Positions 1 through 32,000 of a stretch of DNA of 32,000 nucleotides are shown piece by piece. The translations under genes and the position numbers were made by a program. The stretch comes from an uncultured archaeon (GTDB taxonomy: Archaea > Asgardarchaeota > Jordiarchaeia > Jordiarchaeales > Jordiarchaeaceae), in assembly GCA_964510585.1 (NCBI GenBank), contig CAZECW010000020.1:60001-92000 (forward strand). The letters run 5' to 3'. The notes beneath the pieces are model-generated. The model did no database searches and had not been told where the DNA came from. It was given only the letters and a program-made list of their open reading frames with translations. How positions within the stretch are numbered: position 1 is the first letter of the stretch; each line of letters opens with the position of its first letter.

Positions 1-1874
1 ACGGTAACTTGGGGGGAGGCATTGTTGGCTGCGCACTGAACGAAGTAATTGATTTCAGCATCGTAACTGTAATGTGTTCTGCGGACTGCCATTGTTAGCT
101 TGTTAACCAAGTCTGTGAGGGTGGACTCTACAGTGTATTTGGTTTCTCTTTTTTCGTCTTTTCTTCTCAGTTTTATAGAGAACGGGGATCTTAGGATGTC
201 TAGTTTTAGGGTGGCTTTTTTGCCCCTTATTTCCCAGGGAAATGAGGGGATTATGCTGTCTCCGAACCAGCTTAATTCAATGTTTGCAGTTGCTCCATTT
301 TCCATGTTAAACGTCAGGTCTGCATTGTCGTAGACGCCATACCTTTCTATGGTGGCAGTGGCTTTTTGCACTTTTTCAATTTCTCCACATAGGTATCTTA
401 GCATGTCTATGGCGTGGGGTCCAAGGTCTGTTATGACGCCGTATTTGTCTTTGAATCTGAAGGGTGTTAGGGCCTTCCATGTCCTTTGGTCGCTCTTGAA
501 TAGTGCCTTTATTTCTTTTATTTCTCCGATTTTTCCTCGAGAGATAATCTCATTTGCAAGTTTTACGCTTGGTGTGAATCTGTAGTTGAAGGCGGGCATG
601 ACAATTTTTTTGATTCCATTCAAAGCTTCCATTATTGTGTAGCAGTCTCTGGCGTTGGTTGCTAGAGGTTTTTCGCATAATACGTGTTTTCCTTTTTCTA
701 GGGCTTCTATGGTTATGGTTTTGTGGAGTTCGGGAGGGGTGCAAATGGAAACGGCATCGATTTTTCTGTTTTCCAGGAGGTCGTGGTAATCAGTGTAAAC
801 TTCCCGCACGTTAAACTTTTTTTGAATTTCCCAGAGTCTTTCCTGATTGGGGTCTGCTGCGGCTTCTAGCCTCACGTTTTCAAGCTTTGAGTAGCCAGGG
901 AAGTGTAGGAGTTCCGCGATTTTACCTGCACCAATGACTCCTATCCCAACCTCTTTAACTCCAGATAGCCTTGTGGTCTTGCTGGGTAGGAACAGCATTC
1001 TAAGTGTGGATGTGCCGTCTTTTACCAAGCCTGTAACTGAAATCTCTGGCCTCCTAAACTTTTTAGCGACTGATTTGGGATCAACCCCTACCACTTCGAT
1101 TTTTGATAGGTCAATTTCACCCACTCCTCCCTGGTGGGTTTTCACTATGGTCTTTATTTTTTGGGGTTTAAAGCCCATTATATGGGCTGCGACGGAATCA
1201 ACTGTAACTGGGTCTCTACCGCACAAAATCACGTTCATATCCACAGGCGTGCCGACTATGGGGCCTCTTCCCTCCATCCCTATGATTCCATCCACCACTA
1301 TAAGGTCTTGTTTTACTGCCAGATTTATTAAGGGGATGATTTCCTCCAGGATGGGGTGATAAAATGCAGCTTTACTCTTTTCAGGGAGAAGTCCATACAG
1401 GTTTTTTAGGGCAACCGTAATAACTGTGATTTCGTGAGTTTTCAGTTTTGGAACATTTATAAAGTAAGGCGCCTCCAAAACAGTTTTGGGTAAGCGAATC
1501 TTTCTCTGACCTACCTCCACGTCTACAATTTCGTCGTGGCTCAGATTAAGGAAGGAAACCTGGTTTTTTCTTATAACTCCCATAGCTCCGCTCTGTTCCA
1601 TTCTTATCTCAGCTGGATTTGATGTGCTGTCGCTTTCAACAACCAAGACTTTGTTTGAATGATCCTTAGCCACATGAATAACCGCATCAAGGACACGCAA
1701 ATCAGTATTCACATTACCATAAATGTCCTTATGATAACAAATGTTAGGCTTTATTACTATCTGGTCACCATAATCTACATCTATTCCGCCGATTAGTTCA
1801 ATTCCCTTCCTAACTGTTGCTTCCACATCCTTAACTTTCAACAAACTTACTTTGGGCAAACTGTACGCCTCCAT
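1..1874 (-). CDS. DUF362-domain / Gfo-Idh-MocA oxidoreductase fusion, 3'-truncated by the window edge (>624 aa; absent from ORF track)
   Basis: Manual translation from ATG at 1874, with frame confirmed at 1310, 950 and 20. N-half (MEAYSLPKV...) has DUF362 motifs IVIKPN, INVPKLKTH, VALKNLYG and DGIIGMEGRGP. C-half has Gfo/Idh/MocA motifs VGIGVIGAGKIA, DAVSICTP, GKHVLCEKP and DLGPHAID. No stop is reached before coordinate 1. Confidence 0.9.
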   Translation of the reverse strand, partial: MEAYSLPKVSLLKVKDVEATVRKGIELIGGIDVDYGDQIVIKPNICYHKDIYGNVNTDLRVLDAVIHVAKDHSNKVLVVESDSTSNPAEIRMEQSGAMGVIRKNQVSFLNLSHDEIVDVEVGQRKIRLPKTVLEAPYFINVPKLKTHEITVITVALKNLYGLLPEKSKAAFYHPILEEIIPLINLAVKQDLIVVDGIIGMEGRGPIVGTPVDMNVILCGRDPVTVDSVAAHIMGFKPQKIKTIVKTHQGGVGEIDLSKIEVVGVDPKSVAKKFRRPEISVTGLVKDGTSTLRMLFLPSKTTRLSGVKEVGIGVIGAGKIAELLHFPGYSKLENVRLEAAADPNQERLWEIQKKFNVREVYTDYHDLLENRKIDAVSICTPPELHKTITIEALEKGKHVLCEKPLATNARDCYTIMEALNGIKKIVMPAFNYRFTPSVKLANEIISRGKIGEIKEIKALFKSDQRTWKALTPFRFKDKYGVITDLGPHAIDMLRYLCGEIEKVQKATATIERYGVYDNADLTFNMENGATANIELSWFGDSIIPSFPWEIRGKKATLKLDILRSPFSIKLRRKDEKRETKYTVESTLTDLVNKLTMAVRRTHYSYDAEINYFVQCAANNASPQVT

Positions 1875-1958
1875 AGCAAGCTACGCCAGAAGATATCCTA
1901 GTCCTCAAACATGCTGTACCTGCTTTAGTTAACAGATATACTATTCACACGGCGCTTT

Positions 1959-3113
1959 TTATTTTTGAGTTTTTTCCCACTTTATTTCCTTTCTTCTTAC
2001 TCTGAAGAATAAAATGTTCTGGTAGAGGACTAAGAAGGATAAGGGTGCTAGGTAGAGCCAGGCTCGGGGCTTTCTGAGTTTTAGACAAAAAATAAGGGCG
2101 CCCAAATTAATGAAAAAGATTCCTCCCACAAGAATAAAGATAAGCGGAACTAATTCATGGTAGAACACGCCAAGTGTCAGCGAAAATGGTAGCAAGGCCA
2201 AACAGACCGCGTTTAGGGAGGGAGCAATATATCTAGAGGTGAAAGATAGGAAGTTGGGTATTCTGGGTTTGGGAAACATTCTCAGTCTCTGAGCACTATA
2301 CTTGGCGGTGGCTTGATCCGACCCTCTGCTCCACCTTCTCCTCTGCTGGACAAAATCTCTGAAAAAGCGAGGCTCAAGCACTTTCACTCCTGCTTCCTGG
2401 GTGTAAACTATTTTGTAGCCGTCAACATAAATCCTATACCACAATTCATGGTCTTCAGCTAACATTTCGGCGTCAAAGCCACCGGTGCGTTCAAGATAAG
2501 ATCGCCTCACCGCGTAGTTGTAGCCAATTAGAACTGGTACCGCGACCAGTTGTCCTCCCTGCCAGAGGGTGTATTCAAGGTCGATGACGCGGCCGAGAAA
2601 ATTGCGTCTTTCAGCTTCGTACCTTCCTTGGACAGCCATTACTTTTGGATCGTCAAAGTGTTTAACTAGAGCTTTTAAGGCGTCTGGTTCTATACTGCAG
2701 TCCGCGTCATATACTGCTACTATCTCTCCGTTTGACACAGATAGTGCCTCGTTTAAACCGTAAGCCTTTGAAAATCTTTTTTTGTGTTTTATTCTTTTTG
2801 TGTTTTTCCAGTCTTTTGTTTCATTTTCTATAATTTCAAAGGTTCTATCAGTTGAGTCGTCGACAAAAATGATCTCCATTTTCTCTTTTGGGTAGTTTAA
2901 ATTGCGCAAACTTTTCAATACTCGTTCAACATTTTTTTCTTCATTGTAGGTTGGAACAATCACGGTAACTGTGGGCAAATTCTTCTTATCCTTCCCTTTC
3001 TCCATCTTAAATATTGATGCTAATGCGGTGAAAAAGTAAATAATAGGTATTACTAACATTATTATTGCTAGGAAAATATAGATGGCGACTAGTGCGAGGG
3101 GTAGGTTCAACAA
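1959..3113 (-). CDS. Membrane-bound family 2 glycosyltransferase, processive type (cellulose synthase/PgaC-like), ~384 aa
   Basis: Motifs IVPTYNEE, VDD, YDAD, AED and QQRRRW (QxxRW), with N- and C-terminal hydrophobic helices. Start moved from 3248 to the TTG at 3113 (or 3110), just after the upstream stop, to remove a 133-nt overlap. Confidence 0.9.
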   Translation of the reverse strand: MLNLPLALVAIYIFLAIIMLVIPIIYFFTALASIFKMEKGKDKKNLPTVTVIVPTYNEEKNVERVLKSLRNLNYPKEKMEIIFVDDSTDRTFEIIENETKDWKNTKRIKHKKRFSKAYGLNEALSVSNGEIVAVYDADCSIEPDALKALVKHFDDPKVMAVQGRYEAERRNFLGRVIDLEYTLWQGGQLVAVPVLIGYNYAVRRSYLERTGGFDAEMLAEDHELWYRIYVDGYKIVYTQEAGVKVLEPRFFRDFVQQRRRWSRGSDQATAKYSAQRLRMFPKPRIPNFLSFTSRYIAPSLNAVCLALLPFSLTLGVFYHELVPLIFILVGGIFFINLGALIFCLKLRKPRAWLYLAPLSFLVLYQNILFFRVRRKEIKWEKTQK

Positions 3114-3115
3114 AT

Positions 3116-4036
3116 CTATTTTCTCCTTCTGATTTTCCTCCAAATATTTATCATGGAGTCTAAAGTCTTTAACGGTTCTTTTCTGGTTAGGGAGGGAACC
3201 AGGTATCCAGCTGCGTAGAAGAAGTGGATTAGAAGGTTGGGTCTCCAAAACGCCATATAGCCATACATGGATGCCAGCAAAATTCCTAGATTAATGAGGA
3301 CTTTTTTGGCAATCCTACCATAGAGGTAGTAGTCGCCCACACTTATCATATAGGCCCTTCTAAGCAAATGTTCTATTTCGATGCGGTTTTTCCAAATCTT
3401 GTGGAAAACCTCCGCCTTGGGAGCATATACCACTCTAAAACCGGAGTTCCGCACCCTATTGCTAATACTGATTTCTTCCCCGAAGACTTTAACTCCTCGG
3501 GGCCCCAGCTGCTCTTTAAACCCTCCAATTTTTTGCGCCAAATCCCTTCTAATGGCCAAGTTTCCTCCTATGGGAAAGTATATGTCTCTAACCTTTTCCC
3601 CCCAATTGGTTACACCCAGAATTCCATAGACATCCTTTCCCAACCATGTTGGCTTCTTTGCTCCCACCATTACTAGACTTATTTTTCCCCCAACACATCC
3701 TACGCTACTATCCTTGAAGATGCTGTTAATTTCTTTTAGCCACGACCTATTTGCAATGCAATCATCATCAATAAACGCAACTATGTCCCCCTTGGCGATT
3801 TGAAGCCCATAATTTCTCGCCGCCGCGATTCCTATCCTCTGAGAGGGCCTAACAATCCTAAAATTTGAAATTCTGGAAAATCTGGATTTTAGCTCCTCGT
3901 AGCTTCCATCATCAGACCAATTATCTGCTACAATGACTTCGTAGTCCCCATCAAACATTTGGCGAAGCGTGCTCTTCACAGTGTCAACTACATGTTCCCT
4001 TCTATTGAATGTTAAAATAACAACTGATATAACCAT
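3116..4036 (-). CDS. Family 2 glycosyltransferase (AglG-like)
   Basis: Motifs ISVVILTFNR, DNWSDDGS, ARNYG, FIDDD, GGNLAIRR and GEE; hydrophobic C-terminus. Confidence 0.9.
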   Translation of the reverse strand: MVISVVILTFNRREHVVDTVKSTLRQMFDGDYEVIVADNWSDDGSYEELKSRFSRISNFRIVRPSQRIGIAAARNYGLQIAKGDIVAFIDDDCIANRSWLKEINSIFKDSSVGCVGGKISLVMVGAKKPTWLGKDVYGILGVTNWGEKVRDIYFPIGGNLAIRRDLAQKIGGFKEQLGPRGVKVFGEEISISNRVRNSGFRVVYAPKAEVFHKIWKNRIEIEHLLRRAYMISVGDYYLYGRIAKKVLINLGILLASMYGYMAFWRPNLLIHFFYAAGYLVPSLTRKEPLKTLDSMINIWRKIRRRK

Positions 4037-4281
4037 AGAAAACTACCCTAGCAAATTAGAACATTATACCCCATTTTCTACTTTTCGGAAATCCTCAGAG
4101 ACCAAATCAGATATAAACTAAAGGAAATCCAAATATGGGAGTGGTAATAGAAAACTTGTAATAATTTTCTGTCCACCACAAGTTCCGATTTTTGAATTTT
4201 TAAAATAAAAAGGTTTAAAGACAGTTTTATATTAATTACGTGGGTGAAACTCTACAACGCGTTATAAGGAGATACAGTGAA

Positions 4282-5205
4282 ATGGTGTTGTCTGTTTCCG
4301 TTGTTTTGTGTGCCTACAATCGCAAGAAGGATGTTGCTGAGTGTTTGGAGGGTATTCTGAGCCAAAATTATCCCCATTTTGATGTGTGGGTAATAGACGA
4401 CGCGTCAACAGACGGAACCTATGAATATTTGAAGAGTAGATTTGGTCAATACAAAAATTTTCACATCTTTAGAAATGATACTGAGATGGGGAACACTCGC
4501 TCAAGAAACCTTATTATGCGTAAATCTAAGGGGGAAATAATAGTTTCCACAGATGATGACTGCATAATTCATCGAGAGGACTGGATAGCGAACCTAGTGA
4601 AGGTTTTTGAAGAGTCTCCTCAAATCGGGCTGGTCACCGGAAAGGTGCTTCCCATATTTTATGATAGAGTTCCAAAGTGGCTGGAGCCCCCAATTTACCC
4701 CATACTAGCAATAAGAACAGAGAATCAGCGCACCGAAGCCTTAAATCCCTATGGCTGCAACATGGCGGTGCGGAGAAGCGTTATGGAAAAAATCAATTTT
4801 CTAAATGAAGACATAACCAGAAAGTCTGGAGGACTTTACTCTGGCGAGGATACCGACTTGGGACTAAGGGTGAGGGCGGCAGGCTACAGAGTAGTTTACA
4901 CTCCAGACGCAGTAGTTAAACACAAAATGTTCAAGGAGCGCATATCAAAAGAGCACTTCATTAGACGCGCCCTATATTTCGGCATGTCCGAAGAAGTGTA
5001 TGCCGGGTCAAACTTGTGGAAACTACTTGACGGAGCGGCAAACATAATAATTTTCCTATTCAAATTTATTGTGAGACCCAAATTCTCCACCTTGACACTG
5101 ATTGCTTACAAAACAGGTTTTATGATCAAAGCCCTAGGAGGAAACGAAGAAACTCTTGAAAGATGGAGAAAAACGTTTATGCGACTGGCAGCCAAAACAA
5201 AGTAA
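4282..5205 (+). CDS. Family 2 glycosyltransferase (AglG-like), paralog of 3116-4036
   Basis: Motifs VSVVLCAYNR, DDASTDGT, TDDD, GCNMAVRR and GED. AGGAGA at 4267-4272 supports the ATG at 4282 rather than the GTG at 4240. Confidence 0.9.
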   Translation: MVLSVSVVLCAYNRKKDVAECLEGILSQNYPHFDVWVIDDASTDGTYEYLKSRFGQYKNFHIFRNDTEMGNTRSRNLIMRKSKGEIIVSTDDDCIIHREDWIANLVKVFEESPQIGLVTGKVLPIFYDRVPKWLEPPIYPILAIRTENQRTEALNPYGCNMAVRRSVMEKINFLNEDITRKSGGLYSGEDTDLGLRVRAAGYRVVYTPDAVVKHKMFKERISKEHFIRRALYFGMSEEVYAGSNLWKLLDGAANIIIFLFKFIVRPKFSTLTLIAYKTGFMIKALGGNEETLERWRKTFMRLAAKTK

Positions 5206-5291
5206 AGCCATCTCAAATCAAGAGAAGGGTTCCGAAACCAATAAAAGATAAAGAGTCTTAATTAATACATCTACAGATTCATGGAAAAGGG

Positions 5292-5645
5292 ATGTTTTTA
5301 ATGGAAGATTATGAAACTTACTGCTTTGCTGAAAAGTTAAAGGTGCTTTCAATCATTTTCTCATCTATCCTTACAAGGTACTCAGCCTATTTGGAGGATA
5401 GAGGGGAACCAGAACCTAAGGAGGTAATTTGGTGGGTGCTGGACGCGATTAACCGTGAGGCAAGCATAGCGGTTAACGTCACAAAATCCGACCTTTTCTC
5501 CAACGCACTCGAACTGTTTAACAAAGCAGAAGAGAACCTACTCTCAGGTGATATTGAACAGGCAATCAGAAAAATAGCCGAAGCCACAACTAGAATTACA
5601 ACAGAGGCTGACAGAACTCTTAGAAAAATAGAGAGAAAAAGGTAG
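5292..5645 (+). CDS. Hypothetical all-helical protein (~115 aa)
   Basis: Protein-like amphipathic composition. It fills the gap between GT2 and the next convergent gene, and no motif was recognised. Confidence 0.6.
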   Translation: MFLMEDYETYCFAEKLKVLSIIFSSILTRYSAYLEDRGEPEPKEVIWWVLDAINREASIAVNVTKSDLFSNALELFNKAEENLLSGDIEQAIRKIAEATTRITTEADRTLRKIERKR

Positions 5646-5784
5646 AGAAACCTTCTATTGCCCGCGCTGGAAAGTAAGTTTAAACCCCTAACTATGCACC
5701 CTGTAGAACATCTTATTTTACGACTTTTGGCCGGTTCCACATTTAAAGTGACTGCTGATGAAATTTTTCATTCCCGCTGGTTCC

Positions 5785-6336
5785 TTAAGAAGCTGCTACA
5801 CTAAATATTAGGATCATGTGCCAGTTTCCATTTGCAGTTACTAGATTAGGGCGATTAGTTTCGTTATTAATAGGGTTGTATAATCCCACTAGTCCAAAGC
5901 ACTCGTCAACAGTGCGCCAACCGCTGGGCCAAACATTCTTCATTAGGGCTCCGTATATGAACAGTGTTACATTTCCCTCAAGGCTAAGAGTGATGGATGG
6001 CGTATAATAGTCTACTGGTACAAAGTGCCAACCCGTGGTTCCATTGCCTAGCACCATTCCGGGCACTATGCCTGAGGGCGTCGAAGCTAAAACTACGAAC
6101 ATCATTAAATCGCCACTCTCCTGAATATAATAAGTGTTAAAGCTCACTGTAAGATTATATGGCCCCTGTTTACTTCCCACATCACTAGCACTCAATTGAG
6201 GAGAATATAAGTTAGGAATATATGAGTTCGTAGACCAACATGTATTTGAGGCTCCTATGGGTGCGAGCGCAAATACTGAGAAGGCTAATGCAATCATCAT
6301 AGTTAGTGTTATACTAATCAACCGTTTATTTCTCAT
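5785..6336 (-). CDS. Secreted/surface protein of unknown function
   Basis: Signal peptide (MRNKR + hydrophobic stretch + AxA-like region). N-glycosylation sequons NLT, NGT, NVT and NET. Beta-rich-looking body. AGGTGA precedes the start. Confidence 0.75.
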   Translation of the reverse strand: MRNKRLISITLTMMIALAFSVFALAPIGASNTCWSTNSYIPNLYSPQLSASDVGSKQGPYNLTVSFNTYYIQESGDLMMFVVLASTPSGIVPGMVLGNGTTGWHFVPVDYYTPSITLSLEGNVTLFIYGALMKNVWPSGWRTVDECFGLVGLYNPINNETNRPNLVTANGNWHMILIFSVAAS

Positions 6337-6427
6337 TTCAGGTCACATCCGCTGTTAAAACAGTGTATCATTTAGGGTTAAAGTCTTAGTTATAGTTTTG
6401 CTATAATGCAAACGGGAATAAAAAGTT

Positions 6428-6943
6428 TTAGGTACTGTTCTTAAAGTAATGATTTGTAACGACTTTGATCATCTCTGAAAAGAGCTTCTCTAATCCCTCA
6501 CCGCTCTTGGCATTAACAGTAATCACATTACTGTCCGGCACATTAAAAACGTTCTTAACTTCGTTTAAAAATAAAGAAGCCACCGAATTTTTCTCGTTTA
6601 CGGCAATTACCATTGGAACCTCCTTACTCCCAACTATTTCCTCATAAATTGTGCGCGCCTTTGAAAGGGAGTCTGGATCCTCATTATTCACTACTAGGAG
6701 CAGAGCATTCAATCCCTTAGACAAAGATTTTCTAACCACCGAAAATTGATCCGCCCCCGGAGTTCCAAAGAAATGAAAACGCGAGCCATCCACATCAAAA
6801 TATGTATAATCCATACAAACGGTAGAACCCGCAGCATCAATATGAATAAACCCTTTTCCACTAAACTTTTCCGCCAACCTTGAAACAATTTCCGTTTTGC
6901 CGCTAGCCCGCGGTCCCGCCACCACAACCTTAAACTGCTGCAT
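6428..6943 (-). CDS. Small GTP-binding protein, MglA/MJ1339-like family
   Basis: G1 GPRASGKT, MDY before the G3 strand, G3 FFGTPG, G4 region VNEKN, G5 region NAKSGEGL; 171 aa. Confidence 0.85.
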   Translation of the reverse strand: MQQFKVVVAGPRASGKTEIVSRLAEKFSGKGFIHIDAAGSTVCMDYTYFDVDGSRFHFFGTPGADQFSVVRKSLSKGLNALLLVVNNEDPDSLSKARTIYEEIVGSKEVPMVIAVNEKNSVASLFLNEVKNVFNVPDSNVITVNAKSGEGLEKLFSEMIKVVTNHYFKNST

Positions 6944-7202
6944 GAGAAACCCTCAAAGACCCTAAAACATTATAAGTTTATAATATTACACCAATAAATA
7001 ACTTTCGCCGCCCAAAAACCCCAATCCGCCGCCACAAAAAAACATATTAACAATAATCATTTAAGTATTAAAAAATTAAAGCAAAAGTCACTAAAAATTA
7101 TTAATTTCTAAAAAATTCTGGGAATTATCCCTAAAAATCTTAATACTTATGAATGATTTTAAAGCCTACCTTTTTTAGCAGAAATCAGAGATTGGATAAG
7201 CA

Positions 7203-7218
7203 ACCCCCGGCGGGGGGT
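7203..7218 (-). other. Short GC hairpin directly 3' of the SECIS-like element (possible terminator or stabilising stem)
   Basis: Minus strand A-CCCCC-CGCC-GGGGG-T at the end of the hdrA-mvh operon, before an AT-rich intergenic region. Confidence 0.4.
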
Positions 7219-7222
7219 GTCC

Positions 7223-7257
7223 CCGATGTCTTCCCTCTTCGGGGTTTCAGACACCGG
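7223..7257 (-). promoter_or_regulatory. SECIS-like element (selenocysteine insertion sequence) in the 3' UTR of the vhuU-like gene
   Basis: Minus strand CCGGUGUCU-GAAA-CCC-CGAAGA-GGG-A-AGACAUCGG: a 9-bp lower stem (one G.U), a purine internal loop and a 3-bp C-G upper stem. It matches the archaeal stem-GAA-CCC-loop-GGG-A-stem SECIS pattern and lies ~85 nt downstream of an in-frame UGA at the Sec position. Confidence 0.85.
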
Positions 7258-7258
7258 A

Positions 7259-7408
7259 TCAGCCGGAGCCAATCACAATCTCTTTGCTCGCAATCTCCTT
7301 ACCCTCACTGTCAAGGATAACAAGATGCGCCGAACAGCTAAGTCAGCAGTCATATGACCGCATAACCATCTCCAAGAGATTAAGAATCTTTGGGTCGATT
7401 TCTGGCAT
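7259..7408 (-). CDS. vhuU: VhuU-type selenoprotein: separate C-terminal peptide of the [NiFeSe] hydrogenase large subunit (49 aa, Sec at codon 22; absent from ORF track)
   Basis: Translation MPEIDPKILNLLEMVMRSYDC-U-LSCSAHLVILDSEGKEIASKEIVIGSG*. In-frame TGA at 7345-7343 falls at the first ligand of the L2 motif (DPxxxCxxH). It has its own RBS (GGAGGA, 7423-7418) and a different frame from mvhA. Confidence 0.92.
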
Positions 7409-7434
7409 TTTTCCTTATCCTCCAACTATTTTCC

Positions 7435-8748
7435 TTAAGTCTTTATCATGGGCTCGGGGAGCTTCAATTTTTCATGAATCTTATCCTCAAATACTTGCTT
7501 GGCAGTCACCAAGAAAGATTTCTCCACAGCGGCAATGTTGTGATTCGTTGCGACAATCAGGTTTGCCTTTGTACATATCCCTTTCTCATCAGACCAGTAG
7601 TGATGTATCAATGTTCCACGAGGCGCCTCAACTACACCCACACCGTTACCCTCCCTAGGCTCCACATCCGCCAGCTTAACATCGGTACTCACAATATCAG
7701 GATCCTCAAGCAGCATCTTCGCCTTCTCCACAGCTTCAACCAGTTCAACTACCCTGGCCCAATTATATGCAAGGGTGGCGTGGCACGGTCTACCAACAGC
7801 ATCCCTGAACTCCTTAAGGGCTTCTTGAGCCAGAGGAGTTTCCATTTTATCCGCAACATTTATACGCCCCAAAGGTCCTGCACGCCATATTCCATCAGGA
7901 TAACTTGCAGGCTTGAAAAATATGTGGGTAGCATAGGAATGGGGAGCCACATGTTCCGCCACATAGTCCAAATAGTCCTTCTTCGCAAAATCCGCGACAA
8001 TCTTGCCATCAGGGCTCATAACTCTAACCGTTGCGTCACCAAAAATAGTATGCACACCTTCCCTGGCAAGACCAATATAGTATGAATCAAAGACTCCCAA
8101 CTTAGTAATAACATCCAAATAGTCACCAACAACCTTCCTAGCCAAGTCTAAAGTAAATTTGGCAAGCTCCATAGCTCTATCAATTCGCTTCAGTTGCTCG
8201 TCGCGCTCCTCCTCAGTCATAGGCTTAGATTGGCCACCTGGAACAGATGTGACTGGATGTATAGCTCTTCCGCCTACCAAGAAGCAGAGATCCTGGCCAA
8301 TTTTCATAAGCTCAATGGCTTTCTTACCAGCGTCAGGTAAATGTTTAATCACAGTGACCACATTTCTATACTGCGGTTCAGCAAGTGGTCCCACTAAAAA
8401 GTCTGGAGCTGCCAACGCATAAAAGTGCAGGGCATGACTGGAAATAGTTTTCGCTTGGAGAAGGAGGTCTCTAAGCTTTAACGCCGCCTTTGGTGGAGTT
8501 ATGCCCCAAGCAGCTTCAACAGCACTTACCGAAGCCAAGTGGTGGGCCTCGGGACATATACCACAAATTCGTGGCACTATACGGATAACTCGCTCCATTA
8601 GGCGGCCTTCGACGAACTTTTCGAAGAAACGTGTAACTGTTACGCCAAAGTGGGCATCTTCCACTTTATTATTCTTGTCAAGTTTTATTACAATTTTTGC
8701 ATGTCCTTCAAGTCTGGTTGCTGGTTCAATAACAATCTCCTTACTCAT
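7435..8748 (-). CDS. mvhA: F420-non-reducing hydrogenase large subunit (MvhA/VhuA), lacking the C-terminal L2 motif
   Basis: N-terminal TRLEGH, L1 motif RICGICPEAH and GVGVVEAPRGTLIHHY. It ends ...KLPEPMIKT at TAA with no DPCxxCxxH. Confidence 0.95.
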   Translation of the reverse strand: MSKEIVIEPATRLEGHAKIVIKLDKNNKVEDAHFGVTVTRFFEKFVEGRLMERVIRIVPRICGICPEAHHLASVSAVEAAWGITPPKAALKLRDLLLQAKTISSHALHFYALAAPDFLVGPLAEPQYRNVVTVIKHLPDAGKKAIELMKIGQDLCFLVGGRAIHPVTSVPGGQSKPMTEEERDEQLKRIDRAMELAKFTLDLARKVVGDYLDVITKLGVFDSYYIGLAREGVHTIFGDATVRVMSPDGKIVADFAKKDYLDYVAEHVAPHSYATHIFFKPASYPDGIWRAGPLGRINVADKMETPLAQEALKEFRDAVGRPCHATLAYNWARVVELVEAVEKAKMLLEDPDIVSTDVKLADVEPREGNGVGVVEAPRGTLIHHYWSDEKGICTKANLIVATNHNIAAVEKSFLVTAKQVFEDKIHEKLKLPEPMIKT

Positions 8749-8749
8749 A

Positions 8750-9661
8750 TTATTTCGCCTTCCTCACTGTTTTTGAGATTATGCCCGATGGTAAGAAGAA
8801 GTTGTAAAAAGTGCCGGCGACATCACCGACTTTTTCAACAAGTTCCTCCGGGCTTATAGACTCATAATCTACTATCGAGCCGAGTGCACTAATCATCTTA
8901 GCTCCCTGATCTATCACATTCGGCCCAGGGCCGTAGCATCCCCTGCAGGGCATTCCGGCCTTTGGACATAGTGCGCCACATCCCTCGCGGGTAGCGGGGC
9001 CCATGCAAATGTATCCTTGCTCCAATAAACACTTTTTTGGATCCGGTATCCCTTCATAGTCTCTCTTCAACTGTTTTATAGTAATTACCTCAGATTTCTC
9101 CCTGGGACATTCGTCACACAGAGTACGCACAGGTGGCTTCGGTAACTCTCCCTTCAATAAGCCGAGTATAGCATCAGCAATGTCCTTAGAAACTACTGGG
9201 CATCCTGGAAGGAAAACCTCAAAATCTACTATCTTCCTGTTTGGCACAATGAAGTCCAACATTTTCGGGACGTCCTCTTCAGGGATATTAGGTTCTTGGA
9301 CACTTTCTGCCTCCACAAACTTGCGCTTCAAAGCTTGGTCAATAGTGGTGAGATTAAGCAATCCATATATTCCACCATAAGTGGAACAGGTACCCAAAGA
9401 AATCAGAGTCTTACATTTCTTCCTCAAAGTTTTTAAGATGTGCACGTCTTCCTCTGTCCTGCAGACGCCCTCAACAATACCTACATCAATTGAACCATCC
9501 TTGTAACTCTCCAGATCCTTATACTTAAAGTCAGTAACCGTGTGCCAGAACTTGATGTCCAGCTGGGGCAGAATGTCCAAAAGGGCTTCGTGAGTATCAA
9601 GCAAAGATTGATAGCAACCCCAACAACTTGCCAATGAAACCATAGCTACTGTAACGGGCAT
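8750..9661 (-). CDS. mvhG: F420-non-reducing hydrogenase small subunit (MvhG/VhuG)
   Basis: Motifs LASCWGC, VEG, GTCSTYGG, LPGCP, CDECP, CLL..G..CMGP.T..GC.A.CP and PCRGC. Confidence 0.95.
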   Translation of the reverse strand: MPVTVAMVSLASCWGCYQSLLDTHEALLDILPQLDIKFWHTVTDFKYKDLESYKDGSIDVGIVEGVCRTEEDVHILKTLRKKCKTLISLGTCSTYGGIYGLLNLTTIDQALKRKFVEAESVQEPNIPEEDVPKMLDFIVPNRKIVDFEVFLPGCPVVSKDIADAILGLLKGELPKPPVRTLCDECPREKSEVITIKQLKRDYEGIPDPKKCLLEQGYICMGPATREGCGALCPKAGMPCRGCYGPGPNVIDQGAKMISALGSIVDYESISPEELVEKVGDVAGTFYNFFLPSGIISKTVRKAK

Positions 9662-9679
9662 TTTTTAAACCTCCAATTT

Positions 9680-10108
9680 TTACTCCTTATCCTTACTTAG
9701 CGGACTTGGTCCAAGCTCCTTCAATTTTTTAACGAAATCGTTCATAACCTCAACCAAAACATTACCTTCACTAGCAGAAATCCACTCCAACCTCAGCCTT
9801 TCAGGCTCAATCCCCAGTTGCTCAATTAACTTCCTAACAAGCTTAATCCGTTCCTCAGCCCTATAATTACCAGTAACATAGTGGCAGTCGCCATGGTGGC
9901 ACCCTCCAATAAACACGCCATCTGCACCCAACTCGAACGCCTTCAGAATAAACTGGGGATCAACACGACTGCTACACATAACTCTAATAAACCTCACGTT
10001 CGGAGGATACTGCATTCTACTAGTGCCAGCCATATCAGCGCCAGCATACGTACACCAGTTACACAAAATCCCAACAATCCTAGGCTCAAATTCTCCGTTA
10101 CCACCCAT
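9680..10108 (-). CDS. mvhD: Hydrogenase [2Fe-2S] subunit MvhD (all-Cys form)
   Basis: Motifs LCNWCTYAGAD, RVMCSSRV and GCHHGDCHY. GAGGTG six nt upstream supports the ATG at 10108. Confidence 0.95.
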   Translation of the reverse strand: MGGNGEFEPRIVGILCNWCTYAGADMAGTSRMQYPPNVRFIRVMCSSRVDPQFILKAFELGADGVFIGGCHHGDCHYVTGNYRAEERIKLVRKLIEQLGIEPERLRLEWISASEGNVLVEVMNDFVKKLKELGPSPLSKDKE

Positions 10109-10113
10109 AAAGC

Positions 10114-12066
10114 TCACCTCTTCATCGCCGCCTCTATCTGAGCCATCACCTGGTTAAACTTGAAGTGCTGCGTATCTATAGCTCCACTGGGACAGGCAGC
10201 GGCACAGGCCCCACAGCCCTTACATAGCACACTGTTTATGTTAGATTTGCCATCCACAGTCATACCAATTGCTCCATAGGGACAGATGTCCTGACATACC
10301 TTGCACCCAGAGCAGAGTTCCTCGTTTACAATGCTGAAATAGGGCTCAATCTCAACTTCTCCCATACCCATAAGTGCTATTGCAGCTGCAGCCGCGCCTT
10401 TTCCCTGAGCCACAGCATCTGGAATATCTTTCGGTCCCTGAGCCATACCCGCCACAAAAACTCCGTCTGTTAGAGTGTCTACAGGGCGCAGTTTAGGATG
10501 TGCTTCCAGCAGGAATCCATCCGCGCTTCTGGAAAGCCGGAATAAATGCTGTATTTGTTCGGTTTCCTCTCTGGGAATCACCGCAGACGCTAAAACAACC
10601 ATGTCTACCTCCAGCTCCATAAGCTGACCCAGCAAGGTGTCCTCTGCACGAACCATTAGTTTATCCGTCCCAGGAACACGCCTCACTTCAGCAACTCTGC
10701 CACGTACAAAGTTAACCCCATACTCTCTTCCAGCTATCTCGTAGAACTCATCGTAGCCTTTTCCGAAAGTTCTCATATCCATGTAGAAAATGAAAATTTC
10801 AGTGTCAGGATACTTCTCTTTAATCTGCCTAGCATGCTTCACACTATAAGTGCAGCATACCCGGGAACAGTACGGAAACAGCCTCTGGTCACGTGAACCC
10901 ACACACTGTATGAAGGCAATCCGCTTCGGCTTCTCATGAGTCGTTGGAACTATAACCTTGCCACCAGTGGGGCCAAACGAGCTTAATAATCTCTCAAGTT
11001 CCAGCGAAGTAATAACATTGGGCAAAATACCATAACCATATTGAGGAGCATCAAAGGGTGTATACACATCATAGCCCGTAGCAATTATCACCGTGCCTAC
11101 TTCCAGCTCTATCTCCCTCTCCTGCTGGTTAAAATCAATAGCCTCAGGCTCACAAACCTTCACACACAATTTACACTCTATACATTTTTCTCTATCGATG
11201 GTGTAAACGTTAGGCACTGCCTGTGGGAAGGGAACATAAATGGCTTTCCTTGATCCCATACCCAACTCAAACTCGTTTGGAACAAATACAGGACAAACTT
11301 CAGCACATTTTCCACAACCAGTACATTTATCCGCCAATACATATCTGGGGTGTTCTACTATTTTGACTTTGAAATTGCCCACGTATCCCTCCACTTCCTT
11401 TATTTCACTATAACTGTGGATTTCTATGTTGGGATGCCGGGCAACATCCACCATTTTAGGGGTCAAAATGCATGCACTGCAGTCCATCGTAGGAAATGTT
11501 TTGTCAAGCTGGGCCATTCTTCCCCCTATGGTTGGGCTTTTTTCAAGAAGGTGAACCTTGAAGCCTGCATTCGCCACGTCCAGAGCTGCTGAAATCCCAG
11601 CTATTCCACCGCCAACAATAAGGCATACTGGTGTCACCTTCACCTTTTGCACTTCTAGTGGCTCCAGTCTTGCAGCCTTGGCCACCGCAATTCTTATCAA
11701 GTCCTTCGCTTTTTCCAGCGCTTCTTTAGGCTGCCTCATATGCACCCAGGTATCATGCTCCCTAATATTCGCCTGTTCATAAAGAAACTGGTTTAATCCA
11801 GCCTCCGCACACACCCTTCGAAAAGTAGGCTCGTGAAGCCTGGGACTGCAAGCCGCAACCACAATCCTGTTAAGATTGTGCTCCTTGATGTCCTGCTTAA
11901 TCATTTCCTGCCCAGGATCTGAACACATAAAACGGTAATCCTTCGCCACCACAACATTGGGCAAAGTCGCCGCATAGCTTGCCAATTCCTGCGGACTAAC
12001 AACACCAGCAATGTTCGTTCCACAGTGACACACGTACACTCCAATACGTACTTCTTTTTCACCCAT
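10114..12066 (-). CDS. hdrA: Heterodisulfide reductase subunit A (flavin-bifurcating), 650 aa
   Basis: Motifs [27 protein letters not shown] (FAD), [15 protein letters not shown], inserted ferredoxin, CVGSRD..YCSRVCC and C-terminal ferredoxins. GGAGGA RBS supports the ATG at 12066. Confidence 0.97.
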
Positions 12067-12189
12067 CAGGACTTCCTCCGAACAACGGTTTGGAACTTCT
12101 AACACTAAACACAATCATCATTAAAAAATTTTCCCACGCCATTTTTTAGACGTGAAACTTCCGACTAACACGGTAATTTTTTATATTTA

Positions 12190-12670
12190 ATGCTTTCGTT
12201 AACCTACAAACCCCCAACAACCCTAAACCACCCACCCACAGATAGGTCTACAGCCACACACAAAAAACAAAAATTAAGCCACAAACCAGCACAAAAACGC
12301 CAAAAACACCTACCGAGACCCCAAAAAATGAGAAAAATTAACAAACACCTCCGCCCAACAATCAAAAAATAAAAAACAAAAAAACACAAAAAATAAAGTT
12401 AAAACACCCCCAACCAACACAAAAAAGAGCACAAATAAAACAAACTACCCTTTTAAAATCCCAAAAATAGAACCAAAACTAAGGACCAAACAAAACAAAA
12501 ACCACAAAAACAAACCAGTACTCCACGAAAATAATAAACACAAAAAAACAACAAACCAAAAAAAGCAAATAATTTATAAATTAAAAAACACAACGTAAGA
12601 CGGCGCAAAAGCCACACAACAGCGCCCAATAAAAACCAACAACCTATCATGACCAAAAGAAGGTAACCAC
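12190..12670. other. Low-complexity, extremely A+C-rich (plus strand) intergenic region between divergent hdrA and hdrC
   Basis: For example, 12361-12420 contains 54 A/C in 60 nt and a single G. ORFs called here are compositional artefacts. Confidence 0.8.
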
Positions 12671-12671
12671 C

Positions 12672-13262
12672 ATGACTGAAGACCAAAAAATAATAAGAAA
12701 AACAGATCCACAATTCATCGAAGAAATAATAGAATACGGTTCAAATTACTTCACAAAAGAAGAAATGGAAAGACTCAAAGCCTGCATCCAATGCGGCACA
12801 TGTATCGGCGGCTGTCCAAGCGGTAGGAGGACCGCGTGGCGTATTAAGAAGATTTTCAGGAGAGCTCAGCTGGGATTAAAAGAAGATGTTTTCAAGGATG
12901 ATGAGCTCTGGTCGTGCACGACGTGTTTTACCTGTCAAGAGCGTTGCCCACGTAAGGTGCCTACTACGGATGTTGTTCGTGTTATTCGTAATCTTGCTTT
13001 TAGGAGTGGTGTTGCCAATCCGAGGCATTTGGCTGTTTGTGGTTACCTTTTCAAGTTTGGTCATGCGGTTCCTATTAATGATGAGACTAGGGCAGTTAGG
13101 AAGAAGATTGGCTTGGATGAACTTCCGGCGACTGTTCACAAGTTTCCTGAAGGTTTGAAAGAAGTTACCAAAATAGTTGAGGAGACTGGTTTTAAGAAGA
13201 TTGTTGAGGATGCTCAGAAGGAGGCTCAAATGAAGGAGGCTCAGAAGGTTGAGAAAAAGTAG
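12672..13262 (+). CDS. hdrC: Heterodisulfide reductase subunit C
   Basis: Two [4Fe-4S] motifs, CIQCGTCIGGCP and CTTCFTCQERCP, directly upstream of hdrB. Confidence 0.95.
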   Translation: MTEDQKIIRKTDPQFIEEIIEYGSNYFTKEEMERLKACIQCGTCIGGCPSGRRTAWRIKKIFRRAQLGLKEDVFKDDELWSCTTCFTCQERCPRKVPTTDVVRVIRNLAFRSGVANPRHLAVCGYLFKFGHAVPINDETRAVRKKIGLDELPATVHKFPEGLKEVTKIVEETGFKKIVEDAQKEAQMKEAQKVEKK

Positions 13263-14148
13263 GTATGCTTATTTTTTGGGTTGTTTGACTCCAAATCGGT
13301 ATCCTGGTATTGAGGCTGCGACTAAGGATGTGCTTAACTTTTTTGATATTGAAGTTTTGGAGATGAATGGTGCTTCGTGTTGTCCTGCTCCGGGAGTTTT
13401 TGGTTCTTTTGATCTTTTAACGTGGTTGACTATTGCTGCTAGGAATCTGACTATTGCTGAGGGTCTGAATGCGAATATCGTGGTTACTTGCAATGGGTGT
13501 TATGGGACCCTTCAGGAGGCTAATCATATGCTTAAGTCGAATAAGGAGTTGAGGGAGCAGGTTAATCAGTTGTTGGCTAAGATTGGAAGGGAATATAAGG
13601 GTAAGGTCGATGTGGTGCATGTTGTTGAAGTTTTGCGGAACGATGTGGGTCTTGAGAGGATTAGTGATAGTACGGTTCAGCCTTTGACTGGGGTTAAGGT
13701 TGGGGTGCATTATGGTTGCCACTTTTTGAAGCCTAGTGATGTGAGGCAGAAGGGGAATCCTGAGACTCCAGTTATTATGGAGGAATTGATTAGTGCTGTG
13801 GATGCGGTTCCTTTGGAGTATAAGGATAAATTGATGTGTTGTGGTGCTGGTGGTGGTGTGAGGGCTGCGAAGATTGATGTTGCCCTAGACTTTACCAAGG
13901 AGAAGATTGATAACATGTTGGCTGCGGGTGCTGATTGTGTTTGCACGCCTTGTGCGTTTTGTCATTTTCAGTTTGATGCGGGGCAGCAGGAGCTTAATGC
14001 TAAGTTGAAGAATGGTCACTATAATCTTCCAGTGATTTTTATTACTCAGCTTATTGGGCTGGGACTGGGCATATCGCCGGTTAGAATGGGATTATACGAT
14101 AATAAAACCCAGGTTCAAACCTTGCTTGATAAGATTCGTGGAGCCTGA
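13249..14148 (+). CDS. hdrB: Heterodisulfide reductase subunit B
   Basis: Two CCG domains (FLGC...SCCP...CNGC and YGCH...CCG...CAFC). TTG start overlaps the hdrC stop region. Confidence 0.95.
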   Translation: MRKSRYAYFLGCLTPNRYPGIEAATKDVLNFFDIEVLEMNGASCCPAPGVFGSFDLLTWLTIAARNLTIAEGLNANIVVTCNGCYGTLQEANHMLKSNKELREQVNQLLAKIGREYKGKVDVVHVVEVLRNDVGLERISDSTVQPLTGVKVGVHYGCHFLKPSDVRQKGNPETPVIMEELISAVDAVPLEYKDKLMCCGAGGGVRAAKIDVALDFTKEKIDNMLAAGADCVCTPCAFCHFQFDAGQQELNAKLKNGHYNLPVIFITQLIGLGLGISPVRMGLYDNKTQVQTLLDKIRGA

Positions 14149-14321
14149 GCCCTATCTGACTCCCCTTTTCAATCTTTATTTTTTTGTTTGTATTTTGCTT
14201 AAGCCCCAGTTTTTCCCATTTTCGGATGGGAGCCTCAATTTTCAGCCTTTTTACCAGGCAATCCACATTAAAACTATTTATCTAGAAATTCTTATTTAAA
14301 CCCCTTGACAATTCATCCCAA

Positions 14322-14401
14322 GGTTTAAACCGCGTGTTTGTAGAGTTTTCTGTAACCAAGGATATGGTTTTGCTTGTTAACCATTTTAGGAGGTTTAAAC
14401 C
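14322..14401. promoter_or_regulatory. Two perfect GGTTTAAACC palindromes 70 nt apart in a convergent intergenic region
   Basis: Copies at 14322-14331 and 14392-14401. Function not established. Confidence 0.3.
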
Positions 14402-14471
14402 ATTTTGGGTTTCTACCAAGGCGTCCAGATAATACTTATGATCCTTAAAGGTATATTAAAGAACAACTAGC

Positions 14472-15023
14472 TTATGGAATGTTTTTGATTTCTTGGATTA
14501 TAGTATTCAGGGCTTTACCAAATAGTGCAATCATTGACGTGAATATTATCATAAATAGTATAAATATTTCTGTTCCGGGAAGGGTGTAAATCCATGATGT
14601 GGTGTGTATGAGACCATAAGCCCCCCACAATACAGATATTGCGATGGATAGTGCTGGTGCAAGAAGGAACATTGCGTTTCTTTGATAGTTCTGCTTCACA
14701 ACACTTTTTATCAGAGACCAAACCTCCTTGTAGCTCTTGTAACGGTTGGAAACCTCAGTGTAGATTGGGGCGTAAAATAGTAGAAAGGGTAAAGGGACGG
14801 TGACTAGGACAAACATTAGCCTTAACATAGTAAGCTCTTGAAACGGAAAGCAAGCTAAAAATCGGAAGGGTAAGAAAAAGAAGGTTTTAGAAAGCCTCGA
14901 GAAAATAAGCAAAATAGAGATGTACAGAGCAATAAATGCAGTCCAATTTAAAATAAGAAGCAGAGAAAACTTATTGAGCATAACTCGCCGCTTTTCAGAA
15001 TCCTTCTCAGATTTTTTAACCAT
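14472..15023 (-). CDS. Small polytopic membrane protein (~183 aa, ~4 TM), unknown function
   Basis: Four hydrophobic segments and a charged N-terminus (MVKKSEKDSEKRR). GGTGG RBS supports the ATG at 15023 (or 15029). The track start at 15179 overlaps the upstream gene. Confidence 0.75.
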   Translation of the reverse strand: MVKKSEKDSEKRRVMLNKFSLLLILNWTAFIALYISILLIFSRLSKTFFFLPFRFLACFPFQELTMLRLMFVLVTVPLPFLLFYAPIYTEVSNRYKSYKEVWSLIKSVVKQNYQRNAMFLLAPALSIAISVLWGAYGLIHTTSWIYTLPGTEIFILFMIIFTSMIALFGKALNTIIQEIKNIP

Positions 15024-15130
15024 TTCCATACCACCTACAAACATTTTTGATAAAAACGTACATAAGCTGCGCTTCTTAGACAAAGAACGAAAACATGTTT
15101 TTATAGCAAATAAAAAATAGTGGAATGTTG

Positions 15131-16417
15131 TCAACCAAAGTACGGGCCAGCCCAGACCCAAGTATTCCATGGAATCCATGAATTCTTTATGCCCTCAGCA
15201 AGAATCATAGCTTGAATACCACTAAGTATTAAGGCGTTAACGCCAATGCCCGTAAAGATGATGCCTGTAACGTAGGAATTGGGAAGCCACTCATGAATTG
15301 AGTAATCGAACCAAACCAGGTATTGTGTAACCCACGAGGTGAGGTACCCAAGGATAGTCCAAGGATAAATATAATGAACGAAAGTATGTGTTCTAATTCC
15401 CCAGTCATTTACCGAAGCCCGATCGTAAGCCCTACTTATCTCCCATACGGCATAACCTACAGCAGGACCTACTAAAGCACCCACAGCTGCAATAGCTGGT
15501 GCGCTAATTCCTACGGTTGCCAGAATAAGTGCTATGAAACCAGTTACAGTTGTTCCAGCTCCTATTCCAATATTAAGCACACACCTTTCCTTAAAGTTCA
15601 AAGCCTCCAAGACAGGTTTATCTGTTCCTGGAACCATAAAAGAGTTTCTGTAGCGGATAACTAGTTGAACGTCTTCGCCGTAGTATAGTGGGTACCCGAA
15701 GGGCCACCAGCCTATCCAGATCCACAGTGGAAGGATGCTTTTGTAGACGTCTGGATCCATGATCAGTATCCCCTCCTCGTTGTAGTAGGAGGCTTTAATT
15801 ACTTCTTGTAGGGTGCCGTTGACTTCAAGCTGGTACTGCTTACAAATTACGGTGAACTGGGTTCCATTTATGGTTAGTGACTGGTTCCACTCCCCTACAA
15901 GCCGCCCCTGCCCAATTACCAGGTCAAAATCTGGGATATCGACCATTGTTGTCATCACGTGCTCCCTTGCGAGTAGGGAATCGTACTGTTTTAGGTATTC
16001 CACTTGTTTCGGGTTTTCGTAAAGGAACTGGTTGAAAAGCGCATATAAAGATTTTGTGCTGGGAGAATCCTTTTTGTGCTGTATGCCAATTACAGCCCCA
16101 AACAATTCATTGATTTTTCCACGTTCCGCAAGCCACTCTATGAAAGCACTATTTATTTTCGTCTCCAAATCTTGCTTGGTGACTGTTCCCATCCGCATAT
16201 CGTTCCATGGGGTCTGGATGCCTTCCTGCGGCTGGAAATCAGCAGTAGCTTTAATTTGCAAAGCGGAAGCAGCTCCCCAGCCATTGCCCAGATAGGCCAG
16301 CATAGAAAAGCCATTTGAAGCTGTATAAATATTGCCTAAAGCCATTGAGTAAAGTGTTCCAAAACCCAGGGAAAAAACAAGAAAACCAATTAGAAGAACC
16401 CCGAAACCCCTACCCAT
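15131..16417 (-). CDS. Secreted/membrane protein (~428 aa) with a C-terminal Gly/Ala-rich hydrophobic hairpin, unknown function
   Basis: N-terminal hydrophobic signal, sequons NQS and NGT (x2), Trp-rich segments, and the long hydrophobic stretch IGIGAGTTVTGFIALILATVGISAPAIAAVGALVGPAVGYAVW. GAGGT RBS precedes the ATG at 16417. Confidence 0.8.
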   Translation of the reverse strand: MGRGFGVLLIGFLVFSLGFGTLYSMALGNIYTASNGFSMLAYLGNGWGAASALQIKATADFQPQEGIQTPWNDMRMGTVTKQDLETKINSAFIEWLAERGKINELFGAVIGIQHKKDSPSTKSLYALFNQFLYENPKQVEYLKQYDSLLAREHVMTTMVDIPDFDLVIGQGRLVGEWNQSLTINGTQFTVICKQYQLEVNGTLQEVIKASYYNEEGILIMDPDVYKSILPLWIWIGWWPFGYPLYYGEDVQLVIRYRNSFMVPGTDKPVLEALNFKERCVLNIGIGAGTTVTGFIALILATVGISAPAIAAVGALVGPAVGYAVWEISRAYDRASVNDWGIRTHTFVHYIYPWTILGYLTSWVTQYLVWFDYSIHEWLPNSYVTGIIFTGIGVNALILSGIQAMILAEGIKNSWIPWNTWVWAGPYFG

Positions 16418-17576
16418 ATCTAACCTCTCCACAATTTTCACAAAATTTATGTAAAAACTAGTATATATATCGGAAATTTGGGAGGCGTCGTTGATGTTTT
16501 TTATCTCCTCGTTTTGGAGGGGGTCCCCAAATTACAGTATCTAAACATCTGTCTCCTTTATGAGGTGCACTATCTTCGCAGCGTATTCCTCGGGATTCCT
16601 CTTCATCAGTTACCGGCGATGGATTCGAAGTCTGCATCTTTTTAACATTTTTTGATGGTTGCATGGATTCTTCTTAAATCTGGTTGAATGATAAGAATAC
16701 TAAAAATTAGGGAAAAAGGCGAAAATCCTTACAATATTTGAAGCGGCAAGAAAAAACTTACATAGATTCTGTGAACTTATCGCTGTGTACAAACACTACG
16801 GGGAAGCTGGGGAGGCTATAAGTATGTATTTCTGCGGTTCACTGAAAAATAGTGTCCACCTGGGGAGCACTAACTTTAATGATACTTGCTGTGGGGCTCA
16901 CTGCGGCGTTTTCGTTAGGGGTTTCAGATATAGTTTCACCCTATAAACAGTACTGACACTCCTGCCTCCATTTATCTTTTATACACTGAGTATAATTCTT
17001 ACCCTGAGATACACTATGAGAATAGTGCTGCCCAAGGATGTGAATTAAGGTGTCCTCCCCTTAACCTTTTTTTAAGCTGATGGAAGGTAGATACTTAGAT
17101 CAGTGTTTTGAGATGAGATGTTCGGTTAAAATTTTTGGCTGGTGGGCGGCTGCTGGGAACATGGTCTTCAAATTTTGGTCTCCGTTTTTCACTTAAATCG
17201 TTGTTTTCACCAGAGGAGTCATCTTTTCCTTTATATGGTAAATCCATTTCTTATTCATATAGTTTCTTTGTAAAATTGATTCCTTCTTTGGTATCGAGGA
17301 TTTATGTATATGTTTCTAAAAAGATGCATAAGCGTTTTCCGAGATGGAGCGTTCAACGGTTGAAAATAAGTACCACCATAAAATTCGCAGATACGCGAAA
17401 AATGGGTTTTAAATGAAGCCTTAAATTAAATAAAAGTAAGCCTCTTTTTGGGTTGGAATCGAACAACTCTGCATTCGTCGGCGTGTAAGGGTTCAGTAAT
17501 GCTTTTAAGCTTGGGATTGGATTGGAAATGCGCGTAATTGGTGAAAATTGCAGAGGTTTCCAAGAATTGGAGGTGT

Positions 17577-17945
17577 ATGGCTCTGGGAAAAATTAGACCC
17601 TCCTACATTAAGAGGATTGCAAGGAAATTGGTTGAAAAATATTCAGGTGTCTTCACCAGCGACTTTGACACAAACAAGAAATTAGTTGAAAAGTACACGA
17701 ATGTAGAGTCAAGGAAGGTTCGAAACAAGATAGCCGGCTACGTGGTAAACCTTGTGCTCAGAAGCCAATATGAATATGTGGCCCCTGAGGAAGAGGAGTT
17801 TCCAGAAGACTATGAAGAATACGAAGCCAGAGAAGCTCCAGGGGAAGTAGAAGAGGCTGAGGAAGAGAAAGTAGAAGAGGCTGAGGAAGAGGAGAAGGAA
17901 GGGGAAGTGGGGAAGGACGAAGAGGAGGAGGTTGGAAGAGAATAG
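17577..17945 (+). CDS. rps17e: 30S ribosomal protein eS17 with acidic C-terminal extension (122 aa)
   Basis: Sequence MALGKIRPSYIKRIARKLVEKY...FTSDFDTNKK...SRKVRNKIAGYV. GGAGGTG RBS precedes the ATG at 17577. Confidence 0.95.
   Translation: MALGKIRPSYIKRIARKLVEKYSGVFTSDFDTNKKLVEKYTNVESRKVRNKIAGYVVNLVLRSQYEYVAPEEEEFPEDYEEYEAREAPGEVEEAEEEKVEEAEEEEKEGEVGKDEEEEVGRE
17845..17891 (+). repeat. Tandem 24-nt-period coding repeat in the eS17 tail (VEEAEEEK / VEEAEEEE)
   Basis: AAGTAGAAGAGGCTGAGGAAGAG at 17845-17867 and 17869-17891. Confidence 0.85.
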
Positions 17946-18240
17946 GATGTTTTGTGGATGGTTTGTGGGGTTTTTGATTTGTTCTTTATGGGTTTTGTGA
18001 CTTAAAATTGTTTTTTGATTTTTCTTTTTGATGTTTTTATTTTTTGTAGCATCTTGTTTTTCGACGAAAAATGGTAATTCATTGCTGCTCTGCATTTGAA
18101 GCACATTATGTAGTGTGAATTTTCTTTTCAGAGCCGGGTTTCGCGAAATGTTTTTATTGATTTGATGGTTGTGTTTGTTGTTGTTTGTGGTTTGTGTTTG
18201 TTGGTTTGTTTGTTTAAAGGTTTTGTGGAGGTAGGAATAT
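17946..18240. other. Low-complexity G+T-rich intergenic region
   Basis: Includes 50 consecutive nt (18166-18215) composed only of G and T. Confidence 0.8.
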
Positions 18241-18274
18241 TCTTCCTTTAGGTGTTTCTGGGCTTGCCAATTCG

Positions 18275-19300
18275 GTGAATTTTTATGCTTCTGTTTGGCG
18301 TTGTCGTGGTTTTTCGGCGCCTGAGGAAGTGGATCTTAAGCCTACTTTGAAGTGTAATTTGAAGTGTAGGATGTGTTTTCAGCGTAAGTTGTCTGATGAG
18401 TATCGTAGTAGGATGTATAGGTCTGAGCTTTCTACGGAGAGGTATTTGTCTTTGATTGAGGAGTTGGCGGGTATGGGCACTAGGCGGGTGCATGTGGTGG
18501 GTGGTGGGGAGCCTCTTCTTCGGAGGGATATTTTGGAGATTATGTCTGCGGTTAAGAGGTTTGGAATGGAGGGGGTTTTGACTACTAATGGTACGCTTTT
18601 TACTGAGGGTTTGATTCGTGAGATTGTTAGGTGTGGTTGGGATGTTGTGATGTTTTCGGTTGATGGTCCGAATGCTGATGTTTATGAGGATATTAGGGGG
18701 GTTTCGGGTTCTTTTGATAGGGTTTATTCCTCTATGAAGAGTTTTAGTAGGGTTAGGGCGGAGTTTGGTGTTTGTAAGCCTCTTTTGCATATTCACTGTG
18801 TGATATTGAATCTGAACTTTATGGTTATTGATGAGATGATTGATTTGGCTCGTGATGTGGGGGCGAATATTGTAACATTTGACAAGTACTATCCTGAGTA
18901 TGAGGATTTGATTCTAAGGAAGGAGGATTTGTCCACAACTCTTAGGAATCTTCAGAAGGCGTACCAGAAGGCTCAGAGGTATGGGATATATATTAATGTT
19001 GAGGATTTCTTGTCGTTGTGGATGAAGCCTTCGCCAAATACTAGGTGCTATTGGCCTTGGCTTTATGCGGATATAGATCCTAATGGGGATGTTTTGCCCT
19101 GCTGTTTTAGTCACGACGTTATGGGGAATATTAAGAAGCACAGTTTTAGGCAGATTTGGGATGGGGAAAAATATAACAATCTTCGAAAAATTTTTAAAAA
19201 GAAGGAGTTTCCGGACTTCTGTAAGGATTGCACGCTTTACCCGGGTCTAATTAACCGTGTTCCCCTTGGAAAGGTACTGCACTATTTTAGGCTCGTCTAG
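18275..19300 (+). CDS. Radical SAM protein with SPASM/twitch domain
   Basis: Motifs CNLKCRMC, GGGEP, TTNG, FSVDG and C-terminal CYWPW...NGDVLPCC...GN...W...CKDC. Start codon uncertain. Confidence 0.92.
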   Translation: MNFYASVWRCRGFSAPEEVDLKPTLKCNLKCRMCFQRKLSDEYRSRMYRSELSTERYLSLIEELAGMGTRRVHVVGGGEPLLRRDILEIMSAVKRFGMEGVLTTNGTLFTEGLIREIVRCGWDVVMFSVDGPNADVYEDIRGVSGSFDRVYSSMKSFSRVRAEFGVCKPLLHIHCVILNLNFMVIDEMIDLARDVGANIVTFDKYYPEYEDLILRKEDLSTTLRNLQKAYQKAQRYGIYINVEDFLSLWMKPSPNTRCYWPWLYADIDPNGDVLPCCFSHDVMGNIKKHSFRQIWDGEKYNNLRKIFKKKEFPDFCKDCTLYPGLINRVPLGKVLHYFRLV

Positions 19301-19306
19301 AGGCTT

Positions 19307-20032
19307 TCACTGTTTCTGTTTAATGTAGAAGTCCAGTGATGTGGGTTTTTTGGGCAATGGAAACTCTATTACTGTTATTTTTTTGGTGAGGGGGAGAGCA
19401 ACATTATATATGGGTGTGTTTGCCACTTCTGCGTACGCGGTTCCCTTGTGGGCGTGGCCGTGGATTACTAAGTCCAGCTGGTTTTTGAGAATGATTTCTT
19501 CATATTTTTTGCTTCCCATCTCCGGGTATTGGGAAACCTTTTCCCCAACTAGGGTTTTATAGGTAGGAGCGTAGTGTAGTAGTAGGCACTTGTAGTCTGT
19601 TTTAAGCTCGCTTACCAGTTTTGCAGTCTTTTCCCTTCTTTCAGCGTAGATTTTCCATATTTCTGGCATATTTTTTCTCTGCCAAAATGTGGGCCTGTCG
19701 AGGGAACCCTTCGAACACACGACGCCCAGAGTTTTCCCCTCCGCCTCTATGATGAATGTTTCCTGTTCAAGAAACTGGATTTTACCTGAAGCTGCTTTTC
19801 TTACGTCTTCCCATAAGTCTTCGTACTCTTCGTTTCCAAAAACCGCGATTACTGGGCAATCGACTTTTAGTGCCTTTGTCACCGTTTCTACTTCTTTCAC
19901 TTGCCCTTTGTATATGGTGTCTCCGGCTAAAACAAACAAATCAATACCTTTGGTATCTATACTGGACAGTGCCTGAATAAATAAATCCAAGTATTTTGGA
20001 GAATGAATGTCTGAAACAGCAGCTATCCTCAA
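19307..20032 (-). CDS. Calcineurin-like metallophosphoesterase
   Basis: Motifs AVSDIH, LAGD, FGNEE, LLHYAP and HGHAH. TTG start. Confidence 0.9.
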   Translation of the reverse strand: MRIAAVSDIHSPKYLDLFIQALSSIDTKGIDLFVLAGDTIYKGQVKEVETVTKALKVDCPVIAVFGNEEYEDLWEDVRKAASGKIQFLEQETFIIEAEGKTLGVVCSKGSLDRPTFWQRKNMPEIWKIYAERREKTAKLVSELKTDYKCLLLHYAPTYKTLVGEKVSQYPEMGSKKYEEIILKNQLDLVIHGHAHKGTAYAEVANTPIYNVALPLTKKITVIEFPLPKKPTSLDFYIKQKQ

Positions 20033-20132
20033 TTCGTCACGTTCCTAGTGAAAAATTGTTTAAAATCCTTTTTTAGGTTTATTACCATAGTCTAAATAAT
20101 AGTTCATGATTTGTTGTGGAGCGGTGAATTTT

Positions 20133-21170
20133 TTGAATTCTAGGGAACGGGTGCTTATTGCTTTGGATCATAGTGTTCCTGATAGAGTGCCCATATACGA
20201 TATGGGGATTGATGATGCTATTGTGCTTAAGCTTATGGGTAGTGATACATATTCTTGGGAATTGGCTATTGAGTGTCATAAAAAAATTGGTTTGGATATG
20301 ATTACGGCTTGGCCTGAAACTTTTGCTCTGGAATGGTTTACGGATGAGGTGGGACGAAGAGGATACATTGATGAGTGGGGTAGGAGACGTATTTTTACTG
20401 CGGATGGCACAAAATGGTATGCGGGGGGCGTTATAGACTCAGAGGAGACATTTAATTCTTGGAGTTGGCCTGACCCCCATGTTTTTGAGCGCTACGTAAA
20501 TGTGGAAAAAACATTAAAATATGCGGATGAGCTAGCGGTTATAGGCTTCGTAGGGGGCCCTTTTGAAAGGGCGGCTCTAGGCAGAGGACACAAATCTATA
20601 CTGGTAGACTTTTACAAGAATCCTAGTTTTGTTAGAAGACATATGAGTAAGGTTGTGGAGTATTGGATTGAAGTGGGAAAAATAGAAATCGATATGGGTA
20701 TCGACGCAATTATACTTGCTGATGATTACGCCTACAAGGCGGGCACCTTTTTTTCTCCAGAACTATTTAAAAAACATGTTCTGCCCCTACTCAAGAAGGA
20801 GATTCACGCTTTCCAGAAAAGGGGGGTAAAGGTGATTCACCACTCCGACGGTTATATTTTGCCACTCATCCCGCACCTTATTAGTGCTGGTGTTGACGGC
20901 TTGCATTCTCTTGAGCCATCGGCGGGGGTGGATATAGGAGAGGTGAAAAAACTTTATGGTGACAGGCTGGTTTTGGTGGGTAACATTGATTGTGGCTCCC
21001 TCCTATCTTTTGGAGAGCCAGAAGAAGTTAAAAGAGTAGTTAGAGAAACCATAGCTAAAGCTGCTCCAAGCGGTGGATACATTCTTAGTTCCAGCAATAG
21101 CCTTCATCGAGGAGTCAGAATAGAAAATGTGCTGGCAATGATTGAAGAAGCAAAAAAACACAAGTACTGA
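20133..21170 (+). CDS. Uroporphyrinogen decarboxylase-family protein (MtaA/CmuA-like fold)
   Basis: Motifs NSRERVLIAL..PDRVP, DEWG, GGPFE, LADD, HHSDG, GNIDC and GGYILSSSN. GCGGTGA RBS supports the TTG at 20133. Confidence 0.85.
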   Translation: MNSRERVLIALDHSVPDRVPIYDMGIDDAIVLKLMGSDTYSWELAIECHKKIGLDMITAWPETFALEWFTDEVGRRGYIDEWGRRRIFTADGTKWYAGGVIDSEETFNSWSWPDPHVFERYVNVEKTLKYADELAVIGFVGGPFERAALGRGHKSILVDFYKNPSFVRRHMSKVVEYWIEVGKIEIDMGIDAIILADDYAYKAGTFFSPELFKKHVLPLLKKEIHAFQKRGVKVIHHSDGYILPLIPHLISAGVDGLHSLEPSAGVDIGEVKKLYGDRLVLVGNIDCGSLLSFGEPEEVKRVVRETIAKAAPSGGYILSSSNSLHRGVRIENVLAMIEEAKKHKY

Positions 21171-21404
21171 AACCCCAAAAATTTCTGCTTCATGATCGGA
21201 TAAGTGATGTAGATTAATCCCAATTCGATTCTACTCCCTTATTCTGAGATTAGGGATATAGTCCCATAATTGTCCTTTTGGAAATGGAATGGAATGAATA
21301 CCTATTCCTAAAGATGTTTTTTGGTAAAATTTTTAAGCATCTGGGAAGGGAGTCTAGTTATTAAATCCTAAAAGGGTGATGGATGCTTCCGGAGAGTTTC
21401 AAGT

Positions 21405-23468
21405 ATGGGTAATGAAGGTGAAGAAGCGAAAATTGGTGGAGCCTCACCTATGACTCTCCGGTCTGTAGTTTTTGGTAGCTTAGTAGGCATACTTTACATT
21501 TTTCTGGCGGTTTATGTGAGCCTCAAGACTGGTGTGGTTTTCATCGGCGGAATGGCTATTATAGGATATATACTGCTTTCTATACGGGGAAGATATAAAC
21601 CAAAGGAAAACATGGTGTTGAGCTCCATAGTAGATGCCACGGTGTGCGTCTCCGCAGGTGTGGTGGCAGGCCTGCCAGCGCTGGTGATATTTGCGGGTAG
21701 AACTGCCTTTTTCACGCCAATAACTTTTGAACTCATTATTACTATATCGGTTTTCGCTGGAGTTCTGGGGGTGTTTCTACTACTTCCCTTTAGAGAGGAA
21801 TTTTTGAAAATGCCCTGGCCCCAAGTGGTGCCGGTCTACAAGACTATTGAGAGTCTGGGGGCGGATGTTTCCTCCAAGAATAAACTTTTAAAATGGATGG
21901 GGGGCTCCATAGCCTACATTGGTGGAGTGTTGGGTGCCGGTTACGCCTTTCGTAGTGACTTAACAGTTCTACCTCCCACTGAAACTTTACCCAACTGGTG
22001 GACGAGACTAGTAACTTTTACCAAAACCTGGAACCCTCCCCTGTACACTAATCTGAGTTATTTACAGAGCTTTTACCAGTTTGTGGGGCAGACAATGTCT
22101 CCTAGTCCTTTACCCAGCTTTATGGGGATATCTAATTCTCCCCTAATTGCGAGCATAGGATACTTTGTGGGCTGGAAAAGGGCTGGTATGGTTTTTTTGG
22201 GGGGTGTTTACTCCGTGCTTGTGTGGGCAATTTTTGAAAACCAATTCCCTGAATTGGGGCGCTTCGTGGATTATGGCAGCCACATGAATTTGCCCCAAAT
22301 ATTTTATCTTGCAATGGGAGTACTAATCGCATTCCTAGCTTTTGGGTTTCTTAAGGGCATTAAGGACTGGTGGGATAACCGCAGAAAAATCAAAGCCTTA
22401 GAGGCACATATCAGAGCCCAGAGCCAAGGCCAGAAGAATCAACAAAAACTGGACACCAAAAAATCCAAGCTAGCGCCCGACATGGTTTCTGTGGAGGCTC
22501 CGAGGCAACTAAAAATTTCAGGCTCACTAGTAAAAGAATGGCTCCGCTTGGCGGTTACAAAGTACAAATCGGTTTTGATTGTCTTGGCAATTTTCTTTGT
22601 TGGGTGCAGTCTACTTTTTTATGTTTTTGAGCCATTCTATAACGTTAAAATCAACCCCCTATTCACACTTTTAAGCACACCCGCACTTCTTTTGTCAAGT
22701 TGGTGGAGCGCTTTGACCCTGAGCGAAACTGGATTTCTAACTGGATTTTTAACAGACTTACTCGCTGTTCCCGCCATCTTAGGTTTTGACATAAATTTTC
22801 CCAGCCTAATAGTTTTCTTCACATTGATGACAGTTATGCAATCGTCAGCCTTAAGAGTCATAGGCTGGCTCAAAGTGGGACGAGAATTAAAAGTCAAAGA
22901 TAGAACAGTCCTACTATCAGTACTCTACGGGGTAATTTTCGGTGCAGTTGTAGGAAGCGCCATCGTCTATTTACTCTATCAAACCTACGGATTCGGCAAC
23001 TCCTACTTTCCAGCACCCACCGCAACAATTACAGGAATATTCTTCCTATCCATACTACAATTTAAGCAATGGGTTCTTCCATCTAGCACTATCATCCCAA
23101 CTCAGGCTCTCACCACCCTTCAAATATATGAGCAACTGTACCACTATGCTTTCCAACCCTATTCACTTCACTATCGCGAAATATTCTTCATAGCCGGCCT
23201 AATAGTGGGATTAGCCCTATGCAAATTTGACTTGTCACCAATCTCATTTCTAGTAGGAGTACTCATACCTCCGGCTTACAGCTTCTCAATAATGTTCGGC
23301 GGAGGTCTAAACTACTACGTTTACAGGAAAAACAAAGACAACCTTGAAAAATATCAGGAAAAGGACTCTGGATACCAAGTATCTCTAAGCGGCGTCAGCG
23401 CCGGCGAAGGCCTAATCTACTTAGTATGGATAATGATCACAACCCTAATTATGCTACTAGGAATTTGA
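21405..23468 (+). CDS. OPT (oligopeptide transporter) superfamily protein
   Basis: Many TM segments. Family-like motifs MTLRSVVFG...YVSLKTG, SIGYFVG, FPAPTA and SGVSAGEGL. Confidence 0.8.
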   Translation: MGNEGEEAKIGGASPMTLRSVVFGSLVGILYIFLAVYVSLKTGVVFIGGMAIIGYILLSIRGRYKPKENMVLSSIVDATVCVSAGVVAGLPALVIFAGRTAFFTPITFELIITISVFAGVLGVFLLLPFREEFLKMPWPQVVPVYKTIESLGADVSSKNKLLKWMGGSIAYIGGVLGAGYAFRSDLTVLPPTETLPNWWTRLVTFTKTWNPPLYTNLSYLQSFYQFVGQTMSPSPLPSFMGISNSPLIASIGYFVGWKRAGMVFLGGVYSVLVWAIFENQFPELGRFVDYGSHMNLPQIFYLAMGVLIAFLAFGFLKGIKDWWDNRRKIKALEAHIRAQSQGQKNQQKLDTKKSKLAPDMVSVEAPRQLKISGSLVKEWLRLAVTKYKSVLIVLAIFFVGCSLLFYVFEPFYNVKINPLFTLLSTPALLLSSWWSALTLSETGFLTGFLTDLLAVPAILGFDINFPSLIVFFTLMTVMQSSALRVIGWLKVGRELKVKDRTVLLSVLYGVIFGAVVGSAIVYLLYQTYGFGNSYFPAPTATITGIFFLSILQFKQWVLPSSTIIPTQALTTLQIYEQLYHYAFQPYSLHYREIFFIAGLIVGLALCKFDLSPISFLVGVLIPPAYSFSIMFGGGLNYYVYRKNKDNLEKYQEKDSGYQVSLSGVSAGEGLIYLVWIMITTLIMLLGI

Positions 23469-23607
23469 TACATAAAATTGTGAAAAAGTTAGGAAAGCTC
23501 AAAAAACGGGTCTTTCATAAAACTCTGATTTAGAGCCATGCCATACCTGAACAGAGCGGAAACCGATAAATTAACGTCGCCTAATAAATTTCACAGGTGA
23601 AAGGTGT

Positions 23608-24339
23608 TTAATCACCTTCTGCCTTCTCTACTTTAAGTTCGGGTAGTATCAGTGATATGTCTTTTAAAACTAGGTCGGCTCCTGCTGACTTTAGTTCTTC
23701 AACAGTGTGCCCTGACGATAGAACCCCTATAGCCTTCACGCCAGCACTTCGCGCAGAAGAAATATCGTATGGATGGTCACCGACCACAATGGCTTCCTCG
23801 GCAGTAACTCCCAGTAGTGAGAGGGTTTTAATTAAGTGTTCTGGGTCGGGTTTGGGTCTTGTGGTGTCATCCCTTGCTACAACCACATCGAAAATGGTGT
23901 TCATACCTAAGCGTTTTAGGAGTGATGAAACAACTGAGTTCTTGTTAAGGGTGAAAACGCCGATTTTGAATCCTTTACTTTTGAGCTTTTGAAGCACTTC
24001 TATTGCTCCGGGGATGAGTGAAGTTTTACTGGCGGCCTCTATCTCATATTTTTCAACAGCTTCATCAACTTCCTCCAACATTTTCTCAATGATAAATTTC
24101 TGGCTGTCCCGCGACTGAATAAAGGAAATAGCCTTCCCGACCATTTTAAGTATCGGCTGGTCCAGTGAAAGCATGGATTCCGGAACCCCATATTTTACGA
24201 GAATTCCTATAACCTCTCTACGGGCGGAAATTACGTCAATTTTGAAGTAAACTATGGTGCCGTCCCAATCAAAAATGAATGCCTTTTTTCCCTTTAGTAA
24301 ACCGTTGAGACTACCATTAATCAATAAGATAACACCCAT
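23608..24339 (-). CDS. HAD-superfamily hydrolase (phosphoglycolate phosphatase-like)
   Basis: Motifs FDWDGT, FTLN, KPDPEH and VGDHPYD. Start may lie slightly downstream. Confidence 0.9.
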   Translation of the reverse strand: MGVILLINGSLNGLLKGKKAFIFDWDGTIVYFKIDVISARREVIGILVKYGVPESMLSLDQPILKMVGKAISFIQSRDSQKFIIEKMLEEVDEAVEKYEIEAASKTSLIPGAIEVLQKLKSKGFKIGVFTLNKNSVVSSLLKRLGMNTIFDVVVARDDTTRPKPDPEHLIKTLSLLGVTAEEAIVVGDHPYDISSARSAGVKAIGVLSSGHTVEELKSAGADLVLKDISLILPELKVEKAEGD

Positions 24340-24578
24340 GAGAAACTATTAGAATCCATATTCTGAATGAACCTAGGCATCTTTAAATTTTTGGATTAGC
24401 AAACCATTAAAGAGACTTTAATCTAGAAGGGCATCAAACAAAAAGGTAAACTATAATTTATCACTTAAAAGAATATCCCTTAGAAATTTCTACGTTTAAG
24501 CTCCTTTTATACTCCAACATATAAGAGGCAAAAAGACGGTTTCATCAACATAAAAGAAGAAAAGTTACCCTCCCCCAC

Positions 24579-24989
24579 TCATTCTTCTTTGAATTTGTTT
24601 AGAATTTGATAAAGCCGATCGTATCCTACCGCCCCTAAAACCCGCTCCACAGGCTTACCGTCCCTAAAAATGATGAATGTAGGAACCGCAGTGATACCAA
24701 AGGATCTAGCAATTTCGGGTTCCTCATCAACATCTATTTTGCCAAATACTATTTTGCCAGCAAAATCTCTGGCTAAACGCTCAAAAATGGGCGCCATCAT
24801 ACGGCATGGTCCACACCACTGAGCTGAGTAGTCAATTATTACTGGAACCTTCGAGTTTTTTATGCTGTCCGCAAATTTTGCTGAGTCCATGTGTATTACT
24901 CCCACGGGGATTTGGGAATTGGACTGCTGTTCCATAAGCTTCTTGAGCTTCTTTTCACGGATCTTTTTCAGTTCGGGGTCATCTTCCAA
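24579..24989 (-). CDS. trxA: Thioredoxin with N-terminal helical extension
   Basis: WCGPC active site and cis-Pro VPT. N-terminal DDPELKKIREKKL is typical of archaeal thioredoxins. Confidence 0.95.
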   Translation of the reverse strand: MEDDPELKKIREKKLKKLMEQQSNSQIPVGVIHMDSAKFADSIKNSKVPVIIDYSAQWCGPCRMMAPIFERLARDFAGKIVFGKIDVDEEPEIARSFGITAVPTFIIFRDGKPVERVLGAVGYDRLYQILNKFKEE

Positions 24990-25213
24990 GACTTTCCCTC
25001 CAAATACCAGTATCTAATAATGTTCCACTATTCATAATAAACTTAATGATTTTAAGCATATCTTATGGGCGATGGTTACTAGAACAAATTCCCTACAGGT
25101 AAAGCTCCTTTTAGCAAATGTGGAGAATGTTAATGTTACATCGCTTTTCCAAGAGCTAGATGTATATTTTTAGTTTGAAAGTCTAATTTTTGTTTCCTTC
25201 ATTTTGCTTATTG

Positions 25214-25579
25214 TTATCCAGTTTTTTTCCATCCTTCTTCTAGGAAGTATACCATCTTTTCGTACCACTGGTCTAAAGCCGCTCTCACCATTTTTTTAAC
25301 TTCTGAAGAGGGAGCTGCTTCGTACTCGTAATAGTAGCCTCCCCTAGGTATGCTCCTCGTTCTTCTGGTTGCCAAGCCTTTGCTCATTAAGTTCGTCAAG
25401 GATCTCTGTATAGTGCTTCTATTCCTCCGCAGTTTATCAGCAATTTCTTGTACCTGCATGGGTCGTTCCAAAATAGTAAAGTAGGTTTTTACTTCTAATT
25501 CTCTGATCCCTAAGGCACACTTAATTATGTCTGCGGCTTCCAGTTTGCCTGCCGCTATCTGCGCCCTCATCTCTTCCAT
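25214..25579 (-). CDS. Small winged-helix transcription regulator (TrmB/MarR-like)
   Basis: Sequence IIKCALGIRELEVKTY...VQEIADKLRRNRSTIQRSLTNLMSKGLA...GGYYYEY. GGTGA RBS supports a start at 25579 (or TTG 25582). Confidence 0.85.
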   Translation of the reverse strand: MEEMRAQIAAGKLEAADIIKCALGIRELEVKTYFTILERPMQVQEIADKLRRNRSTIQRSLTNLMSKGLATRRTRSIPRGGYYYEYEAAPSSEVKKMVRAALDQWYEKMVYFLEEGWKKTG

Positions 25580-26081
25580 CAATTTGTCACCGTTTAAGGT
25601 GAAATTTGATTCTTTAATAAATGTTGTGCGATTAAATGGAACAACTATGAACACTCGCACACTACTAGCACAGCAACTAAAAACAGATTATTTACAGGTA
25701 TGCGGCAAGAATTGTTGATGGTAACCTTGGATTCTAAGTTGTTCCCTTTACATAACTATTCCTTTTTTCGACTCCATTTATCATAGCCGTAATCTTCTGA
25801 ATTAAATGGGAAATTCTTGAAAAATTCAATGCGTGGAAGACATTGTTTTCAAAATAGGACGTGGGCAGCATCTAAAAGGCTAAAAGGTCTGCCTTTTCTT
25901 TTTTTTGGGACTCAAATAGGTATTAAGAAGAATTTTCAAAATTTGGCTTCTTTTGAAAAAAGGATTATTGCTAGGTAACAGCTTTTTTGGTTTAATATCT
26001 GAAATTTTGTTATTATTGATTCGCTCACACATCTGGTAATGGCTTGTAACTAGGAGGGAGTCTTCCATTTTTTAGATGGAT

Positions 26082-27284
26082 TTAATCTGTTTTTATGTAT
26101 TTTTTGAGTTCCTTATCAGGAAGGCCTAGGGCGTAGAGTATGCTTAGTAGATTCTTTTGTGCGATGACACCGTCAGCTACTTGTTTGAGGACCTTTTTTG
26201 CGTTGAACGCGATGCCCAGTCCCGCATTTGTTAACATAAACTGATCGTTGCTTCCGTCTCCAACGGCTACTATTTCGTCCTTTGATATTTCTTCTATTTC
26301 AGATATCCAGTTTATTATTTCCGCCTTCTTTTTCCCGTCGATTATGGGCTCTTCCACTTCCCCGGTTAGGACTCCGTTCTTAATAATTAATTTGTTGCCA
26401 AAGGCATAATCAAGTCCCAGTTTTTCCTTCAATCTGTCGGTGAAATAGGTGAATCCACCGCTGATAAGCGCAATCTTGTAACCCATGGATTTTAAGGATC
26501 TTATTAACTCCTCAGCACCCGGTGTTAAATGCATATTATTTGCTATTTCTTCAAGATATTTTACTTCTAGGCCCGCTAAGAGTTTAACCCGTTTGCGCAA
26601 TGCTTCTACAAAATCTATTTCTCCGTTCATAGCCTGCTGGGTTATCTCTCTAACCTGTTCCCCCACTCCAGCAATTTTTGCTATTTCATCAATGGTTTCT
26701 TCATCCACCAATGTGGAATCCATGTCAAAAACTATGAGCTTTTTAGATTTTTGATAAACGTTTTCTCTCTGGATAATTGAACTTACTCCCAGAGTTTCGC
26801 ACAGATTTTGAAGCTCTATCCTAACTTTTTCTAGGGGAATTTTTAGGTCGCTAAGATCTACTAGCATCTCCATGGCGATCATCTCGCCCCTAGCAATCAT
26901 GCGAATCTTCTCAATGTTGATATTATAGTTTCCTAGCAGAGTGGAAACCTTTGCGACTATGCCTGGTCTGTCTTTTCCCAGAATGGTGATAAGAGCCAGT
27001 TCCTTTTCCGATTTTCTTCTCCCCTCTACGTAGGGCTCCACGCTCACCTGCAAACCGGCTTCTTCTCCCTTCTTCACCAAACGTCTCTTTAGTTCTTCGC
27101 TGGAAATAGTTGATGAACTAATGTCCACAATCATAAACATGGCGAATAAGCCTCTAAGCACAGTTTCCTCAACATCAACAATATTAGCGTCCACACTTGC
27201 AATAACGTTGGTTAATTCAGAAACCAAACCGGGTCTATCCCGCCCTATTGCAGTAACGGTGACTAATTTTGTTGGACTGGACAA
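26082..27284 (-). CDS. serB: Phosphoserine phosphatase with two N-terminal ACT domains
   Basis: Two G.DRPG ACT motifs; HAD motifs FDMDSTL, E.IDE, AMNGEIDF..AL..RV, SGGF and GDGSND. Confidence 0.95.
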   Translation of the reverse strand: MSSPTKLVTVTAIGRDRPGLVSELTNVIASVDANIVDVEETVLRGLFAMFMIVDISSSTISSEELKRRLVKKGEEAGLQVSVEPYVEGRRKSEKELALITILGKDRPGIVAKVSTLLGNYNINIEKIRMIARGEMIAMEMLVDLSDLKIPLEKVRIELQNLCETLGVSSIIQRENVYQKSKKLIVFDMDSTLVDEETIDEIAKIAGVGEQVREITQQAMNGEIDFVEALRKRVKLLAGLEVKYLEEIANNMHLTPGAEELIRSLKSMGYKIALISGGFTYFTDRLKEKLGLDYAFGNKLIIKNGVLTGEVEEPIIDGKKKAEIINWISEIEEISKDEIVAVGDGSNDQFMLTNAGLGIAFNAKKVLKQVADGVIAQKNLLSILYALGLPDKELKKYIKTD

Positions 27285-27757
27285 TTTTTATCCTCCAAAC
27301 ATTATATGAGAGAATGAAAAATAACGAACCTAGAGATGCTAGTATTATTTAACAGCAAAAGAAGTAACGCATAAAAAGATTTCTAAAAAATTCTCAAGCT
27401 ACCAGAAGAATTTGTTCTTTTCAATACCTGTGGCGGTAATCTCCTTAATTGTGGAAACCTAGATTTTTGGTAGATTACTCTAGCTTTAATTAATTCTGCA
27501 ATGTGGAATAAAAAAATTGCAGTCGCTGGTTGTGCGGTAACCTATGCTTTGTGGATTGTATGCAACTTTTTTCGGGATAGCTTATCATGATATCTAACTG
27601 CTTTTTTACAGTGTGATTATTTTTTTAAATGTAATTTATCTTTTTGTTTATGTTTTTCTCATTTTTATGAGAAGAATTTTATTTTTGAATAATTTTTAGG
27701 TAGTAACACATATATAGGTATGACCATATTGAATGATAAAATTGTATAATTGCATTT

Positions 27758-28555
27758 TTGGAGGCGGTAAAAATAGAGGTGAGCAACACTACACTGGAGG
27801 CCCTAAAAAATTTCGGCCTATCCGAATATGAGTCTAGGGCTTATATTGCCCTAGTGTCTCTAGGTGTTGCCACTGCGAAGAAGGTGTGTGAAGTAGCTAA
27901 TATACCGCATCCCAGAGCCTACGATACCCTTGCAGCTCTGGAAGAGAAGGGACTAGTTGAGGTCCAGCAGTGTAGACCAAAACTCTATAAAGCTGTACCG
28001 CCGCGAACTGCTTTTAGAAGACTGGAAAAAGCTCTTGCTAGAGACAAGGAAATCGCCATAGGAGAACTAAGCGATGTCTACGGAGTGCAAAAGTCAAAAC
28101 AGGAATTGTGGACTATGCACGGAAAACAAAACGTCGTCAACAAAATAGAAGAGATGCTGATGGGTGCGGAAAAATATGCCATGCTTTCCTTCCCCAAAGA
28201 CCTTCTATTAGAGATAGAAAAGACACTCAAGTCCGTAGCTGAAAGGGGCATAGAGCTCAAGATTTGGTCCTGTACTGAGGACGGCTCAAAATTTGTTCTT
28301 CCATTTAGCGGAAATATTGAAATGGTTACGGACAACCAAGTTTATGCAAATCTTCTTGTTGTTGATGGAAACGAGGCTCTACTTTCCTCCGGCTGCGTTG
28401 AAGGTTACAGAGGACCATGGATTGGAATATGGACAAATGAGCCCAGCTTCGTCAAATTAATTAGCATGTTCTTCAAAAAACTCTGGAAAGAGAAAAAACT
28501 CGAAGAAGAAAGAGAAATCCTGGTAAGCAATCTTATGCGTCTCAAACACACCTAA
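27758..28555 (+). CDS. TrmB-family transcriptional regulator (HTH + effector domain)
   Basis: Motifs FGLSEYESRAY.AL, IPHPRAYDTL..LEEKGLV and Y.AVPP, with a PLD-like C-terminal domain (LLVVDG.EALL). Confidence 0.92.
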   Translation: MEAVKIEVSNTTLEALKNFGLSEYESRAYIALVSLGVATAKKVCEVANIPHPRAYDTLAALEEKGLVEVQQCRPKLYKAVPPRTAFRRLEKALARDKEIAIGELSDVYGVQKSKQELWTMHGKQNVVNKIEEMLMGAEKYAMLSFPKDLLLEIEKTLKSVAERGIELKIWSCTEDGSKFVLPFSGNIEMVTDNQVYANLLVVDGNEALLSSGCVEGYRGPWIGIWTNEPSFVKLISMFFKKLWKEKKLEEEREILVSNLMRLKHT

Positions 28556-28763
28556 CAAACCCGCAAAAACAAAAACTCTTCCCTTTCCTGAACCAGAAGC
28601 TTTCAAATAATAAATCGAGAAAAAATGCATTTTTTCCTAAACATTTTAGCACGCGAATCGGAGCCCTTTTGAATTTTAATCTAAGATACACAATGTTGTG
28701 ACGATTAAGTTTTTATTTTTCCTCTTCATTATCTATAATAATTTGTTCTAAAAAAGGAGAGAA

Positions 28764-29525
28764 ATGTTTTTGATTGATGAGCAAATTTTGGGAGTCGCCA
28801 AATTAATAAAAGATTCCAAAAGAGTGGTTGTTTTAACTGGCGCGGGCATATCAGTTGAATCTGGGATACCTGATTTTAGGGGCCCAGACGGTCTCTGGAA
28901 AAAGTTTGATCCCAACAAGGTAGGCACTATTACCTCTTTCCTCTCAAATCCTGAAGACTGGTGGAAGATGGCCCAAGAAATAGCTCCAGTGCTTCTCAAC
29001 GCTAAACCTAACCCTGGGCATTATGCTCTAGCCGAAATGGAAAAAATGGGCAAGGTAGAAGCAATAATAACGCAAAACATCGATGGTCTACACCAAAAGG
29101 CAGGTAGCAAAAACGTAATAGAAGTACATGGCAACGTTCGAAGCGCATCCTGCATACAGTGCAAAAAGAAATACGGAATAGACTACGTGATTTCAGAAGT
29201 AGGAAAAGGAAACTTTATGCCAAGATGCACAGACTGCGGTGGAGTGGTAAAAGTTGACGTGGTAATGTTTGGAGAAATGCTACCCGAAGAAGCAATATCC
29301 GAAGCCTACAGGCTGGCACAAGAATGCGATCTACTCATAGTTGTAGGTTCCTCCCTAGTGGTTTACCCAGTAGCAGCCCTACCAGGAATGGCGCTTAATA
29401 GAGGAGCAAAAACTGTAATCATAAATGAGGAAAAAACCGGTTATACAAGATACGCTGACTACCACATCTACGGGAAAGCAGGAGAAATACTACCCAAAAT
29501 AGTTGAAACCCTGAAAAAAATTTAA
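28764..29525 (+). CDS. cobB: NAD-dependent protein deacylase, Sir2/CobB family
   Basis: Motifs GAGISVESGIPDFRG, TQNIDGLH, HG, CxxC...CxxC zinc site, FGE and GSSLVVYP. Confidence 0.97.
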   Translation: MFLIDEQILGVAKLIKDSKRVVVLTGAGISVESGIPDFRGPDGLWKKFDPNKVGTITSFLSNPEDWWKMAQEIAPVLLNAKPNPGHYALAEMEKMGKVEAIITQNIDGLHQKAGSKNVIEVHGNVRSASCIQCKKKYGIDYVISEVGKGNFMPRCTDCGGVVKVDVVMFGEMLPEEAISEAYRLAQECDLLIVVGSSLVVYPVAALPGMALNRGAKTVIINEEKTGYTRYADYHIYGKAGEILPKIVETLKKI

Positions 29526-29727
29526 CACAGGCAACAAAAGCCTCGAAACAGATTCACAAATAATCCAATTAATTTGAGCTTGCAAAAATAGAAAATGCCA
29601 AATTAAAGAAGGAAAAACAAGAATAATAAATACAACTGGTACCTTACCCTTTTAAATAAGAAAGCTTAATAATTACTAGTGGCTTTTAAATAAAATTAAA
29701 AGTAGGGTAAAAGTTGGGAGTGAAAAT

Positions 29728-30039
29728 ATGGTTTCATTTCTCGAAATAATAATCTATCTAGTACCAATAGCGATAGGAACATTGATGGCGGTGATTGGTG
29801 ATAGGCTAAAACTGTACAAGCTACCTGAATCAAAAGTGAAACTCAAACGAGATGCTCCAGTAACTAAAGTTAAAGGTGTAGGAGAAGAAACCGCCAAAAC
29901 TCTGCAGAAATACAAAATCAACACTGTAGAAGACCTGGTGAAAGCTGACAAGAAAAAATTAGCTAAAGTCAAAGGGGTGGACAAGAGGACAGTCAAAAAA
30001 CTGGTAAAATTCGCTCTAAAACAAATGATGGAGGACTAA
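29728..30039 (+). CDS. Membrane-anchored helix-hairpin-helix domain protein
   Basis: One N-terminal TM helix followed by tandem HhH motifs, VKGVGEETAKTL and VKGVDKRTVKKL. Confidence 0.75.
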   Translation: MVSFLEIIIYLVPIAIGTLMAVIGDRLKLYKLPESKVKLKRDAPVTKVKGVGEETAKTLQKYKINTVEDLVKADKKKLAKVKGVDKRTVKKLVKFALKQMMED

Positions 30040-30042
30040 AAA

Positions 30043-30627
30043 ATGCAAAAATATACACATGTAGTGGTGGGCGCAACAGCTGGCGCCATAGTAGCAGTGC
30101 TTTTAGGATGGAGTGGTGGGTTGGCGGCTCAATTTAACGCCGCTGCATTGCAACTAGTCAAGTGGGGGTCATTAAATACTGTGATAAGCGCAGCAAACCA
30201 GCAGCTACCTCCAATACTCACAGGAGCCGCTTTTGGAATCCTGCCAGATCTCGACCAACTGCTAAAAGGCCAACGTATAGGACATAGAAGTGGGCTATTC
30301 CACAGTGTACTAACCCTAATATGGTTGCCTCTACTAATAGGGATATTTGCACCAACACTATTTGCACTATCAGCTGCTGGTATCTTCAGCCACTGGTTTA
30401 TTGACTCTTTTAATCCCACGGGCGTCCGTACATTCCCATACGTTCTTCCCCGTAAAAATGAATCTTTAAAAGATTTTATTTGGAATCATCAGAGAGATTT
30501 ACGTATTGCCACCATTCATTATGACAACCACTGGCTCAATCTTGCACTTTGTGGAGTCTGCTTTGTAATTATTTGGCTGCTTTCAGGTCAGATGCCGGCC
30601 TGGAATATACTAGCTCTACCGTTCTAG
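30043..30627 (+). CDS. YdjM-like membrane metal-dependent hydrolase
   Basis: Motifs TH, LPDLD, GHRSGLFHS and SHWFIDSFNPTGV, with several TM helices. Confidence 0.85.
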   Translation: MQKYTHVVVGATAGAIVAVLLGWSGGLAAQFNAAALQLVKWGSLNTVISAANQQLPPILTGAAFGILPDLDQLLKGQRIGHRSGLFHSVLTLIWLPLLIGIFAPTLFALSAAGIFSHWFIDSFNPTGVRTFPYVLPRKNESLKDFIWNHQRDLRIATIHYDNHWLNLALCGVCFVIIWLLSGQMPAWNILALPF

Positions 30628-30905
30628 AAGTCCCCTCTTTAAAAGAATCTTTCCTTTTTTTGAATACCTTTTTTGGTTTGTAAAGCATGGGTTTCTTCTG
30701 CATTTATATAGACTTAAAAAAACAGTTTCGAATGGAGGGCAGCCAGTCTTTTCAAGGGTAAATCTCCTTTTAGGGAAGTTATGAGGGAACTCCTTTTGAG
30801 AAAAAGGGGATGGGGTACAATTGTGTTTATATAGTAGGATAAAAAGCCAAAAAAGGTCAGCCGAATATGCCTAAAAGAGGTTTCACCATAAAATTTACGC
30901 TTTTT

Positions 30906-31667
30906 TTATGCCTTTCTTTTACCTTTTATTCGTACTATTCCGCGGGTTTCCAATGCGCGCAGGGTTTCGTACACCCATTGCCAAGTTACGTCGAAGCCCG
31001 CGTTTTTAAGTCCCTCCTGTAATTCTGCTACTGTTAGGTCTTGGTCTAGGTTTCTGAGCATTAGACGTGCTGCTCTGCTCCATACTCCGGACTTGTTTAA
31101 CACATTTTCGGGTGTTAGTGGTGGAATAAGCTCATATATTAGTGATTTTTGGTAGGCTTCGAATTCCTCTTCAGTTAATTCTGCTTCAACTTCTTTGGCT
31201 TCTTCTACCGCTTTTTCTTTTACAACCATTTTTTCTATGGGAGCCTTCATCACTTCAGCTCTTGGTATGGGTTTTTCTATTTTGACTTTTGGCATTTCTG
31301 CGGGTGGGACGATTGTTGCGGTCTGTGCGAATTCGTCGAATTTGCTTCCGTATCTTTTGATGAGGCCTGATAGCATAACTAGGGTTAAGCCTACCCGCTG
31401 TTGAGTTTGCACCGCCATTAGCATTTGTTGCGAGGCGCGTATCACTATTACAGATTCGTTTTCCGCTGCCAGTGTAATGTTTGACCCGACAGTTAGTCCC
31501 GGAAAGCTTGGTTTAAACATCATGAGCTTCTGCTCAACATCCTTGGTTAAATCTGAGTAGAGCATCTCTCCCTTCATTGTGAGTAGAGCAAGCCCCCTAT
31601 CAGTTATTGCTCCAAATGATCGTAATTCACTCTTCAATTTATCCAGAAACTCCGCGTCTCCAGACAT
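30906..31667 (-). CDS. Roadblock/LC7-like domain + charged linker + winged-helix fusion protein
   Basis: N-terminal ~105 aa follow the Roadblock pattern (helix; GLALLTMKGEMLYS; ITLAAENESVIVIR; LMAV; C-terminal helix). C-terminal LTVAELQEGL...VYETLRALETRGIV is wHTH-like. Confidence 0.65.
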   Translation of the reverse strand: MSGDAEFLDKLKSELRSFGAITDRGLALLTMKGEMLYSDLTKDVEQKLMMFKPSFPGLTVGSNITLAAENESVIVIRASQQMLMAVQTQQRVGLTLVMLSGLIKRYGSKFDEFAQTATIVPPAEMPKVKIEKPIPRAEVMKAPIEKMVVKEKAVEEAKEVEAELTEEEFEAYQKSLIYELIPPLTPENVLNKSGVWSRAARLMLRNLDQDLTVAELQEGLKNAGFDVTWQWVYETLRALETRGIVRIKGKRKA

Positions 31668-31872
31668 TTATTTTTACTCCTCTAAACTTTATGATAAATG
31701 CAGATTCTAAATGTTATCCTTATAATAAAATTGATTGTTTTACTTTATTATTAAGAATTCCCAATTAAATAGTTTTTTAATGATGCACTATAGATTTTTC
31801 TGGTTCTAACCCCTTATTTTGAGGTTTTAAATTGGAAAAGAAGACATGTAAACGCTTCTTTTGAAGGAGAAA

Positions 31873-32000
31873 TCAAATGAATCTACTCCACGTCGCTGTG
31901 TGATGGGCATAAACTAAGAGAAAGTATGCGTATATCTGCTTCTTCGCCTCCTCCTTATCGGAGGGGATCTTTCCACTGAAGTTAAAAGAGCTTTTCCACT
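31873..32000 (-). CDS. Possible 3' end of a gene entering from the right edge
   Basis: Open minus frame ...WKSSFNFSGKIPSDKEEAKKQIYAYFLLVYAHHTATWSRFI* ending at TGA 31875-31873. No motif recognised. Confidence 0.35.
   Translation of the reverse strand, partial: WKSSFNFSGKIPSDKEEAKKQIYAYFLLVYAHHTATWSRFI

Follow-up and report, generated by a model that had tools for sequence, protein, structure and literature searches.

The window analysed in this study (32,000 nt of contig CAZECW010000020.1) comes from a hot-spring Asgard archaeon of the Jordarchaeia and carries, on its minus strand, the small selenoprotein gene vhuU, which forms the 3' end of an hdrA-mvhDGA-vhuU operon. VhuU is the C-terminal Ni-site peptide of the large subunit of a split [NiFeSe] hydrogenase. 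The in-frame UGA lies within the peptide D-C-U-L-S-C-S-A-H; the motif D-C-U-x-x-C-x-A-H is kept in relatives, and its pattern was found by a pattern search in 193 of 400 Asgard genomes. One member of the genus (L007) has a VhuU identical to the entry 'Jordarchaeia_GCA_019056875_U' in the supplementary data of PMC11227280. The hairpin under study, an RNA of 35 nt, is the reverse complement of positions 7223-7257, i.e. the element runs from 7257 to 7223 on the minus strand, as quoted in an earlier note on this DNA. That note gave no strand, and overlooked the stop codon UGA and a 3' GA as parts of the element. The hairpin starts one nucleotide past the vhuU stop codon, and the Sec codon lies 82 nt upstream of this stop. 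An A/T-rich spacer follows the hairpin. The parts of the element are listed in Table 1.

Table 1. The vhuU gene and the parts of the RNA element at its 3' end (window positions)
Feature	Position	Strand	Remark
vhuU	7259..7408	minus	selenoprotein ORF of 49 codons; ATG 7408-7406, Sec UGA 7345-7343, stop UGA 7261-7259
Helix I (lower stem), 5' strand GAUUGG	7269..7274	minus	in vhuU coding sequence; pairs with 7195-7190
5' internal loop CUCCGGC	7262..7268	minus	between helix I and core; read from the sequence
Core 5' half UGA (vhuU stop codon)	7259..7261	minus	conserved across Asgard vhuU
Helix II, 5' strand UCCGGUGUCU	7249..7258	minus	pairs with 7231-7222
Unpaired GAAA atop helix II	7245..7248	minus	first two As invariant in the 35-sequence alignment A2
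Ministem CCC (7244-7242) / GGG (7235-7233) with apical loop CGAAGA (7241-7236)	7233..7244	minus	pairs invariant in the genus
Single unpaired A, 3' side, opposite GAAA	7232	minus	placed like the 'A' in the methanogen GAA_A motif
Helix II, 3' strand AGACAUCGGG	7222..7231	minus	from genus pairing and ensemble probabilities
Core 3' half GA	7220..7221	minus	in 7/7 genus sequences
Hairpin 2, ACCCCC / CGCC / GGGGGU	7203..7218	minus	starts 1 nt past the core GA
Helix I, 3' strand CCAAUC	7190..7195	minus	CCAAUCUCU kept in 6/7 genus sequences; L004 with compensatory G

Two folds had been proposed for the hairpin in the earlier note, and both can be drawn on the sequence. Fold A has a stem of 9 bp and an internal loop GAAA/A, topped by CCC/GGG; in fold B, a CCGGUG/CAUCGG helix is followed by a UCU bulge, G.A/A.G pairs, two A.A mismatches and CCC/GGG. 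In isolation the hairpin was predicted to adopt fold A, with -15.5 kcal/mol and a z-score of -2.96; among 200 dinucleotide shuffles, 2 folded equally well. Within a context of 141 nt, the structure of minimum free energy pairs part of the 5' arm with the coding sequence instead. More than chance is at work here: each of the seven distinct genus sequences retained the element. Four hot-spring metagenomes, each from a different study and one of them possibly the source of the present DNA, supplied contigs that contained no variant inside the hairpin, and no RNA sequencing runs were listed as containing the stretch. Among the seven genus sequences, 95.7% of the helix II cells were paired and the CCC/GGG ministem pairs were invariant, with an apical loop varying in sequence and in length (4-9 nt). 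The AA atop helix II was invariant in 35 sequences including Methanopyri (alignment A2, relied on for the invariant UGA and AA alone, the register of its 3' strands having been broken by MAFFT). In position, the GAAA is the counterpart of the unpaired adenines conserved in SECIS elements of Asgard archaea and eukaryotes, and of the GAA in the methanogen SECIS. The apical half of GAAA, CCC..GGG and opposing A is genus-specific.

In fold B, the earlier note saw a canonical kink-turn (k-turn) and hence the eukaryote-like feature of the element. The RNA could then switch between fold A and an internal k-turn (UCU bulge, G7248.A7229 and A7247.G7230) that would be read by L7Ae or an L7Ae-like protein, as by SBP2 in eukaryotes. 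On paper the sequence satisfies the simple k-turn pattern, in which G.A and A.G come after a bulge of 3 nt (PMC5061560); GA is kept at both sites in six of the seven genus sequences, L7Ae is encoded in the genome, and the methanogen GAA/A loop has already been named 'kink-turn-like' (PMC11881835). A U-to-C change in L008, which turns the uppermost pair of helix II into a C.A mismatch, is better tolerated by fold B than by fold A. However, AGA is replaced by AGG in L005, which keeps fold A through a U-G pair and has a G in place of the adenine that fold B needs at 1n, so that fold B is drawable in the other six sequences only; in k-turns, A1n serves as acceptor in a key hydrogen bond between the strands (PMC6298567). 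Of the four natural changes seen in UCU/AGA among the seven Jordarchaeia variants, three (A to G, facing U) still allow a Watson-Crick or wobble pair, the pairs being UA six times and UG once, CG seven times, and UA four times, UG twice and another combination once. Fold B reaches -8.5 kcal/mol with Watson-Crick pairs alone counted, a loss of about 7 kcal/mol against fold A, and each of the three UCU/AGA pairs has a probability of at least 0.92 in the ensemble. Nor can fold B form in the SECIS elements of selD, hdrA and the two frhD genes of the same genome, or in the vhuU SECIS elements of Methanopyri, Methanococcales and other Asgard archaea. Taken across the genus and the homologous elements, a canonical k-turn with its 3-nt bulge, tandem trans sugar-Hoogsteen G.A and A.G pairs and adenines at 1n and 2b was not found in the hairpin, and such a turn was not conserved. 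By our own estimate, GA would fall at that spot by chance in about 1 in 15 stems. We regard the switch as distinctly unlikely: we take fold A, within a larger element, as the native secondary structure and read fold B as a coincidental by-product of a helix II that ends in UCU/AGA. The idea of a switchable internal k-turn is corrected here as unsupported.

The core of the larger element consists of the stop codon UGA and the GA that follows the stem, which is the published frame of Asgard eukaryote-like SECIS elements (PMC4989117, PMC11227280). GA 7260-7259 and GA 7221-7220 flank 10 pairs including a U.G (the model allows 7-15 bp with up to 2 mismatches), and the proposed non-Watson-Crick pairing would probably join G7260 and A7259 to A7220 and G7221 as sheared pairs. 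Above lie the CCC/GGG ministem, the GAAA and A bulge and a 6-nt loop, in agreement with a model of 2-8 bp, a 4-12-nt bulge and a 2-6-nt loop. Of the 38 distinct vhuU 3' regions from Asgard archaea, 30 fitted a frame of the form UGA-N-helix-loop-helix-N-(G/A)A, while 200 shuffles gave a mean of 0.18 and a maximum of 3, and the helix II positions showed 4-6 pair types each across the Asgard families; since the parser presupposes pairing, UGA and (G/A)A, independent evidence comes only from its success rate relative to the shuffles and from the variety of pair types. The core UGA was the stop codon in all 19 parsed Asgard sequences with a UGA stop, and in 11 of 14 with UAA or UAG stops a separate UGA was located 9-45 nt downstream at the base of the helix. 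The core 3' half was GA in 23 and AA in 7 of the 30 parsed Asgard vhuU SECIS elements, a (G/A)A being demanded by the parser, and GA was also present in Methanopyri. Conservation and covariation among orthologues were found in the Asgard-wide frame. Within the genus, the covariation score was reached by 198 of 500 shuffles, and variation was too small for statistics. RNAalifold predicted no pairs for 18 type I sequences because MAFFT had shifted the 3' strands by one column, and no covariance model was built because MAFFT broke the register of the 8-sequence training set.

The position of the hairpin at the end of the operon, the A/T-rich spacer behind it and the U-tracts behind related elements in other Asgard families would also suit a terminator or an mRNA-stabilising hairpin without a recoding role. 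Such a role is nevertheless very improbable, because UGA, AA and GA stand at fixed spacing across families whose stems are wholly different, because the element agrees with published descriptions of SECIS elements, and because the composite motif is specific to Sec genes: a composite descriptor gave four matches in the genome of the window, three of them directly behind Sec genes, and none in the reversed genome that served as control. A looser genome-wide descriptor had been uninformative (21 matches versus 20 in the control), and the stricter composite descriptor was used instead. The element meets its gene where a SECIS is looked for, in the 3' UTR near the end of a gene with a Sec UGA, and its core begins inside the vhuU stop codon. 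The earlier placement of a SECIS directly behind the Sec-encoding vhuU is supported.

In the genome of the window, the UGA/GA frame also follows selD, hdrA and both frhD genes, and in-frame UGA codons occur in selD and the two frhD genes. SepSecS was present (512 bits). A search with RF01852 found no tRNA-Sec in this 96% complete MAG, for which aragorn listed just 5 tRNAs, and we take the missing tRNA-Sec to reflect incompleteness of the MAG or tRNAs missed by RF01852 and aragorn, not absence. The L7Ae-family proteins of the genome are the usual L7Ae and L30e only, and no SBP2-like L7Ae paralogue was found in it.

The apical half could by itself make the hairpin a purely methanogen-type SECIS, in which a GAA(A)/A loop is clamped by CCC/GGG as in Methanococcus and the outer UGA and GA are a stop codon and a chance GA. 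All determinants that have been shown to matter in M. maripaludis are indeed present, namely the two As and the A opposite them, a GC clamp at the apex and a basal stem of at least 9 bp (PMC11881835), and the earlier comparison of fold A with Methanococcales holds against the vhuU SECIS elements fetched from Methanococcales and Methanopyri (9-10-bp stem, GAA/A, CCC/GGG, 3-6-nt loop). Three G/C pairs (CCC/GGG) stand above the internal loop, with a short apical loop, and the basal stem has the length of about 10 bp. However, the bulge is GAAA/A, one A more than the GAA/A or AAA/A of the fetched sequences, and U-A, C-G and U-A pairs lie beneath it in place of the GC clamp under the loop described in PMC11881835. 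The GA at 7221-7220 and the UGA stop are moreover conserved throughout the genus and across Asgard families. The outer frame also accompanies the other Sec genes of this genome, which lack GAA_A combined with an S-S ministem, so the machinery of the cell must read the frame type. We thus hold the purely methanogen-type reading to be unlikely.

Comparison with known systems placed the element nearest to the lokiSECIS and eukaryote-like type II elements of Asgard archaea (PMC4989117, PMC11227280), with which it shares the 3'-UTR position right behind the Sec gene, the GA past an upper stem of 9-10 bp, the unpaired adenines atop this stem, the ministem, a lower stem formed with the coding sequence and a genome without an SBP2-like L7Ae paralogue. 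The core UGA also overlaps the vhuU stop codon in the SECIS of Loki VhuU.1. In contrast to the A or G of the published core (AUGA or GUGA), the core UGA is preceded by C in the window and by U in the remaining six sequences of the genus, and population variants at 7262 also yield U. Published vhuU (frhA) SECIS elements are mostly type I, whereas the present one is type II. Its apical half, with a complete GAA(A)_A bulge and three C-G pairs, differs from the 2024 Asgard survey, in which methanogen-like (eaSECIS-like) structures almost always lack the three C-G pairs and no UGA_GA frame was found around them (PMC11227280). Eukaryotic SECIS elements of type II (RF00031) likewise have a UGA/GA core, with unpaired adenines about 10 bp above it and a ministem above these; here, by difference, helix II is short, the 5' loop has 7-8 nt in place of a 3-nt bulge, and there is no SBP2.

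Searches of the whole window with Rfam gave no match at gathering thresholds, and RF00031 (SECIS_1) gave none at the gathering score in the window nor at E <= 10 in positions 7150-7320 (171 nt). The only weak match in these positions was to SECIS_5 (RF01991), below threshold (15.8 bits versus a gathering score of 50, at E <= 10); membership was rejected, and the model matched nothing meaningful in the genome. We take RF01991 to be a model for bacteria, with the Sec codon itself as its 'UGA'.

The closest counterpart outside Asgard archaea was the vhuU (frhA) SECIS of Methanopyri, a euryarchaeal SECIS with an AUGA_GA frame (PMC11227280). The fetched sequences read AUGA-N-9bp-GAA-CCC-loop-GGG-A-9bp-N-GA, and both elements run through the same segments, from UGA and a single non-canonical position over 9 bp, GAA(A), CCC, a short loop and GGG to an A, the second strand of the 9 bp, G and GA. 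They differ in that the Methanopyri stem is composed of G+C only, its bulge is GAA instead of GAAA, its AUGA lies 16-22 nt past a separate stop codon, while here the UGA is the stop itself, and no clear hairpin 2 was seen in it. The SECIS elements of Methanococcales (PMC9622424, PMC11881835) share the basal stem of 10 bp, both adenines with the A opposite them, the C-G clamp at the apex and the loop of 4-6 nt, and the vhuU SECIS elements of Methanocaldococcus and of some Methanothermococcus also have a second hairpin with a ..GCA.. loop. By contrast, the Methanococcales vhuU elements are without the UGA/GA frame, have GAA or AAA in the bulge where GAAA is found here, and possess a basal GC clamp that is absent here. 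The two As are essential for the M. maripaludis SECIS, and a Loki SECIS failed in this organism (PMC11881835).

On the flanks of the core, the lower stem, helix I, is probable and its support moderate. One compensatory U-A to C-G change was observed (L004) together with one mismatch (L008), and an equivalent of helix I with the same compensatory change occurs in L111; an alternative register of 8 bp (7283-7276 with 7194-7187) can also be formed. The lower stems of frhA SECIS elements have been described with [U/C]GG_C[C/U][A/G] pairs (PMC11227280). The spacing of the 5' internal loop agrees with Loki-type vhuU 3' ends. On the 3' side, an equivalent of hairpin 2 was present in 27 of 30 Asgard vhuU SECIS elements, compared with 2.7 +/- 1.5 in shuffles, with GC in most of the loops, and hairpin 2 was also found behind the selD, hdrA and frhD SECIS elements of the genome of the window. 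The main texts of PMC4989117 and PMC11227280 make no mention of a 3'-strand hairpin. Hairpin 2 and the lower helix would give a three-way junction. Going by topology only, helices I and II, together with a third one on the non-bulged strand, would correspond to a k-junction (PMC10573300). The recurrence of hairpin 2 with a lower helix indicates that the published two-helix drawings of Asgard SECIS elements are incomplete.

Taken together, we consider it likely that the hairpin is the vhuU SECIS of Jordarchaeia, with fold A embedded in a larger element, and that this element is a type II Asgard eukaryote-like SECIS with an apical half of methanogen form and a layout like that of Methanopyri; its position, conservation and covariation, and a frame common to four Sec genes of the genome, were observed directly. 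Such a SECIS would direct Sec insertion at the vhuU UGA, 82 nt upstream of the stop. The lower helix would stand at its base, followed by the eukaryote-like core of stop UGA and GA, probably with tandem sheared G.A pairs, and above the core by the 10-pair helix II, the unpaired GAAA, the 3-bp C-G ministem, the 6-nt loop and the one opposing A, with hairpin 2 on the 3' strand; SelB/EFSec with Sec-tRNA may be recruited through a putative binder. The earlier view that the element unites archaeal and eukaryote-like features is supported; its eukaryote-like portion is the foot of the stem with the stop codon, not a refolded k-turn.

In the VhuA tree, the genus was sister to an Asgard family whose type I SECIS elements are without a ministem, and not to the methanogen clade. 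For the 'structural intermediate' of the earlier note, a direct intermediate in the evolutionary sense is not shown, because the tree does not place Jordarchaeia beside the methanogens. As the VhuA proteins of Jordarchaeia and Methanopyri fall in separate clades, the likeness of their elements is not explained by recent co-transfer of the gene. Horizontal transfer from or to methanogens was rejected as the source of the apical module, there being no sister relation in this tree, and thermal adaptation was rejected as the cause of the ministem, given that the type I sister family occurs in at least one same hot-spring metagenome (Ga0190363).

More tentatively, the Jordarchaeia vhuU SECIS might be a natural chimera, in which all determinants shown to be essential for the methanogen SECIS are set about 10 bp above an Asgard/eukaryote UGA/GA core, as in Methanopyri, with one shared site and one shared plan. 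If this were true, the methanogen 'GAA/A kink-turn-like motif' and the Asgard/eukaryote 'unpaired adenines' would be one recognition site, and a single plan would underlie all archaeal and eukaryotic SECIS elements, of which the lineages keep one half or both; the conserved second hairpin, in a k-junction-like three-way junction, would be a further, so far undescribed part of the signal. The Jordarchaeia element, unlike the Loki SECIS, would then drive Sec insertion in Methanococcus maripaludis, and it lends itself as a construct to the reporter system already established in M. maripaludis. The occurrence of both signatures in register in Jordarchaeia and Methanopyri suggests that the methanogen GAA be aligned with the apical adenines of Asgard archaea and eukaryotes. 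The placement of the eukaryote-like core at the stop codon also matters for the annotation of Asgard vhuU genes and their 3' ends.

The 35-nt RNA that the earlier note read as a SECIS hairpin is the reverse complement of window positions 7223-7257 and lies at the 3' end of a minus-strand hydrogenase operon, whose hdrA and mvhD carry Cys where other copies have Sec. It begins 1 base past the stop UGA of vhuU; the hairpin is confirmed, and this position, the Sec codon of the gene and the conservation in relatives support its reading as a SECIS. The features of the region are listed in the following table. The Ni-site motif (window 7343-7351) reads D-C-U in every Asgard vhuU found with that pattern, D-I-U in Methanopyri, and D-P-U in Methanococcales and two Promethearchaeota contigs (L061 and L071). 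The next gene downstream (window 6428-6943, minus strand) encodes a 171-aa P-loop protein, a putative small GTPase.

Features of the vhuU region in window coordinates
Feature	Position	Strand	Remark
hdrA	12114-10114	minus	operon gene
mvhD	10117-9680	minus	operon gene
small hydrogenase subunit	9661-8750	minus	operon gene
large hydrogenase subunit	8748-7435	minus	ends short of C-terminal Ni-site motif
vhuU	7408-7259	minus	49 codons; provides missing motif as D-C-U-L-S-C-S-A-H
vhuU Sec codon UGA	7345-7343	minus	
vhuU stop UGA	7261-7259	minus	
core, 5' half	U7261-G7260-A7259	minus	vhuU stop codon
non-canonical position	U7258.G7222	minus	followed by nine more pairs
core, 3' half	G7221-A7220	minus	
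hairpin 2	7218-7203	minus	starts 1 base past core GA
lower helix	CCAAUC 7195-7190 with GAUUGG 7274-7269	minus	predicted pairing; GAUUGG in coding sequence

The VhuU peptide of L007, a congeneric species, matches 'Jordarchaeia_GCA_019056875_U' (supplement of Huang et al. 2024, PMC11227280) at every residue, which places the organism in the Jordarchaeia, a class of Asgard archaea; Sun et al. 2021 (PMC9723677) reported Sec use in this class. The source MAG (3.78 Mb, 217 contigs, 96% completeness, 41.7% G+C) encodes SepSecS (512 bits), a selD with an in-frame UGA and two frhD/mvhD genes with two UGAs apiece, and the window DNA is present in hot-spring metagenomes. Despite this Sec machinery and at least five Sec genes, no match with the Rfam model of tRNA-Sec was found in the whole MAG; aragorn detected only 5 tRNAs in it, and the remaining tRNA genes may be unassembled or missed by both searches. 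A 30-nt in-frame insert in selD (G000:C193:53626-53655, equivalent to L033:1759-1788), between ..NDVY and AIGG.., holds a TAA and a 9-10-bp hairpin and resembles a small intron or insertion.

In relatives, the element follows the layout that earlier studies gave for the SECIS of Lokiarchaeota and further Asgard groups (PMC4989117, PMC11227280): UGA, one non-canonical position, a helix of 8-10 bp, an adenine-starting loop, the return strand, one position and GA or AA. A parser demanding this frame alone fitted 30 of the 38 distinct Asgard vhuU 3' regions, against a mean of 0.18 and a maximum of 3 in shuffles (n=200). The stop itself is the core UGA in all 19 parsed vhuU genes ending in UGA, as described in a Loki vhuU by Mariotti et al. 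(PMC4989117), and a separate UGA stands at the helix foot, 9-45 nt downstream, in 11 of the 14 ending in UAA or UAG. The comparison of 3' UTRs proposed earlier gave four to six pair types per helix position across the Asgard vhuU set but too little variation for statistics within the genus. In a 35-sequence alignment covering the genus and Methanopyri among others, the first two adenines past the helix top never vary. Within the window's own genome the frame also stands after selD, one hdrA and the two frhD genes, and a strict composite descriptor gave 4 matches in this genome (3 directly after Sec genes) versus 0 in the reversed genome. In one respect the Jordarchaeia genus departs from the published layout: the base preceding UGA is C or U instead of A or G. 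About 20 nt past the vhuU stop of L103 and L105 (family f28), the helix base is AUGC ... AA instead of AUGA ... GA, a possible core variant that may also be a parse error.

The claim that the element combines archaeal and eukaryote-like types holds in that both signatures are present, but the eukaryote-like core is formed by the stop UGA and GA 7221-7220 and not by the proposed fold B, an internal k-turn with a UCU bulge. Fold B and the archaeal fold A differ only in three UCU/AGA pairs. The isolated hairpin folds as fold A at -15.5 kcal/mol (z = -2.96; equalled by 2 of 200 shuffles), compared with -8.5 kcal/mol for fold B with Watson-Crick pairs only, and when the 96-nt context is folded as an ensemble, the UCU/AGA pairs have a population of at least 0.92. 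Five other species and one further metagenome variant brought the genus set to seven distinct sequences (alignment A1), in which pair 42-67 is U-A in six and U-G in one, pair 43-66 is C-G in all seven, and pair 44-65 is U-A in four, U-G in two and C.A in one. Of the four natural changes, three replace A by G opposite U and retain the helix; that of the variant L005 (AGA to AGG) places G at the would-be A1n of fold B, which in k-turns accepts a cross-strand hydrogen bond from L1 (PMC6298567). The fourth change, U to C in the variant L008, leaves C.A at the helix top and would not affect fold B. Neither the vhuU SECIS of Methanococcales, Methanopyri and other Asgard families nor the other SECIS of the own genome can be drawn as fold B. 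Since variation among seven sequences is insufficient for statistics, our verdict is a judgement and not a proof: fold A is the predicted fold, and a true internal k-turn seems very unlikely from the sequences compared. The methanogen GAA/A loop has already been called 'kink-turn-like' (PMC11881835). At window 7257-7274 (minus strand), a 7-bp pairing of GAUUGGC with GCUGAUC that spans the stop codon is also possible and would compete with the lower helix and the core. When 141 nt are folded, the coding region takes up part of the SECIS 5' arm, which may be relevant to folding once the ribosome has passed.

Among the loci compared, the apical GAAA / CCC-loop-GGG / A is confined to the Jordarchaeia genus; in the sister family the loops are plain and 11-14 nt long, and family f13 has different ministems. 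The vhuU SECIS fetched from Methanococcales have a 10-13-bp stem, GAA or AAA, CCC(C), a 3-7-nt loop, GGG(G) and A, but unlike the window element they lack any UGA/GA frame. The Methanopyri element, AUGA-N-9bp-GAA-CCC-loop-GGG-A-9bp-N-GA, equals that of the window segment for segment save the one extra adenine of the latter. Huang et al. (PMC11227280) reported an AUGA_GA frame around the Methanopyrus SECIS and none around Asgard eaSECIS-like structures, where G/C pairs were almost always missing; the vhuU element of Jordarchaeia runs counter to this, and one genome of the genus was in their data set. In the VhuA tree (49 sequences, LG+C20 PMSF, midpoint root only, seven near-duplicate or truncated rows left out), the Sec-type VhuA of Asgard archaea all fall into a single clade (100/99), with the Jordarchaeia genus sister (100/98) to the type I family, whose SECIS lack a ministem, and Methanopyri and Methanococcales form a separate clade (99/93). 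Given these groupings, a recent joint transfer of gene and SECIS does not account for the likeness, which may reflect either convergence on a ministem-closed loop or an old state retained. The element is a structural intermediate, as was suggested, in architecture only; an evolutionary intermediate is not supported, its VhuA not being sister to the methanogen clade.

In this family, a 3'-UTR SECIS lets the Sec-specific elongation factor and Sec-tRNA decode an upstream UGA. The RNA element of the window is conserved, has a defined anatomy, stands immediately behind a Sec gene and recurs at the Sec genes of the genome. Sheared G.A/A.G pairs would form in the core, a binder of some kind would take part, and adenines 7247-7246 would make a second contact. 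No SBP2-like protein was found in the genome, where the L7Ae fold occurs in L7Ae and L30e only. Because the SECIS of its Sec genes other than vhuU lack both ministem and 3' A, the machinery probably reads the frame plus adenines, and the methanogen-like apical details may be dispensable in the Jordarchaeia cell. The nearby stop UGA escapes recoding, for which Mariotti et al. (PMC4989117) gave a minimal-distance rule as explanation. The element is chiefly of value for testing, as a construct, the idea that the methanogen GAA and the adenine motif of eukaryotes and Asgard archaea are one site.

An equivalent of hairpin 2 follows 27 of 30 Asgard vhuU SECIS (2.7 +/- 1.5 in shuffles), 0-6 nt past the core GA, and mostly has a C-rich and a G-rich strand and GC in its loop, often as GCA or GCC; it has no mention in the main texts of PMC4989117 and PMC11227280. 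It occupies the same position in L004-L020, L049, L061, L071 and L096-L112, and is also present in L062, L065, L067, L072-L074 and L078. The predicted lower helix, consistent with what Huang et al. (PMC11227280) call the 'lower stem', has moderate support from sequence comparison: U-A to C-G compensation occurs in L004 and, in a different family, in L111, L008 has a mismatch, an alternative 8-bp register is possible, and the longest complement over 30 sequences averages 7.8 versus 6.0 in shuffles. The SECIS helices and hairpin 2 would then meet in a three-way junction whose non-bulged strand carries the extra helix; this is the topology of a k-junction (PMC10573300), and a matching geometry is presumed. 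Hairpin 2 is also found after the other SECIS of the own genome and after the vhuU SECIS of Methanocaldococcus and some Methanothermococcus. In an hdrA-frhD pair of this genome (G000:C76:15267-15330 and 15796-15860) each gene has a separate SECIS, that of hdrA about 12 nt past its stop; in Lokiarchaeota, a single SECIS after vhuD was reported as serving both hdrA and vhuD genes.

Follow-up and report, generated by a model that had tools for sequence, protein, structure and literature searches.

A short gene with an in-frame UGA codon probably encodes the selenoprotein subunit VhuU of a split group-3c hydrogenase in hot-spring Jordarchaeia

A 49-codon gene behind a hydrogenase large-subunit gene that lacks its C-terminal motif

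The stretch of DNA analyzed here (32,000 nucleotides, referred to as the window) carries a hydrogenase operon on its minus strand in the order hdrA-mvhD-mvhG-mvhA-vhuU, with hdrC and hdrB divergent from it. The hdrA gene (10114..12114, minus strand) matched the NCBIfam model HdrA2 with 948 bits and contains Fer4 and FAD domains. It is followed by mvhD/vhuD (9680..10117, minus strand), which matched Pfam FlpD with 194 bits as well as NCBIfam VhuD and the C-terminal part of HdrA2. Both hdrA and mvhD are uninterrupted frames of the Cys form. The hydrogenase small subunit is encoded by mvhG/vhuG (8750..9661, minus strand; Pfam Oxidored_q6), and the [NiFe(Se)] hydrogenase large subunit, of 437 amino acids, by mvhA/vhuA (7435..8748, minus strand; Pfam NiFeSe_Hases). 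On the plus strand, hdrC (12672-13262) and hdrB (13249-14148) were recognized by their Pfam Fer4_8/Fer4_17 and CCG domains. The locus links large, small, and delta hydrogenase subunits to HdrABC, as in the group 3c Mvh/Vhu-Hdr complex. Downstream, ~300 nt past the vhuU terminator region, is a gene for a small Ras/Arf-like GTPase of 171 amino acids (6428-6943, minus strand), of a kind typical in Asgard genomes.

The large-subunit gene ends early. MvhA shares 95% sequence identity with proteins from metagenome-assembled genomes (MAGs) of Jordarchaeia/Freyarchaeota. It contains the N-terminal nickel-ligand motif RICGICPEAH, and its frame closes at a TAA codon (7437-7435). The C-terminal Ni-binding motif DPCxxCxxH was not found in its 437 residues, in agreement with a first-pass annotation of this DNA, made from the sequence alone, which had placed the mvhA stop before that motif. 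The best NCBIfam match of MvhA was VhuA, with residues 4-420 aligned to model positions 3-417/418; the score of 524 bits compares with a curated cutoff of 800 for a model tuned to Methanococcales. Its best match in the PDB was the large subunit of a split enzyme (9sfi_g, 418 amino acids; E 7e-140), aligned over residues 3-417 of that chain. Unsplit MvhA chains, of 472-473 amino acids, were covered by MvhA only over residues ~4-416, with the match ending near 410-416.

The first-pass annotation had further claimed that a separate gene with its own ribosome-binding site, encoding M...EMVMRSYDC-(UGA)-LSCSAH and a 21-residue tail, begins 26 nt past the mvhA stop, and this description proved exact. 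Translation of the minus strand gives a 49-codon selenoprotein gene, vhuU (7259..7408), that starts at an ATG codon (7408-7406) after a 26-nt spacer (7434-7409). The ribosome-binding site GGAGGA (7418..7423, minus strand) lies 9 nt before this ATG and is also kept in congeners. Read from 7408 to 7259, the peptide is MPEIDPKILNLLEMVMRSYDC-U-LSCSAH-LVILDSEGKEIASKEIVIGSG, in which U is residue 22, specified by a TGA codon at 7345-7343. The codon for His28 (7327-7325) is followed by the tail and then by a second TGA, the stop codon, at 7261-7259.

Several comparisons point to the identity of this peptide. Its best NCBIfam match was VhuU (NF041786; E 6.2e-16), with a score of 57.9 bits against a curated equivalog cutoff of 70, the query having C in place of U and the model being tuned to Methanococcales. 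When the peptide was aligned with the solved 27-residue VhuU chain 9sfi_M, the X of that chain, which represents Sec, sat opposite U22; the VhuU-type identity proposed in the first-pass annotation agrees with this alignment and with the best family match. The peptide also matched the C terminus of solved MvhA (E = 1e-6) at residues 423-453, an alignment in which U22, encoded by the in-frame UGA, falls on the first Cys of the C-terminal Ni-binding motif; the sequence here is D-C-U-L-S-C-S-A-H. Because the matches of MvhA and of the small peptide abut on unsplit MvhA (~4-416 and 423-453), we regard mvhA and vhuU as together encoding one large subunit. The matches of this mini-gene to VhuU, to the MvhA C terminus, and to Asgard genomes are far beyond chance.

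Gene catalogues miss vhuU. Standard gene calling yields only a 21-codon open reading frame (ORF) at this position (7343..7408), and the full peptide was absent from a catalogue of 5.8 billion predicted proteins, in which the only homologue was a paralogue with Cys in place of Sec. That ORF callers would overlook the gene had been anticipated in the first-pass annotation. The value of recognizing vhuU lies in correcting the annotation: if the gene is overlooked, the hydrogenase linked to Hdr seems to be truncated and would mistakenly be counted as inactive in metabolic reconstructions.

A SECIS element, a second hairpin, and the selenocysteine-decoding genes

A SECIS-like hairpin had been noted behind the gene, and we found it to be both conserved and covarying. 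The element (7219..7262, minus strand) abuts the vhuU coding sequence and has the core C-UGA, the UGA of which is the vhuU stop codon (7261-7259). This UGA is followed by a U and then by a helix of 8 bp, in which 7257-7250 pairs with 7230-7223, plus a possible U.G pair. The apical region of 19 nt starts with UGAAA, holds a CCC/GGG mini-stem, and has the unpaired A-rich loop start of Asgard eukaryote-like SECIS elements; on the 3' side of the helix is the sequence G-GA-C, with the GA at 7221-7220. We aligned the vhuU 3' regions of 28 non-identical Asgard loci; the UGA, the loop AAA, and the GAC were invariant or nearly so, as were A22 and A23. The RNAalifold consensus for these loci included compensatory changes at all eight pairs of the helix, and 91% of the helix cells were paired; shuffled controls gave 65%, and sliding the partner strand gave 30-52%. 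A covariance model run on the source genome gave the vhuU SECIS site as its sole match, with 68.6 bits (150 of 327 candidates scored). Immediately 5' of the core UGA stands a C, replaced by U in congeners, and most other aligned Asgard loci have AUGA. An Rfam search of the window at gathering thresholds returned no match; the Asgard SECIS has no curated family. As judged from the aligned loci, the hairpin 3' of vhuU is conserved and covarying, its UGA and GA flanks match those of the eukaryote-like Asgard SECIS, and it is probably such an element.

The same alignment contains a second hairpin, 3' of the SECIS (7203..7217, minus strand). It begins 2-7 nt past the SECIS GA in 28/28 loci and is rich in G+C with a GCAA or GCC loop, reading CCCCC-GCC-GGGGG here and ACCCC-GCAA-GGGU in most other Asgard vhuU 3' untranslated regions (3'UTRs). 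Compensatory changes were seen at three of its four pairs, and 94% of cells were paired. By eye, the 3-4 bases that follow it (CGCC, GCC, or GCU) could pair with the Gly codons that precede the core UGA, which would give a lower stem and a three-way junction.

The first-pass annotation supposed that the organism recodes UGA as Sec and suggested looking for tRNA-Sec, SelB, SelD, PSTK, and SepSecS elsewhere in its genome. All five were found in the source genome (3.78 Mb, 96% complete), a result that speaks for the supposition. The genes for SepSecS (512 bits), SelB (302 bits), and PSTK (207 bits, the best match yet below the curated cutoff) lie within ~7 kb of one another on contig C146. The selD gene, on contig C193, itself contains Sec, with UGA in the motif G-U-S-C-K. 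It is interrupted between D-V-Y and A-I-G-G by a 30-nt insert with an in-frame TAA (L001:1756-1791), and deleting these 30 nt restores the canonical motif. The insert forms a hairpin flanked by two 3-nt bulges, and in two congeners (G117 and G118) the stem is kept and the loop is variable. It is very probably a bulge-helix-bulge (BHB) mini-intron, and it must be removed for selenophosphate synthesis to work.

The tRNA-Sec gene (C146:17100-17256, minus strand) lies just beyond the pstK-selB-SepSecS cluster. We located it through a weak match in a congener, followed by a BLAST search back to the source genome. It has a 9-bp acceptor stem, a UCA anticodon in a CUUCAAA loop, a long variable arm, and a 4-bp T stem, and it carries two inserts, one in the D-loop and one in the T-loop. 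When the gene was spliced in silico, ARAGORN called tRNA-SeC (tca) in 447 of 3024 variants, and these made up 447 of the 450 variants with any call; left unspliced, the gene scored 22.6 bits. The model RF01852 gave no match in the source genome at the default E-value, nor in a 57-kb scan of the Sec cluster. It is because of the two inserts that standard tools miss this tRNA. Across the whole 3.78-Mb assembly, ARAGORN and RF00005 found only 5-7 tRNA genes, so the lack of a tRNA-Sec call is uninformative. A count this low is consistent with tRNA genes that are heavily interrupted by introns.

Conservation of the UGA codon and alternative readings of it

Of 400 Asgard genomes searched in six frames with the vhuU peptide, 325 had a match, and exactly one in-frame TGA was present in nearly all of the ~150 best matches listed. 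We extracted 36 loci, from Jordarchaeia, Thor-, Hel/Loki-type, and other Asgard archaea. The motif D-C-U-L-x-C-x-A-H was present in 36/36, and all 36 had exactly 27 codons after Sec, with a conserved tail sequence. The stop codon was UGA in 35 of the loci, and 33 had a full-length frame of 49-57 codons. Behind the UGA, substitutions within the genus fell mainly on third positions (0.067, 0.079, and 0.299 per site at the first, second, and third codon positions, respectively); over all loci, the rates were 0.285, 0.169, and 0.528. Such a third-position bias is the signature of a translated frame. Comparison of these loci shows the 27 codons after the UGA to be under purifying selection.

The UGA could be read as Cys or as some other residue, for example under selenium limitation, in which case the active site would be of the [NiFe] and not the [NiFeSe] type. 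Misincorporation of Cys at Sec codons is known in other systems, and this general precedent, together with the existence of an orphan Cys paralogue of the peptide in congeners, speaks for such a reading. However, the organism keeps a complete set of Sec-pathway genes and a dedicated SECIS, the codon is TGA and not TGC or TGT in almost every Asgard copy listed, and in the Cys paralogue, which is unlinked to mvhA, Phe replaces the conserved His. We therefore consider decoding as Cys or another residue improbable.

Still less probable is that the UGA at 7345-7343 genuinely ends translation, such that MvhA is truncated, inactive, or decaying and the frame downstream is untranslated. A true stop would agree with the 21-codon ORF obtained by standard gene calling and with the absence of the full peptide from protein catalogues, but it leaves unexplained why, in 36/36 loci from several Asgard classes, the stretch behind the UGA is always 27 codons long and conserved in amino-acid sequence, with substitutions biased toward third positions. 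The essential CxxH ligands are also encoded there, and the gene is followed by a covarying SECIS in a genome that has the Sec machinery. The least probable reading of all, a sequencing or assembly error for TGC or TGT, had nothing in its favor and is excluded in practice, because contigs of three independent hot-spring metagenome runs (X3, X4, and X5, from different studies) cover 7343-7345 with the TGA unchanged, and TGA occupies the same codon in five congeneric and many other Asgard genomes.

Decoding of the UGA as Sec thus remains the preferred reading, and the TGC or TGT at 7343-7345 that the first-pass annotation had named as a refutation did not appear in independent metagenome assemblies; relatives, too, keep TGA. 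DNA of the vhuU locus recurs in hot-spring metagenomes, and the sole difference inside vhuU in the contigs of the three runs was a synonymous change, GGC to GGT, at 7262.

The orphan Cys paralogue occurs in another genome of the genus (G119, C227:4767-4913; L067), where it reads D-C-C-L-S-C-S-A-F, with Phe for the motif His, ends in a TAA stop with no SECIS behind it, and does not adjoin mvhA. The sole homologue of the vhuU peptide in the predicted-protein catalogue, a 49-amino-acid protein from a Jordarchaeaceae MAG (P0003), is a Cys paralogue with the same D-C-C-L-S-C-S-A-F motif. No Cys paralogue was found in the source genome with the vhuU peptide as the query.

Predicted function of VhuU and comparison with known systems

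From the evidence of sequence, the product of vhuU is very likely the small, Sec-containing subunit of a split [NiFeSe] hydrogenase of group 3c, composed of VhuA and VhuU with MvhG and MvhD, in hot-spring Jordarchaeia. In the mechanism that we propose, the SECIS would recruit SelB carrying Sec-tRNA(Sec), and the UGA at 7345-7343 would be decoded as Sec. Translation would end at the second UGA, which lies 84 nt downstream and forms the SECIS core, since that codon would be too close to the SECIS structure for recoding. After insertion of Ni and Fe, a HycI-type endopeptidase may clip the tail past His28 or, given that the solved VhuU chain ends in H-M, past the next residue; two maturation proteases of the HycI family are present in the source genome. 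The resulting peptide of ~28 residues would provide Sec22 and Cys25 as Ni/Fe ligands and so complete the VhuA active site. Together with HdrABC, the enzyme would form a flavin-based electron-bifurcating or -confurcating H2:heterodisulfide/ferredoxin complex.

The first-pass annotation had stated that Sec-VhuU is reported in Asgard archaea, and it has in fact been published for this class. Sec-containing VhuU was found in Lokiarchaeota in 2016 as VhuU.1, with a lokiSECIS (Mariotti et al., PMC4989117). A 2024 survey found VhuU in 68% of Sec-using Asgard archaea (Huang, Xiao & Zhang, PMC11227280); its supplementary VhuU alignment includes one Jordarchaeia genome (GCA_019056875), and VhuU was listed for Freyarchaeia in the same year (PMC11291895). 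The Asgard family goes by the joint label FrhA/MvhA/VhuU. Because the gene and its recoding signal were published for Asgard archaea, Jordarchaeia and Freyarchaeia included, between 2016 and 2024, both were already known. In biological terms, the locus adds nothing beyond the published Asgard Sec-VhuU, and its novelty is the missing annotation.

Like the loci of other Asgard archaea, this one has a ~50-codon gene immediately behind a large-subunit gene that is short at its C-terminal end, one Sec residue, in a UxxC arrangement, and the D-C-U motif that is typical there and in the published alignments. As in the VhuU.1 of Lokiarchaeota, the stop UGA doubles as the core UGA of a eukaryote-like SECIS abutting the coding sequence. 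Unlike the Asgard SECIS as reported, which has [A/G]UGA, the element here has C before the core UGA. Its helix of 8 bp plus a possible U.G pair compares with a reported stem of ~9 bp. The apical region in this genus is longer (19 nt, type-II-like, with the CCC/GGG mini-stem), whereas the published major frhA/vhuU form is type I with an 11-nt loop. A further difference from the published Asgard systems is that hdrA and mvhD at the vhuU locus are Cys forms.

The enzyme is similarly related to VhuA/VhuU of Methanococcales (NF041785/NF041786; PDB 9sfi/9t1s, chains g and M), in which the large subunit is split, VhuA has ~418 amino acids, and VhuU supplies the Sec-x-x-Cys-x-x-His end, as vhuU does here. 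MvhA fits the split VhuA chain above unsplit MvhA (470 versus 373 bits), and methanococcal VhuU precursors carry a similar C-terminal extension (PMC11227280 supplement). Unlike the Asgard gene, the methanococcal one encodes D-P-U-Y and has a euryarchaeal SECIS of the GAA_A type further into the 3'UTR; also unlike Methanococcales, the host here is not a methanogen.

The residue before Sec separates nearly all Asgard VhuU from the other groups. D-C-U is present in 36/36 of our Asgard loci, and D-P-U is found in Methanococcales and bacteria; the supplement of the 2024 survey (PMC11227280) contains 178 D-C-X-L sequences, 14 methanococcal D-P-X-Y sequences, and 3 D-P-X-L sequences from Lokiarchaeia. 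The main text of the 2016 report (PMC4989117) does not mention the D-C-U pair. This Asgard-wide Cys-Sec pair at the active site, along with the second hairpin, might merit attention. We can imagine, with considerable doubt, that the pair gives the [NiFeSe] site a chemistry of its own, such as a reversible selenenylsulfide that protects or gates Ni, and that together with the second hairpin it marks a functionally distinct Asgard subtype and not a plain orthologue of methanococcal Vhu.

Finally, the MvhA that bacteria and methanogens make as an unsplit protein, with Sec or Cys (for example, 5odc_F, 9sw2_F, and L019-L021), belongs to the same group-3c enzyme and has the same kind of C-terminal motif and tail. 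Unsplit MvhA is one polypeptide, whereas here a separate gene, equipped with a ribosome-binding site of its own and a 3' SECIS, carries the motif. In Sec-containing forms from bacteria, the SECIS would have to lie within the coding sequence, just past the UGA. Three bacterial relatives of MvhA, from Syntrophobacterales/deltaproteobacterial MAGs (L019-L021; 46-49% identity), are unsplit and have an in-frame TGA in the motif D-P-U-L-S-C-A-T-H, and a relative from Blastocatellaceae (L023) has Cys at that position.
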